Below are positions 1-64,000 of a stretch of DNA of 64,000 nucleotides, piece after piece. Positions within the stretch are counted from its first letter, which is position 1; every line of letters begins with the position of its first letter. Location: contig CACDHZ010000001.1 in the NCBI GenBank assembly GCA_902552705.1, forward strand, positions 33,594 through 97,593, in the 5' to 3' direction. This DNA comes from an uncultured Pelagibacteraceae bacterium. Its GTDB lineage: Bacteria > Pseudomonadota > Alphaproteobacteria > Pelagibacterales > Pelagibacteraceae. Made by a program: the position numbers and the translations under genes. The notes beneath the pieces were generated by a model. The model was not told the DNA's origin. It did no database searches and saw nothing but the letters and a program-made list of their open reading frames with translations.

Positions 1-648
1 ATAGTGTCTGCAGACAGAGCTCCAAACAAATTATCTAGAATTCAAGATAGAATTAAATCAAGATTTGCTGGTGGTTTAGTTGTTGATATACAAAAACCTG
101 ATTTAGAACTTAGAAGTAAAATTGTTAAGAAAAAAACAGAGGAACTTAATATTTTTTATTCCAATCAAATAAATATCTCTGAAGAGATACAAAAATTTAT
201 TAGTACAGAAATAAAAACTAGTATTAGAGAGTTAGTTGGTGCTATTAATAGAGTTGTATCTTTTTCAAGAATATATAACAAAGTACCAAACTTATCTGAG
301 ATTAAAGTAGTTTTAAAAGATTTGTTAAATATAGGTGAAAATAAAGTAACTATTGATTTGATACAATCTACTGTTTGCAGATTTTTTAAAATTAGCAAAA
401 ATGAAATGCTTTCTTCAAGAAGATCCAGATATTTAGTCAGACCAAGACAGACCGCAATATATTTGACTAAGATTTTGACTTCTAAATCTTTACCAGAAAT
501 AGGCAGGGAATTTTCGAATAGAGACCATACAACAATTATACATTCGGTAAAAACTATAGAAAGATTAAAGGAGAAAGACTCTGAAATGACTAATAATATT
601 AATAAATTAAAAAATCAGATTCTATACAATAAAGAAGATGAAATTTAA
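1..648 (+). CDS. dnaA: Chromosomal replication initiator DnaA, C-terminal part (5' truncated by window edge)
   Basis: RIKSRFAGGL AAA+ region, domain IV motifs RPRQTAIYL and SLPEIGREF..RDHTTIIH; directly upstream of dnaN. Confidence 0.97.
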   Translation: MVSADRAPNKLSRIQDRIKSRFAGGLVVDIQKPDLELRSKIVKKKTEELNIFYSNQINISEEIQKFISTEIKTSIRELVGAINRVVSFSRIYNKVPNLSEIKVVLKDLLNIGENKVTIDLIQSTVCRFFKISKNEMLSSRRSRYLVRPRQTAIYLTKILTSKSLPEIGREFSNRDHTTIIHSVKTIERLKEKDSEMTNNINKLKNQILYNKEDEI

Positions 649-1750
649 TGTAAACCAACAAGATTTGCAACAAGCACTAAATTATTGTCAGGGTGTAATT
701 GAAAAAAGAAATACACTTCAAATTTTATCTAATGTTTTATTAAATGTTAATAATTCAAATCTTACTATCACAGCAACAGACTTAGACTTAATATTTATTC
801 ATCAAATCAATAATATAGAAGTTGTTGAGGAAGGAAATACTACTACAACATCATCAGTTATGTATGATATTATTAGAAAATTTTCTTCTGGAAAAAAAAT
901 TAATTTAAGTCTAACTAGTGCCAGTAAACTCCAAGTGGAATCTGAAAAGTCTATTTTTAATCTTAATTGTATTGCTGCTTCGGAATTTCCTGTGACTGAT
1001 GAAAATTTTAATCAAAATGAATTTTCAATAAAATCAAAACAATTATTAAAATTATTAAATAAATGTAAATTTTCAGTATCTAATGATGAAACAAGACATT
1101 ATCTGAGTGGAATTTTTTTACATCAAACTGAAATAGAAGGTAAAAATTTCCTAACAGCTGCAGCTACAGATAGTCATAGAATGTCTATATCAAAAATTAG
1201 ATTAGATAATAAAGTAGATTTTGAACCAATTATACTTCCGAAAAAAACAATATTTCAATTATGTTCCTTGCTGGAAAATTACGATGGGAGTGTAAAAGTT
1301 TCTAATATAAAATCTAAAATCAAATTTGAATTAAATAATAGTATTTTAATATCTAAATTAATTGACGGCAAATTTCCTAATTATATTCAAGTTATACCTA
1401 AAAATAATCAAAAAAGATTAGAAATTGATCTTAAACTGTTTCAAGATTCTGTTGATAGAGTTGCTTCTGTTTCATTAGATAAAAAAGATGGTGTTAAGTT
1501 TAATTTGTCAAAAGATGTATTAAATCTATCCGTTAATAATACTAATAGTGGTGATGGTAAAGAGAGCCTTAATGTAAAGTTTGATCATGATTTAGAGATC
1601 AGTTTTAACTCTAGATATTTAATAGATGTTGCCTCTCAACTTGATGGAGATAAAATTGAGATCTTTTTTAACGATACAGGATCTCCTGCATTAATTAAAG
1701 ATCCTGGAGATTTTGATAGTATTTTTGTTGTAATGCCTATGAAAGGTTAA
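638..1750 (+). CDS. dnaN: DNA polymerase III beta sliding clamp
   Basis: 370 aa; ATDLD, ATDSHR, LIDGKFPNY and C-terminal VVMPM motifs; follows dnaA. Confidence 0.98.
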   Translation: MKFNVNQQDLQQALNYCQGVIEKRNTLQILSNVLLNVNNSNLTITATDLDLIFIHQINNIEVVEEGNTTTTSSVMYDIIRKFSSGKKINLSLTSASKLQVESEKSIFNLNCIAASEFPVTDENFNQNEFSIKSKQLLKLLNKCKFSVSNDETRHYLSGIFLHQTEIEGKNFLTAAATDSHRMSISKIRLDNKVDFEPIILPKKTIFQLCSLLENYDGSVKVSNIKSKIKFELNNSILISKLIDGKFPNYIQVIPKNNQKRLEIDLKLFQDSVDRVASVSLDKKDGVKFNLSKDVLNLSVNNTNSGDGKESLNVKFDHDLEISFNSRYLIDVASQLDGDKIEIFFNDTGSPALIKDPGDFDSIFVVMPMKG

Positions 1751-2448
1751 TTCAAAATATTTAATTCTGAATAAATAGTATTTTCTAACTTTTTTAAAAA
1801 AATCTCGTTTTCTAACCCTGGTTCAATAGGTTTTAAAATTGAGATTGTTATAGTTGTATTGGTTTTTTTTGGTCCATTTTTTGGCCAAGTATTTCCTGAA
1901 TTGATAGCAACTGGTTGACATGAAATACTTAATTTTTCATAAATCCTACTTGAACCTTTTTTAAAAGGCACTCTATCCTCAGGTAGCAATCTAGTTCCTT
2001 GAGGAAAAATTATTATAGGTCTATCTGAAGAATTTATATGTTTTATGATATCATCAAAAAAGCCGAGATTTTCTTTTGATATTTTATTTCTTTCAATTGA
2101 AATACAACCAATCTTTTTTAGATACCAACCAAACAAAGGTATTAATAATAATTCTTTTTTCAGAATAAAAACTGGAGAGTTAAAAATAGTTTGTAAAAAA
2201 AAAGTTTCAAACATTGACTGATGGGAAGCTGCTATAAAAAATTTTCTGTCTTTTATTATATTTTCTTTACCTTTTATAATTATTTTAGTTGATAAAAAAA
2301 ATTTTAAGCAAAATGAAGCCCAGTAACCCATAATTTTTCCACCAAATAACACAACTTTTTTCGGTAAAATAATTGCTGGAATAAATATCAATGAAATCAA
2401 AATGATACCGGTAAAAAAGAACAGAGAAAATAAAAAGTTTCTTATCAT
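1747..2448 (-). CDS. plsC: 1-acyl-sn-glycerol-3-phosphate acyltransferase
   Basis: HQSMFET (HX4D/E-type) and FPQGTR acyltransferase motifs; N-terminal hydrophobic helix. Confidence 0.85.
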   Translation of the reverse strand: MIRNFLFSLFFFTGIILISLIFIPAIILPKKVVLFGGKIMGYWASFCLKFFLSTKIIIKGKENIIKDRKFFIAASHQSMFETFFLQTIFNSPVFILKKELLLIPLFGWYLKKIGCISIERNKISKENLGFFDDIIKHINSSDRPIIIFPQGTRLLPEDRVPFKKGSSRIYEKLSISCQPVAINSGNTWPKNGPKKTNTTITISILKPIEPGLENEIFLKKLENTIYSELNILN

Positions 2449-2459
2449 TTTATCAAAAA

Positions 2460-3674
2460 CTAAATTAGGTCAGTTAGTTTTTGTCTTTTTTTTATAATAT
2501 TAATCTCAGATCCTTTTATCAATATTTCTGCTGGTTTAGGTCTCATATTATAATTTGAGCTTAAAGATATCCCGTAAGCTCCTACATCACAAATTGCCAC
2601 AAGGTCTTTTTCTCTAAGTTTTTGGAATTTTTTTAAAGTTGCAAATTTATCTGTACTTTCACAAATAGGTCCTACAAATTCATAAACTTTTTTTGATATA
2701 TTATTTGTTTTTATTACAGGTAAGACTCTATGATTAGCGCCGTATAATGCTGGTCTCATAAAATCATTCATTGCAGCATCTAATATAATAAAATCTTTCT
2801 TGTTATTTTTTTTGATATAAATAACTTTCGAAATAAGATAACCGATATTTCCTACTATTGATCTTCCAGGTTCAAATATAATTTTAGATTTATGACTTTT
2901 TTTAAATCTTTTAATAGCATTGTTATATTTTGAGTAATTTAATTTTTTATTATTTTTTGTGTAAGATATTCCCATTCCACCACCAAGATCAATAAATTCA
3001 AAATTATAGTTACTTTTTTTTATAGCTCTATCTAGCACTTTAAGCATTTTTTCATATGGCCTGTGATCTAAAATTTGACTTCCAAGATGTACACTTAGGC
3101 ACTTAAGATTAATATTTTTTGAAAAAGATATATAATTGACTAAATCAAGAAAAGTTTTTTCATCAACTCCAAACTTATCTTCTTTTTTTCCTGTTGTAAT
3201 TTGTTTTAGCGTTTTGGCATCTATATTAGGATTTAATCTTATACCAATATTTATAATTTTTTTTTTGGATTTTGCGATTTTTTCAATTTCAATAATTTCG
3301 CTTTTTGATTCAGCATTTATTAACAAAATTTTTTTATTAATTGCAAATTTGAGTTCATTAGATGTTTTACCAATTCCTGAGAAAACAATTTTTTTTGGAT
3401 TTATCCCTGCTTTAAGCGCTAACATTAATTCTCCCATTGAAACAACATCAGCACCCAATCCAAGCTTTTTAATTTCTTTGATAAGATTTAAATTATTATT
3501 AGATTTAATAGAAAAACATATTAAAGGTGCGAATGATTTGAAACTTTTTTTAAAATTATCTATATTTTCCTTAAGTTGTTTGTAAGAATAACAATACAAA
3601 GGTGTACTTAATTTTTTTACAATATTTTGTACTTTAACCCTTTCTATTTGGAGATTTTTATTAAAATAGTTCAT
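2460..3674 (-). CDS. lysA: Diaminopimelate decarboxylase
   Basis: FSIKSN PLP lysine, HLGSQ, DLGGG, EPGR, GPICESTD motifs. Confidence 0.96.
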   Translation of the reverse strand: MNYFNKNLQIERVKVQNIVKKLSTPLYCYSYKQLKENIDNFKKSFKSFAPLICFSIKSNNNLNLIKEIKKLGLGADVVSMGELMLALKAGINPKKIVFSGIGKTSNELKFAINKKILLINAESKSEIIEIEKIAKSKKKIINIGIRLNPNIDAKTLKQITTGKKEDKFGVDEKTFLDLVNYISFSKNINLKCLSVHLGSQILDHRPYEKMLKVLDRAIKKSNYNFEFIDLGGGMGISYTKNNKKLNYSKYNNAIKRFKKSHKSKIIFEPGRSIVGNIGYLISKVIYIKKNNKKDFIILDAAMNDFMRPALYGANHRVLPVIKTNNISKKVYEFVGPICESTDKFATLKKFQKLREKDLVAICDVGAYGISLSSNYNMRPKPAEILIKGSEINIIKKRQKLTDLI

Positions 3675-3790
3675 TAAATTTTAAATGTAAGGTTATTATT
3701 TTTTCCCGATTTATACTCAGGGTCACCTTTTTTTCCACATGAAAACACCATCACGCATATTATTGAGATTAAAATTAATTTTTTTATCAT
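3674..3790 (-). CDS. Small lipoprotein, YifL/LptM-like (38 aa, not in ORF track)
   Basis: Manual translation MIKKLILISIICVMVFSCGKKGDPEYKSGKNNNLTFKI*; signal peptide with lipobox VFS-C followed by GKKGDP; fills the argH-lysA gap, TAATG overlap with lysA start. Confidence 0.85.
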   Translation of the reverse strand: MIKKLILISIICVMVFSCGKKGDPEYKSGKNNNLTFKI

Positions 3791-3791
3791 T

Positions 3792-5180
3792 TTATATTTT
3801 TTTATATTTCAATATCATTTTTTTAATATTATCAAAAGATGTTCCGCCATAAGATTTTTTTGAATTTACTGAGTTTTTCAAATTAAATATCTTTAATACT
3901 TCTATTGTAAGCTTAGGTTCAATTTTTTTAAGTTCCTCAATACTAAGTTCATTTAATTTTTTATTATTTTTTTCAGCATAATTAACAACAGATGAAGTGA
4001 TGTTATAGGCTTTCCTAAATGACATTGAATGATTTTTAACGATATGATCAGCTAAATCAGTAGCTGTGATATATCCAGTGTTTGCAAGCTCTAACATTTT
4101 CTTTTTATTTGGCTTTAAGTTTTTAAAAATTTCATCGAGTATTTGAATACTATTATTAAGAATTTCGTTTGATTTAAATAATATTTCTTTATCGTCTTGA
4201 AGATCTTTAAAATAAGATATTGGAAGTCCTTTAAGTATCGTTAACATTGAAAAAAAATTACCATAAACTGAACCGGTCTTTCCTCGTAAGTATTCTAATA
4301 AATCAGGATTTTTCTTTTGAGGCATAATTGAGGAACCAGTGACAATTTTATCTGAAAGATTAATTAAATTATAACTATCTGAATTCCATATAATCAACTC
4401 TTCAGCAATTCTTGAAATATGCATAGAGCAGGTAGAGACACTATATAAAAAATCAAGAACAAAATCCCTGTCTGCAACTGTATCAATAGAATTATTTGTT
4501 GGTTTTTTAAATCCTAATTTCTTCGAAGTATAATCTCTATCGATATTAAAAGATGTTCCTGTTAACGCAGCCACTCCAAGAGGACATTCAGATAAATTTT
4601 CTAGATTATAAGAAAATCTTTTTTTATCTCTTATAAACATTTCTACGTAGGCCATCAGATAGTGCGCGAAAGATACCGCTTGAGCATTTCTTAAATGCGT
4701 AAATCCAGGCATTATTGTTTCAATATTTTTTTCAGAAATTTTTATTATTGTTTTGATAATATTATTCAAATTTTTATTAATTTCCTTATTCGCAGAGGTG
4801 ATCCACATTTTAAAATCAGTGATTACCTGATCATTTCTTGATCTAGCAGTATGAATATAACCAGCTTCTTCACCAATAATTTGAAATAATCTTTTCTCAA
4901 TATTCATATGAATATCCTCATATTCATCTTTATATTCAAATTTATTTTTTAAAATTTCTTTTTCAATTTTTTTTAATCCATAAATTATTTTATTTTTAAT
5001 TTTGAAAGAAATAATTTTTTGTTTAAACAGCATCTCAACATGTATAATTGACCCTAAAATATCCTCTTTAAAAAGTTTTTTATCAGTATTTATTGAACTA
5101 CCAATTTTTTGAAATAATGTAGACGAACTCTTTTTAATTCTTGCACCCCAAATAGTTCTATTGTTTTTATTTTTTACCAT
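3792..5180 (-). CDS. argH: Argininosuccinate lyase
   Basis: HTARSRNDQ, GSSIMPQKKNPD fumarase/ASL signature, DLQDDKE. Confidence 0.97.
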   Translation of the reverse strand: MVKNKNNRTIWGARIKKSSSTLFQKIGSSINTDKKLFKEDILGSIIHVEMLFKQKIISFKIKNKIIYGLKKIEKEILKNKFEYKDEYEDIHMNIEKRLFQIIGEEAGYIHTARSRNDQVITDFKMWITSANKEINKNLNNIIKTIIKISEKNIETIMPGFTHLRNAQAVSFAHYLMAYVEMFIRDKKRFSYNLENLSECPLGVAALTGTSFNIDRDYTSKKLGFKKPTNNSIDTVADRDFVLDFLYSVSTCSMHISRIAEELIIWNSDSYNLINLSDKIVTGSSIMPQKKNPDLLEYLRGKTGSVYGNFFSMLTILKGLPISYFKDLQDDKEILFKSNEILNNSIQILDEIFKNLKPNKKKMLELANTGYITATDLADHIVKNHSMSFRKAYNITSSVVNYAEKNNKKLNELSIEELKKIEPKLTIEVLKIFNLKNSVNSKKSYGGTSFDNIKKMILKYKKI

Positions 5181-5195
5181 GATAATTAATTATAC

Positions 5196-5720
5196 ATGTT
5201 TAGTATGAAATTATTAATAATAATTGTTTATTTTATAACCACTAGCTTTAGTTATGCTTTAGAAAAACCTGATATTAAAAATTTAATTTTAATAGAAGAA
5301 TTGAAAAACTATAAAGAAGTAATTTTTAAAGATGAAAATCAAAAAAAGCTTAATTTAGATGATTATAAAGGAAATCTTATAATTCTCAATTTTTGGGCAA
5401 CTTGGTGTGCACCTTGTAGAGAGGAAATACCTTCACTAGACGTTCTGCAATCTGATAGTAGGCTCAATAATTTAAAAATATTTCCAATAAATATAGGCCA
5501 GGAAGATCTAATAAAATCTAAGAGTTTTTTTAAAAAATTGAATATTAAAAATTTGAATATTTACTTTGACCCATCAATTTCTTTAGCAAAAAAATTTAAA
5601 TTAAGAGGAGTCCCCACTTCAATAATATTCAATAAGAAAGGCGAGGAATTTGCTAGAGTTGTAGGGTTAATTGATTTTAATGATGAACGATTTATTAAAT
5701 GGCTTCAAAATTTTAATTAA
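5196..5720 (+). CDS. tlpA: TlpA/ResA-family thiol:disulfide oxidoreductase
   Basis: N-terminal signal, LNFWATWCAPC, RGVPT; divergent from argH as is common in alphaproteobacteria. Confidence 0.85.
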   Translation: MFSMKLLIIIVYFITTSFSYALEKPDIKNLILIEELKNYKEVIFKDENQKKLNLDDYKGNLIILNFWATWCAPCREEIPSLDVLQSDSRLNNLKIFPINIGQEDLIKSKSFFKKLNIKNLNIYFDPSISLAKKFKLRGVPTSIIFNKKGEEFARVVGLIDFNDERFIKWLQNFN

Positions 5721-5743
5721 CTTTTTAAAGTATTAAACTATCA

Positions 5744-6403
5744 ATGACATTTTGTTTAACAACTACCATTACAAAACCAGAAAAAGATATAAAGGTTGAA
5801 AATGCAGTTATCTTACTCCATGGTTATGGCGGTGACGGTAAAGATATAAACATATTAACTTTAAGTTGGAAAAGATTTTTACCAAACACAATTTTTTTAT
5901 CTCCTGATGGACATGAAAAATGTGAAATCAATCCATCAGGATTTCAATGGTTTGATTTAACAAGCGGTAATTCAAAATATATCTTGGAACAATCAAAAAA
6001 AGCAGAATTAAAACTTAAAGAATTTATTGAAGAAGTAAAAAATGAATATAATTTAGATAACTCTCAGATTTGTTTAGTAGGTTTTAGCCAGGGTTGTATG
6101 ATGGCTTTAAATCTAGGTTTAATAAATAATGAGAATTTTAATTGTATAGTTGGGTTTTCAGGTAAAGTAATTGATGAAGAAGATTTAAAAAAAAGGAAGA
6201 ATTCATCTACTAAAACACTACTTATACATGGGGATAGCGACGAAGTTGTTTCACCCACTTTTCTATTAGAAGCTAAAGATTTTTTAATAAGAAATAATGT
6301 GGACGTTGAAACTAAATTAATAAAAAATTGTGGACATCAAATACCTGTCGAGGCATCTAGCTATGCACTAAATTATATTAAAAATAATTTAAATGTAAAA
6401 TAA
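5744..6403 (+). CDS. Phospholipase/carboxylesterase (alpha/beta hydrolase)
   Basis: LLHGYG, GFSQG nucleophile elbow, HGDSDEVV, GH triad motifs. Confidence 0.88.
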   Translation: MTFCLTTTITKPEKDIKVENAVILLHGYGGDGKDINILTLSWKRFLPNTIFLSPDGHEKCEINPSGFQWFDLTSGNSKYILEQSKKAELKLKEFIEEVKNEYNLDNSQICLVGFSQGCMMALNLGLINNENFNCIVGFSGKVIDEEDLKKRKNSSTKTLLIHGDSDEVVSPTFLLEAKDFLIRNNVDVETKLIKNCGHQIPVEASSYALNYIKNNLNVK

Positions 6404-6469
6404 ATTTTTTAAAAAAAAAGTAATTTATGCTTATTGCTAAAATAATTTTTTTAAGTTAAGATTTTAATT

Positions 6470-7036
6470 ATGAATTTTGCGGAACAAAATTTATCATTAG
6501 AAAAATGCCCAGCATTAGTTCTTAATGCTGATTATAGACCTCTGAGTTATTATCCATTATCATTATGGAGTTGGCAAGATTCAGTAAAATCAGTTTTTTT
6601 AGACAGAGTGAGTATTGTGAGTAATTACGATAGGATAATTAGAAGCCCATCATTTAAAATGAAATTACCTAGTGTGATTGCACTTAAACATTTTATCAAA
6701 CCTCAATCGAATCCAAGCTTTACTAGGTTTAATGTTTTTTTAAGAGATAAATTCATGTGTCAATATTGTGGGAGTGGTGATGAATTAACTTTTGATCATC
6801 TATTACCCAGATCTAAAGGCGGCCAAACTAACTGGGATAACGTTGTAACTGCTTGTTCAGCATGTAATGTTAAAAAGGGTGGTAGATTATTAAAAAATGC
6901 AGGAATGGCGCTTACTCAAGAACCTTTTCGTCCATCTACTGAAGATTTACATAAAAATGGTAAAAATTTTCCTCCAAATTTTCTTCATAAAAGTTGGATG
7001 GACTATTTATATTGGGATGTTGAGTTAGAATCTTAA
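6470..7036 (+). CDS. HNH endonuclease family protein
   Basis: LVLNADY N-terminus, RDKFMCQYCG, TFDHLLPRSKGG..WDNVVTACSACN. Confidence 0.9.
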   Translation: MNFAEQNLSLEKCPALVLNADYRPLSYYPLSLWSWQDSVKSVFLDRVSIVSNYDRIIRSPSFKMKLPSVIALKHFIKPQSNPSFTRFNVFLRDKFMCQYCGSGDELTFDHLLPRSKGGQTNWDNVVTACSACNVKKGGRLLKNAGMALTQEPFRPSTEDLHKNGKNFPPNFLHKSWMDYLYWDVELES

Positions 7037-7570
7037 TTATACTTTTTCAGATATATTTATTGCTATTTTTGAACCTGTCTTAATAATTCTATCAAAAAAA
7101 GAGTATATTCCTTTTTTAGTAGCACCTTCATTGTAAGCAATATCTCTATGATGTAATTCATCTTCTCTAAATTTGATAATTTTATCCTTCAATTTTTTTT
7201 CATCTGCTTGAAGTTGGCTAATTTGATTAGCATAATGTTCATCTATAACTTCTTCAACAGAAGCTGTGCATAACATAGCTGCTTTTTTTCCTAAAATTGT
7301 AGAACCAAAACCTAAACTCACTCCTAATAAATCCCATAGTGGTAAAAATTTAGTGGGTTTAATATTTCTTTTTTTAATTTCTTTTTCAAAATAATCACAG
7401 TGTTCTTTTTCATGAATCTTCATTTCTTCAACTTTTTTTTTTAAATTATCATCTTTAATAACTGTATTGAGAGCTAGTAATTGTCCCTCATAAATTTTGA
7501 TAGCCCCTCTTTCTCCAGCGTGGTCAACTCTGATAAATTCTTCTATTTTTTTTTTATCTGTTTTTTTCAT
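7037..7570 (-). CDS. coq7: Demethoxyubiquinone hydroxylase (Coq7 di-iron protein)
   Basis: IRVDHAGERGA..IYEGQ, EKEH, EEVIDEHY, REDELHH di-iron motifs. Confidence 0.92.
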   Translation of the reverse strand: MKKTDKKKIEEFIRVDHAGERGAIKIYEGQLLALNTVIKDDNLKKKVEEMKIHEKEHCDYFEKEIKKRNIKPTKFLPLWDLLGVSLGFGSTILGKKAAMLCTASVEEVIDEHYANQISQLQADEKKLKDKIIKFREDELHHRDIAYNEGATKKGIYSFFDRIIKTGSKIAINISEKV

Positions 7571-8033
7571 TTTTAATTACTTTAAAAATTAATAAAAAAA
7601 TTACAAACGATAACAAAAAATTAATTGTCGCAAGTGATAATCCAAAAAACTTAAAATCTACATTTTTACAACTATTCACTTTTGAATTCAGTAATTTTAG
7701 TAATTCGTTTTTATCAATAATATTAATAGAATCTGAAGTACAACCAGAAAATTCTTTAAATATTTCTTTTTCGATACCAACATGATATCCTGATATTATT
7801 AAACTTGAAAAGAAAGTTAATAATAAAGCGTATAACCAGATTATATTTTTCGAGTAACTTACCCCTAAAAAAGTAAAAATAATTGCAATTATATATGGTA
7901 CTCTTTGATATATGCATAATTTACAAGGTTCATATCCTAAAAAAAATTCAATATATAAGGCGATAATTATCGAAGATAAGGAAATAAAGAATATGGTTAT
8001 ATAAAAATTTTTAATTTCAAAAAATTTGTTCAT
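7554..8033 (-). CDS. dsbB: Disulfide bond formation protein B
   Basis: PCKLCIYQR, four hydrophobic segments, additional Cys residues. Confidence 0.88.
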   Translation of the reverse strand: MNKFFEIKNFYITIFFISLSSIIIALYIEFFLGYEPCKLCIYQRVPYIIAIIFTFLGVSYSKNIIWLYALLLTFFSSLIISGYHVGIEKEIFKEFSGCTSDSINIIDKNELLKLLNSKVNSCKNVDFKFFGLSLATINFLLSFVIFLLIFKVIKNEKNR

Positions 8034-8037
8034 TTAT

Positions 8038-8643
8038 TTATGCCAGAAAGTTATTTAAAAAAATATAAACTAAATATGCAAAAAATATTATAACTATTGA
8101 AAAAATTATCGATATTTTGAGTAATTTTTTTTCAATCAATAATTTCATTGTTTTCCCAAAATTTCCTATTAAAAATGAAATTAAAAAAAATCTTGATCCT
8201 CTTGTTAATAAAGAAACAATAATAAAGTAAATTAAATTAAAGTGTACAAACCCACTGGTGATCGTTAGTAGTTTAAAAGGTACAGGAGAAAAACCTGCTA
8301 TCGCTAATAAAGTTATCCACGCAATTACTCCGCCTTCAGAAGAAACTTTATTTTTCCAAAATGAGGGATCTACACCATAAAATTCAAAAATTTTAACACC
8401 TATTTCGTTAAAAAAAACGTAACCAATAAAATAACCAAAGCACGCACCTAAAACCGAACATAATGTAGCAATTAGAGCAATCTTAAACCACTCATTTTTT
8501 TTGGCTATTGTCATTGGAATTATTATTACATCAGGTGGTATTGGAAATATGAAACTTTCAATAAATGAAAAAAAACCTAGAAAAGATTTTGAGTTTTTAT
8601 GACCTGCTAATTTAATAGATTTTAAATAAAGTTCTTTAAACAT
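8038..8643 (-). CDS. YqaA/DedA-family membrane protein
   Basis: FIESFIFPIPPD, GFSPVPFK, RGSRFF motifs. Confidence 0.87.
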   Translation of the reverse strand: MFKELYLKSIKLAGHKNSKSFLGFFSFIESFIFPIPPDVIIIPMTIAKKNEWFKIALIATLCSVLGACFGYFIGYVFFNEIGVKIFEFYGVDPSFWKNKVSSEGGVIAWITLLAIAGFSPVPFKLLTITSGFVHFNLIYFIIVSLLTRGSRFFLISFLIGNFGKTMKLLIEKKLLKISIIFSIVIIFFAYLVYIFLNNFLA

Positions 8644-8711
8644 ATTTTCTTTTATTACAATAATTCTTCTTATACTATTATTTTATAAAGAAAATAATGA
8701 CAATTAAATTA

Positions 8712-8796
8712 GGGCGAATGGCGGAACTGGTAGACGCGCACGACTCAAAATCGTGTTTTGCAAGAAGTGAGAGTTCGATTCTCTCTTCGCCCACCA
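8712..8796 (+). tRNA. tRNA-Leu (CAA)
   Basis: Acceptor GGGCGAA/TTCGCCC-A-CCA, anticodon arm CACGA-CT-CAA-AA-TCGTG, long variable arm, GTTCGA T-loop. Confidence 0.96.
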
Positions 8797-8802
8797 AAAA
8801 TT

Positions 8803-10506
8803 ATGCAAGTAAATAAAATTACTAATTTATTAGAACTGTTTTACGAACAATATAAGAGACAAAATAAAAAAAATTTTTTCTTAGAGTCTTTAAAGGAACC
8901 AAAAAAAAAATATTCTTGGGAAGAAGTTTATATAAATATAATTAAATTTTCTGAAGAAATATCAAAATACATAAAAAAAGGTGATAGATGCTTGCTGATT
9001 TCTGAAAATAGACCTGAGTGGATGATATCAGATCTTTCAATTATGCTTTCAAAAGGTATAACAGTTCCAGCTTACACGACATATACTGAGAGAGATTATG
9101 AGTATATTATCAACGATTGTACTCCAACAATAATCATCGTTTCGGATGAAGTTCAATATAGTAAAATAAAAAATATAATTCCTAAAAAAGATTTTATAAA
9201 AAAGGTTATTATTTTTGATGATATTTCTGAAAAAGAAAATCCATTAATTTTAAAAATAGATAATATTTTTGAAAAAAAGAATTATTCAGAAAAAATATTT
9301 TCTGAATTAGATATTACAAGAAAAGATGTTGCCTGTATTATCTACACATCAGGTACTCAAGGAAATCCAAAAGGAGTAATGTTAAGTCATGGTGGAATAC
9401 TTAATAACTGTGAGGGTGCTCATGGTTTATTAAAAACTTTTATTTCTGAAAGACCTAAATTCTTAACATGGCTTCCTCTCTCACATTCATATGAGCATAC
9501 AGTTCAATTTGTACAAATAATTGTAGCTGCTAGAGTGTATTATGCTGAGAGTATTGAAAAATTGATTAAAAATATGAATGATTGTTCTCCTGAAATTATG
9601 ACAGCTGTACCAAGATTTTATCAAAATTTGCATCAAAAAATTAATACAGCTTTTAACAAGGCGAAAGGATTAAGAAAAATTCTGATAAATCAAACAATAA
9701 TTTTGGGAAAAAAAAAGTTAGAAAAAATCAAACTTAATTTAATCGAAAAAATAATCAATTTTTTTTGTGATATATTAGTAAGAAAAAAAATTAAGCAACA
9801 ATTTGGTGGATCTTTAAAAGCATTTGTTTCGGGAGGAGGTGCTTTAGATAAAGAAGTTGGATCTTTTTTAAATGCAATTGGATTACCTACACTTCAGGGG
9901 TATGGTTTAACTGAAACTTCGCCTGTGGTGAGTTGTAACTTTATAGAAAATATTCGAGTTGAAACTGTAGGAATACCCTTTAAAGGTAACAGTGTAAAAA
10001 TTGCAGATGATGGTGAAATATTAGTTAAAGGTGAAAATGTTATGTTAGGCTATTGGAAAAACGAAGAAGAAACTAATAAAGTTTTAAAAGATGGCTGGCT
10101 ATATACTGGTGATATAGGAGAGTTTGATGGAGATTATCTTAAGATAACTGATAGAAAAAAAGATATTATTATTACACCAGGAGGAGATAATATTTCTCCA
10201 GTAAAAATAGAAAATGATTTGAATAAATTAAATTTTATTGAACAAAGTTTAATTTTTGGCGATAATAAACAGTATTTAGTTTGTTTAATAGTTTTAAATT
10301 CTGAATATAAAGATATTTCTAAAGATGAAATCCAGAAAGAAATAGAAAAAATAAATAAAAATTTATCCAAAATAGAAAAAATAAAAAAATTTATTACTAT
10401 TAAAGATCAATTTACAATTGAAAATGGTTTAATGACACCAACTTTAAAATTAAAAAGATATAAAATAATTAATAAATATAAATTAGAAATCGAAAAACTT
10501 TATTAA
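8803..10506 (+). CDS. Long-chain fatty acid--CoA ligase (AMP-binding); start moved to ATG 8803
   Basis: IIYTSGTQGNPKG, GYGLTETSP, WLYTGDIG, TPTLKLKR; the track start (8758) lies inside tRNA-Leu. Confidence 0.92.
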   Translation: MQVNKITNLLELFYEQYKRQNKKNFFLESLKEPKKKYSWEEVYINIIKFSEEISKYIKKGDRCLLISENRPEWMISDLSIMLSKGITVPAYTTYTERDYEYIINDCTPTIIIVSDEVQYSKIKNIIPKKDFIKKVIIFDDISEKENPLILKIDNIFEKKNYSEKIFSELDITRKDVACIIYTSGTQGNPKGVMLSHGGILNNCEGAHGLLKTFISERPKFLTWLPLSHSYEHTVQFVQIIVAARVYYAESIEKLIKNMNDCSPEIMTAVPRFYQNLHQKINTAFNKAKGLRKILINQTIILGKKKLEKIKLNLIEKIINFFCDILVRKKIKQQFGGSLKAFVSGGGALDKEVGSFLNAIGLPTLQGYGLTETSPVVSCNFIENIRVETVGIPFKGNSVKIADDGEILVKGENVMLGYWKNEEETNKVLKDGWLYTGDIGEFDGDYLKITDRKKDIIITPGGDNISPVKIENDLNKLNFIEQSLIFGDNKQYLVCLIVLNSEYKDISKDEIQKEIEKINKNLSKIEKIKKFITIKDQFTIENGLMTPTLKLKRYKIINKYKLEIEKLY

Positions 10507-10625
10507 TTTTTATAATAAAAATAGATTATTATTCGCATAAACTCTAACTTTTTTTGTGTATAAAAAAAAAGTCTGTTAAAATTTTTTTTTAAAAAATATT
10601 TAAAAAAAGTTCTTTAATTAAAGAT

Positions 10626-10655
10626 TTGACATCACCTATATAAAAAAATAAAAAT
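10626..10655 (+). promoter_or_regulatory. Putative sigma70 promoter of the small basic peptide gene
   Basis: Perfect TTGACA at 10626-10631, 17-bp spacer, TAAAAA(T) at 10649-10655 (imperfect -10). Confidence 0.55.
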
Positions 10656-10706
10656 AACTTAATAGCGAATCACTTTGATTCGTTTAACTTTAACAGGGAG
10701 CTAAAG

Positions 10707-10775
10707 ATGGCTAAAAGAAGAAAAAAAGCTAAGAAAAAAGCTAAGAAAAAAGCTAAAAAAAGAAGAAGAAGATAA
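10707..10775 (+). CDS. 22-aa Lys/Arg/Ala-rich protamine/histone-tail-like peptide (not in ORF track)
   Basis: MAKRRKKAKKKAKKKAKKRRRR*; AGGGAG Shine-Dalgarno at 10695-10700, 6 nt before ATG; flanked by a promoter and a terminator. Confidence 0.78.
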   Translation: MAKRRKKAKKKAKKKAKKRRRR

Positions 10776-10795
10776 ATTTTTTAGTACTCTTCATT

Positions 10796-10838
10796 AAAAA
10801 CGCTTCTCATAACTTTTGTGTGAGAGGCGTTTTTTTTT
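10796..10838. terminator. Bidirectional rho-independent terminator
   Basis: AAAAA-CGCTTCTCATA...TGTGAGAGGCG-TTTTTTTTT hairpin with A and T tracts on either side, between the convergent peptide gene and carD. Confidence 0.85.
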
Positions 10839-10847
10839 GAAAAATTT

Positions 10848-11726
10848 TTAATCTTCAGAGCTAATTGGTTCAGAAACTGATGTTTCAGGCTGAATATTTT
10901 TAACAGGAGCGACAATAGGTTTTGTCTGACCATCTTGTTGATTTCTTTTAAGTGCCTTATCTAATTTTTTTTGCGTATCCTCTAATGATATGCCTAATAT
11001 AATTTGAAATTCTGTTAAAATTCTTTCATAGGCTTTTTCAAAAAGTTGTCTTTCACTGTAAGATTGATCTACCATTAAATCATCTCCTTTGTTTAGATCT
11101 CTAACTACTTCAGCAAGCTCATAGATTTTGCCTGAAGAAATTTTAGCTTCATATTCTTGTGCTCTTCTACTCCACATAGATCGTTTTATCTTTGGTTTAC
11201 TTTTTAAAATAGAGATACACTTAGTAACTTGATTTATTGTTGCTAAGGGTCTTAAATGTGATTGTTTATTTACAGGAACCATTCCATTAGCTTTATCTTT
11301 TTCAAATTTTAGAACATATGTTTCAACATCAATTCCACCAATATTTATTTTTTTAAATTCAATAATTTGACCAACACCATGTTTTGGATAGACCACATAG
11401 TCTTTAACTTTATATTGCTTTTTTTCAGTCTCTTGTTTTTTTACTTTTTTAATTTCAGGTTTAATTTCATTATTTTTTGAAATTCTTAAATTATTATTTT
11501 TAGCCTCTATTTTTTGTACAACAGCACTTTTAGCAGAAGTTTTTAAATTTTTTTTAGTCTTAATTAATTTAGATTTAATTTTGATATTCTTTTTTTTAAC
11601 TACTTTTTTTTTATTTTTTTTGTTTACTATTAAAGTAGTTTTTTTTATTTTTTTCTTTGATTTTTTTTTAAAGATTTTCGTTAAAATATTTTTCGTACTT
11701 ATTTTCTTCATTTTTATGTTCTTCAT
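10848..11726 (-). CDS. carD: CarD/CdnL-family RNA polymerase-binding factor with long Lys-rich N-terminal extension
   Basis: [15 protein letters not shown]-interaction domain, MWSRRAQEY (conserved Trp), [10 protein letters not shown]; start uncertain (11726 or 11711, overlapping fdxA). Confidence 0.92.
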
Positions 11727-11994
11727 GATCCACAGGTGGATCTTTTTTTACAGTTATGTTGGGCCAAATTTCAGAATACTTTCTGTTAATTTCTAGCCAT
11801 TTTTCATTCCCAGATTCAGTATCTGCAACTATAGCATCGACTGGACATTCTGGTTCACAAACGCCACAATCTATACACTCATCGGGTTTAATTACAAGCA
11901 TATTTTTACCTTCATAGAAACAATCAACAGGACATACTTCAACACAGTCCATTAATTTACACTTTATACATTTATCATTTACAATGTAGGTCAT
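11668..11994 (-). CDS. fdxA: Ferredoxin (FdxA-type, two Fe-S clusters)
   Basis: [18 protein letters not shown] and [12 protein letters not shown] motifs; conserved fdxA-carD order. Confidence 0.95.
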
Positions 11995-12416
11995 TTTCCT
12001 AATTCTTTTTTAATTTTTTCTTTGAGGTCCCCCATGATTTTTGTATCTATATACAATAAACCACCCAGTCTCCTCATTAAATTTGTCTCATATATATCAG
12101 CAGAGTTATCGGAGTAAATAATCTTCCACAAAGACTCAATTATTTTAACTTTATCAGAATAGGAAATATTTTTGACCTCTCTTGTAAAATCTAATATTTG
12201 ATTTGAATTTTCTTCAATAATCAAAGCTTCTTCTATAAATTTATCTAGGTTTGAGCTTTCTGCACCTAATTCAATTAAAGTTTTTTTAATAATATTTTTT
12301 TCTTTTTCTTCATAAACTTCATCAATTTTTGCAGCATGTATTAAAAGAGCAGCAATTTTTGAATATTTATTAATATCTTTTTTATTATTTTCTTTATTCT
12401 GAAAAAAATTAATCAT
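11991..12416 (-). CDS. TerB-family (tellurite-resistance-like) protein
   Basis: [32 protein letters not shown] pattern. Confidence 0.75.
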
Positions 12417-14902
12417 TATCTTAAATTTAAGTTTTTTAAAATTTTAAAAGGACTATTAGGAGAATTTAGTTTTTTAAAGGTTTTTTTAATTTGTTTTTTT
12501 GGGTTGTATTTAAAATATACATCATTGTCTTTTTCGAGGATTTTATAGTTCATTTTTTTAATTAATTTTTTAAAGTTATCTTTACTACATCCCAGTAAAT
12601 TAAGCATTTCTGGTATTAATTTTATTTCTTTATCTTTATCTTTTTCAGAATTAGAATTTATAATTTGTACAAATAATCTTTCTAGAATATCTATTCTTAC
12701 AAAAAAGTTATCAAAATTTTCAAATCCACACAAAAGCATAAACTTTTTATTTTTTTTGTTTTTATCTTCTAAAAAATTTAACCCAAAAGTAGGAGGTTTT
12801 AATTTAAAATCTTTTTGATTAAAATTTTTCCATAATAAAATCCTTAATGAGACAGATTCAGGTTTAAATAATTTAAATAAAAAAATATGATAACGGCCAA
12901 ATTTTACACCTAGATTTCTTAAAATTTTCCTTTCATCTTGACCAAGTTTTTTCAAATATTCATTCACTAGCTCTCTTTTGATAACACCATTGTTTTCATA
13001 CAACTGGTAAGCCAAGGCATTAATAAATGAGTTATTATCTTTTAAATTTTTTAAATCTATTAAGCTTTTAAGTCCTAAATTAATTTTTTCTTTAATCCAT
13101 TTTTCAATGAATTCTGATAATTTTTGTTTATCGTTATTTTCTAAAATATCATCAACTATTAATAATACATTTGGATTCAAGTAATCTTTACCCGGAGTTA
13201 ATTTAGCAATCGGAAATTTATTCCAATAAATTTTAAAATCATCTTTTAAATCAATCAAACCTGTATTAATGATAGATTGAATTCTTTTTTGAAGCTCTGG
13301 ACCTACAGTTTGTCTTGCTGCTTTTTTCAAAGATTTTATATCAGTTTCTAAAGCTCCAACTTTTAAATCCATTTCGAATTTTAAACCTTTAAGATTACCA
13401 ATAAATTGTTGATCAATTATCACTCTATCATCTTTCATTATTTCAGTTTTAAAATCCATATCTTGTTTTAATCCTCTTGCAAGTACACTAGCTCTTTTAT
13501 CAATGAATGTCTTTGTGAGTTCTTCATGTAATCTATCTGAAAGTCTATCTTCTAATAATTTTGTTTTTTCAATCCAATAATTTTGATTTTCAACCCAATT
13601 AATTTTATTAGAAACATATGACCAAGTTCTAACATTTGCAATTCTATTTGACAAAGAATCAACATTTCCCTCTAATTTATCTAATTTTATTAACTGTAAT
13701 CTCATATAATCATCAGTAATTTTGCCATCTTTACCATTTAGAAAGCTAAAAACCTTACCAACTACCTCAAGGTGGTTACCGTAAGTTTTTTTTACAAAAT
13801 CTGGAATTTGGCAACAATCCCATAAGAGCTCGAGTGTTTCTTTATTATCTTTAATATTATGACTTCTCATATCTTTTAAAAAATATTTTAATACTTTTTC
13901 ATCTTCACATTCGTGTATTTTTCTTAACCAATCTTCTCTAGGTTTTTCTTCAAGGGATTTAATTAAACTTAAAGCATTATTAAAATTTAAGTTTGAATTT
14001 CTCCAAAATAGCATTTTTATTTCTTCAAATTTATGATTTTCAATAAGTTCTACTTCTTCTGCTGTAATTTCTTTACAGTTTCCTGTGATACCAAAGTTAC
14101 CATCATTTAAATATCTACCTGCTCTTCCAGCTATTTGTCCAATTTCAGACATGTTAAGGCGCCTTAATTTTCTTCCGTCAAATTTTTTAAGATTTGAAAA
14201 ATAAACATTTTCTAAATCCATATTAATTCCCATACCAATAGCATCAGTTGCAACTAGGAAGTCAACATCTCCTGATTGGTAAAGTTCAACTTGCGCATTT
14301 CTAGTTTTAGGACTTAGTGAGCCCATTACAATTGCTGCCCCACCTTTTTGTCTTCTTACTAATTCAGCAATTGCGTAAACATCTTCAGTTGAAAAAGCTA
14401 TAATAGCTGTTTTTCTATTAATTCTTGAAATTTTTTTGTGACCAACATAGGAGAGTTTTGAAAATCTTTCTCTATTAATGAACTCAGTATCTTCGTTTAA
14501 ATTATTTATAATATTTTTGATAGTATAGGAACCCATAAACATTGTTAATTTTTCTCCACGGAGATTTAACAATCTATCCGTAAAAATATGACCTCTTTCA
14601 TGATCTGCACACATTTGTATTTCATCAATTCCAACAAAATCTAAATTTTTATTAATTGGCATAGACTCAACAGTACAAAGAAAATATTTTGCATTTGTAG
14701 GAATTATCTTCTCCTCACCTGTTATTAGAGCAACTTTATCTATACTGACTTTTTTAATAATTTTGTCATAAACTTCACGAGCTAGTAATCTCAGAGGAAA
14801 ACCAATCATTCCAGAGTCAAACGAAAGCATAGTTTCTATGGCAAGATATGTTTTGCCAGTATTTGTTGGCCCAAGAACAGCTGAAATTTTATTTTTTGAC
14901 AT
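12416..14902 (-). CDS. SUV3/MgpS-like SF2 ATP-dependent helicase
   Basis: GPTNTGKT, PLRLLARE, DEIQ, VATDAIGMG, QIAGRAGR. Confidence 0.92.
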   Translation of the reverse strand: MSKNKISAVLGPTNTGKTYLAIETMLSFDSGMIGFPLRLLAREVYDKIIKKVSIDKVALITGEEKIIPTNAKYFLCTVESMPINKNLDFVGIDEIQMCADHERGHIFTDRLLNLRGEKLTMFMGSYTIKNIINNLNEDTEFINRERFSKLSYVGHKKISRINRKTAIIAFSTEDVYAIAELVRRQKGGAAIVMGSLSPKTRNAQVELYQSGDVDFLVATDAIGMGINMDLENVYFSNLKKFDGRKLRRLNMSEIGQIAGRAGRYLNDGNFGITGNCKEITAEEVELIENHKFEEIKMLFWRNSNLNFNNALSLIKSLEEKPREDWLRKIHECEDEKVLKYFLKDMRSHNIKDNKETLELLWDCCQIPDFVKKTYGNHLEVVGKVFSFLNGKDGKITDDYMRLQLIKLDKLEGNVDSLSNRIANVRTWSYVSNKINWVENQNYWIEKTKLLEDRLSDRLHEELTKTFIDKRASVLARGLKQDMDFKTEIMKDDRVIIDQQFIGNLKGLKFEMDLKVGALETDIKSLKKAARQTVGPELQKRIQSIINTGLIDLKDDFKIYWNKFPIAKLTPGKDYLNPNVLLIVDDILENNDKQKLSEFIEKWIKEKINLGLKSLIDLKNLKDNNSFINALAYQLYENNGVIKRELVNEYLKKLGQDERKILRNLGVKFGRYHIFLFKLFKPESVSLRILLWKNFNQKDFKLKPPTFGLNFLEDKNKKNKKFMLLCGFENFDNFFVRIDILERLFVQIINSNSEKDKDKEIKLIPEMLNLLGCSKDNFKKLIKKMNYKILEKDNDVYFKYNPKKQIKKTFKKLNSPNSPFKILKNLNLR

Positions 14903-15121
14903 TTCTATTTATGGTACGTTTAATTTTTACTCCACCACATGTAGTTGTCTAAGAAGAACAAAAATAGACTAAAACATGACCGAATCGTTGGCAAAAAAGT
15001 TCTCATTTATCTTTTATTTATTAATTTATCATAATTAAAATTAATTATGTATTAATATTTTAGTAGCATTTTTATTTTTGATAATATTTGAGAAATTAAA
15101 TTATATAATGAAAGAATCGAT

Positions 15122-15223
15122 ATGAAAATAAACAAGGAAGTAATATTTTTAATAATATTGGTTATAGCTATAGAATTGTCTGGTTACGGAATTTTATCTT
15201 CTTTATCTAGGTTATTAAGTTAA
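15122..15223 (+). CDS. Putative 33-aa small membrane protein (not in ORF track)
   Basis: MKINKEVIFLIILVIAIELSGYGILSSLSRLLS*; hydrophobic; stop overlaps the stop of the convergent PaaI gene (TTAA). Confidence 0.45.
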   Translation: MKINKEVIFLIILVIAIELSGYGILSSLSRLLS

Positions 15224-15624
15224 GATTTAGGTTTTAAAATTTTCCAAACACCTGATGCAGAAGTAATTATTTTATTGTTACATTTTAATTCACAAAATAA
15301 AAATACCAGAGTATTTGTTTTTTTTAAAATTCTAGTAAAACCTGTGATTTCATCTCCTAATTTAGAAGCTCCTATAAATTTTAAATCTAATGAAATAGTA
15401 ACACACGGTAAATTATCTGCTGCTCTGTGTGCTGCAGTTCCCGCTCCTGCATCTACAAGAGCAGACAAATAACCTCCATGAGTTATACCAGCAGCGTTAA
15501 GATGATTTTCATTTATAATAGCTTTAAATTCATATTCATTATCAGATACAGTTCTAAATAAAATACCACCATTGTGCTTCATAAAGCCTGGTTTAATACT
15601 TATTTGTTCAAACTCATTAGTCAT
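15220..15624 (-). CDS. PaaI-family thioesterase
   Basis: HLNAAGITHGGYLSALVD hot-dog fold motif. Confidence 0.9.
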   Translation of the reverse strand: MTNEFEQISIKPGFMKHNGGILFRTVSDNEYEFKAIINENHLNAAGITHGGYLSALVDAGAGTAAHRAADNLPCVTISLDLKFIGASKLGDEITGFTRILKKTNTLVFLFCELKCNNKIITSASGVWKILKPKS

Positions 15625-15632
15625 AATTTTTT

Positions 15633-15731
15633 TTATAATAATAAAGTAAAAATCAATATAACTATAATAGCGAGAATAAAGAAATAGATAACTGATTTTT
15701 GTAAAGATAATTTATTAACCCAATTAATCAT
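15633..15731 (-). CDS. Putative 32-aa single-TM protein (not in ORF track)
   Basis: MINWVNKLSLQKSVIYFFILAIIVILIFTLLL*; fills the gap between tRNA-Arg and the PaaI gene on the same strand. Confidence 0.5.
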   Translation of the reverse strand: MINWVNKLSLQKSVIYFFILAIIVILIFTLLL

Positions 15732-15744
15732 ATTTTACTTTTCT

Positions 15745-15821
15745 TGGTGGACCGCCCAGAACTCGAATCTGGAGTCTCCCGGTTCGTAGCCGAGCGCCTT
15801 ATCCAATTTGGCCAGCGGTCC
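15745..15821 (-). tRNA. tRNA-Arg (ACG)
   Basis: Reverse complement GGACCGC...CTCGG-CT-ACG-AA-CCGGG...GCGGTCC-A-CCA. Confidence 0.95.
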
Positions 15822-15896
15822 CTAATTAAATAATTTGTCAAATATATCAAAATTTTTGATGTATATTAAATTATAAAATATTATGTTGTATTATCA

Positions 15897-17084
15897 ATGT
15901 CAAAAAAACTAAACGATGTGGTTATAACGACTGCGTTGAGAACACCTATAGGAACTTATAAAGGATCTTTAAAAGATTTAGATGCTTATAAATTGGGCGC
16001 ATTAGTGATTAAAGAGGCTATTCTAGACTCAAAATTAAAAGGAGACGATATTGATGAAGTAATCATGGGTCATGTTCTTACATCTGGATGTGGTCAAAAT
16101 CCAGCAAGACAAGCATCTATCAAAGCTGGAGTTCCTGTTTCTAAACCAGCACATATTATAAATCAGGTTTGTGGATCTGGATTAAGGTCTATAGTTTCAG
16201 CGTATCAATCTATTAGTTTAAAGGAAAATAAAATCATTATTGCTGGAGGTCAAGAAAATATGTCTAAAGCTCCTCATGCAATATTTTATAGAGAAGAAAA
16301 AAAATTATCTGAAAGTAAGTTAATTGATACGATGCTTAATGATGGATTAATTGACTCATTTAACAATTATCATATGGGAATGACAGCTGAAAATATTGCT
16401 AGTAAGTATAAAATTTCAAGAGATGAACAAGATATTTTTGCATTAAATTCCCAAGAAAAAACTCAAAAAGCATTTAAAGAAAAAAAATTTCAAAACGAAT
16501 TGATTAAATTAGAAATCAATGAAAAACAAAAAAAATTTCTTTTTGAAAAAGATGAGCATCCTAGAGAAGATATAAAATTAGAAGATTTAAAAAAACTTAA
16601 AACGGTTTTTAAAGAAAATGGAACAGTCACTGCGGGAAATTCATCGGGAATTAATGATGGTGCAGCTGCAACAATATTAATGTCCAGAGAAGAGTCAGAG
16701 CTTAGATCAATAAAGCCATTAGCAAAAATAGTGTCATGGGCGACATGTGGGGTTGAGCCATCTTTAATGGGTCTTGGGCCAATATCTGCAGTTAAGATTG
16801 CTTTAAAAAAAGCTGGATGGGAAATAGAGGATATTGATTTATTTGAGATTAACGAAGCTTTTGCAGCTCAAAGTATTGCAGTAATTCGTGAACTTAAAAT
16901 TCCAAAAGAAAATGTAAACGTCAATGGTGGAGCTATAGCTTTAGGACATCCTATCGGTGCGTCAGGAACTAGAATCGTAGTTACACTAATTCATGAGCTG
17001 ATCAGACAAAATAAAGCCAAAGGTTGTGCTACACTTTGTATTGGTGGTGGTATGGGTATAGCTATTTGTATTGAAAAAAATTAA
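15897..17084 (+). CDS. Acetyl-CoA C-acetyltransferase (thiolase, PhaA/AtoB-like)
   Basis: NQVCGSG, NEAFAAQ, GHPIGASG, LCIGGGMG. Confidence 0.95.
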   Translation: MSKKLNDVVITTALRTPIGTYKGSLKDLDAYKLGALVIKEAILDSKLKGDDIDEVIMGHVLTSGCGQNPARQASIKAGVPVSKPAHIINQVCGSGLRSIVSAYQSISLKENKIIIAGGQENMSKAPHAIFYREEKKLSESKLIDTMLNDGLIDSFNNYHMGMTAENIASKYKISRDEQDIFALNSQEKTQKAFKEKKFQNELIKLEINEKQKKFLFEKDEHPREDIKLEDLKKLKTVFKENGTVTAGNSSGINDGAAATILMSREESELRSIKPLAKIVSWATCGVEPSLMGLGPISAVKIALKKAGWEIEDIDLFEINEAFAAQSIAVIRELKIPKENVNVNGGAIALGHPIGASGTRIVVTLIHELIRQNKAKGCATLCIGGGMGIAICIEKN

Positions 17085-17306
17085 AAGGTATTTCTTCTAA
17101 ATTTTTTAATAAGTAAAGCTCTCTGTATCCAAAGCTTAGCATCTAAACTTTGCTGATTTTTTAAATTAATTATTCGTTTTAATATAAATGTTAACATTTT
17201 ACATAGGTGACAAATAAGGTTGTCCAAAAAGAGATTTAAATGTGTTAAAAATATATTAAATATGTAAAATATGCTTAATAGTAGGTATATTTAGCTACTT
17301 AAAATA

Positions 17307-20300
17307 ATGACTCAAAAATTAGTTGTCCCAGATATTGGAGAATTTGAACAAGTTGAAGTTATAGAGCTTTTAGTAAAAGCTGGAGATGAAATAAAAATAA
17401 ATGATCCAGTTGTTACTATTGAAAGTGACAAATCTAGTGTTGAAATTCCCTCAACTGTTTCTGGAAAAATTAATTCGATCAGTGTTAAAGTAGGAGATAA
17501 AGTTTCTAAAGGGGACTTATTGTTATCAATAGACTCAACGAAAGAAATCTTGTCAGAGCCATCTATAAAAATTCCATCAGAAAATGAAATTCCAAAAGAT
17601 ACAGATAGTATTATTAAGCAAGCAGAGGAGACACTAAAAGTTGAAAAAAAAGAAGAAGTTATTCATAATGAAAAATTTTCTAAAAAAGATCTAATTAAGA
17701 CTCAAATAAGTAATAATAATGATATTGATCCATTAGAAACACAAGAATGGTTAGAGTCTCTTTCTGCTGTTGTAGAAAAAGATGGTAATGAAAGAGCACA
17801 TTTTTTAATAAAAGAATTAATTAATAAAGCTTATCGTGAAGGTGCAAATATTCCCTACACGCAAAATACACCTTATATAAATACAATCCCACCCGAAGCA
17901 GAGATTAAATCTAACGGAGATCAAAATATAGAAAGAAGGATTAGATCATTAATAAGATGGAATGCTGCTGCGATGGTTGTAAGAGCTAATAAAAAATTTC
18001 CTGAACTAGGAGGTCATATTGGTACATTCGCATCTGCAGCAACTCTTTATGATGTAGGAATGAATCACTTTTGGAGAGCAAAAAATAATAAATTTGGAGG
18101 TGATTTAGTCTATTTTCAAGGTCATAGTGCACCAGGTATGTATGCTAGAGCTTTCCTTGAGGGCAGACTTACTGAAAAACAACTAGACAGTTTTAGACAA
18201 GAAGTTAATCCTGGTGGATTATCTTCTTATCCTCATCCTTGGTTGATGCCAAATTTCTGGCAATTCCCAACAGTATCGATGGGACTAGGGCCAATGCTAG
18301 CAATATATCAAGCTAGGTATATGAAATATTTAATTAATAGAGGTTTAATAAAAGATGAAGGAAGAAAAGTTTGGGCTTTCCTAGGTGATGGTGAAATGGA
18401 CGAGCCAGAGTCTTTAGGAGCAATTGGTTTAGCTGCGAGAGAAAAGTTAGATAATTTAATTTTTGTAGTTAATTGTAATTTACAAAGATTAGATGGACCA
18501 GTTAGAGGAAATGGAAAAATTATTCAAGAGCTTGAAGGAATTTTTAGAGGCGCAGGATGGAATGTAATTAAGGTAATATGGGGATCATATTGGGACTCAT
18601 TATTAGCAAATGATAAGACTGGTTACCTAGTTAAAGTTATGAATGAGACTGTAGATGGTGAGTATCAAGCAATGAAAGCTAGAGATGGAGCGTATGTAAG
18701 AGAAAAGTTTTTTGGAAAATATTTAGAGACAAAGGAATTAGTTTCAAGTTTATCTGATAAAGATATATGGAGATTAAATAGAGGCGGTCACGATCCACAT
18801 AAAGTTTTTGCAGCTTATGACAAAGCATCTAAAAATGTAGGAAGCCCAACGGTAATAATAGCTAAAACCATAAAAGGTTATGGAATGGGAAAAAGTGGAG
18901 AAAGTGTAAATACTAGTCATCAAACAAAGAAATTAGATGTAAATGACTTGATGTACTATAGAGATAGATTTGATGTTCCTTTGACCGATCAACAAGTAAA
19001 GAATATTCAATATTATAAACCCGATCAAAATTCAGCAGAAATAAAATATATCAAAGAAAGAAGACTTAAACTTGGAGGATTTATTCCAGAAAGAACTACA
19101 TATGCTAAACCTATTAAAGCTCCTCCAAAAAATATTTTTGATAGTATGAAAGAATCAACGGGAGAAAAAAAAATGTCTACTACAATGGCATTAGTAAGAA
19201 TGTTGACGACTCTTCTAAGAGATAAAAATGTTGCACCAAGATTAGTTCCAATAATTCCCGACGAAGCAAGGACTTTTGGAATGGAAGGTTTCTTTCAAAA
19301 AATTGGAATATATGCTCATGAAGGTCAAAAGTATGAGCCCGAGGATGTTGCGCAATTAAGTTCTTATAGAGAAGAAAAAAGTGGTCAAGTTTTAGAAGAA
19401 GGTATTACGGAAGCTGGAGCTATGTCATCGTGGATAGCAGCTGGAACTTCTTACACTAATCATGATATAGAAATGATTCCTATTTATCTTTTTTATTCTA
19501 TGTTTGGTTTTCAAAGAATTGGTGATTTTGCTTGGGCTGGAGCAGATAGTCAATCTAGAGGATTTTTAATAGGAGCTACTGCTGGAAGAACAACTTTAGC
19601 GGGTGAAGGATTACAACATCAAGACGGTCATAGTCATTTAATGGCATCAACAATACCAAATTGTATTTCATATGATCCAACTTTCCATTATGAGTTAGCA
19701 GTTATTTTTAGAGATGGATTAAAAAGAATGCATGAGAAAAAAGAAAATATTTTTTATTACATAACAACTATGAATGAAAATTATTCTCATCCTTCAATTC
19801 CACAAAATAAATTTTGCGAAGAAGGAATTCTAAAAGGGATGTATAAAATAAAAGAATTTAGTAATCATAAAAAAACAAAGATTCAATTTTTAGGCTCTGG
19901 GACAATTTTAAGAGAAATGATGGCAGGTGCAGAAATACTAGATAAAGAATATAAAATAGATAGTGAGGTCTGGAGCGTTACAAGTTTTAACGAATTAAGA
20001 AGAGATGGATTAGAAGTAGAAAGATATAATCTTTTAAATCCTGATAAAGAGCCTAAAAAGTCTTATGTTGAAAAATGTTTAGGTAAAACAGAGGGACCTA
20101 TTTTGGCTGCATCAGATTATATGAGGATGAATTCAGATCAAATAAGACCTTATGTGAATAGAAGTTTTTATTCTTTAGGAACAGATGGATTTGGTAGAAG
20201 TGATACAAGAGAAAATTTAAGAAAATTTTTTGAAGTAGATAAAGAACATATTGTTGCTTATGGGTTAAGCGTATTAGCTAAAGAACAACTTATAGCCTCA

Positions 20301-20369
20301 AAATATGCCTCAGATGCAATTAAAAAATATAAAATTGATATTAACAAACCAATGCCAACAAAAATTTAA
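17307..20369 (+). CDS. aceE: Pyruvate dehydrogenase E1, homodimeric type, with N-terminal lipoyl domain
   Basis: N-terminal VPDIGE...ESDKSSVEIP lipoyl domain; DIDPLETQEWL, GDGEMDEPES ThDP motif, GEGLQHQDGHS. Confidence 0.95.
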   Translation: MTQKLVVPDIGEFEQVEVIELLVKAGDEIKINDPVVTIESDKSSVEIPSTVSGKINSISVKVGDKVSKGDLLLSIDSTKEILSEPSIKIPSENEIPKDTDSIIKQAEETLKVEKKEEVIHNEKFSKKDLIKTQISNNNDIDPLETQEWLESLSAVVEKDGNERAHFLIKELINKAYREGANIPYTQNTPYINTIPPEAEIKSNGDQNIERRIRSLIRWNAAAMVVRANKKFPELGGHIGTFASAATLYDVGMNHFWRAKNNKFGGDLVYFQGHSAPGMYARAFLEGRLTEKQLDSFRQEVNPGGLSSYPHPWLMPNFWQFPTVSMGLGPMLAIYQARYMKYLINRGLIKDEGRKVWAFLGDGEMDEPESLGAIGLAAREKLDNLIFVVNCNLQRLDGPVRGNGKIIQELEGIFRGAGWNVIKVIWGSYWDSLLANDKTGYLVKVMNETVDGEYQAMKARDGAYVREKFFGKYLETKELVSSLSDKDIWRLNRGGHDPHKVFAAYDKASKNVGSPTVIIAKTIKGYGMGKSGESVNTSHQTKKLDVNDLMYYRDRFDVPLTDQQVKNIQYYKPDQNSAEIKYIKERRLKLGGFIPERTTYAKPIKAPPKNIFDSMKESTGEKKMSTTMALVRMLTTLLRDKNVAPRLVPIIPDEARTFGMEGFFQKIGIYAHEGQKYEPEDVAQLSSYREEKSGQVLEEGITEAGAMSSWIAAGTSYTNHDIEMIPIYLFYSMFGFQRIGDFAWAGADSQSRGFLIGATAGRTTLAGEGLQHQDGHSHLMASTIPNCISYDPTFHYELAVIFRDGLKRMHEKKENIFYYITTMNENYSHPSIPQNKFCEEGILKGMYKIKEFSNHKKTKIQFLGSGTILREMMAGAEILDKEYKIDSEVWSVTSFNELRRDGLEVERYNLLNPDKEPKKSYVEKCLGKTEGPILAASDYMRMNSDQIRPYVNRSFYSLGTDGFGRSDTRENLRKFFEVDKEHIVAYGLSVLAKEQLIASKYASDAIKKYKIDINKPMPTKI

Positions 20370-20370
20370 A

Positions 20371-21300
20371 ATGATAAAAAAGGACTTTTTAGAAAATGTT
20401 TCAGCATCACCAAAGGCTAGAAAGTTTGCGAGAGAACTTGGCATTGATATAAATAAAGTTTCAGGTAGTGAAAGACAAGGAAGAGTAACTGAGAATGATA
20501 TCAAATTTTATATATCAAGGAATTATAATCAGGAATTTAATGATGAAAATAAAATAAATAAACAATTTAAAAAAGAATACTCACATTCAGACTTTGGAAC
20601 AATAGAAATTAAAGATATTCCAAGAGTTAAAAAATTGTCTTCAAAATATTTGACTAATTCATGGTCAACTATACCTCATGTTACAAATCATGATGAGGCA
20701 GATATAACTGAAATGGAGGAATTTAGAACTTCTTTAAAGGACATATATACTGGTGAAAAAAAAAAAATTACACCGTTAGCATTTATTATAAAAGCTCTTA
20801 CAGCATCACTAAAAAAATTTCCTAATTTTAATTCTTCAATTGATGAAATTGAAACTGGAAAAATGACTTTTAAAAAATATTATCATATTGGAATAGCAGT
20901 TGATACTCCTAACGGATTAATGGTGCCAAAGCTTAGAAATGCAGATAATAAAAATATTTCTTTAATTAGTGATGAATTAAAAAAAATTAGTGATGAATGT
21001 AGAAATCTCAAGATCGATAAAAAGGAATTATTTGGTGGATCAATGACAATTACAAGTCTAGGAGGAATTGGTGGTTCATTCTTTACACCTATAATCAATT
21101 ATCCTGAGGTAGCAATTTTAGGTATTGGAAAATCAGAAAAAAAACAAGTTTTTATAGACGGTAAATTTAAAACAAGAACCATACTTCCACTTTCATTATC
21201 TTATGATCACAGAATAATAGATGGTGCTGAAGCTTCCAGATTCAATAATGATCTAAAGGAAAATCTGGGAAAAAACTTTGCTTATAAATTAGCGATTTAA
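20371..21300 (+). CDS. aceF: Dihydrolipoamide acetyltransferase E2 lacking a lipoyl domain; start moved to ATG 20371
   Basis: Peripheral subunit-binding domain ASPKARKFARELGID..GRVTENDI, catalytic SYDHRIIDGA; no xDKx lipoyl domain. Confidence 0.9.
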   Translation: MIKKDFLENVSASPKARKFARELGIDINKVSGSERQGRVTENDIKFYISRNYNQEFNDENKINKQFKKEYSHSDFGTIEIKDIPRVKKLSSKYLTNSWSTIPHVTNHDEADITEMEEFRTSLKDIYTGEKKKITPLAFIIKALTASLKKFPNFNSSIDEIETGKMTFKKYYHIGIAVDTPNGLMVPKLRNADNKNISLISDELKKISDECRNLKIDKKELFGGSMTITSLGGIGGSFFTPIINYPEVAILGIGKSEKKQVFIDGKFKTRTILPLSLSYDHRIIDGAEASRFNNDLKENLGKNFAYKLAI

Positions 21301-21308
21301 AAATTTTT

Positions 21309-22196
21309 ATGACTAAAACAGTTTCATTATTAAGCGCACTGTTATGTACTTTTATTTGGGGAACTACATTTATAGCTCAAGATACAGGTATGGACGATAT
21401 TGGACCTTTTACATTTAATTCGGTTAGATTTTTTGTTGGATGCTTAGCTGTTGCGCCATTGGCTTTTATATTTGAAGGAAAAAATTTCTCAAAAATAATC
21501 CAAAAAAATAAAAAAACGTTTGTAAATTTATCTATTTTAATTGGGGTGTCTTTATTTCTAGGATCGGCATTACAACAAGTATCCTTATTGTATACTGATG
21601 TTGCTAATGCAGCCTTTTTTACTATTTTTTATGTTCCAATGGTACCATTCATAATTTTCTTTTTATATAAAAAGCCCATTCATTGGAGTATTTGGCCTTC
21701 AGTTTTTTTATGTGTTATGGGTGGTTATTTATTGACAAATTTTTACAGCGCAACCGTTAGACTTGGTGATGCACTTGTAATAATGGGGGCTTTTTTTTGG
21801 AGTACACATATAATTTTTTGTGGAAAGATTATAGAAAATTATAATCTCCCACTTACCATCGGTACTATTCAAACCTTTATAGTTGCTATATTGTCATTAT
21901 TTATAAGCTTGATCTTTGAAGATTTCATTTGGTCAAATATTTTGAAAGAAAAATTTCAAATTTTATATGCAGGTATTTTATCTGGAGGAATAGCATTCGT
22001 TCTTCAGATTTATGCCCAAAAAAATATTGCCCCTGCCCCTTCAGCAATTATATTTTCTTTAGAAGGAGTATTTGCAACAATAGCAGCATGGATTGTATTA
22101 AATCAAATTTTAGGTATAAATAATTTATTTGGGTGTTTATTTATTTTATTGGGAGTTTTATTTTCTCAATTAGTTCCAATTTTTAAAAAAAATTAA
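21309..22196 (+). CDS. DMT/EamA-family transporter
   Basis: About 10 TM segments, IWGTTF, SLEGVFA EamA repeats. Confidence 0.88.
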   Translation: MTKTVSLLSALLCTFIWGTTFIAQDTGMDDIGPFTFNSVRFFVGCLAVAPLAFIFEGKNFSKIIQKNKKTFVNLSILIGVSLFLGSALQQVSLLYTDVANAAFFTIFYVPMVPFIIFFLYKKPIHWSIWPSVFLCVMGGYLLTNFYSATVRLGDALVIMGAFFWSTHIIFCGKIIENYNLPLTIGTIQTFIVAILSLFISLIFEDFIWSNILKEKFQILYAGILSGGIAFVLQIYAQKNIAPAPSAIIFSLEGVFATIAAWIVLNQILGINNLFGCLFILLGVLFSQLVPIFKKN

Positions 22197-22960
22197 TTAT
22201 ATATTATTATAAATAAGATTATTGCCATTAAAATTCTATAATAAACAAATATATTTAAAGAAAATTTATTAATATATATTAAAAAAAATTTAACAGTAAA
22301 GTAGGAAAATAAAAAAGAAGAGATTATTGCTAAATAAACAAGATAATTAAAATCAAAGTTTTGTTCCAGAATATCTTTTAAACCTAATGTACTCGCACCT
22401 ACTAGTGCAGGTATAGATAGCAAGAAAGAGATTTTACTTGCATCCACTCTATTAAATTTAAAAATTCTTGCAGCAGTTATTGTGATTCCAGCTCTACTTA
22501 CTCCTGGTACTAAGGCAAGGACTTGAAATAAGCCTATATAAAAAATTGTTTTTAAGTTTAAATCTGTTGAAATATTTTTATATAATTTTCTTTTATCAGC
22601 GAAGTATAAAAGAATTCCAAAAATTAAAGTTGTCCAAGCAATTATTCTAATATCTCTAAACAAATAAATAGCATTTGTTTTATATAAAAGATAACCAATC
22701 ACAATCAATGGAATAGAACCAACAATAATTAAAAATAATAATTGTTTATTATTTTTTAAATCAAATAATTCTTTTTTAAAAAAAAATAAAATTGCTAACA
22801 AAGATCCAAAATGCAAACTAACATCTATTAATAATGAGCTGGATTTAAATTCATACAATGAAGATACTATAATTAAATGTGCGGATGAACTGATAGGTAA
22901 AAATTCAGAAATACCTTGTATGAGAGATAAAATTACAATTTCTATTATATTTGAAACCAT
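22193..22960 (-). CDS. uppP: Undecaprenyl-diphosphate phosphatase
   Basis: QGISEFLPISSSAH and PGVSRAG motifs. Confidence 0.95.
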   Translation of the reverse strand: MVSNIIEIVILSLIQGISEFLPISSSAHLIIVSSLYEFKSSSLLIDVSLHFGSLLAILFFFKKELFDLKNNKQLLFLIIVGSIPLIVIGYLLYKTNAIYLFRDIRIIAWTTLIFGILLYFADKRKLYKNISTDLNLKTIFYIGLFQVLALVPGVSRAGITITAARIFKFNRVDASKISFLLSIPALVGASTLGLKDILEQNFDFNYLVYLAIISSFLFSYFTVKFFLIYINKFSLNIFVYYRILMAIILFIIIYN

Positions 22961-23140
22961 TTTCTTTCGTAGCTTAAATAAAGTTTAAATCCAACAATTC
23001 CATGGCAGCATTTCAGGTATGCAAAAATGTAAAAATCCTTGATAATATTAATTTTTTTTAAAATAAGGGTCATATATATTGACCTAGTTAAGCTTTTATT
23101 ACTTAAAAAGCTGATATATTGTAAAAAAAAAAGGGTTAAA

Positions 23141-24580
23141 ATGTCACAAAAAATGCTTAAATTTGTAAAAATAGGTCAGCAAACACCACCTAAAAGAGAA
23201 ATATCTATTAGGAAAAATAATTTTAATGAAATTTACGATGAGTTTATTCAAGAAAAAGCTGGTGAGCAAGCAAGCAGATGTTCTCAGTGTGGGGTTCCAT
23301 TTTGCCAAGTTCATTGCCCACTAAGTAATAATATACCTGACTGGCTTAAATTAACAGCCGAAGGCAGAATAAAAGAAGCATACGAGCTAGCTCAGAGCAC
23401 AAACAATATGCCGGAAGTTTGTGGAAGAATATGCCCACAGGATAGACTGTGTGAGGGCAATTGTGTTATTGAACAATCTGGCCATGGAACTGTAACTATT
23501 GGTGCAGTTGAAAAATATATAACAGATACAGCCTGGGAAGAAGGATGGGTAAATTCTATAAAAGTTAAAAATGAAAAAAATCAAAGTGTAGGCATAATAG
23601 GTGCAGGACCTGCAGGTTTAGCCGCGGGAGAACAACTACGTAAATTAGGATATCAAATTACTATATATGATAGATATGACAGAGCAGGTGGACTTTTAAT
23701 ATATGGTATCCCCAATTTTAAACTAGAAAAGTTTGTAGTAGAGAGAAGAACTAAAATACTAAAAGAAAGTGGAATAAATATTATTCAGAATTTTGAAGTA
23801 GGTAAAGACTCAACTTTAGAGGAGTTAAGAAGAAAACATGATGCAATCCTAATAGCAACAGGAGTTTATAAAGCGAGAGAAGTTGATCTACCAGGTAAAG
23901 ATTTAGGAAATATTTTCCCGGCTATGGATTTTTTGACTGCATCAAATAGAAAGGGATTAGGAGATAAAGTTGAATTATTTGATAATGGAACTTTAAATGC
24001 TGAGGGAAAAGATGTTGTTGTAGTTGGTGGTGGTGACACAGCCATGGATTGCGTAAGAACTTCAGTAAGACAAAATGCAAAATCTGTAAAATGTTTATAT
24101 AGACGAGATAAAGAAAACATGCCAGGGTCTACACGTGAAGTTTTAAATGCTCAGGAAGAAGGTGTTGAATTTGTTTGGTTATCTAGTCCAAAAGCATTTA
24201 TTGGTAAGAATAAAGTTGAAAGTTTAATAGTAGATAAAATAAAATTAGGTGAACCAGACGATAGTGGAAGAAGAAAGCCTGAAATTAAAAAGAATTCAGA
24301 ATTTAAAATTAAAGCAGACATGGTTATAAAGGCATTAGGATTTGATCCTGAAAATTTACCAAAATTATTTGGTTCGAGAGATTTACAAATAACAAAATGG
24401 GGTACTTTAAAAGTAGATTTTGAAACTATGGAAACTAATTTATCAGGAGTATTTGCTGCAGGCGATATAGTTAGAGGAGCTTCTTTAGTTGTTTGGGCCA
24501 TTAGAGATGGAAGAGATGCTGCTGAAATGATTAAAAAATTTTTACAACGTAAAGAACATAAAAATTCAAAGGTTGCATGA
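23141..24580 (+). CDS. gltD: Glutamate synthase small subunit; start moved to ATG 23141
   Basis: RCSQCGVPFCQVHCP, CGRICPQDRLCE, GAGPAG, GGGDTAMD; AGGG RBS before 23141. Confidence 0.95.
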   Translation: MSQKMLKFVKIGQQTPPKREISIRKNNFNEIYDEFIQEKAGEQASRCSQCGVPFCQVHCPLSNNIPDWLKLTAEGRIKEAYELAQSTNNMPEVCGRICPQDRLCEGNCVIEQSGHGTVTIGAVEKYITDTAWEEGWVNSIKVKNEKNQSVGIIGAGPAGLAAGEQLRKLGYQITIYDRYDRAGGLLIYGIPNFKLEKFVVERRTKILKESGINIIQNFEVGKDSTLEELRRKHDAILIATGVYKAREVDLPGKDLGNIFPAMDFLTASNRKGLGDKVELFDNGTLNAEGKDVVVVGGGDTAMDCVRTSVRQNAKSVKCLYRRDKENMPGSTREVLNAQEEGVEFVWLSSPKAFIGKNKVESLIVDKIKLGEPDDSGRRKPEIKKNSEFKIKADMVIKALGFDPENLPKLFGSRDLQITKWGTLKVDFETMETNLSGVFAAGDIVRGASLVVWAIRDGRDAAEMIKKFLQRKEHKNSKVA

Positions 24581-27500
24581 TAAAAAATTATTTAAAAAAT
24601 CTTAAAACTTTAGAAAAGAATCACGTTTATTCAAAAACTATGGAACATGATGCTTGTGGTGTAGGGTTAATTGCATCTACTGAAGGCAAAAAATCAAGAA
24701 AAGTTGTAGAATATGGAATTAAGGCTCTAAAAGCAGTTTTTCACAGAGGGGCAGTTGATGCAGACGGAAAAACTGGAGATGGAGCAGGTATTCATTTGGA
24801 AATTCCATCTGATTTTTTTACTGAAAAAATCGAATTAACTGGGCATAAACACGATAATTCAGAAATTTGTATAGGTATGATTTTTCTACCAAGGAATAAT
24901 TATGAAGCTCAAGAAAATGCAAGAACTTTGGTTGAGAGCGAACTTACTAAAAGTAATTTTAGTATATATGGTTGGAGGCAAGTTCCAGTTAATACTAAGG
25001 TATTAGGAGAAAAAGCAAATCTTACAAGGCCTGAAATCACTCAAGTATTATTCAAAAACAATAATGATAAGATAAATGGAAAAAATCTTGAGAGAAAACT
25101 TTATGAGTCTAGAAGAAAAATTGAAAAAGAAGCAATTAAAATTTCATTAGAGGGCTTTTACATTTGTTCTTTAAGTTCAAAATCTATTATTTACAAAGGC
25201 ATGTTTTTAGCTGAGTCTATTGCAGATTTTTATGATGATCTAAATGATGAAAGATTTATATCTCGTTATGCAATATTTCATCAAAGATTTTCTACGAATA
25301 CAGCACCAAGTTGGGACCTCGCTCAGCCATTTAGAGCGATAGCTCATAATGGTGAGATAAATACATTAAAAGGAAATTATAATTGGATGAAAATTCATGA
25401 ACAAGAAATGTACAGTCCATTATTTGAAAATATAGAAAATCTAAAGCCCGTAATACCTGCTGGATCATCTGATTCAGCGTCTTTGGACAGTGTTTTTGAA
25501 TTACTAAATATTTCTGGTCAACCTGCTCCCCTAGCTAAATTAATGTTGATTCCTGACGCATGGTCAAAAAAGAGCAAGATATTACCTAAAGACCACCAAC
25601 AGTTGTTTAATTTTTTAAATAGCACAATGGAGCCATGGGACGGTCCAGCTGCAATAGCAGGAACTGATAACGAGTGGGTAATTGCTGCAACAGATAGAAA
25701 TGGTCTGCGTCCAATGAGGTACATGATTACAAAAGATAAAATTTTGTGTGCTGGTTCAGAAACAGGAATGATTGAAGTAGACGAAAAAAATATTATAAAA
25801 AAAGGAAGATTGGGACCCGGTGAAATAATTGGCGTTAGAATAGAAAAAGGTAAAGTATTTACAAACACTCAAATTAAAAATTATTTAGCAAAAGAGTATA
25901 AACATTTTAATAGTCAAATTATTGATTTGGATAAAAAACTATTAATAAAAAATGAAAAACCTATTTTTCATGGAGAAGAACTTAGAAAAAGACAGCACTC
26001 TTTTGGTTATAGTTTGGAGGATTTAGAATTAATTCTACATCCAATGGCTGAAGATGCAAAAGAGGCAACGGGCTCCATGGGCGATGATACCCCACTTGCT
26101 GTTCTTTCTGATAAATATAGACCACTTTATCATTTTTTTAGACAAAACTTTAGTCAGGTAACTAATCCTCCGATTGATTCATTAAGAGAAAATAAAGTAA
26201 TGAGTTTAAAAACAAGATTTGGAAATCTTGGAAATATTTTAGATTTTACAAATTTAACTGAAGATAATATTTATGTTTTAAATAGTCCTATTTTATCTAA
26301 TTCACAATTAGAAAAATTTATAAAGTTTTTTGGAAAAAATTCAGTATCAATTGATTGTACTTTTGATAAAAAAAATGAGACTCTTGAAATGGGAATTAAA
26401 AGAATTCAGCAAGAGTCAGAAATTTCAGCAAGACAAGGAATTACACAATTAATTTTAACTGATAAAAATATTTCTAAAGATAGACTAGCTATTCCAATGC
26501 TTTTAAGTGTTGGGGCAATTAATACCTACCTTGTTAAACATAAATTGAGAGGATATGTATCAATTAATGCTCAAACTGGAGAAGCATTAGACACTCATTC
26601 TTTTGCAACTCTTATTGGTGTTGGAGCAACAACAATAAATCCTTATTTGGCATTAGACAGTTTGTATCAAAGATATGAAAAAAAATTATTTGGTAAATAT
26701 GCATATGAAGAATGCATTGAGAGATTTATTAAATCAGTAAACCAAGGTTTATTAAAAATAATGTCTAAAATGGGAATATCAGTTTTAAGTTCATATAGAG
26801 GAGGATGTAATTTTGAGACAGTTGGTTTGAGTAGAACTATTGCTTCAGAATATTTTCCAGGTGTCTTATCAAAAATTTCTGGAATAGGACTTAGTGGAAT
26901 AGAAAATAAATTGAGAACTATTCATAAAGAAGCATTTGAGGAAAATAATTCAGTTTTGCCTATTGGTGGCTTATACAGATACAGAAGAAATGGAGAAACT
27001 CATCAATATCAAGGAAGATTAATACACTTGTTGCAAAGCTCAGTTAATTCAAATTCATTTAATGGTTACAAAAAATATGCTGAAGGAATTTACAATTTAC
27101 CACCAATTAATCTTAGAGATTTAATTGGATTTAGAGAAAGAAACTTAAATTCATCTATAGATATTTCCGAGGTAGAACCAATTGAAAATATTTTAAAAAG
27201 GTTTGGTAGTGGAAGCATGTCACATGGTGCTTTATCTAAAGAAGCACATGAAGCATTAGCGATAGGAATGAATAGAATTAAAGGGGCTTCTTGTAGTGGA
27301 GAAGGTGGTGAAGATGAAAAAAGATTTATAAAAATGGACAATGGAGATAGTGCCAATTCAAGGGTAAAACAAATAGCTTCTGCTAGATTTGGTGTAACTA
27401 TAAATTATTTAAATAACTGTAATGAAATTGAAATCAAGATCGCTCAAGGAGCAAAACCAGGAGAGGGTGGACAATTACCTGGATTTAAAGTAACAAATGA

Positions 27501-29088
27501 GATTGCAAAATTAAGACATTCTACTCCTGGAGTAACACTGATATCACCTCCACCTCATCACGATATATATTCAATCGAAGATCTTGCACAGCTAATATAT
27601 GATCTTAAACAAATTAATCCAAATGCTAGAGTTGGAGTAAAACTAGTTGCATCTTCTGGTATTGGAACAATTGCGGCTGGTGTGGCTAAAGCGAAAGCAG
27701 ATATAATTTTAATTTCAGGTCATAATGGAGGCACAGGAGCCACTCCTCAAACAAGTGTTAAATATGTTGGTATTCCTTGGGAAATGGGTTTAACAGAGGC
27801 CAATCAAGTTTTAACGCTAAATAACTTAAGACATAAAGTAACACTTAGAACAGATGGTGGAATTAAAACAGGTAGAGATGTGGTTATAGCTGCAATGATG
27901 GGAGCTGAAGAATATGGTGTTGCAACAACAGCACTCGTAGCAATGGGGTGTATAATGGTAAGACAATGTCATTCAAATACTTGTCCGGTAGGAGTTTGTA
28001 CACAAGACGAGACATTAAGAAAAAAATTTACTGGAACTCCAGACAAAGTAGTTAATTTATTTACTTTTATTGCACAAGAAGTAAGAGAAATTTTGGCTAA
28101 AATAGGATTTAAGTCTTTAAATGAAATAATTGGAAGAACTGACTTATTAAGACAAATAAGTAAAGCTTCCTCAAATTTAGATGATTTAGATTTAAATCCA
28201 CTTTTTGTTCAAGCTGATCCTGGAGAAAATTTGAGATATTGTGAAAAACAAGAAATTAATTTTGTTCCAGACACTTTAGACCAAGAAATTATACCTGAAA
28301 TAGTAGATAAAATCGGAAAAGTAAAAATAATTGAAAAAGAGTTTAATATTAAAAATATTCATAGAACTGTAGGAACAAGAATCTCTCATTACTTGTATAA
28401 AAAATATGGTAATGAAAAATTAGAAAGTGATTTTCTAACACTTCAATTTATAGGCTCTGCAGGACAATCTTTTGGAGCTTTTGCAATTAAAGGGCTAAAA
28501 CTTCTCCTTAAAGGGGATGCTAATGATTATGTAGGGAAAGGTTTATCTGGAGCTACATTATCAATCAAACTATCAGACGAAAGTAAAATTATCTCTAATG
28601 AAAATACTATAATTGGTAATACAGTATTATACGGAGCAACCTCAGGAAAACTTTTTGCAGCAGGCCAAGCAGGTGAAAGATTTGCAGTAAGAAACTCAGG
28701 AGCATTAGCAGTTATAGAAGGTTGTGGTTCAAATGCTTGTGAGTATATGACCGGTGGAGCAGTTGTTATACTTGGTGATATAGGAGATAATTTTGGTGCT
28801 GGAATGACTGGAGGTATGGCTTTTATTTATGATCCTTATAAAGAGTTTACAAAAAAAGTTAATCCAGAAAGTGTAATTTGGCAATCACCCGAAACAAATT
28901 ATTGGATAAACTACTTAAAAGAATTATTAGAAGAACATTTTAGAGAAACTGGATCAGTTATATCAAAAAAAATAATTGAAAATTTTGATCAAGAAATTTC
29001 TAATTTTGTTCAGGTTTGTCCAAAAGAAATGCTAGATAAAATATCAAATCCAATAACTTTAAAACCTATTATTAAAGAAGTAAGCTAA
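24577..29088 (+). CDS. gltB: Glutamate synthase large subunit
   Basis: EHDACGVG N-terminal amidotransferase Cys, HQRFSTNT, QGAKPGEGG, CIMVRQCHSNTC. Confidence 0.98.
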   Translation: MIKNYLKNLKTLEKNHVYSKTMEHDACGVGLIASTEGKKSRKVVEYGIKALKAVFHRGAVDADGKTGDGAGIHLEIPSDFFTEKIELTGHKHDNSEICIGMIFLPRNNYEAQENARTLVESELTKSNFSIYGWRQVPVNTKVLGEKANLTRPEITQVLFKNNNDKINGKNLERKLYESRRKIEKEAIKISLEGFYICSLSSKSIIYKGMFLAESIADFYDDLNDERFISRYAIFHQRFSTNTAPSWDLAQPFRAIAHNGEINTLKGNYNWMKIHEQEMYSPLFENIENLKPVIPAGSSDSASLDSVFELLNISGQPAPLAKLMLIPDAWSKKSKILPKDHQQLFNFLNSTMEPWDGPAAIAGTDNEWVIAATDRNGLRPMRYMITKDKILCAGSETGMIEVDEKNIIKKGRLGPGEIIGVRIEKGKVFTNTQIKNYLAKEYKHFNSQIIDLDKKLLIKNEKPIFHGEELRKRQHSFGYSLEDLELILHPMAEDAKEATGSMGDDTPLAVLSDKYRPLYHFFRQNFSQVTNPPIDSLRENKVMSLKTRFGNLGNILDFTNLTEDNIYVLNSPILSNSQLEKFIKFFGKNSVSIDCTFDKKNETLEMGIKRIQQESEISARQGITQLILTDKNISKDRLAIPMLLSVGAINTYLVKHKLRGYVSINAQTGEALDTHSFATLIGVGATTINPYLALDSLYQRYEKKLFGKYAYEECIERFIKSVNQGLLKIMSKMGISVLSSYRGGCNFETVGLSRTIASEYFPGVLSKISGIGLSGIENKLRTIHKEAFEENNSVLPIGGLYRYRRNGETHQYQGRLIHLLQSSVNSNSFNGYKKYAEGIYNLPPINLRDLIGFRERNLNSSIDISEVEPIENILKRFGSGSMSHGALSKEAHEALAIGMNRIKGASCSGEGGEDEKRFIKMDNGDSANSRVKQIASARFGVTINYLNNCNEIEIKIAQGAKPGEGGQLPGFKVTNEIAKLRHSTPGVTLISPPPHHDIYSIEDLAQLIYDLKQINPNARVGVKLVASSGIGTIAAGVAKAKADIILISGHNGGTGATPQTSVKYVGIPWEMGLTEANQVLTLNNLRHKVTLRTDGGIKTGRDVVIAAMMGAEEYGVATTALVAMGCIMVRQCHSNTCPVGVCTQDETLRKKFTGTPDKVVNLFTFIAQEVREILAKIGFKSLNEIIGRTDLLRQISKASSNLDDLDLNPLFVQADPGENLRYCEKQEINFVPDTLDQEIIPEIVDKIGKVKIIEKEFNIKNIHRTVGTRISHYLYKKYGNEKLESDFLTLQFIGSAGQSFGAFAIKGLKLLLKGDANDYVGKGLSGATLSIKLSDESKIISNENTIIGNTVLYGATSGKLFAAGQAGERFAVRNSGALAVIEGCGSNACEYMTGGAVVILGDIGDNFGAGMTGGMAFIYDPYKEFTKKVNPESVIWQSPETNYWINYLKELLEEHFRETGSVISKKIIENFDQEISNFVQVCPKEMLDKISNPITLKPIIKEVS

Positions 29089-29089
29089 A

Positions 29090-29959
29090 GTGAAAAAAAT
29101 AAATATTGTTTGTTTTGGTTTTGGTCAAGTTGCAAAATCTTTTGTAAAAAAACTATGCTTCGAAAATTATTCTTTTAACTTGGTCACCACAACAAGACAA
29201 AGCACTTGTGAAAAAGAATTTGAAAATATTAAATACAAATGTTTCAAATTTGATGGTGATATTTTTGATGAAAATATTATAGAAAAAATTAAAAAAGCTA
29301 CTCATATATTGGTTTCTACACCTCCACAAGCAGAAGACGGTATAATTAAAAATTTTTCAAAATATTTTGAAAACAATTATTCTTTAAAGTGGTTCGGGTA
29401 TCTTTCTTCAACAGGTGTTTACGGAAATCACAATGGCAAGTGGGTTAACGAGGGAACAATTGCCGATCCTACTTCAGAAAGAGGAAAAAAAAGACTTGAG
29501 GCAGAAGTAAAGCTAAAAAATTTAAATATTCCACTTATCATTTTCCGCTTATCTGGAATTTATTCGAATGAAGATAATGTATTCAATAGGATTAAAAAAA
29601 ATAATATGAAAATTGTTGAAATGGAAAATCAAATTTTTTCAAGAATTCATGTAGATGATATTGCTAATATTTTATATTTATCTTTAAAACTTAAAAAAAT
29701 AAATAAAGGTGAAATTTTTAATTTAAGCGATAACTATCCGTGTTCTTATAAAGAAGTTGTGGAATATGCATGTAAATTATTAAAAATTTCTTCACCTAAA
29801 ACAATTTTGTTTAATGAACTTGAAGATGGTCGACTCAAAGATTTTTATAGAGACTCTAAAAAAGTAAGTAATAAAAAAATTAAAGAATATTTTAAATATA
29901 AACTTAAATATCCAACTTACATAGAAGGATTAAGACAAGTTAAAAATCATATTGTTTAA
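29090..29959 (+). CDS. NAD-dependent epimerase/dehydratase (atypical SDR, YeeZ-like)
   Basis: GFGQVA, YLSSTGVYG, RLSGIY, SRIHVDDI. Confidence 0.8.
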   Translation: MKKINIVCFGFGQVAKSFVKKLCFENYSFNLVTTTRQSTCEKEFENIKYKCFKFDGDIFDENIIEKIKKATHILVSTPPQAEDGIIKNFSKYFENNYSLKWFGYLSSTGVYGNHNGKWVNEGTIADPTSERGKKRLEAEVKLKNLNIPLIIFRLSGIYSNEDNVFNRIKKNNMKIVEMENQIFSRIHVDDIANILYLSLKLKKINKGEIFNLSDNYPCSYKEVVEYACKLLKISSPKTILFNELEDGRLKDFYRDSKKVSNKKIKEYFKYKLKYPTYIEGLRQVKNHIV

Positions 29960-30685
29960 CTCATTTATAATTTTTTTTAAATTTTTTTTTGAGGATAAGC
30001 TATGATTTCCATTTTTTATAATAACCAAATTTTTTTTTGCTCTTTTAAAAAGTTTTAAAATTTTTCTTGAATATTTTACAGGAACAACTTCATCTTTACT
30101 CCCATGTATCATTGTTAATTGTATTGAATTATTAAATTTTTTATTAAAAACTTTATTTTTTTTCCCATCCCTAATTAATTGATTAGTTATAGGGTATTCA
30201 TATTTGCCGTGTTTTAAATTTATTATTCCTTTTTTTTTAATTTCATTTTTCATTTTTTTTGTAAATTTTTTCCACATTAAATTTTCTAAAAACTCCGGTG
30301 CTGATCCAATACCAATAAATCCTTTAATTTGTTTTTTAAAATATCTAAATTGATTTAAAGCTAACCAAGATCCCATACTTGATCCAACTAAAATAAAATT
30401 ATTATTTTTAATTATTTTTTTAATTAAGATCTTAACCTCATTTGTCCATTTACTAATATTACCTTGAGTAAATTTTCCTGAAGATTTTCCATGACCTGAA
30501 TATTCAATAGCAAGAAATCCAATTTTATTTCTCTTTGCATATTTAAAAATTGCATTAGGTTTTTCACCTTCAATATCAGACATAAAACCATGTAGAAAAA
30601 CTACAAAAAGATTATTTTTTTGATAATTATTTAAATATCTGATTTTCTTATTATTTAAGATTTTAAGGTATTTAAATTTGTTCAT
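29930..30685 (-). CDS. Alpha/beta hydrolase (ABHD10-like)
   Basis: FLHGFMSD, YSGHGKS, GSSMG, HGSKDEVVP. Confidence 0.85.
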   Translation of the reverse strand: MNKFKYLKILNNKKIRYLNNYQKNNLFVVFLHGFMSDIEGEKPNAIFKYAKRNKIGFLAIEYSGHGKSSGKFTQGNISKWTNEVKILIKKIIKNNNFILVGSSMGSWLALNQFRYFKKQIKGFIGIGSAPEFLENLMWKKFTKKMKNEIKKKGIINLKHGKYEYPITNQLIRDGKKNKVFNKKFNNSIQLTMIHGSKDEVVPVKYSRKILKLFKRAKKNLVIIKNGNHSLSSKKNLKKIINELNNMIFNLS

Positions 30686-30727
30686 ATCAGTTTAATAGAG
30701 GCAATTCTTAATATATAATCTTATCAA

Positions 30728-31882
30728 ATGTCTTCAGAAATAAAAGTTTTACAAGTAATTCCTAGATTAGGTTATGGTGGAGCCGAAATAGGTTGTTATG
30801 ATCTTGCACATTATTTATATGAAAATAAATGTAAATCATTTATCGTCACTAGTGGTGGAGATTTAGTAAAATTTATAGATAAAAAAAAAGTAAAATTAAT
30901 AAAGCTTCCAGTTCATAGCAAGAACCCTATTTTAATGTTTTTTAATACTATAATTTTAATTTTTATTATTTTATTTAATGGTATTTCGATAGTTCATGCT
31001 AGAAGTAGAGCTCCAGCCTGGTCTTGTTTTGTTGCAACTAAGATTACTAGAAGAAAATTTGTTACTACATTTCATGGAACTTATAATTTTAGTAATATAT
31101 TTAAAAAATTTTATAATTCAGTAATGTTAAGGTCCGATTTAATTATAGCAGGTTCTAATTTTATTTTTTCTCATATTAATAAAAATTATCAAAAATATTT
31201 AAGTTTAAAAAAAAAATTTTTAGTTATCTTCAGAGGTATTAATGTAGACTATTTCGATCCATCAACAACTACAGAAAGTGACGAAGATAAACTTTTTAAA
31301 AAATGGGAGCTTACTGTTGGTCAAAAAGTAATATTATTACCGGGAAGGCTGACATCATGGAAAGGACAAGAAACATTTATCGAGTCTCTTAGTATTGTAA
31401 ATAAAGAATTAGGTTATGAAAAAGTTTGTGGAATTATTTTAGGAAGCGAACAAGGAAGAGATGTATATAAAAAAAAACTTATTAGGTTGGTTGATCAGTT
31501 TAGACTTGTTAACCAAGTAAAATTTATTGAAAATTGTAGAAATATGCCATTGGCTTATAAAATTTCTGATATAGTTGTTTCAGCTTCAATAGAACCAGAA
31601 GCTTTTGGGAGAGTCTCAGTTGAGGCTCAATCTATGGAAAAACCAATTATAGCTAGCAATATTGGAGGTTCAAATGAAACTATTATTAATGACAAAACTG
31701 GTTTTTTATTCGAAGCTGGTAGTGCACTATCATTAAGCAAGAAGATTATAGAAGTTTTACAATTAGACGAAACAACATTGAAATCTATGGGTATTGAGGG
31801 TAGAAAAAATGTAATAAAAAAATTTAATGTTGAAAAAATGTGTTTTTCTACTTATGCAGAATATAAAAAGTTATTAAATTAA
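30728..31882 (+). CDS. Glycosyltransferase family 4
   Basis: GGAE, HARSRAPAW, EAFGRVSVEAQ GT4 motif. Confidence 0.9.
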   Translation: MSSEIKVLQVIPRLGYGGAEIGCYDLAHYLYENKCKSFIVTSGGDLVKFIDKKKVKLIKLPVHSKNPILMFFNTIILIFIILFNGISIVHARSRAPAWSCFVATKITRRKFVTTFHGTYNFSNIFKKFYNSVMLRSDLIIAGSNFIFSHINKNYQKYLSLKKKFLVIFRGINVDYFDPSTTTESDEDKLFKKWELTVGQKVILLPGRLTSWKGQETFIESLSIVNKELGYEKVCGIILGSEQGRDVYKKKLIRLVDQFRLVNQVKFIENCRNMPLAYKISDIVVSASIEPEAFGRVSVEAQSMEKPIIASNIGGSNETIINDKTGFLFEAGSALSLSKKIIEVLQLDETTLKSMGIEGRKNVIKKFNVEKMCFSTYAEYKKLLN

Positions 31883-33799
31883 ATGCCGATTATTACTTTA
31901 CCAGATGGAAATAGTTTTAAATTTTCAAAAAAAGTTACTGGATTGGAAGTAGCTGAAAAGATTAGTAAATCTTTATCAAAACAAGCACTTATCATGAGTG
32001 TTAATGGAGAATTAAAAGATCTAAATCATTCAATAGAAAAAGATAGTTCAATAAAAATCTTTACCTCTAAAGACAGAGAAGGATTAGAAACTATAAGACA
32101 TGATACGGCGCATATTTTAGCTATGGCTGTACAAGAACTTTTCCCTAAAACTCAAGTAACAATTGGACCAGTAATTGAAAATGGATTTTATTATGATTTT
32201 GCTAGGAAAGATCCGTTTACTGAAGAAGATTTAATCAAAATTGAAAAAAAAATGTTAGAAATAGTTGAAAGGGATGAGCCAACCCATAGAGAAGTTTGGA
32301 ATCGTGATAAGGCTATTGAACATTTTAAAAAATCTGGAGAAATTTATAAAGCAGAAATAATTAAGGAGATTCCAAAAGAAGAAGAGGTCTCAGTTTATTT
32401 TCATGGTAAGTGGCATGATTTGTGTAGAGGACCTCATTTAAGTTCTACTGGTAAAATTGGTAAGTTTTTTAAATTAACAAAAGTTGCTGGGGCTTATTGG
32501 AGAGGTGATTCTAAAAATGAGATGTTACAAAGGATTTACGGAACATCTTGGTCATCTCAAAAAGAACTCGATAATTATTTAAATCAAATAGAAGAGGCGG
32601 AAAAAAGAGATCATAGAAAACTTGGCAAGGAAATGGATCTGTTTCATTTTAGAGAAGAAAGTCCAGGTTCTGTATTTTGGCATGAAAAGGGATGGAAACT
32701 TTTTCAGAAATTAGTTGCCTATATGAGAGCGAGGCAAGATTTAGCTGGCTATAAAGAAATTAATACTCCCGAAGTTTTAGATAGAGCATTATGGGAAAAG
32801 TCTGGTCATTGGGAAAAATATGGTGAACACATGTATACTTCACAAACTCCTGATGAAAAAGTATTTGCGATAAAACCAATGAATTGTCCAGGACATGTAC
32901 AAGTTTTTAATCAGGGCTTAAAAAGTTATAGAGATCTTCCGCTTAGAATTTCTGAGTTTGGAAAAGTTCATAGATATGAACCTTCAGGAGCCTTACATGG
33001 ATTGTTGAGGGTAAGAGCTTTTACACAGGATGACGCACATATTTTTTGTACAGAGGATCAAATAACTAATGAATGTTTGATAGTGACAAATTTAATTTTA
33101 GATATCTATAAAGATCTTGGATTTGAAAATGTAATTTTAAAATATTCAGACAGACCAGATTTAAGAGTTGGAGATGATAAAGTTTGGGACAAAGCAGAAA
33201 AAGCTTTGTTGGATGCTGTTAAAGCATCTAAGCTTAAATATACAATTAATAAAGGAGAAGGAGCATTTTACGGTCCAAAAATTGAATTTGTTCTAAGGGA
33301 TGCCATAGGAAGAGATTGGCAATGCGGAACTTTACAAGTCGATCTAAATTTACCAGAAAGATTAGACGCAACATTTGTAGATAAAGACGGAACAAAAAAA
33401 GTTCCTGTAATGCTTCATAGAGCATTGTTTGGATCCTTGGAACGTTTTATAGGAATATTAATTGAAAATTATGCTGGTAAATTTCCATTTTGGATATCAC
33501 CGTTACAAGTTATGGTAATTCCTATTTCTGAGGAGTTTGATGAATATGCAAAAGAGGTAAATAGTAAAATTATTAATGCAGGAATTAGCTCTGAAGTAGA
33601 TTTAAAGAATCATAATTTAAATTATAAAATTAGAGAACATTCTGTATCAAAAGTGCCAATTTTATTAATTTGTGGTAAAAAAGAAGTTGACAGCAACACA
33701 GTAACGATTAGAAGGTTAGATTCTAATAAACAAGAAAATATGGAATTAAAATTATTTCTAAAAAAATTCTCAGCTTTAAACAAAGCTTCTTCAAATTAA
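31883..33799 (+). CDS. thrS: Threonine--tRNA ligase
   Basis: TGS domain, DLCRGPH, RDHRKLG, KPMNCPGH, HRALFGSLERF. Confidence 0.98.
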   Translation: MPIITLPDGNSFKFSKKVTGLEVAEKISKSLSKQALIMSVNGELKDLNHSIEKDSSIKIFTSKDREGLETIRHDTAHILAMAVQELFPKTQVTIGPVIENGFYYDFARKDPFTEEDLIKIEKKMLEIVERDEPTHREVWNRDKAIEHFKKSGEIYKAEIIKEIPKEEEVSVYFHGKWHDLCRGPHLSSTGKIGKFFKLTKVAGAYWRGDSKNEMLQRIYGTSWSSQKELDNYLNQIEEAEKRDHRKLGKEMDLFHFREESPGSVFWHEKGWKLFQKLVAYMRARQDLAGYKEINTPEVLDRALWEKSGHWEKYGEHMYTSQTPDEKVFAIKPMNCPGHVQVFNQGLKSYRDLPLRISEFGKVHRYEPSGALHGLLRVRAFTQDDAHIFCTEDQITNECLIVTNLILDIYKDLGFENVILKYSDRPDLRVGDDKVWDKAEKALLDAVKASKLKYTINKGEGAFYGPKIEFVLRDAIGRDWQCGTLQVDLNLPERLDATFVDKDGTKKVPVMLHRALFGSLERFIGILIENYAGKFPFWISPLQVMVIPISEEFDEYAKEVNSKIINAGISSEVDLKNHNLNYKIREHSVSKVPILLICGKKEVDSNTVTIRRLDSNKQENMELKLFLKKFSALNKASSN

Positions 33800-34345
33800 G
33801 TGGTAGACTTCAAACAAAATTACTTTCAAAAAAGGACTAAAGAAAAAGGCCCAAGGTCTAATAATAGAATTTCATCTCCTGAAGTACAAGTTATTGGCAG
33901 TGATGGTGATAACTTAGGAATATTAAATACTAATGAAGCAATATCTATGGCTAAGGAGCAAGGTTTAGATTTAATTGAGATAGCCCCTAATGCTAAACCA
34001 CCTGTATGTAAAATTATTGATATGGGTAAGTTTAAATATGATGCTCAAAAAAAAGCTAATGTTGCAAGAAAAAAACAAAAAATAGTTTTGGTAAAAGAAA
34101 TTAAAATGAGACCAGTTACAGAGACACATGACTATGAATTTAAAGTTAAAAATGCAAAAAAATTTATTGGAAAAGGAGATAAGGTAAAATTTACTATAAG
34201 ATTTAAAGGTAGAGAATTACAACATTCGCATTTGGGAAAAGAATTGATGAATAAAATAAAATTAGATATGCAGGATGTTGGTAAAGTAGAATTAGACTCA
34301 AAATTCGATGGAAAACAAATGATCATGGTTATCCAGCCTTTATAA
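33800..34345 (+). CDS. infC: Translation initiation factor IF-3
   Basis: LDLIEIAPNAKPPVCKI, KEIKMRP, RFKGRE; GTG start abutting the thrS stop. Confidence 0.96.
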   Translation: MVDFKQNYFQKRTKEKGPRSNNRISSPEVQVIGSDGDNLGILNTNEAISMAKEQGLDLIEIAPNAKPPVCKIIDMGKFKYDAQKKANVARKKQKIVLVKEIKMRPVTETHDYEFKVKNAKKFIGKGDKVKFTIRFKGRELQHSHLGKELMNKIKLDMQDVGKVELDSKFDGKQMIMVIQPL

Positions 34346-34358
34346 GGCTTAAAAGAGG

Positions 34359-34387
34359 TTGTAAATCTATTCCAATATTTGTATAAG
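34359..34387 (+). promoter_or_regulatory. Putative sigma70 promoter of rpmI-rplT
   Basis: TTGTAA-17 bp-TATAAG ending 11 nt before the rpmI ATG. Confidence 0.5.
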
Positions 34388-34398
34388 ACCGCAGAATT

Positions 34399-34605
34399 AT
34401 GCCAAAATTAAAAACTAAAAGTTCAGCAAAAAAAAGATTTAAAATTTCAGCTACGGGCAAAGTTATGATGGCTCAGGCAGGAAAAAGACATGGTATGATT
34501 AAAAGAACAAATTCACAAATAAGAAAGTTAAGAGGCACAACGACTATGTCAAAACAAGACGGCAAAATAGTTAAATCATATATGCCTTACAATTTAAGAG
34601 GATAA
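34399..34605 (+). CDS. rpmI: 50S ribosomal protein L35
   Basis: [15 protein letters not shown]; infC-rpmI-rplT order. Confidence 0.97.
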
Positions 34606-34606
34606 A

Positions 34607-34963
34607 ATGGCTAGAGTAAAAAGGGGTGTAACGAGTCACGCCAAACACAAAAAAGTTTTAAAAGCTGTTAAAGGTCAGTGGGGCAGAAGAAAAAACACAA
34701 TAAGAGTTGCAAAACAAGCTATGGAAAAAGCTATGCAATATGCTTATAGAGATCGAAGAAATAAAAAAAGAGAATTTAAGTCTTTGTGGATACAAAGAAT
34801 CAACGCAGGCGTTAGATCTGAAGGAATGACATATTCAAAATTCATTAATGGCTTAACAAAGTGTGGAGTCAAGCTGGATAGAAAAATATTAGCTGAAATA
34901 GCATATGATAGCCCAGAAGCCTTTAAAGTAATTGTCCAAAAAGCACAATCTGCTTTAAAGTAA
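34607..34963 (+). CDS. rplT: 50S ribosomal protein L20
   Basis: [22 protein letters not shown]. Confidence 0.98.
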
Positions 34964-35006
34964 TCTTCACTATTGTTTTATTTTTCTGAAGAAATAATCT
35001 GTAGAG

Positions 35007-36074
35007 ATGTCTGATCTTAAAAAAATAAAAGAAGAATTTCTTTCAAAGCTTAGAGGAAATTTAAATCTTTCAGAAATAAATCAAATAAAATCTGATTTAT
35101 TTGGAAAGAATGGATTAATTTCATTACAATTTAAAAAAATTGGAACTATTGCTGAAGCAGAAAGAAAAAAATTTGCTTCAAATTTAAATATTCTAAAGGT
35201 TGAATTACAAGAATTAATAAATTCAAAAATAAACGAAATTGAAATTAATGAAATAAATGAAAAATTAGAGAAAGAAAAAATTGATATTACTTTACCCGAG
35301 AGAAGTTTTGTCAGAGGAAAAATACATCCAGTGTCACAAACAATTGATGAAATATCTTCAATTTTTTCAGAAATTGGTTTTAGTGTTGAAGAAGGACCAG
35401 ATGTTGAAAATGAATATAATAATTTTACCGCTTTGAATACTCCTGATAATCATCCCGCGAGAGATATGCATGACACATTTTATTTGGATCAAAACAAAGA
35501 AAAATTATTACGAACTCATACATCACCAGTTCAAATAAGGACTATGTTAAAAAGCAAACCACCATTTAAAATTATTGCACCCGGAAGAACGTATAGATCT
35601 GATAGTGATCAAACACATTCACCAATGTTTCATCAGGTTGAAGGTCTTCATATAGATAAAAATATCAATATGAGTCATCTTAAGGGATGTTTGAATTATT
35701 TTATTAAAGAGTTCTTTGAGGTTGATAAAATCAAAATGAGATTTAGACCAAGTCATTTTCCTTTTACTGAGCCTTCTGCCGAGGTAGATATTGGTTATAA
35801 AATTAAAGATGGAAAAATAGTTATTGGTGAAGGAGATAAATGGTTAGAGATTTTAGGTTGCGGAATGGTTCATCCTAATGTTCTCAAAAACGTTAAAGTA
35901 GACCCAGAAAAATATCAAGGATATGCATTTGGTATAGGAATAGATAGATTAGCAATGCTAAAATATGGAATTAATGATTTAAGATCTTTTTTTGAGTGTG
36001 ATTACAGATGGCTTAATCATTTTGGCTTTGATCCATTAGATGTTCCAACTAATTATAGGGGATTAAGTAGATGA
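35007..36074 (+). CDS. pheS: Phenylalanine--tRNA ligase alpha subunit
   Basis: [33 protein letters not shown]. Confidence 0.98.
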
Positions 36075-38479
36075 AAATTACTTATGATTGGCTGAAAGAT
36101 TACTTGCAAACAAAAAATTCTGAAAATCAACTGTTAGATAAATTAACGGACATAGGTTTAGAGGTTGAGCAAATAGAAAATACATCTGCAGATTTAAATA
36201 AGTTTATTGTAGCAAAAATTATTAAAACTGAAAAACATCCAAATGCTGATAGGCTAAAAGTTTGTGATGTTGATATTGGTAAAAAAAAATTAATCAAAGT
36301 GGTATGTGGTGCAGAAAATGCAAAAGAAAATCTAATAACTATTTATGCTTCTCCAGGTGCAATAATTCCAAAAAATAAAATGGAAATAACTATAAGTCAA
36401 ATAAGAGGCATAACATCATTTGGCATGCTTTGTTCTGAATTTGAGCTTAATTTATCAGAAGAAAGTGAAGGCATAATTGATTTAATTCCAACTAAATTTA
36501 AAAAAAGAATTGGAAAAAAATATTTTAATAATAATATTTCTAATTTAATTGATTTATCAATTACACCAAATAGACCAGACTGCTTAGGTGTAAGAGGGAT
36601 AGCGAGAGATTTAGCAACAGCAGGTTTTGGAAAACTCAAAACTAGTAAGCCAAATAAGATTAAATTTATTGGAAAGCAAAAAATAGGAGTTAAAATTTTA
36701 AAAGAAAAAAACCAGGGATGTACAGCATTTGGAAGTTGTTTAATTACTAATGTTAAAAACACGGAAAGTCCTAAATGGTTAAAAGATAAATTAACTTCTG
36801 TTGGACAAAAACCAATCTCTGCGATTGTAGATATAACTAATTATGTAATGTTAGATTTGAATAGACCTCTACATGCTTATGATGCAGACAAAATTAATAA
36901 AGGTATAATCGTAAGAAATGCAAAAAAAGGTGAGAGTTTTAAAGCTTTAGATAATAAAGAATATAAGCTTGATGAAGGAATGTGTGTTATTGCTGATAAT
37001 TCTGGAGTACTTGGATTAGGCGGAATAATTGGTGGAATTAGATCAGGAACAGAGATTCAGACAAAAAACGTTTTAATTGAGTCAGCTTACTTTATCTCAA
37101 GATCAATCAGAAAAACTTCAAAAATATTAAATATTGATACTGATGCCAAATTTAGATTTGAACGAGGAATAGATCCTTTATCCATTGAAGAGGGCTTAAT
37201 TAAATCAGCGAAGTTAATTAAAGATATTTGTGGAGGAGAAATTAGTAAAATTGATATTCAAAATACTACGAAATTTAAGGAAACTAATATTAAGTTTGAA
37301 ATTGAATTGTTTGAAAAAATTTCAGGTTTTAAAATTTCAAATAAAGAAATTTTGAAGATTTTAAATAATCTTGGGTTCGAAATCAAAAATGATAAGAAAT
37401 TTCTAAGATTAAAAGTTCCTTCGTGGAGACCAGATATAACACAGCCTATTGATGTTGTTGAGGAATTAGTCAGAATTCATGGATATGATAAAATTAAAAA
37501 AATTGATCCTATTAAAGTAAGATCTAAGCCCACTTTAAATAAATCTCAAAAGTTATTTCATTTTTTGCAAAGAGCTATTGCTTCAAAAGGTTACCAAGAA
37601 ACTATAACATGGTCATTCACAGATAGTAAAATTAATGATTTATTTAAATTTAATATGAAAAATATTGAAATTGTTAATCCAATTAGCTCAGATCTAAATG
37701 TTTTAAGAAATTCAATTTTATCAAATTTAATAATGTATATTAATAAAAATTTAGATCGAGGTTTTAAGGATCTTTCTTTTTTTGAAATTGGCCCAGTATT
37801 TTATGGTTCAAATCCTGGTGAACAAAAAACAGTAATAGGAGGTTTGCGGTCGGGAAAAGTTTCAAGGTCATCATGGTTGGAAAAAGAGAGAAATGTAGAT
37901 ATCTTTGATATTAAGAAAGATGTTATTCAGACTTTGGCTGAGTCTGGATATGAAAACTTAAAAATTTCAATAGATGAAAAAACTCCTAGTTATTATCATC
38001 CTGGTAAATCTGGTAGAATTTTTTTTAATAAAGAAAAAGAGAAAGTTGTTGCATATTTTGGAGAAATTCATCCAAATATTTTAAAAAAAATTGATATAAA
38101 AACAGAGGCTTTAATAGGATTTGAAATATTTATAGATAATCTAAAAGAGCAAAAAAAATCACTCAAAGATCAAAAAATCAAATATGAAATATCTGATTAT
38201 CAAAAATCAGAAAGAGATTTCGCTTTTGTAATTGATAAAAATTTTAAATCACAAGAATTAATAGATGTTATTTTAGATGTTGATCAGGAACTTATTAAGA
38301 ATGTAAATATTTTTGATATTTATGAAGGTGAAAATATTCCTAAAGATAAGAAGTCAATAGCATTAAATGTAACTATACAGTCAATGACTAAAACTTTAAA
38401 AGAGGAAGATTTAGAAAAAATAAATAATTTAATCATTGATACCGTAGAGAATAAAACTGGTGCTAAAATTCGATCTTAA
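36071..38479 (+). CDS. pheT: Phenylalanine--tRNA ligase beta subunit
   Basis: [29 protein letters not shown]-terminal ERDFAF. Confidence 0.97.
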
Positions 38480-38488
38480 TAATTAAAA

Positions 38489-40297
38489 ATGAGCACTATT
38501 GATAACATAAGAAATTTTGCAATTATTGCTCATATTGATCATGGAAAATCTACGATAGCTGATAGAATTATTCATAGATGTGATGGGCTTACTGAACGTG
38601 AAATGAAAGCACAAGTTCTAGATTCAATGGATATTGAAAGAGAAAGAGGAATTACAATAAAAGCTCAAACAGTAAAATTAAATTATAAAGCTAAAAATGG
38701 TAAAGATTATATCTTAAATATTATTGACACTCCTGGTCATGTAGATTTTAGTTATGAGGTAAGTAGATCTCTTTATGCTTGTGAAGGCTCTATTTTAATT
38801 GTTGATAGCACACAAGGCGTTGAGGCCCAAACATTGGCTAATGTTTATCAGGCCTTAGATATTAACCATGAAATCATTCCTGTACTTAATAAAATAGATT
38901 TACCCGCCTCTGATTTAGAGAAAACTAAACAACAAATTGAAGATGTTATTGGTATCGATACAGAAAAAGCTGTTCCATGTTCGGGAAAAACTGGTGAAGG
39001 TATAGATGAAATTTTAGAACAGATTGTTAGTCAACTTCCTGGCCCCAAAGGAAATCCAAGTGAAGATTTAAAATGTTTATTAGTTGATAGTTGGTATGAC
39101 ACATATCTAGGTGTAGTAATTTTAGTAAGAGTTGTTAATGGAAAAATTACTAAGAATATGAAAATAAAGATGCTCTCAACAGATCAGGATTATATTATTG
39201 AAAAAGTAGGCGTTTTTACACCTAAGCCAAAAGACATTAATGAATTGAATACAGGCGAGATTGGTTTCATTACTACTGGAATTAAAGTTTTATCAGAAAC
39301 AAAAGTTGGTGATACTATTTGCGATGCATCTAAACCTAGAGTAGAGGCTTTACCTGGTTTTAAACCAAGTAAGCCCGTGGTTTTTTGTGGATTATTTCCA
39401 GTTGATAGTTCTGAATATCAAAAACTTAAAGATGGACTTGCTAAATTACAATTGAATGATGCAAGTTTTTCATTTGAAGCTGAGTCATCATCGGCTTTAG
39501 GATTAGGTTTTAGATGTGGATTTTTGGGATTACTTCATCTTGAAATAATTACAGAAAGATTAGAAAGAGAGTTTGATGTGAATTTACTTACTACAACACC
39601 GGGCGTTGTTTATAAGGTAAAATTGAATAATGGCAATATTATTGATTTGCAAAATCCAACAGCCTTACCTGATCCCACATTAATCAAATCAATTGAAGAA
39701 CCTTGGATCAAAGCTACAATTATAACTCCTGATGAATACCTTGGTTCAATTATTAAATTGTGTCAGGATAAAAGGGGTAAGCAAACTAACTTAAGTTACT
39801 CAGGAAATAGAGCAGTTTTAAGTTATGAGATTCCTTTAAACGAGGTAGTATTTGATTTTAATGATCGTATAAAATCTATGACAAGTGGTTATGCTAGTTT
39901 TGATTATGAAATAATTGGTCATAAAGAAGGTGATCTAGTAAAGCTTGGAATTTTAGTAAATAGTGAACCAGTTGATGCATTAGCAATGATGATACATAAA
40001 GATTTTGCACAAAGAACAGGCAGGGAAGTTTGCGAAAAGTTAAAGGATTTGATTCCAAGGCATAACTTTATGATACCAGTTCAAGCAGCTATAGGTGGGA
40101 AGATAATAGCTAGAGAGACAATCAAAGGCTTTAAAAAGGATGTATTGACAAAAATTCACGGTGGTGGAGCTACAGATAGAAAAAGAAAATTATTAGAAAA
40201 ACAAAAAAAAGGTAAAGCAAGATCTAAACAATTTGGAAAAGTTGAAATACCTCAAGAGGCCTTTATAGGAGTGTTAAAAATAAATAAAGAAAAATAA
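38489..40297 (+). CDS. lepA: Elongation factor 4 (LepA)
   Basis: [38 protein letters not shown]. Confidence 0.98.
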
Positions 40298-40298
40298 A

Positions 40299-40991
40299 AT
40301 GTTAAACTTAAAATTGGCTTTGTTCAAAATTAAAAATTTCTTTATTATAATAAAGTCCAGATTATTAAAAAAAAAAATTTCTTTGAAGTATAAAGAAAAC
40401 AAAAACAATTTTGAAAAATTAGTTGAAAAAAAAAACTTTTCTCATAAATGGTTTCTAAATAATTTTGAGATATTTTCACATTATTTACCTAAAGAATTAA
40501 ACAAAGAATTCTCATATTTAGAAATTGGTTCTTTTGAGGGATTATCTGCGCTTAATATCTTGTCTAATTATCCAAATTCGAAAGTAACAGTTATAGATTT
40601 GTGGAGCGAAAGTAATCTTAATTCAGAGTCTTTAGAAGTTAATTTTATTGAAGTAGAAAAAAGATTCGATGAAAATTTAAAAGGATATAATTTTATTAAA
40701 ATTAAAAAAGACTCAGTTATAGCCTTAAGAGAACTTTTAAAAAAAAACATATCTTTTGATATAATTTATATTGATGGATCTCATAATGGTGAAGATATTT
40801 TAAGTGATGCTATTGAAAGTTATAAATTATTAAATATTGGAGGAATAATTATTTTTGATGATATTGTTAATTCAAATAAAAATATAAGCATTCAATCATA
40901 TAAAGGTTTTGAAAAATTTTGTGAAACTTTTAATAAAAGATTAAAAGTTTTGTATTTAAGAAATATAGCAGTTGTCAAAAAAATTAAATAG
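40299..40991 (+). CDS. Class I SAM-dependent methyltransferase
   Basis: LEIGSFEG, FDIIYIDGSH, GGIIIFDD. Confidence 0.85.
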   Translation: MLNLKLALFKIKNFFIIIKSRLLKKKISLKYKENKNNFEKLVEKKNFSHKWFLNNFEIFSHYLPKELNKEFSYLEIGSFEGLSALNILSNYPNSKVTVIDLWSESNLNSESLEVNFIEVEKRFDENLKGYNFIKIKKDSVIALRELLKKNISFDIIYIDGSHNGEDILSDAIESYKLLNIGGIIIFDDIVNSNKNISIQSYKGFEKFCETFNKRLKVLYLRNIAVVKKIK

Positions 40992-40992
40992 T

Positions 40993-41517
40993 ATGAAGAA
41001 GTTGTTATTAAAATCTAAATTAACAAAAAAACTAAAAAAAGAAGACATTGAAAGTATTTGTAAATTAAAAAATACTCATTGGAGGTATGGGATTAAATCT
41101 CAAATAAATTGGTTTCATAAAAATATGAAAGATAGAGATATTCATAATCTAGCATATTTAAATGGAAAATTAGTAGGTTATGTATCTCTTAGGAAAAGAA
41201 ATTTTATATTAAATAATAAAAAAAAAAGATATTTGTATTTTGATACTCTTATTGTCTTAAAAAAGTATAGAAATTTTGAAATAGGTCATAAACTTTTAAA
41301 ATTAACTGTAAAAGTTATTAAAAAATCAAAATTACATTCAATGTTAATTTGTAAGAAAAAAGTTGTTCAATTTTATGAAAAATATAAATGGAAAAAGATG
41401 ATACAAAATAGAATAAAAATAATTGACCATAAATATTCTAAAAATTTATCGATGATGTACATAAATCAAACGAAGCAAATCTCAAAAGTTAATATCAGAT
41501 ATTATATTTTTAGTTAA
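40993..41517 (+). CDS. GNAT-family acetyltransferase; likely start ATG 40993
   Basis: LVGY, LIVLKKYRNFEIGHKLL motif A-like, FYEKYKW motif B. Confidence 0.7.
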   Translation: MKKLLLKSKLTKKLKKEDIESICKLKNTHWRYGIKSQINWFHKNMKDRDIHNLAYLNGKLVGYVSLRKRNFILNNKKKRYLYFDTLIVLKKYRNFEIGHKLLKLTVKVIKKSKLHSMLICKKKVVQFYEKYKWKKMIQNRIKIIDHKYSKNLSMMYINQTKQISKVNIRYYIFS

Positions 41518-42655
41518 ATAATCTAAATAGCAAGGCAGATATTTTTTTTATTTCTTTGTTTGTCATTTCTGAAAATAGAGGCAATCTGACAACTCTATTG
41601 TAAATATTTTCTGTTATTGGAAGTTTATAATTACAAAATTTTTTCCCCATTTTTGATTTATGAAGTGGCACATAGTGAAATGTGGCTGCAATTTTTTTAT
41701 TTTGGAATACGTTTTTAAACTTTCTAGCTAATGAAGGTGTTTTAAAAATCAATCCTAATATATGATAAGCACTTGTCGATTTTTTATTAGGTTTTATTAA
41801 GTAAAATTTTTTTGTATTTAATTTTTCTATTAATCTTTTAAAAACAATCCAATTTTTTTTTCTTTTGTTTTGTATCTTTTTAATTTTAAGTAATTGAGAA
41901 TATAATAGTGCACAACTAAGTTCTGGAGCTCTATATTCTGATCCAAGATCTACCCAACTATAAAATTTTTTATTGTTTTTTGATGATATTATTTTCTTTT
42001 CATAATTTTTTATATAAAGTTTTCTATTAGTACCTTTGTCTAAAATATTATTAGCTCTTTTTATAAATTTGGGATTATTAAGTGAAATACATCCTGCCTG
42101 ACCTCCAATAATGTTTTTTGTTTCATGAAAACTAAAAACACCTATATCTCCAAAAGTTCCTAAAAATTTTTTTTTATATTTACCAAGAAAAGCATGAGCT
42201 GCATCTTCTATTAAAAATATTTTTTTTGATTTTGCATATTTTGATATTTTTTCTATATCACATGCATTACCTGCATAGTGAATTACATATATGGCTTTAG
42301 TTTTTTTTGATATTTTTTTTTTAATATCATCAAATGAAATATTTAAATCTATAGGATCTATTTCTGCAAAAATTGGTTTTGCCCCTCTTAATACAATTGC
42401 ATTAGCAATTGAAACAAAACCATATGATGGTAATATTACCTCATCTCCCGGTTTAAGATCTATTAAAATTGCTGAAATTTCAAGAGCTGCGGTGCAACTA
42501 TGAGTGACAGCCACAAATTTTGACTTCAGATAATTTTTTATAATACTTTCTGTTTTAGCTTGATAATAACCGTCAGTAAGTATTTTAGAGGATAAAACAT
42601 TTTTTATATGTTTCAAGTCGTTACTATTTAAATATGGTTTTGTTATAGGTATCAA
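41510..42655 (-). CDS. DegT/DnrJ sugar aminotransferase, WecE/RffA-like
   Basis: SCTAALE, HYAG, IEDAAH, SFHETKN, FHYVPLH, VRLPL. Confidence 0.88.
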   Translation of the reverse strand: MIPITKPYLNSNDLKHIKNVLSSKILTDGYYQAKTESIIKNYLKSKFVAVTHSCTAALEISAILIDLKPGDEVILPSYGFVSIANAIVLRGAKPIFAEIDPIDLNISFDDIKKKISKKTKAIYVIHYAGNACDIEKISKYAKSKKIFLIEDAAHAFLGKYKKKFLGTFGDIGVFSFHETKNIIGGQAGCISLNNPKFIKRANNILDKGTNRKLYIKNYEKKIISSKNNKKFYSWVDLGSEYRAPELSCALLYSQLLKIKKIQNKRKKNWIVFKRLIEKLNTKKFYLIKPNKKSTSAYHILGLIFKTPSLARKFKNVFQNKKIAATFHYVPLHKSKMGKKFCNYKLPITENIYNRVVRLPLFSEMTNKEIKKISALLFRLFN

Positions 42656-43479
42656 TTCAATATCCAGTCTTTATATAGGTTAAGATTTTTTAATAAATAT
42701 TTAGGATAACTATCATCAATTTTAATTTTTTTTAGTCTCAAATTTCTTCCAAAAGGATCTATTAAATTATCAATATTTTTCTTAATATTATCTAAATTTT
42801 TAAACTTTTCTTTATTAAATTCTGTGTGTGCCATATTTTCTATTTTTTTTGATATTTCATTTGGAGTCATGAGATAAGTAAAATGCCACCCGCCATTTTT
42901 AATTAATTGAATACTTTTTTCTTTATCAATTCTCCAAAAGGGATAATTAATATTTTTTTTCTTTAAAATTTTAAAATCAAAAAAAGATTTTAAATTCTTT
43001 TTTTTACAAATTCTTGACCCTGCCCAATTTCCATCACCTTCATCTAAACCAAGAATATTAAATTTATAATAGTACATATTTTGAAGAAAAAGCCCAAATT
43101 TATAATCTTCTTTTTTAAAATGAGAGATAGTAGATGGATTTGGTATTTCGTCTTCATCTGAAAAAATTATCAAATCATTGTCTTTGGCATTAACGATACC
43201 CTTAAATAGATTTTCCATTTGAATTTTTAATAAATGATAGTCTTTTTTTCCTTTAATATTAATTTCAGGCAAATCATCAACTTTGATATATATAATTTTT
43301 TCTCCGTATTTGGACTTAAATTTATTATCAAAATTATATCCTTTATAATGTCCCGTATGTGTTTTATTGGCTTCACAAACAACGAAATAATCAACATGGT
43401 CTTTTAAAATGTTATATCTTAAATCAAATAACATATTTGCATTATAGAAAGTTATGCAGTCAAAAATTTTAATAGTCAT
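42652..43479 (-). CDS. Glycosyltransferase family 17-like protein
   Basis: IFDC..F, VDYFVVCEA..TH, IFSDEDEIP, GGWHFTY. Confidence 0.78.
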   Translation of the reverse strand: MTIKIFDCITFYNANMLFDLRYNILKDHVDYFVVCEANKTHTGHYKGYNFDNKFKSKYGEKIIYIKVDDLPEINIKGKKDYHLLKIQMENLFKGIVNAKDNDLIIFSDEDEIPNPSTISHFKKEDYKFGLFLQNMYYYKFNILGLDEGDGNWAGSRICKKKNLKSFFDFKILKKKNINYPFWRIDKEKSIQLIKNGGWHFTYLMTPNEISKKIENMAHTEFNKEKFKNLDNIKKNIDNLIDPFGRNLRLKKIKIDDSYPKYLLKNLNLYKDWILN

Positions 43480-44279
43480 TAATTAATCTTATTTGTATCA
43501 AAATATATATATGGCCAATCTAAAGTTTTTGTATTTTCTTTAAACCAGAATGGCATATATCTTTCAGCTAAAAAACCATAAATTCTTTTTTTCCCATATG
43601 TATCTAAGTTAAATTTTTCGAATATTTCTTCACACTTAAATAGCCAACTAAAAATTTTATTATAGAAATTTTCTAACAATTGAAAGTTTTTACATATAAA
43701 TAAATTATGAGGATTAAATTGATAACCATTTAGATAATTTTGAAACTTATCCTGCTCATTCGCTTCTAATAATTTAATTGCATTATCAAGAAAAAATTTT
43801 CCATGATTAAGATAAAAGTGGTCTTTGACAGAACATCTATTTATTAAAATCGAGGGTTTTTTTAAAATATACATAAAATTATTTTTTAAAAGTTTCATTA
43901 GTTTTTGTTTACCTAAGACTATTGGCTCAGCTAAAATACAATCATAACTATTCCATTCCCTTGGTACTTCTCTTAAGATAGAATGACTTAATTCTTTCAT
44001 ATTTTTTGGTCGCTGAGAGTTTTTTTTTATCCAGAATCTTCTATAAGTACAAAAACCGACCCAATCATCTTTTTTTTTGTTTAATGAGGCATCTTTCCAT
44101 AATCTATAATGAAATGTGTATTCACCAAAATTTTTATTTTTATTTGATATATCATTTTCAAACTTATCATTTATCCATTCTTTACTAAAATGATTATTAC
44201 CTAGTCCTACAGGCGTTAGATTGTTTTCAACAAAAAAAGAGTAGTTTTGATTATAAATAGAAATGCAAAATGTTTTCAT
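43479..44279 (-). CDS. DUF4422-domain polysaccharide biosynthesis protein
   Basis: DISNKN..FGEYTFHY..WK, VGFCTYRRF, NLFI, RIYGFLAER. Confidence 0.78.
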   Translation of the reverse strand: MKTFCISIYNQNYSFFVENNLTPVGLGNNHFSKEWINDKFENDISNKNKNFGEYTFHYRLWKDASLNKKKDDWVGFCTYRRFWIKKNSQRPKNMKELSHSILREVPREWNSYDCILAEPIVLGKQKLMKLLKNNFMYILKKPSILINRCSVKDHFYLNHGKFFLDNAIKLLEANEQDKFQNYLNGYQFNPHNLFICKNFQLLENFYNKIFSWLFKCEEIFEKFNLDTYGKKRIYGFLAERYMPFWFKENTKTLDWPYIYFDTNKIN

Positions 44280-44364
44280 ATTTAAATATATTTATATATG
44301 TAATCATTATGAATAAATAAATTAAATGTAATTTCAATAAAATTTAACTAATATCCATTATTTA

Positions 44365-44454
44365 GGAGAGATGGCCGAGCGGTTTAAGGCGCACGCTTGG
44401 AAAGCGTGTTAAGGGTTTACTCTTTCGTGGGTTCGAATCCCACTCTCTCCGCCA
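44365..44454 (+). tRNA. tRNA-Ser (GGA)
   Basis: GGAGAGA/TCTCTCC-G-CCA, anticodon arm CACGC-TT-GGA-AA-GCGTG, long variable arm, GTTCGAATC. Confidence 0.96.
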
Positions 44455-44458
44455 AAGA

Positions 44459-45235
44459 TTAATCCATAAAATTTAATTCCACATCTTGAAATCTAAAGTC
44501 TGCAGGTTGATCTAATGGATGAGGAATTTTTGGTTTTGGCGATAATATATTTTTTGATTTTGAAAAAGTCATTTCAATTTGAATAGGATCATTATTTGAG
44601 TCTAAATAAGTAGAACCTAGAGGATTTTGTCCATGGATATGACACAAAGATAAACTAAATTTTTTAATAAAATTTGAAATAATATCTTTATGTAAATCTA
44701 TATTATGAAATTCGATAACTAGTCCTGAAATTTTATCTTGATAGTTTATTAGATCGTCTAAAATTCTATATTCTGATCCCTCAATATCAATTTTAAGAAA
44801 TATTGGATAAGAATTGATTTTTTTAATTGTTTCAGAAAAATCTACTTTATTATTTCCTACACCTATTGAAGATTCATAATGAACAACTTCTTTAGAAAAG
44901 AATTTTTTGTAGTCATTATATAAAAAAATATTATTAATTGTTTCTTTAAGTAATCTTTTATTAAATAAATTTTTTATCTTTAATAAATCTATTAAACTTT
45001 TTCGTGAAAACTTTTTTATATTAGAATATTTAATAAATGGATCATAACAATGAATTGGACAATTTTTTATTTTTAAAAAATGCTTTTCAAAACTCCAATC
45101 AAAAGCAATACCAAAACTGATTAAACTTTTTGCCTCAGCTAAAGACTCTTTTTCTACAAGATACCCGCCATCATTATCTTTTCCAAGTCTAATCAAATCA
45201 TATTCATTTACTGGTTTAAATATTTTTGGAAGCAT
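44459..45235 (-). CDS. Putative FkbM-like methyltransferase
   Basis: RLGKDNDGGY, SFGI..DWSFE, FLKIDIEGSE, LVIEFH. Confidence 0.65.
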   Translation of the reverse strand: MLPKIFKPVNEYDLIRLGKDNDGGYLVEKESLAEAKSLISFGIAFDWSFEKHFLKIKNCPIHCYDPFIKYSNIKKFSRKSLIDLLKIKNLFNKRLLKETINNIFLYNDYKKFFSKEVVHYESSIGVGNNKVDFSETIKKINSYPIFLKIDIEGSEYRILDDLINYQDKISGLVIEFHNIDLHKDIISNFIKKFSLSLCHIHGQNPLGSTYLDSNNDPIQIEMTFSKSKNILSPKPKIPHPLDQPADFRFQDVELNFMD

Positions 45236-45238
45236 ATT

Positions 45239-45751
45239 TTAATATTCTGCAAAAGACATACCATTTTTATCTTTTTTAGAAAGTATAGGTTTTTTAGTTG
45301 GCCATTTAATTTTTAAATCTTTATCATTCCATTTTAATGTTATTTCACTTTTTTGATGACGGTAATTAGTGCATTTATAATAAACCGTACAAGTTTTAGA
45401 TAAGCACATAAAACCATGGGCAAAACCTTCAGGAATAAATAAAGAAAAATTTGATTTATGGGACATTTCTATTGAAAAATATTTTCCATATGTCTTAGAT
45501 TTTTTTCTAAGATCAACAACAACATCTAAAATTTTACCATGTACCACTGTTATCAATTTAGCTTGAGAATTTTTTTTTTGCAGATGCAAACCTCTCAAAG
45601 TATTTTTTTTAGAAAATGATACACAATCGAAAATAAATTTCTTTTTTAGAATTCTAGATTTTTCTACTTCTTTAAAAAAACCTCTATGATCTTTGTAAAT
45701 ATTTGTTTTTACAATTAACAAGTTTTTTATTTTTGTTTTAATTAATTTCAT
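45239..45751 (-). CDS. rmlC: dTDP-4-dehydrorhamnose 3,5-epimerase
   Basis: DHRGFF, LRGLH, VDLR, PEGFAHGF, YKC, LSKKD. Confidence 0.93.
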   Translation of the reverse strand: MKLIKTKIKNLLIVKTNIYKDHRGFFKEVEKSRILKKKFIFDCVSFSKKNTLRGLHLQKKNSQAKLITVVHGKILDVVVDLRKKSKTYGKYFSIEMSHKSNFSLFIPEGFAHGFMCLSKTCTVYYKCTNYRHQKSEITLKWNDKDLKIKWPTKKPILSKKDKNGMSFAEY

Positions 45752-46628
45752 TAATAAAAATTTTAGTTATTTTTTTTTCTAAGTTTTTAATTGGTTTCCA
45801 TTTAGGTAAAATTTTTAAGTTGCTATGAAAATTAGATACATTTGACTTATTTCCATATTTTACTTTTATCTTTTTATTTATTTTTTTGTTTAAATTATTT
45901 ATTAGACTACTTATTTTAATATTGTACTTATTTTTTATACAGTATGATCCAGATTTTATATCGTTATTTAATAAAATCATGATTGAGTTTATTATATCAT
46001 CTGTATGAATTATATTTAGAGCTAATTTTTTTGATAAGATATTGGTTGTTGTGTTTTTTTTATAATTATTAATTATTGTAGGTATTATTTTTTTTCGTTT
46101 ATCATTATCTCCTACACTTTCGTAAAACTTAATATTGTAAAATTTTGTTTTTTTATTTTTTTTTGCATAGTAGTTACTGATCATTTCAAATGCATTTTTT
46201 GTTGCAGCATAAAAATTTTTGGATACTAAATCTTTATCCTTCGAGTGTTGCATCATACTTCCAAAATTGATCATTTTTTTTGTTTTATTACTAATAATAT
46301 CGTAAATTATTGTTGGGAATAATATATTCGAATTTACAAAATCTTTAATTTGATGATGAGAATGATCGTTATTATATAATGTGGCAAAGTTTATAAAATA
46401 ATCAACATTAATATTTTTTAGTTTTTTTAAAAGTTCATTATTATTTGAGAAGAAAATATTTTTATATTTTTTAGGATATAAATTTTTTAATTTTTTTAAT
46501 TTTTTATTATTCTTATTTTTATCTCTTAAAATATCTATTACAAAAAAATTTTTTGAAATAATAAAAGAAAGAAATTTAAAACCAATAAAGCCAGTTGTGC
46601 CAGTTAAAAGTATAGTTTTATTTTTCAA
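45738..46628 (-). CDS. NAD-dependent nucleotide-sugar epimerase/reductase (extended SDR)
   Basis: LTGTTGFIG Rossmann motif, YAATK catalytic motif; TTG start. Confidence 0.75.
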   Translation of the reverse strand: MKNKTILLTGTTGFIGFKFLSFIISKNFFVIDILRDKNKNNKKLKKLKNLYPKKYKNIFFSNNNELLKKLKNINVDYFINFATLYNNDHSHHQIKDFVNSNILFPTIIYDIISNKTKKMINFGSMMQHSKDKDLVSKNFYAATKNAFEMISNYYAKKNKKTKFYNIKFYESVGDNDKRKKIIPTIINNYKKNTTTNILSKKLALNIIHTDDIINSIMILLNNDIKSGSYCIKNKYNIKISSLINNLNKKINKKIKVKYGNKSNVSNFHSNLKILPKWKPIKNLEKKITKIFINEIN

Positions 46629-46632
46629 GTTA

Positions 46633-47493
46633 TTACAATTTTTTTAAATAATTACCATAATCACAATTTCCATAAAAATTAATATTTTTTGAAATTGTTT
46701 TTTTATTAATCCATTTTTTTGAAAGAGCAATTTCCTCAAGACATGCAATCTTAATTGATTGCACTTTTTCAACAGATTCCACAAATGCAGAAATATTTGT
46801 CATATCTTCAATTTTTCCGGCATCAGACCAAATTGCACCTCTGCCTATATGTTCATAACTTAAATTTTCATTATTTTTATAAATATTTAATATATCTGTA
46901 ATTTCAATCTCACCTCTTTTTGAAGGCTTCAATTTTTTGGCATAATTAACAACTTCATTATCAAAAAAATATAATCCTGTAATTGCATAATCAGAAATAA
47001 ATTTTCTTGGTTTTTCAACAATTTTTTTTATTCTCTTATTTACGATTTTAGCAACACCAAAATTTTCTGGTTTTTTTACATTTTTTAAAAAAATTCGGGC
47101 ACCTTTATTGTGGGTCAAAGATTTTTCAAGTTTGTCCGTTAAGCTTTGTCCATAAAAAAAATTATCTCCAAGAATTAAAGCTACATTATCTTTTTTGATA
47201 AAATTTTTACCTAAAATAAAAGCATCCGCTAACCCTCTTGGTTTTTTTTGTATTTTGTATTGAATTTTTATACCAAATCTTTTTCCATCGCCTAAAAGAG
47301 ATTTGAAATTTTCTATTTGACCAGGATTAACAATCATTAAAATATTTTTAATGTTGGCAAGCATCAAAATAGACAAAGGATAAAAAATTAATGGCTTATC
47401 ATATATAGGTAGTAATTGTTTATTAACCGCTTTAGTTAAAGGGCTTAATCTTGTTCCTGATCCTCCTGCTAAAATGATACCTTTGTTAATCAT
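46633..47493 (-). CDS. rmlA: Glucose-1-phosphate thymidylyltransferase
   Basis: GIILAGGSGTRL, KQLLPIYDKP, LILGDN, PSKRGEIEITD. Confidence 0.94.
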   Translation of the reverse strand: MINKGIILAGGSGTRLSPLTKAVNKQLLPIYDKPLIFYPLSILMLANIKNILMIVNPGQIENFKSLLGDGKRFGIKIQYKIQKKPRGLADAFILGKNFIKKDNVALILGDNFFYGQSLTDKLEKSLTHNKGARIFLKNVKKPENFGVAKIVNKRIKKIVEKPRKFISDYAITGLYFFDNEVVNYAKKLKPSKRGEIEITDILNIYKNNENLSYEHIGRGAIWSDAGKIEDMTNISAFVESVEKVQSIKIACLEEIALSKKWINKKTISKNINFYGNCDYGNYLKKL

Positions 47494-47772
47494 AATAAAT
47501 TTAAATTACTCTAATTATTGTTACTGACCAATATATAATTTTAATTAATATATTTAAACTAATGTGTTTAAAGTTTGTTCATTAAATTTTTAATAAAAAT
47601 TGAAAAAGTTTGATGTAAATATAGTTTATAAAAAAATTTAAAGTATTTAGTTAATAACCTCAAATTATCTTTTAAATATAAGGCTTATTTGATGTTTTAT
47701 TAAGAGGTTGTAAATTAATTTTCATCATTTTTTTAAAAAAAATGTTATAAATACATAATTTCCTATAATTAA

Positions 47773-49830
<2,058 letters not shown>

Positions 49831-49832
49831 TA

Positions 49833-51119
49833 ATGAAGTTTTTTGAAACTTCAAAAAAATTTACTCTTAACAAATCAACTTATGTAAATTTAAGATGGAT
49901 AGCATATTTAGGTCAAATAATATCGATTTTAGTCGTACAATTTTATTTCGAATTTAATTTCAATTATTTACTTTGTTTAATAATAGTTTTTTTTAGCATA
50001 TTAAGTAATTTATATTTACAATTTCAGACTCAGGAAAATCAATTAAGTAATATTACCGCTTCAATTTATTTAATTTTTGATATTATTCAACTTGCCAGTT
50101 TATTTTATTTCACTGGAGGTATTACGAATCCATTTATTTTTTTATTAATTATACCTGCAGTATTTTCTTCTCAATATTTAAATAAATCGATCTCTATAAT
50201 CTTAGTTGCTATTACTACATTAGCATTAGCTTTATTAACATTTTTTTATTTTGATTTGCCACATCCAGATGAATTACATTTTCACACTCCAAATTATTAT
50301 TTATATAGTATTCCAGTTGCAATTTTTATTGGTTTAAATTTTCTAGTATATTTTGGATTTAAATTTGGAAATGAAAATAGAATTAGAAAAGAAGCATATG
50401 ATAAAATGCAAGAAATAATGGCTAAAGAAAATGAGCTTGTATCTTTAGGTGGTCAGGCTGCTGCTGCTGCTCACTCATTAGGTACACCACTTTCAACTAT
50501 TTTATTAACAGCTAAAGAACTACAGAAAGATTATGCATCAGATATTAAGATTAAAAGTGATCTTGATTTATTGGTAAGTCAAAGTAATCGATGTAGTGAA
50601 ATATTGAAAAAACTTACATTAAATCCAATTGTAGAAGATGAATTTATTGATAACCAAGCTTCTTTAAAAGACTATATAGAGGAAATAGTTAGATCTTATA
50701 AAGAAATAAGTGAGAAAAAATTTGTGTTAATTTTAGACGAGGATAAAAATCCTTTAAAATCATTTAAATCACCAGAAGTAGTATATGGTTTGAGAAACTT
50801 TATTGGAAATGCAAATAAGTTTAGTGATAGTAAAGTAGAAATTTTTATTAAAAGTGATAATAAAAATTCAGAGGTCATTGTAAGAGATGATGGACCTGGA
50901 TTTCCAAAAGACTTAATCGACAAACATAAATTAGGTGAACCTTACATAAGAACTAGAGATAGTGCCCATATTTCTAAGTATGGACTTGGATTAGGAACAT
51001 TTATTGGAAAAACTCTTTTAGAGAAAAATTTTGCAGAAATACATTTCTTTAATTTAAAAAAAAATAAAGGTGCAGAAGTATCTATTAAATGGGATAATAA
51101 AGACTTTGTGAAAATTTAA
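49833..51119 (+). CDS. regB: RegB/PrrB/ActS redox-sensing histidine kinase
   Basis: NLRW, GGITNPF quinone-binding motif, [12 protein letters not shown]-box, DDGPGF, GLGLG. Confidence 0.92.
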
Positions 51120-52924
51120 TGAAGTTTACTTTTGTTTTCAAACAGTCCACTTAATTGGCTAATCATAACGTCACCTAATTCTTGCACATCTGTAATTTTA
51201 ATAGCTTTTTTATAATATCTAGATACATCGTGTCCTATACCAATTGCTAATATTTCTATATTACTTTTATCCTCAATAAATTTTACCATTTTTTTAAGAT
51301 GTTTTTCTAAAAAATCTCCTGAATTAACTGATAAAGTTGAGTCATCCACTGGTGCTCCGTCAGAAATGACCATCAAAATTTTTCTTTCTTCTTTTCTTTT
51401 TTTAAGTCTACTGTATGCCCATGAAATTGCTTCTCCATCAATATTTTCTTTTAATAATCCTTCTTTAAGCATCAAGCCTATATTATCTTTAGATTTTCTC
51501 CAGTGTGTATCAGCACCTTTATAGATTATATGTCTTAGGTCATTTAGTCTTCCTGGATTTTTAGGTTTATTAATTTGAGTCCAAGTCTCTCTACTTTTTC
51601 CACCTTTCCAGTTCTTCGTTGTAAAACCTAAGATTTCAACTTTTACGGAACATCTTTCCAAAGTTCTTGATAAGATATCTGCACACAGAGCCGCTATTGT
51701 TATAGGACGCCCACGCATTGAACCTGAATTATCAATTAATAAAGTTACTATTGTGTCTTTAAAATCAAGATCTTTTTCTTTCATAAAGGATAAAGAATTA
51801 TATGGGTCCATAATAATTCTAGTTAGTTTAGAACTATCCAGTAAACCTTCTTCCAAATCAAATTCCCATGCTCTATTTTGTTTTGCAAGAAGTTGTCTTT
51901 GTAATTTATTAGCAAGTTTAGTTATTAAATCTTGAAAACCAATTAATTGTTGATCTAAATTTTTTCTTAACTTTTGTATTTCTTTTGTATCCTCTAAGTT
52001 TTCTGCTTTTGCAATTTCATCAAATTCACTTGTAAATATTTTATATTCTTGATCGATACTATTTAAACTTTCTCTTTGAGATAAGTTATCTGAATTCTGT
52101 TTTACACTATCTAAATCATCTAATTGTTCGTCTATTTGTTGGTCACTTAACTCAAAATCTGCGTCATTAAAACCAGCTTGTTGTTCATTTTGATTGTTTT
52201 CATCTTCATTTAATTGAGAATTGTCGTTATTATTTTCAGATTTGTTTTCTTGTTCCGTATCGTCTTTATCGTTATCTTCCTTAATTTCTTCATCATTTGA
52301 ATTAAAAACATCCATATTTTGAAGAATTTCTGAAAATTTTAAATTATAATTATTTTGATTTTCAAGATTTTCATTTAAAAAATCTAAGTGTTTTTCAACA
52401 GATTTTTCAAAATCTTTTTCCCAAAAACTTAACATTTTTGATGAAGTAGCATTAAGGTTTATATTAAAAAATTTTTTTAGCATATATAATTCAAAAGCAT
52501 CTGCAATTGGTACATCCTCTTTATTTTTAATATTATCTTTACGTTTTGAAATTAATTTTTGGTTATAATTTTCTTTTAAATTTTTCCCTATACCCCTTAA
52601 CATTCTTCCTCCTAAAACTTCATATCTAATTTTTTCAGCAATTTCATATAAAGATTTACATGCAGGATTTTTTGGTAAGTTTTTATTATATATATATTTA
52701 TTTGAAAATTTTTTACTAAGAGCCACAGAATCAGTTTCTGCTCTAAGTCTTATAAAGTCACTTTTACTAGATAGATTTGTTATATCGAAAAAATTTTTTT
52801 TTTTTAAATTTGAATTTTTATCTATTTTTTTAATATCAATTTTATAATCATCTGAGATTACTCTTGCAGTTGAAATTAGAACTTGTTTAAATTGTTCTTT
52901 GATATTATTTTCTTTGTTACTCAT
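51116..52924 (-). CDS. cobT: CobT-family vWA-domain protein
   Basis: [48 protein letters not shown]; acidic linker. Confidence 0.92.
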
Positions 52925-53899
52925 TTAAACTTGAATATTTACCATAGACTCTGGTAATTCTTCACCAAAACATCTTTGATAATATTCAGCTATAGTTTTT
53001 TTTTCAATATCATCACATTTATTTAAAAATGTGACTCTAAAAGCATAACCAATATCTTTAAAGATTTCTGCATTTTCAGCCCAATGCAAAACTGTTCTAG
53101 GACTCATTACGGTAGAGATATCTCCACCCATAAAACCTTTTCTGGTCAAGGATGCTACTTTAATCATATTAGATACTTTTTCTTTTCCTTTAGAATTATT
53201 AAAATTTTTATTTTTTGCTAAAATAATTTCCATTTCTTTATCTAAGCTTAGATAATTTAAAGATGTTACGATATTCCATCTATCCATTTGTCCTTGATTT
53301 ATTTGTTGGGTACCATGATATAGACCAGTTGTGTCTCCTAAACCAACTGTATTTGAAGTCGCAAATAGTCTAAAGAATTTATTTTGTTTTAAAACTTTAT
53401 TTTTATCTAAAAGAGTAAAACTTCCTTGAGACTCTAAAACTCTTTGAATAACAAACATTACATCAGGCCTACCTGCATCATATTCATCAAAAACTAAAGC
53501 AATAGGATTTTGAATAGACCAAGGTAAAATTCCTTCTCTAAATTCTGTGATTTGTTTTCCATCTTTAATTACTATTGCATCTTTACCAATAAGATCAATT
53601 CTACTTATGTGGCTGTCCAAGTTCACTCTTATACATGGCCAATTTAATCTTGCTGCAATTTGTTCAATGTGTGTTGATTTTCCAGTTCCATGATAACCCT
53701 GAACCAAAACTCTTTTATTAAATGCAAATCCAGATATGATTGCCAAAGTGGTATCTCTGTCAAATTTATAATTTTTATCTATTTCAGGAACAAAATCATT
53801 TTTTTTTGAAAATGCATCAACATCCATGTCAGAGTCGATTCCAAAAGTTTGTTTTAGAGATACTTTAATATCTGGTTGTATGTTTAAATTAGGTGTCAA
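52925..53899 (-). CDS. cobS: CobS-family AAA+ ATPase
   Basis: GYHGTGKST Walker [13 protein letters not shown] Walker [17 protein letters not shown]. Confidence 0.94.
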
Positions 53900-54416
53900 T
53901 TTTTTCCTTATAAGTATTTTTTAGCTGAGTGTAAGCTAAAGTGATTAATTTAAGTTTTTCTTCGTATTTTTTATTCCCCAGATTAATATCAGGGTGAAAT
54001 TTTTTGACAAGAGTTTTGAATTTATCTTGTATTTTCTCCCATTTTAAACCTACTGAAACGCCTAAAATTCCAAAAGCTTTAATATCATTGCTATCGAATT
54101 TAAATTGGCTCATGTGATTATATTCACCTTTGATCTTAATTTTATCAAATTCATCTTTTAAAGTGTTATTCCAGAGTATTTTAAAAAAATTGTCCGAAGA
54201 ACTAAAACTCTGTGTTGGTTTATGCCAAGTCATATCAGATTTTAAAAAGTTAAATATTTGTTCATCATTCATTCCTGCAAAATAATTCCAATTTTTATTG
54301 AACTCTTTAACATGTGTTAAGCAAAGCATTCTATAGTTTTTACTGTTATCTTTTTCAATAGGTGCTTTATATTCGCCGATTTCAAAGCAATTATTCCAAT
54401 CACAAATATTTTTCAT
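53889..54416 (-). CDS. J-domain (DnaJ-like) protein with N-terminal Cys motif; start moved to ATG 54416
   Basis: CDWNNC...GEYKAP...[15 protein letters not shown]; C-terminal J domain KKFHPD. Confidence 0.88.
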
Positions 54417-54441
54417 AATATATAATAATAAATAAATATTT

Positions 54442-54702
54442 ATGAATATAAAACAATTAATTGCAATCGTTAAAAACAAACTTACAACTGAAATTGATAT
54501 TAAAGAAATTAAAATTGAAGATAAAAGTTTTTTGCATAAAAATCACAAGGGACACAAGGAGGGAAAATTTCATCTAAAATTATTTATAAAATCTGATGAA
54601 CTTTCTAAATTGAGCAAAATAGTCGCAACTAAAAAAATTTATAGTATTTTAAGAGTTGAGTTAAAAGAACATATTCATTCAATTCAAATATTATTTGAAT
54701 AA
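54442..54702 (+). CDS. bolA: BolA-family protein
   Basis: IEDKSFLHKNH..GKFHLKL, IYSIL..IHSIQI; conserved position divergent from J-domain/cobS. Confidence 0.82.
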   Translation: MNIKQLIAIVKNKLTTEIDIKEIKIEDKSFLHKNHKGHKEGKFHLKLFIKSDELSKLSKIVATKKIYSILRVELKEHIHSIQILFE

Positions 54703-55797
54703 TTCTTTATTTAAATAACTATTAATTTTTTCCTTATTAAAATGTAAATTATATATTGGTTTACCTATTTTTTTAAGCAGCACTAAATTTATTTTATTAG
54801 TATTATTTTTTTTATCTTTTTTCATAAAAAATAAAATTTTTTTCAAATTTTTTTTTGAAAAAAATTTGTTAATATCTCTTGGAAGATTTAATTCATTTAA
54901 GTGATTTTCAATTAGTTTAAATTCATTAAGACTTAAAATCTTATTAGATAAGCTAAATTTAGCGGCAGTTTTTATTCCGAGTATTACTGCTTCACCATGG
55001 TTAAGTTTATTTGAATATCCTAATGTTGCTTCGTACGCATGAGCAAATGTATGCCCAAAATTTAAGATTTTTCTTATACCTATTTCTTTACTATCAATCT
55101 CAACTACTTTTTTTTTAATTGAACAACTTTGAAGTATCGCTTTTTCTATTAAGGGACTTTTAAGTTTTAAAATTTTAGATCCATTTTTATTTAAGAAATT
55201 AAAAAATTTTTTATTGGCAATTATTGCATGTTTCAAAATTTCTCCGTAACCACATATCAATTCTCTTTTTGGTAAAGATTTTAAAAAAAAAGTATCGGAA
55301 ATAACTAAACTTGGTTGATAAAAAGCTCCTATTAAATTTTTGCCATGCTGGGTATTTATTCCAGTTTTTCCACCAATAGATGAGTCAACTTGGGAAAGTA
55401 AGGTTGTAGGTACATTTACAAATTTTAATCCTCTTTTGAATATACTAGCCGCAAAACCTGATACATCACCAGTAATGCCTCCACCAACAGAAATTATACA
55501 GTCATTCCTATTAAAGTTTTTATTTAAAAGAATATTCAAAATATTTGTAATACTTTTTTGATTTTTATTTTTCTCGTTAGCTTTAAAATAATGAATTATT
55601 ACTTTTTTTCTTTTAAATGAATGTAAAAATTTATTTATTACTTTTTTAGGAATATTTTTGTCTATTATAACTAGACATTGATTAAAATTTATTGAGTTCT
55701 TTTTTAATAAATATTGAAAATTCTTTAAAATATTGTTTCCTATATAAATCGGATATTTTTGATTTTCAGTTTTTATAATTAACTTAATTGCTTTCAT
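54691..55797 (-). CDS. aroB: 3-dehydroquinate synthase
   Basis: GGGITGD, PTTLLSQVDSSIGGKT, LNFGHTFAHA, HGEAV. Confidence 0.96.
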   Translation of the reverse strand: MKAIKLIIKTENQKYPIYIGNNILKNFQYLLKKNSINFNQCLVIIDKNIPKKVINKFLHSFKRKKVIIHYFKANEKNKNQKSITNILNILLNKNFNRNDCIISVGGGITGDVSGFAASIFKRGLKFVNVPTTLLSQVDSSIGGKTGINTQHGKNLIGAFYQPSLVISDTFFLKSLPKRELICGYGEILKHAIIANKKFFNFLNKNGSKILKLKSPLIEKAILQSCSIKKKVVEIDSKEIGIRKILNFGHTFAHAYEATLGYSNKLNHGEAVILGIKTAAKFSLSNKILSLNEFKLIENHLNELNLPRDINKFFSKKNLKKILFFMKKDKKNNTNKINLVLLKKIGKPIYNLHFNKEKINSYLNKELFK

Positions 55798-56296
55798 AAA
55801 TTTTTATAATCTTTTTTACTATTTCAGTTTTTGTAAGTTTATTACAGTTAATTTTAAATTGAGCATAAGAGTATATTTTTGATCTTTTTTTGATCATTTT
55901 TTTTATTTCTTGATCTGTAGACTGAAATGCTAAAGGTCTTTTTTTACTTTTTTTTATTCTGTTTAGTAAAATTGTTTCATCCCAATTAAGCCAAAATGAA
56001 TAATGATTACTCATAATTTCTTTTCGTATTTTATCGTTAATAAATCCACCGCCACCTAGTGAAATAACACAATTATTTTTTTTTAAAGATTTTAGAGTAA
56101 TTGTTTCTTCTATATCTCTAAAATAATTCTCACCTTTTTTTTCAAATATTTCAGAAATACTCATTCCTGTATTCTCAATAATTAAATTATCGATATCAAT
56201 AAATGGAATGTTTATTTTTTTTGAAACTAAATTACCAATAGAGGATTTTCCAGACCCCATCATGCCTAAGAAAACGAGGTTTTTATTTGAATACAT
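55784..56296 (-). CDS. aroK: Shikimate kinase
   Basis: GMMGSGKS, GENYFR, SLGGG, RPL. Confidence 0.95.
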   Translation of the reverse strand: MYSNKNLVFLGMMGSGKSSIGNLVSKKINIPFIDIDNLIIENTGMSISEIFEKKGENYFRDIEETITLKSLKKNNCVISLGGGGFINDKIRKEIMSNHYSFWLNWDETILLNRIKKSKKRPLAFQSTDQEIKKMIKKRSKIYSYAQFKINCNKLTKTEIVKKIIKIYESN

Positions 56297-56354
56297 AAGC
56301 TTTCTTTATTGAAAAAACACAAATATGTCTTAATTTGAAATTATTAGAGAATAT

Positions 56355-56531
56355 ATGCAATTTTCAAAAAATACAAGTAGCGGCAAAAGTAAATCTTTTT
56401 TTATTAAGATGACATTAGTTTTGATTGTTCTAATCAGCGCAGTATTATTGTTAGGTAAAATTGATTTTCCATCTCCTAATAAAGAAATTGAAAAAATTAT
56501 TCCAAATGAAAAACTCAAGATTGTTAAATAA
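56355..56531 (+). CDS. 58-aa single-TM hypothetical protein (not in ORF track)
   Basis: MQFSKNTSSGKSKSFFIKMTLVLIVLISAVLLLGKIDFPSPNKEIEKIIPNEKLKIVK*; overlaps the start of the next gene. Confidence 0.7.
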   Translation: MQFSKNTSSGKSKSFFIKMTLVLIVLISAVLLLGKIDFPSPNKEIEKIIPNEKLKIVK

Positions 56532-58269
56532 TATAAAATTATTAATTATATTATTTTTTTTATTATTTACATTTGGATCTCATTCAGAAGAAGAACCTGC
56601 AGATATTTGGAATGTTGAGACAGAACAACAAAATAAAAAAGAGACTAAAAATGAAAAAATTGACGAAGAAAGTATATCTCAAAATACTATATATAAAATA
56701 CAATCTCAAAACACAGATGAATTGATTATTGAGGAAAATCAAACTTTAACATCAAATGAAGTAAAAATTGTTGGACTTTATGATCCTGCAGAAAACGGAT
56801 TAGATATTAATATGTGGTCTAACTCAGATGGAGAGCAAATTTTAAGAATTTTTAAAAGAATTAATAAAATAAATCTTTCACAAGATGCAACAGAAATTTT
56901 AGATATTTTATTAGTGACAAATGCATATTATCCAAAGTTAAATATTACTAAAGAACAGTTTATGAAAATAAAATCCGATTGGTTAATTAAAAATTCGAAT
57001 TTAAAATTAATAGAGGATTATTTATTAAAAAATCAAATTATAAATGAAGATCCAAGACTTACTAGATATCTAGTAGACTATTATCTTGCCAAATCTGATA
57101 TAAATAAGTCTTGTGAAATTTTTTCTAAAATTCAAAGTTCAATTGAGGATGAATATCTTTCAAAATTTAATATTTATTGTTTAATTAATAATAAAAAAGA
57201 GGAAGAGGCTCAGTTATTGATAGATTTGAAAAAGGAATTAGGCTTTAAGGATAAATTTTATGAAAGTAAAATTAATTATTTATTGGGTTTTGATAAAGAA
57301 CCAGAAACATCAATATCGGAGAAAACAATATTAGATTTTCATTTATCTCATAGAACTAATCCAGAATTTAAATTTGAACCTAAAGAGACAACTTCAAAAC
57401 AAATTTGGAAATATTTATCTACATCAAATTTGTTAGATGATATTAAAGATGTTGAAGTCTCAAGTTTAGACAAAATCGCTATTATAGAGAAAGCCACACA
57501 CGAAAGGAATTATACAGAAAAAGATTTATTTGAATTATATAAAAGATTTCAATTCAATATAAATCAACTTTTAAATATAAAAGAATCCTCAAAAGTACTC
57601 TCAAAAATTGAAGCAAGAGCTTTAATATATCAAGGGATTTTAATTACTTCAAAAATTGAAAAAAAGTTAGAATTGATGAATGCATTAAAAAATTCTTTTA
57701 AAAATGATGGTTTAGAAAATGCATTTAAAAAAGAATTAATTAGTTTTTTAGAAGAGATAGATTTAGATCAAGTACCTCCTAATTATGTGTCATTTTATGA
57801 AAATAATATTAAAGAAGAAAAAAGTGAATTGAAAAAAATAAAAATAAATAACAAAGTTCTACATCAGTCAAAATTAATTAATTATTTTAGAGAAAAAAAA
57901 TCTAATAAAAACGTAGAGAAAGATTTAAAAGATTTATTAAAGAAAATTAAAAAGAATAAAAAATATTTTTTTTCAAAAAAAGATGTGATTTTAATCGAAG
58001 CACTAAAATCTGATGGGGTTAATGTTCCAAAAAAATATGATGATTTTTACGAAATTAATGAAAACGAAATGCCCTCTGATATTCAATTATTAATAAACAA
58101 TGAGGATATGGCAGTTGCCATTTTGAGAATAGTAGAATCAATCGGACAAGACGAATTAAAGGATATGGATGCAGATACTATATATTTTATAATAAGTACT
58201 TTGAATAAGCTTGATATTGACCCTATCAGGAATAAAATTTTGCTTAAAGTTCTACCTTTAAAAGTTTAA
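56506..58269 (+). CDS. Secreted/periplasmic helical hypothetical protein; likely start ATG 56506
   Basis: N-terminal signal/TM, PADIW, GLYDPAENGLDINMW; no catalytic motif recognised. Confidence 0.7.
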   Translation: MKNSRLLNNIKLLIILFFLLFTFGSHSEEEPADIWNVETEQQNKKETKNEKIDEESISQNTIYKIQSQNTDELIIEENQTLTSNEVKIVGLYDPAENGLDINMWSNSDGEQILRIFKRINKINLSQDATEILDILLVTNAYYPKLNITKEQFMKIKSDWLIKNSNLKLIEDYLLKNQIINEDPRLTRYLVDYYLAKSDINKSCEIFSKIQSSIEDEYLSKFNIYCLINNKKEEEAQLLIDLKKELGFKDKFYESKINYLLGFDKEPETSISEKTILDFHLSHRTNPEFKFEPKETTSKQIWKYLSTSNLLDDIKDVEVSSLDKIAIIEKATHERNYTEKDLFELYKRFQFNINQLLNIKESSKVLSKIEARALIYQGILITSKIEKKLELMNALKNSFKNDGLENAFKKELISFLEEIDLDQVPPNYVSFYENNIKEEKSELKKIKINNKVLHQSKLINYFREKKSNKNVEKDLKDLLKKIKKNKKYFFSKKDVILIEALKSDGVNVPKKYDDFYEINENEMPSDIQLLINNEDMAVAILRIVESIGQDELKDMDADTIYFIISTLNKLDIDPIRNKILLKVLPLKV

Positions 58270-58293
58270 ATTTTATAATAAAATGTATTAGTT

Positions 58294-58812
58294 ATGTCAG
58301 TTAAAAAAATTCTAACAGAACCAAATAAATTATTACGACAAGTATCTATGCCTGTTGAAAAAGTAGGTGATCAAGAGAGACAACTTATGGATGATATGCT
58401 GGATACTATGTATTCAGCGAATGGTATTGGTCTTGCAGCAATTCAAATTGGGGTTCCTAAAAGAATTATTGTTATGGATCTTAGTAAAGATGAAAATAAA
58501 AAAGAACCGATGTATTTTGTTAATCCTGTGATTAAAAATAAAAACCTTGAAAAAGCAAAATATGAAGAGGGCTGTTTGTCAGTTCCAAATCAATTTGCAG
58601 AAATTGAAAGACCGAATGGTTGTGAAGTTGAATATTTAGATTATAGCGGAAGAAAAAAAATATTGAAAGCTGACGGGTTATTAGCAACTTGTATACAGCA
58701 TGAAATGGATCATTTAGAAGGAATTTTGTTTATTGATTATCTATCAAAATTAAAAAAATCAATGATTATTAAGAAACTTTCTAAAAGTAAGTTAAGCAGA
58801 ATAGTTGTTTAG
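58294..58812 (+). CDS. def: Peptide deformylase
   Basis: GIGLAAIQ, EGCLS, QHEMDHL. Confidence 0.98.
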   Translation: MSVKKILTEPNKLLRQVSMPVEKVGDQERQLMDDMLDTMYSANGIGLAAIQIGVPKRIIVMDLSKDENKKEPMYFVNPVIKNKNLEKAKYEEGCLSVPNQFAEIERPNGCEVEYLDYSGRKKILKADGLLATCIQHEMDHLEGILFIDYLSKLKKSMIIKKLSKSKLSRIVV

Positions 58813-58815
58813 CAA

Positions 58816-59748
58816 ATGTCAAAAAAAGTTGTTTTTATGGGTACACCATTTTTTGCTGTACCAATTCTTAAATCTCTTTATCAAAATGGATATCCAATTT
58901 CAGTAGTTTATACACAGCCTCCTCAAAAATCTCAAAGAGGACAAAGAATTAATAAATCCCCTATTCAAGGTATCTCTGAAACACTAAATATAAATTATAG
59001 AACACCAGTATCTTTAAAAGATAATAATGAAGAATATGAATATTTTAAAAAATTAAATCCAGATGTAGTTATTGTTGTTGCATATGGTCAAATTATACCA
59101 AAAAAATTTTTAGATTTATCTAAAAAGGGATTTATTAATATTCATGCCTCACTTCTTCCTAGATGGAGAGGAGCGGCACCAATTCAAAGATCTTTAATGA
59201 ATTTAGATAAAGAAACTGGAATAAGTATTATGAAAATTAATGAAAAATTAGATACAGGTCCAGTTTGTAATTCCTATAAAATAAAAATAACTAATTATGA
59301 TAATACCGAGACAATTTCAGAAAAACTCTCTTTATTAGCTGCAGATAAAATCGTAAGTAATTTAGATGATATATTAGAAAATAAAATTGAATTTAAGGAC
59401 CAAATACACAAAGAAGCTACCTATGCTTCAAAAATTGAAAAATCTGAGGGAAAAATAGATTGGAATGAAACAGCAGAACGAATAATTGGAAAAATAAATG
59501 GTTTATATCAGAATCCTGGTGCATTTTTTATTTTTAAAGGTGAAAGATACAAGATTCTCAAAGCTGAGATAGGCTCTAATATTGGGAAGAGTGGAGAGGT
59601 CTTAGATGATTATTTAGAAATTAGTTGTGGCAATCAAAAATCTATTAAAGTTTTAGAAATTCAAAGACAAGGAAAAAAAGTTCAAAAAATTAATGAATTT
59701 GTGCTTGGATCTCAAATCAAAAAAGGTTTTAATCTAAACAATGCATAG
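58816..59748 (+). CDS. fmt: Methionyl-tRNA formyltransferase
   Basis: FMGTP, NIHASLLPRWRGAAPIQ, LDTG. Confidence 0.97.
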   Translation: MSKKVVFMGTPFFAVPILKSLYQNGYPISVVYTQPPQKSQRGQRINKSPIQGISETLNINYRTPVSLKDNNEEYEYFKKLNPDVVIVVAYGQIIPKKFLDLSKKGFINIHASLLPRWRGAAPIQRSLMNLDKETGISIMKINEKLDTGPVCNSYKIKITNYDNTETISEKLSLLAADKIVSNLDDILENKIEFKDQIHKEATYASKIEKSEGKIDWNETAERIIGKINGLYQNPGAFFIFKGERYKILKAEIGSNIGKSGEVLDDYLEISCGNQKSIKVLEIQRQGKKVQKINEFVLGSQIKKGFNLNNA

Positions 59749-60481
59749 ATACCATCTATTAATTGAATATGTTGGGACAAATTTTATTGGTTGGCAAATT
59801 CAGCCAAAAGGAAAATCAGTGCAAAAATTAATTCAAAATAAATTATCTAAAATTTTAAAAGAAAAAATACTTTTATTTGGTTCTGGTAGAACAGACTCAG
59901 GGGTACATGCTATTGAACAGTCTGCACATTTTGACTGCAAAAAAAAAATTAACAATTTTGATAAATTTTTACAAACAATAAATTATTTTGTTAACAAAGA
60001 AAATATTTCAATTTTAAAAATTGAAAAAAAAAATTTAAATTTTCATGCAAGATTTTCTGCAAAACAACGAATTTATAAATATGTAATATTTAATAGAAAC
60101 AGTAAACCCTCGATCGATAAAGAGAGAGGTTGGCATATAATTAAAAAACTAGATATTAATTTAATGAAAAAAGGAGCAAAAAAACTTTTAGGAACAAAAG
60201 ATTTTTCGACATTTCGATCATCTAATTGTAGGGCTAGAAATCCAATCAGAACCATGAAATCAATTAAAATAAAATCAACTAAAGGAAGGATTGAAATACA
60301 ATTTAAATCTCAATCTTTTTTACAGCAACAGGTTAGATCAATGGTGGGTTGTTTAAAATATTTAGCTGAGAAAAAATGGAACTTAAAAAAGTTTGAGTCA
60401 GTTTTTAAATTAAAACAAAGAAAATTATGTGCTCCACCAGCACCTGCATATGGATTATTTTTAGAAAAAGTTATTTATTAG
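59741..60481 (+). CDS. truA: tRNA pseudouridine(38-40) synthase
   Basis: GWQIQ, GRTDSGVHA, FHARFSA, FLQQQVR, APAYGL. Confidence 0.96.
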   Translation: MHRYHLLIEYVGTNFIGWQIQPKGKSVQKLIQNKLSKILKEKILLFGSGRTDSGVHAIEQSAHFDCKKKINNFDKFLQTINYFVNKENISILKIEKKNLNFHARFSAKQRIYKYVIFNRNSKPSIDKERGWHIIKKLDINLMKKGAKKLLGTKDFSTFRSSNCRARNPIRTMKSIKIKSTKGRIEIQFKSQSFLQQQVRSMVGCLKYLAEKKWNLKKFESVFKLKQRKLCAPPAPAYGLFLEKVIY

Positions 60482-60950
60482 AGTTTATTCGACCAAGACT
60501 AAATTTTTTATCGATTCTCCATCTTGACTCAGCTCGAACAATATAACCACAACAGTTTTTAGACCCACATTTGCAGGGAAATTGTTTAAAATCCTCATCG
60601 TATCCAAATCCATAATCACAAGTAAGCTCTTCCCCTTTTTTAATATCTTTAATAGCCACAACCCATAATTTTAGACCAGTACCATTATATTCACAGTTAT
60701 TTGAGCAAGAATGATTAATTAATCTTGCTGTGTTCCAAGAAACATCACCATCAAGATCATATTTTTTGTTTAAATTAAATAAGTAAATGGGTCTAGAATT
60801 ATCAAACTTTTTTGACTCTTCAGTTTGTTTTTTTGTAATAATTTTACCTACATAATTAATAATTTTTGTACCTGATTTTATATCTCTCGAAGCATAAAGA
60901 CCACGTCCTTTTCTATCGATGTTTGATTTTTTAATTTTGTAAAGTTTCAT
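60471..60950 (-). CDS. SET-domain protein lysine methyltransferase with post-SET Zn motif
   Basis: GRGLYA, ARLINHSC, GEELTCDY, post-SET CKCGSKNC. Confidence 0.93.
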   Translation of the reverse strand: MKLYKIKKSNIDRKGRGLYASRDIKSGTKIINYVGKIITKKQTEESKKFDNSRPIYLFNLNKKYDLDGDVSWNTARLINHSCSNNCEYNGTGLKLWVVAIKDIKKGEELTCDYGFGYDEDFKQFPCKCGSKNCCGYIVRAESRWRIDKKFSLGRINSNK

Positions 60951-60981
60951 TAAGAATTATTTAAAGATAAATTAAAAATTT

Positions 60982-61911
60982 TCAATTAGATTCTATAAGT
61001 GCTTCAACATGTTCTTGAGTACTTTCTTGAAGAGCTAAAATGTCATAACCACCTTCTAAAATAGAAACAACTTTACCATCGCAATATAACTTAGATAATT
61101 CTAATGTTCTTTTTGTAATTGTATAAAAGTCTTTAGAATCTAATTGAAATTGTGCTAGAGGATCATTTTTATGGGCATCAAAACCAGCAGATAGTAATAT
61201 GAATTCTGGTTTAAATTCTCTTATCTTTTTTAAAACAAATTCATATGCATTTAAGTATTCTTCAGAGGTAGTTCCTGCAGGCAAAGGAATATTTAATATA
61301 TTATTATTTTTCCCTTTTTCTTTTTCTGTTCCTGAGCCAGGATAAAAAGGAAACTGGTGAGTTGAAATATATAAGACTTTTTCATTATCAAAGAAAATAT
61401 TTTGGGTTCCATTACCATGATGTACGTCAAAATCAATTATAGCTATTTTACTTAGCTTATAATTATCAATTAAGTAATGAGCTCCTACGGCAACATTATT
61501 ATAAATGCAAAAACCCATTGCTTTATCTCTTTCAGCATGATGACCAGGAGGCCTGACCGCACAAAAAGCATTTTTAAAATCTTTTTTTTGAACACCATCA
61601 ATAGCAGTAATAATTGAACCAACAGCGTCTATAGTTGCGCTTTTACTTCCTGGAGAAATAATAGTATCTCCGTCTAAATAAGAAAAACCTTTTTTTGGAA
61701 AAGATTTTTCAACAAAATCTATATAATTAGGATTGTGAGTAATTTTTAAAAGGGATTTATTAAATTTTACAGGCTTTTTCCAAATAAGATTTTTATTATT
61801 TAATTTTTTAAAATTGTCTATTACTGCTTTGACTCTATCCTCTTTTTCAGGATGACCATCTCCTGTGTTGTGATTTTGGTAAGTATCTGAGGTTATTAAT
61901 CCTGTTTTCAT
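60982..61911 (-). CDS. Histone deacetylase-family Zn-dependent deacylase
   Basis: HPE, RPPGHHA, GFC..NN, DFDVHHGNGTQ, SAGFDAH, LEGGY. Confidence 0.94.
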   Translation of the reverse strand: MKTGLITSDTYQNHNTGDGHPEKEDRVKAVIDNFKKLNNKNLIWKKPVKFNKSLLKITHNPNYIDFVEKSFPKKGFSYLDGDTIISPGSKSATIDAVGSIITAIDGVQKKDFKNAFCAVRPPGHHAERDKAMGFCIYNNVAVGAHYLIDNYKLSKIAIIDFDVHHGNGTQNIFFDNEKVLYISTHQFPFYPGSGTEKEKGKNNNILNIPLPAGTTSEEYLNAYEFVLKKIREFKPEFILLSAGFDAHKNDPLAQFQLDSKDFYTITKRTLELSKLYCDGKVVSILEGGYDILALQESTQEHVEALIESN

Positions 61912-63065
61912 TTAAAGTAATTTTCTAAAATATTATGATATATTTTAGTCAATTTTTTTAAATCTGAAATTGAAACTGCTTCATCAGTTTTATGCATAGT
62001 TTTGCCGACTAGACCAAATTCTAGGCATATTGCAATTTTTCTAATGAATCTTGCATCTGAGGTTCCTCCAGTAGTTGATAGTTTTGGTTTTATTTTTGTA
62101 ATTTTTTTAATGACATTTTGTATCATTAAAGTTGTGGCATTAGGTTTGGTTAAAAAAGACTCTCCTGAAACTCTGTACTCTATTTTGTATTTTGATTTAT
62201 TTTTTTTACTTATTTTATTAAAAATTTTATTCAGTTTTTTTTTAATAGAGTTAGATGAATGTTTATTATTAAATCTAATATTAAAAGTTGCTTCTGCAGA
62301 TTTTGGAATTACATTATCTGCATTATTATCTATATTTATTTTAGTAACCTCTAAATTTGTAGGTTGAAAATTTTTCGTTCCTTTATCAAATTTTATATTT
62401 TTAAGTTCATTTAGAATTTTAACTATTGTTGTTGATGGATTGTTAGCTCGATTTGGATAAGCAACATGACCCTGAATACCATAGATTGTAAGTTTTCCTG
62501 TTATGCTACCTCTACGACCTATTTTAATCATTTCTCCTAATTTATTGGGATTGGTTGGCTCTCCAACTAAACAGAAATTAATTTTTTCTTTTTTTTTTTT
62601 TAAATAATCTACGACTTTTTTAGTACCATTAATTGCATCACCTTCTTCATCTCCCGTAATTAAAAAACTAATTGACCCATTGAATTTTTTATTTTTAGAT
62701 AAAAATATACTTACCGCAGAAACAAAAGCTGCGATTGAACTTTTCATATCATTAGCGCCTCTACCAATTAAATGACTTTTTTTAATAGACGGTTTGAAAG
62801 GATTAATTGTCCAATCTTTAATGTTACCCGGAGGGACAACATCTAAATGTCCTGCGAAACAAAAATTAGGATTTTTGTTTCCAAATTTTGCGTATAGATT
62901 TTTTACAGGTTGATAACCTTTTTCTTTAAATTCAAGTATTTTTGTTTTAAAACCTAATTTCTTAAGTTTTTTTTCTAAAAATTTTATTACCCCAGCATCT
63001 ATTGGAGTTATGGATGGAAATCTGATTAGCTCCTTAGCTAACTGAAGTTCATTTAAAATTTTCAT
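61908..63065 (-). CDS. dapE: Succinyl-diaminopimelate desuccinylase
   Basis: FAGHLDVVP, GRGANDMK, DEEG, QGHVAYP, GGTSDARF. Confidence 0.96.
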   Translation of the reverse strand: MKILNELQLAKELIRFPSITPIDAGVIKFLEKKLKKLGFKTKILEFKEKGYQPVKNLYAKFGNKNPNFCFAGHLDVVPPGNIKDWTINPFKPSIKKSHLIGRGANDMKSSIAAFVSAVSIFLSKNKKFNGSISFLITGDEEGDAINGTKKVVDYLKKKKEKINFCLVGEPTNPNKLGEMIKIGRRGSITGKLTIYGIQGHVAYPNRANNPSTTIVKILNELKNIKFDKGTKNFQPTNLEVTKINIDNNADNVIPKSAEATFNIRFNNKHSSNSIKKKLNKIFNKISKKNKSKYKIEYRVSGESFLTKPNATTLMIQNVIKKITKIKPKLSTTGGTSDARFIRKIAICLEFGLVGKTMHKTDEAVSISDLKKLTKIYHNILENYFK

Positions 63066-63069
63066 GGTT

Positions 63070-63897
63070 CTATTCTCTTAAAAGATCATTAACTGACGTT
63101 TTAGACCTTGTTTTTTCATCAACTTGTTTGATTATAACAGCACAATATAATGATGGTGCCGATGAATTTTTTTTATCTGGTAATGAACCAGGAACAACTA
63201 CAGAGTAAGGTGGAATTTTACCATAAGTAATTTCCCCAGTTTTCCTATCTACTATTTTGGTTGATTGACCAATATACATACCCATGCTTAGCACTGATCC
63301 TTCACCTACTATTACTCCTTCTACTACTTCGGACATCGCACCAACAAAAACATTATCTTCAATAATTGTTGGTAATGCTTGAGCAGGTTCTAAAACACCT
63401 CCGATTCCTGAACCAGCAGAAATATGACAATTTTTTCCTATCTGACAACAACTGCCAGCACGACTAAAAGTATCCATCATTGTTCCTTCATCAATGTAGG
63501 CTCCGATATTTACATAACATGGCATGAGAACAGCATTCTTTCCAATAAAAGAACCAGGCCTTACAGGACTATTGGGAGTCATTCTAAACCCAGCTGCTTC
63601 ATGTTGTTCTTTAGTCCAATTAGCAGTTTTACCTTTCAATAAATGTGATTTGTCATACCAACTACTATAGGGTCCACTTAAGTTTTCCATTGGATAAATT
63701 CTAAAACTTAACATTATCGCTTTTTTAATATGTTGGTGGGTAATCCATTTGCCATTTATCTTTTCAGCTACTCTGACTTTCCCACTATCTAAATCAGCAA
63801 TAGTTTGATTAATAGCATCTTTGAGTTTTTTATCAGAATTTTGATTTACTTGATCTTTATTTTGCCAAGCTTCATTTATTATATTTTCTATAGACAT
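63070..63897 (-). CDS. dapD: Tetrahydrodipicolinate N-succinyltransferase
   Basis: LDSGKVRVAE, VNIGAY, IGGVLEP, hexapeptide repeats, KTSVNDLLR. Confidence 0.96.
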   Translation of the reverse strand: MSIENIINEAWQNKDQVNQNSDKKLKDAINQTIADLDSGKVRVAEKINGKWITHQHIKKAIMLSFRIYPMENLSGPYSSWYDKSHLLKGKTANWTKEQHEAAGFRMTPNSPVRPGSFIGKNAVLMPCYVNIGAYIDEGTMMDTFSRAGSCCQIGKNCHISAGSGIGGVLEPAQALPTIIEDNVFVGAMSEVVEGVIVGEGSVLSMGMYIGQSTKIVDRKTGEITYGKIPPYSVVVPGSLPDKKNSSAPSLYCAVIIKQVDEKTRSKTSVNDLLRE

Positions 63898-63900
63898 AAT

Positions 63901-64000
63901 TTATTTACTTTTTAATAACCTTATTTCTTTTAGAAATAAAGATAGATTTTCAATTTTGTGAGAAATATAATCTTTGTCAGAGTCCATCTTTCCAAAATGC
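63901..64000 (-). CDS. 3' end of an upstream gene, probably HAD-family pyrimidine 5'-nucleotidase (partial)
   Basis: Open frame ..HFGKMDSDKDYISHKIENLSLFLKEIRLLKSK* ending 3 nt before dapD; identity inferred only from the usual alphaproteobacterial gene order. Confidence 0.45.
   Translation of the reverse strand, partial: HFGKMDSDKDYISHKIENLSLFLKEIRLLKSK

Follow-up and report, generated by a model that had tools for sequence, protein, structure and literature searches.

The window analysed here, a stretch of 64,000 nucleotides from an uncultured Pelagibacteraceae bacterium, carries between two larger genes a compact unit for a very small and very basic peptide. Upstream, and outside the unit, lies an AMP-binding acyl-CoA ligase gene recognised by profile search (8758..10506, plus strand); downstream, the convergent carD/cdnL gene (10848..11726, minus strand; PF02559, PF21095) provides a constant synteny marker. 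On the plus strand between them there are a sigma70-type promoter, with a -35 hexamer TTGACA (10626..10631) separated by a 17-nt spacer from a -10 hexamer TAAAAA (10649..10654) and a predicted start at ~10660, a 5′ stem-loop predicted by folding (10664-10684), a Shine-Dalgarno (SD) sequence AGGGAG (10695..10700) and an open reading frame (10707..10775) for the 22-residue polycation MAKRRKKAKKKAKKKAKKRRRR, which is composed of one M, four A, 11 K and six R and has a net charge of +17. An intrinsic terminator visible in the fold (10796..10838), with T-runs on both sides, follows the ORF and is probably common to the mini-gene and the convergent carD. Promoter, hairpin, RBS, ORF and terminator had been described in the first-pass annotation, and a re-reading of the sequence finds each of them in its place.

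The ORF stands out within its genome, since its K+R fraction of 0.77 is the highest among 8002 ATG-started ORFs of 15-100 aa (the runner-up reaches 0.59); it also has GGAG before its start, a feature of only 49 among 900 crudely called ORFs. The fold of 10655-10845 has a z-score of -3.69, and none of 200 shuffles was equally good. The promoter consensus by itself is within chance (5 sites versus 10.7 expected) and the terminator is unflagged by a consensus terminator scanner; because such evidence alone is insufficient, the promoter and terminator calls rest on conservation. The TTGAC upstream is kept across loci, lying 37-41 nt before the CGAATCA box discussed below in 89 of the 90 loci having this box, and a purine-rich SD is visible ahead of the start codon in 94 loci compared. 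The terminator stem varies in sequence between genera, with its pairing maintained in the alignment as read by eye.

The DNA downstream of carD was taken from 100 genomes, in four of which the contig ends too early, leaving 96 informative loci. A polybasic ORF facing carD is intact in 95 of them, across 17 genera and two families of the SAR11 order, and the remaining locus (L053) has a frameshift within an A-run. ORF length goes from 19 to 58 aa in 14 genera of Pelagibacteraceae and from 40 to 91 aa in three genera of the sister family, growing through in-frame K/A/P repeats, with the long forms consisting of AAPKKK/KPAKKK repeats. In a pattern scan of a genome collection, among the matches listed (at least 120), the polybasic peptide is found in 72 of 73 matches from the SAR11 order, the exception (L336) being frameshifted within its A-run, and in none of 47 from outside the order. 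By kinship, these matches assign the window to Pelagibacteraceae. The A-run frameshifts of L053 and L336 are probably homopolymer assembly errors, although slippage-prone runs of this kind could give phase variation. A comparable ORF is absent within ~1.5 kb downstream of carD in 20 other alphaproteobacterial genomes, one per family, chosen among 127 with a CarD match, a comparison that is a synteny test only. As for the sister family, the gene upstream of the mini-gene differs from the acyl-CoA ligase, and the N-terminus of the long forms is a conserved stretch of acidic and hydrophobic residues (MEELKVIFA / MEDLKILFA type) that the short forms lack and that may serve as a helix for oligomerisation or targeting. 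Separately, an upstream in-frame extension of the ORF (‘ELK’ through the RBS) was considered and set aside, the distance from hairpin to SD and the spacer varying in all phases.

The pattern of substitutions is that of a protein-coding gene under purifying selection. Among 32 nearest-neighbour pairs drawn from 83 unique ORFs, 58 codon changes are synonymous and 42 non-synonymous, against an expected synonymous share of 0.23-0.29 (p<=2e-9, with pairs that are partly non-independent), which corresponds to a rough dN/dS of 0.2-0.3; changes at codon positions 1, 2 and 3 number 25, 34 and 71. The first Arg codon is AGA in 55 cases, CGT in 10 and CGA in three, and the stop codon is TAG in 43 and TAA in 40. 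The structured ends of the unit, and the fact that Lys codons are common in an A-rich genome, would also suit a functional RNA whose ORF is a by-product of A-rich sequence. Nevertheless, the synonymous excess, the AGA/CGT/CGA and TAA/TAG swaps and the in-frame length changes all speak against it, as do the SD and ATG kept across two families; unlike the ORF, moreover, the non-coding spacer from stop to terminator occupies all three phases (34/14/33). We find this reading hardly credible, and a stand-alone coding unit, with SD, frame and K/R/A composition kept downstream of carD among relatives of two families, is borne out as the first-pass annotation had proposed. In our estimation, the peptide is very probably made.

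Metatranscriptome contigs in four runs from four studies span 10659-10835, which agrees with the expectation of a transcript; the runs were picked by this very stretch, relatives are the source of many contigs, and since neither strand nor level can be read from contigs, they do not rank the expression of the gene. In three contigs of run X4, adapter sequence stands directly before 10659, at the promoter-predicted start, which is a hint only. The observed coverage speaks for a short, independent RNA. In these runs the acyl-CoA ligase gene was for the most part free of RNA contigs, a comparison in which contigs cannot show absence. A second pile of RNA contigs, present in all four runs, lies at 11621-11747 over the end of fdxA and the start of carD, near a small hairpin (11727-11742), and could be either a short RNA or low-complexity mis-mapping. 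CarD itself has a lysine-rich N-terminal extension of ~100 aa ahead of its RID domain (11400-11726, minus strand).

Over the 83 unique ORFs the residues are 52% K, 20% A, 18% R and 4% P, without any hydrophobic segment, and this K/A/P-rich composition with repeats is of the H1-tail type. It is not the Arg-dominated composition of protamines, given the six R versus 11 K of the 22-mer and the 18% R overall. Short and long forms have no family in Pfam, NCBIfam or PDB, the sole match being at E=0.52 for the 85-aa form. The Hc1 and HC2 (PF07382) profiles are unmatched by the peptide forms, and no Pfam family, the winged-helix domain of linker histone H1 included, was found for the 22-aa form or for six longer ones. 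In turn, an Rfam search of the unit returned no family and a weak minus-strand match to RF01814 (E=0.07), which is explained by the complementarity of the start region to that element. In the ESM Atlas, the 85-aa sister-family form is found among unnamed clusters, entered as a hypothetical protein, and the nearest named cluster (score 0.90) carries HC2 on 23% of its members, a lead only. Exact database look-up of six peptide forms found none of them, a result that is uninformative if short proteins are excluded from the database. The idea that gene callers would miss the gene holds for the short forms as far as these six look-ups go and fails for the 85-aa form, already entered as a protein; the companion idea that trypsin would destroy the peptide stands, the pieces predicted from the sequence being of at most three residues.

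Peptides of the bS22/mS38/eL41 type have a similar size and charge and Arg-rich ends, a likeness which, together with the strong SD, would fit a tiny lineage-specific ribosomal protein, the alternative also contemplated in the first-pass annotation. That alternative is weakened by the search for PF08213 (bS22/mS38) in five genomes, which gave nothing at E<=1, by the missing Pfam, NCBIfam and PDB matches, and by a length that ranges from 19 to 91 aa through repeat expansion instead of being near-fixed for an rRNA pocket. By contrast, a second unannotated basic ORF, starting MGYPKKHRGRRK (source-genome contig C11, 13256-13339, minus strand), is exactly 27 aa in 5/5 family genomes, as expected of a pocket-filling peptide; a search of one sister-family genome did not find it. 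With its fixed length and N-terminus, this ORF is more plausible as a small ribosomal peptide than the mini-gene, for which we regard the ribosomal reading as very unlikely. A free length with a fixed chemistry would rather point to a non-specific polyanion binder than to a peptide of a ribosomal pocket. Against a nucleoid role for the mini-gene, SAR11 already encodes three HU/IHF-family genes, in 5/5 genomes.

The 5′ stem-loop is present as first described, but its reading as a plain hairpin overlooked the GcrA box inside. On its 5′ side CGAATCA (10666..10672, TGATTCG on the minus strand) forms a GANTC/CcrM site with the GcrA consensus, at ~+6 to +12 from the predicted start. Of 92 loci whose upstream sequence is long enough, 90 have this heptamer and one more has CGAATCG; the heptamer is retained even in genera where its pairing partner in the stem has changed or been lost. 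A second TGATTCG (10676..10682, plus strand) occupies the 3′ arm of the stem-loop, with an exact second copy in 25 of the 92 loci. In Caulobacter, according to the accessible text of PMC4647560, the GcrA consensus is TGATTCG/YGAKTCK and its occurrences fall either around -20 or between +2 and +30 relative to the sigma70 start. The SAR11 promoter is alike in having a YGAKTCK-type box within the latter interval and in that both proteins are encoded, GcrA in 5/5 genomes and a CcrM-like methyltransferase in 5/5 (E=2e-116 to 6PBD); it is unlike the Caulobacter regulon in that its box is a predicted one. Furthermore, GANTC methylation with a replication-linked gradient is described for Pelagibacter in the part of PMC9516812 available to us.

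None of the other 5808 7-mers with at least three G/C is as enriched between genes of the source genome as TGATTCG: 7 of its 11 occurrences are intergenic versus 4.2% expected, and once this locus is removed the count is 5 of 9 (p=1.5e-5). GANTC genome-wide shows a mild depletion only (0.85). Upstream of clpX, TGATTCG occurs in 25/25 genomes. Upstream of recA, a site is present in the 24 family genomes parsed, as TGATTCG in 10, TGAGTCG in six, CGATTCG in four and AGATTCG in four, a variation that mostly respects the GcrA consensus; over all loci parsed it is found in 27 of 30, the three without it belonging to the sister family. It should be kept in mind that clpX and recA have the same box yet are not chromatin genes, and that GcrA timing is known from Caulobacter rather than from SAR11. 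Some further details deserve mention: before clpP the motif is less strict (exact in 8/25), the TGATTCG sites of this candidate regulon lie on source-genome contigs C12 (6891 and 7585) and C8 (7698), and a TGATTCT fitting YGAKTCK lies ~100 nt upstream of an HU-family gene (contig C11, 3512). The GAKTCG site of recA directly follows a GAAC-N7-GTAC box, which we take to resemble an alphaproteobacterial LexA site. Taken together, CGAATCA is well supported as a real regulatory box by its conservation, the mini-gene is likely to be under GcrA control, and we infer that the box would time expression to replication in SAR11.

The SD is equally confirmed, and its first reading as a plain strong SD overlooked an antisense target at the same place. 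The start region of the mini-gene occurs a second time, letter for letter, in 5/5 complete Pelagibacter genomes, within a hairpin beside a LysE-family gene, and the context of a control pattern has no exact match listed in those genomes. This hairpin is the ‘rhtB element’ of Rfam, RF01814, with a score of 82.1 bits in genome G013 against a gathering cut-off of 55. Of 100 Pelagibacter genomes with a completeness of 90% or more, 94 have it (93 of 99 if the unpublished G244 is set aside), and it scores above the gathering cut-off in 93 of 101 genomes searched. The accessible text of Meyer et al. 2009 (PMC2704228) presents the rhtB element as a bulged hairpin whose role was unknown, perhaps regulatory or a terminator, and names no target for it; the partner locus found here is the same family, with the difference that its loop is now matched to the mini-gene mRNA.

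The 47-nt element exposes a 13-nt loop complementary to the SD, the spacer and the AU of the mini-gene. The perfect complementarity to the window extends over 19 nt (10696..10714, plus strand), running across SD, spacer and ATG and taking in codons 2-3. Cofolding with the mini-gene mRNA gains a net -19.7 kcal/mol and opens the entire RF01814 hairpin. Among 892 start regions the mini-gene gives the best duplex, at -37.9 kcal/mol versus a mean of -7.8 (sd 3.6), the next reaching -25.9. The deciding evidence is covariation. At position -1 of the mini-gene, A replaces G in 16 of 400 genomes, and a compensating U is found in the RF01814 loop of 12/12 such A-type genomes with both loci assembled (on recheck, four genomes had only the mini-gene and one only the element); no G-type copy of the element was found in the 15 A-type genomes rechecked, and the loop has C in 25/25 G-type genomes with both loci. 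On a tree of carD DNA (54 rows, one g9 row excluded) the A state requires five changes, three to six in bootstraps, of which at least two are forced by strong branches, a count that recombination could blur. Sequence complementarity and covariation thus describe a trans-encoded stem-loop whose loop pairs over the start codon, in the manner of HctA and IhtA, and the pairing between RF01814 and the mini-gene is very probably functional.

The partner is restricted to Pelagibacter as far as these searches go. Outside this genus the RF01814 model found no element, and neither synteny with the DUF2805 neighbour nor start-region patterns for groups g14/g12, g7/g8/g9, g19 and g5/g10 and for the sister family gave a convincing hairpin; six sister-family partner candidates were rejected, lying inside glnA or at other genes' own start sites. 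The element is absent from the source assembly, which is 72% complete and where its neighbour gene is missing too. No contig of RF01814 RNA was seen in the four metatranscriptome runs, in which a 47-nt RNA is easily lost.

An antisense RNA across the start region of a small peptide gene recalls type I toxin-antitoxin-like pairs, with the peptide as a membrane-active or growth-arresting polycation held in check. However, the peptide lacks a hydrophobic segment and the partner RNA comes from a distant locus; the gene belongs to the core genome as a single, syntenic copy, being kept in genera where no partner was found, and none of 63 pattern matches in viral contigs encodes a polybasic peptide. 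A toxin is, in our opinion, even a little less probable than the ribosomal protein considered above.

The position of the element opens a different question. In 36 of 37 cases a TANNNT box precedes it by 4-9 nt, in 31 it lies 6-14 nt ahead of a LysE-family ATG, and only 16 finish in a U-run, for which reasons the direction of control could run either way. LysE-family proteins export amino acids, including Lys and Arg. One could thus imagine the pairing reversed, or acting in both directions, with the mini-gene mRNA as a trans-acting attenuator of the exporter leader: ribosomes stalled on K/R codons would mask the start region, and otherwise the mRNA would open the hairpin of the lysE leader. 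The elements do form the lysE 5′ leader, the cofold does open the whole hairpin, and RNA of the mini-gene appears in contigs where that of the element does not, although contigs cannot rank levels. Against such an attenuator, the gene is order-wide while the element was found in one genus only, and Ala/Pro repeats, Arg-rich ends and the sister-family N-terminal extension are selected at the protein level, which a codon sensor would not need. The spacing from the stem GGA to the lysE ATG is, besides, long and variable. Finally, in 6 of 37 cases lysE does not follow directly, and the element stands before proC-like or distant genes instead; because the element persists there, it is simpler to suppose that the mini-gene is repressed. 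The displacement of the element from its usual downstream gene is noted in Meyer et al. 2009 too, within the text accessible (PMC2704228). We hold control of the exporter by the mini-gene mRNA to be improbable, and continue with repression of the mini-gene by RF01814.

Several known systems help to situate the mini-gene. Protamines are tiny, unstructured, Arg-rich peptides that pack DNA and carry terminal Arg runs. The SAR11 short forms are likewise tiny and unstructured, with ~+0.8 net charge per residue and terminal Arg runs, and they are unlike protamines in being Lys-dominated, devoid of Cys and bacterial. Chlamydial HctA (Hc1), as far as the available text of PMC4355289 goes, is likewise small, highly basic and presumed to condense DNA, and the stem-loop RNA IhtA, encoded in trans, covers its start codon with the loop. 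The SAR11 peptide is far shorter and matches neither the Hc1 nor the Hc2 profile; its pairing covers 14-19 nt including the SD, whereas that of IhtA is described there as 6-7 nt around the AUG, with the SD excluded (PMC4355289); and its host is free-living, without an EB/RB cycle and with a GcrA box. Bacterial regions resembling the histone-H1 CTD, such as the KPAA repeats of Pseudomonas AlgP and PhaF in the parts consulted of bioRxiv 2021.08.24.457604 and PMC12818456, and chlamydial Hc2 (PF07382), are similarly K/A/P-rich and of low complexity, with repeats variable in number between relatives, but they form extended tails that in most cases are attached to a protein having another domain, and the SAR11 peptide stands alone with 19-91 aa and Arg-rich ends. 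We commit ourselves to the view that the mini-gene would work like HctA/IhtA while belonging, by the tests reported here, outside the Hc1/Hc2, H1, protamine and bS22 families.

The same comparison supplies the main rival of a nucleoid function, in which the principal ligand would be RNA or polyphosphate and the peptide a polyanion counter-ion, an RNA chaperone or a granule organiser. The K/A/P/R composition serves this reading equally well and there is no DNA-binding fold; moreover, KPAA-repeat regions of PhaF bind mRNA and activate translation, and the KPAA repeats of AlgP bind and position polyphosphate granules, according to the sections available of PMC12818456 and bioRxiv 2021.08.24.457604, respectively. 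Nonetheless, the 22-mer has no second domain for RNA or granule targeting, and a GcrA/methylation box together with a dedicated antisense partner would, as we see it, better fit a replication-linked and dose-sensitive DNA binder. We therefore deem an RNA or polyphosphate ligand unlikely, and lean slightly towards DNA as the main ligand. Nucleoid condensation is our best inference from the K/A/P/R composition, the repeat-based variation in length and the two controls.

In the mechanism that we favour, sigma70-RNA polymerase and GcrA would fire the promoter depending on how the box is methylated, tying output to replication. The 5′ stem-loop and the terminator would make the mRNA short and stable, with a high output owing to the strong SD. 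The resulting peptide would neutralise DNA phosphates with no sequence specificity, selection acting only on charge, Ala/Pro spacing and Arg-rich ends and leaving length free. In Pelagibacter, the 13-nt loop of RF01814 would seed on SD, spacer and AUG, unzip into a duplex of ~25 bp and block ribosome loading, limiting a peptide of which too much would do harm, in the way that IhtA limits HctA. Considered as a whole, an H1-tail-like polycation that coats the chromosome under GcrA/methylation control, with an antisense cap in Pelagibacter, has in our estimation a little less than an even chance of being right. An elaboration of low probability would make of both loci a two-way RNA switch, where an mRNA rich in Lys/Arg codons produces a chromatin peptide timed by GcrA and methylation and, depending on its stalling state, also opens the LysE-family leader in trans.

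The literature found contains no description of the peptide, nor of a target of RF01814 since 2009, subscription papers and Additional file 2 of PMC2704228 lying outside the search, and the SAR11 GcrA regulon is unmapped in the papers found. SAR11 is a dominant bacterium of the ocean and has a minimal genome, in which one would not expect a core, unannotated and trypsin-invisible gene under two controls of its own. If the proposed reading is true, SAR11 would have a minimal chromatin peptide and RF01814 an assigned target; the mini-gene, clpX and recA would constitute the first small GcrA regulon of SAR11; and a free-living alphaproteobacterium would have converged on the logic of HctA and IhtA. 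Were the two-way switch also true, it would be an attenuator acting between distant genes and would couple nucleoid compaction to the basic-amino-acid (nitrogen) status of Pelagibacter.
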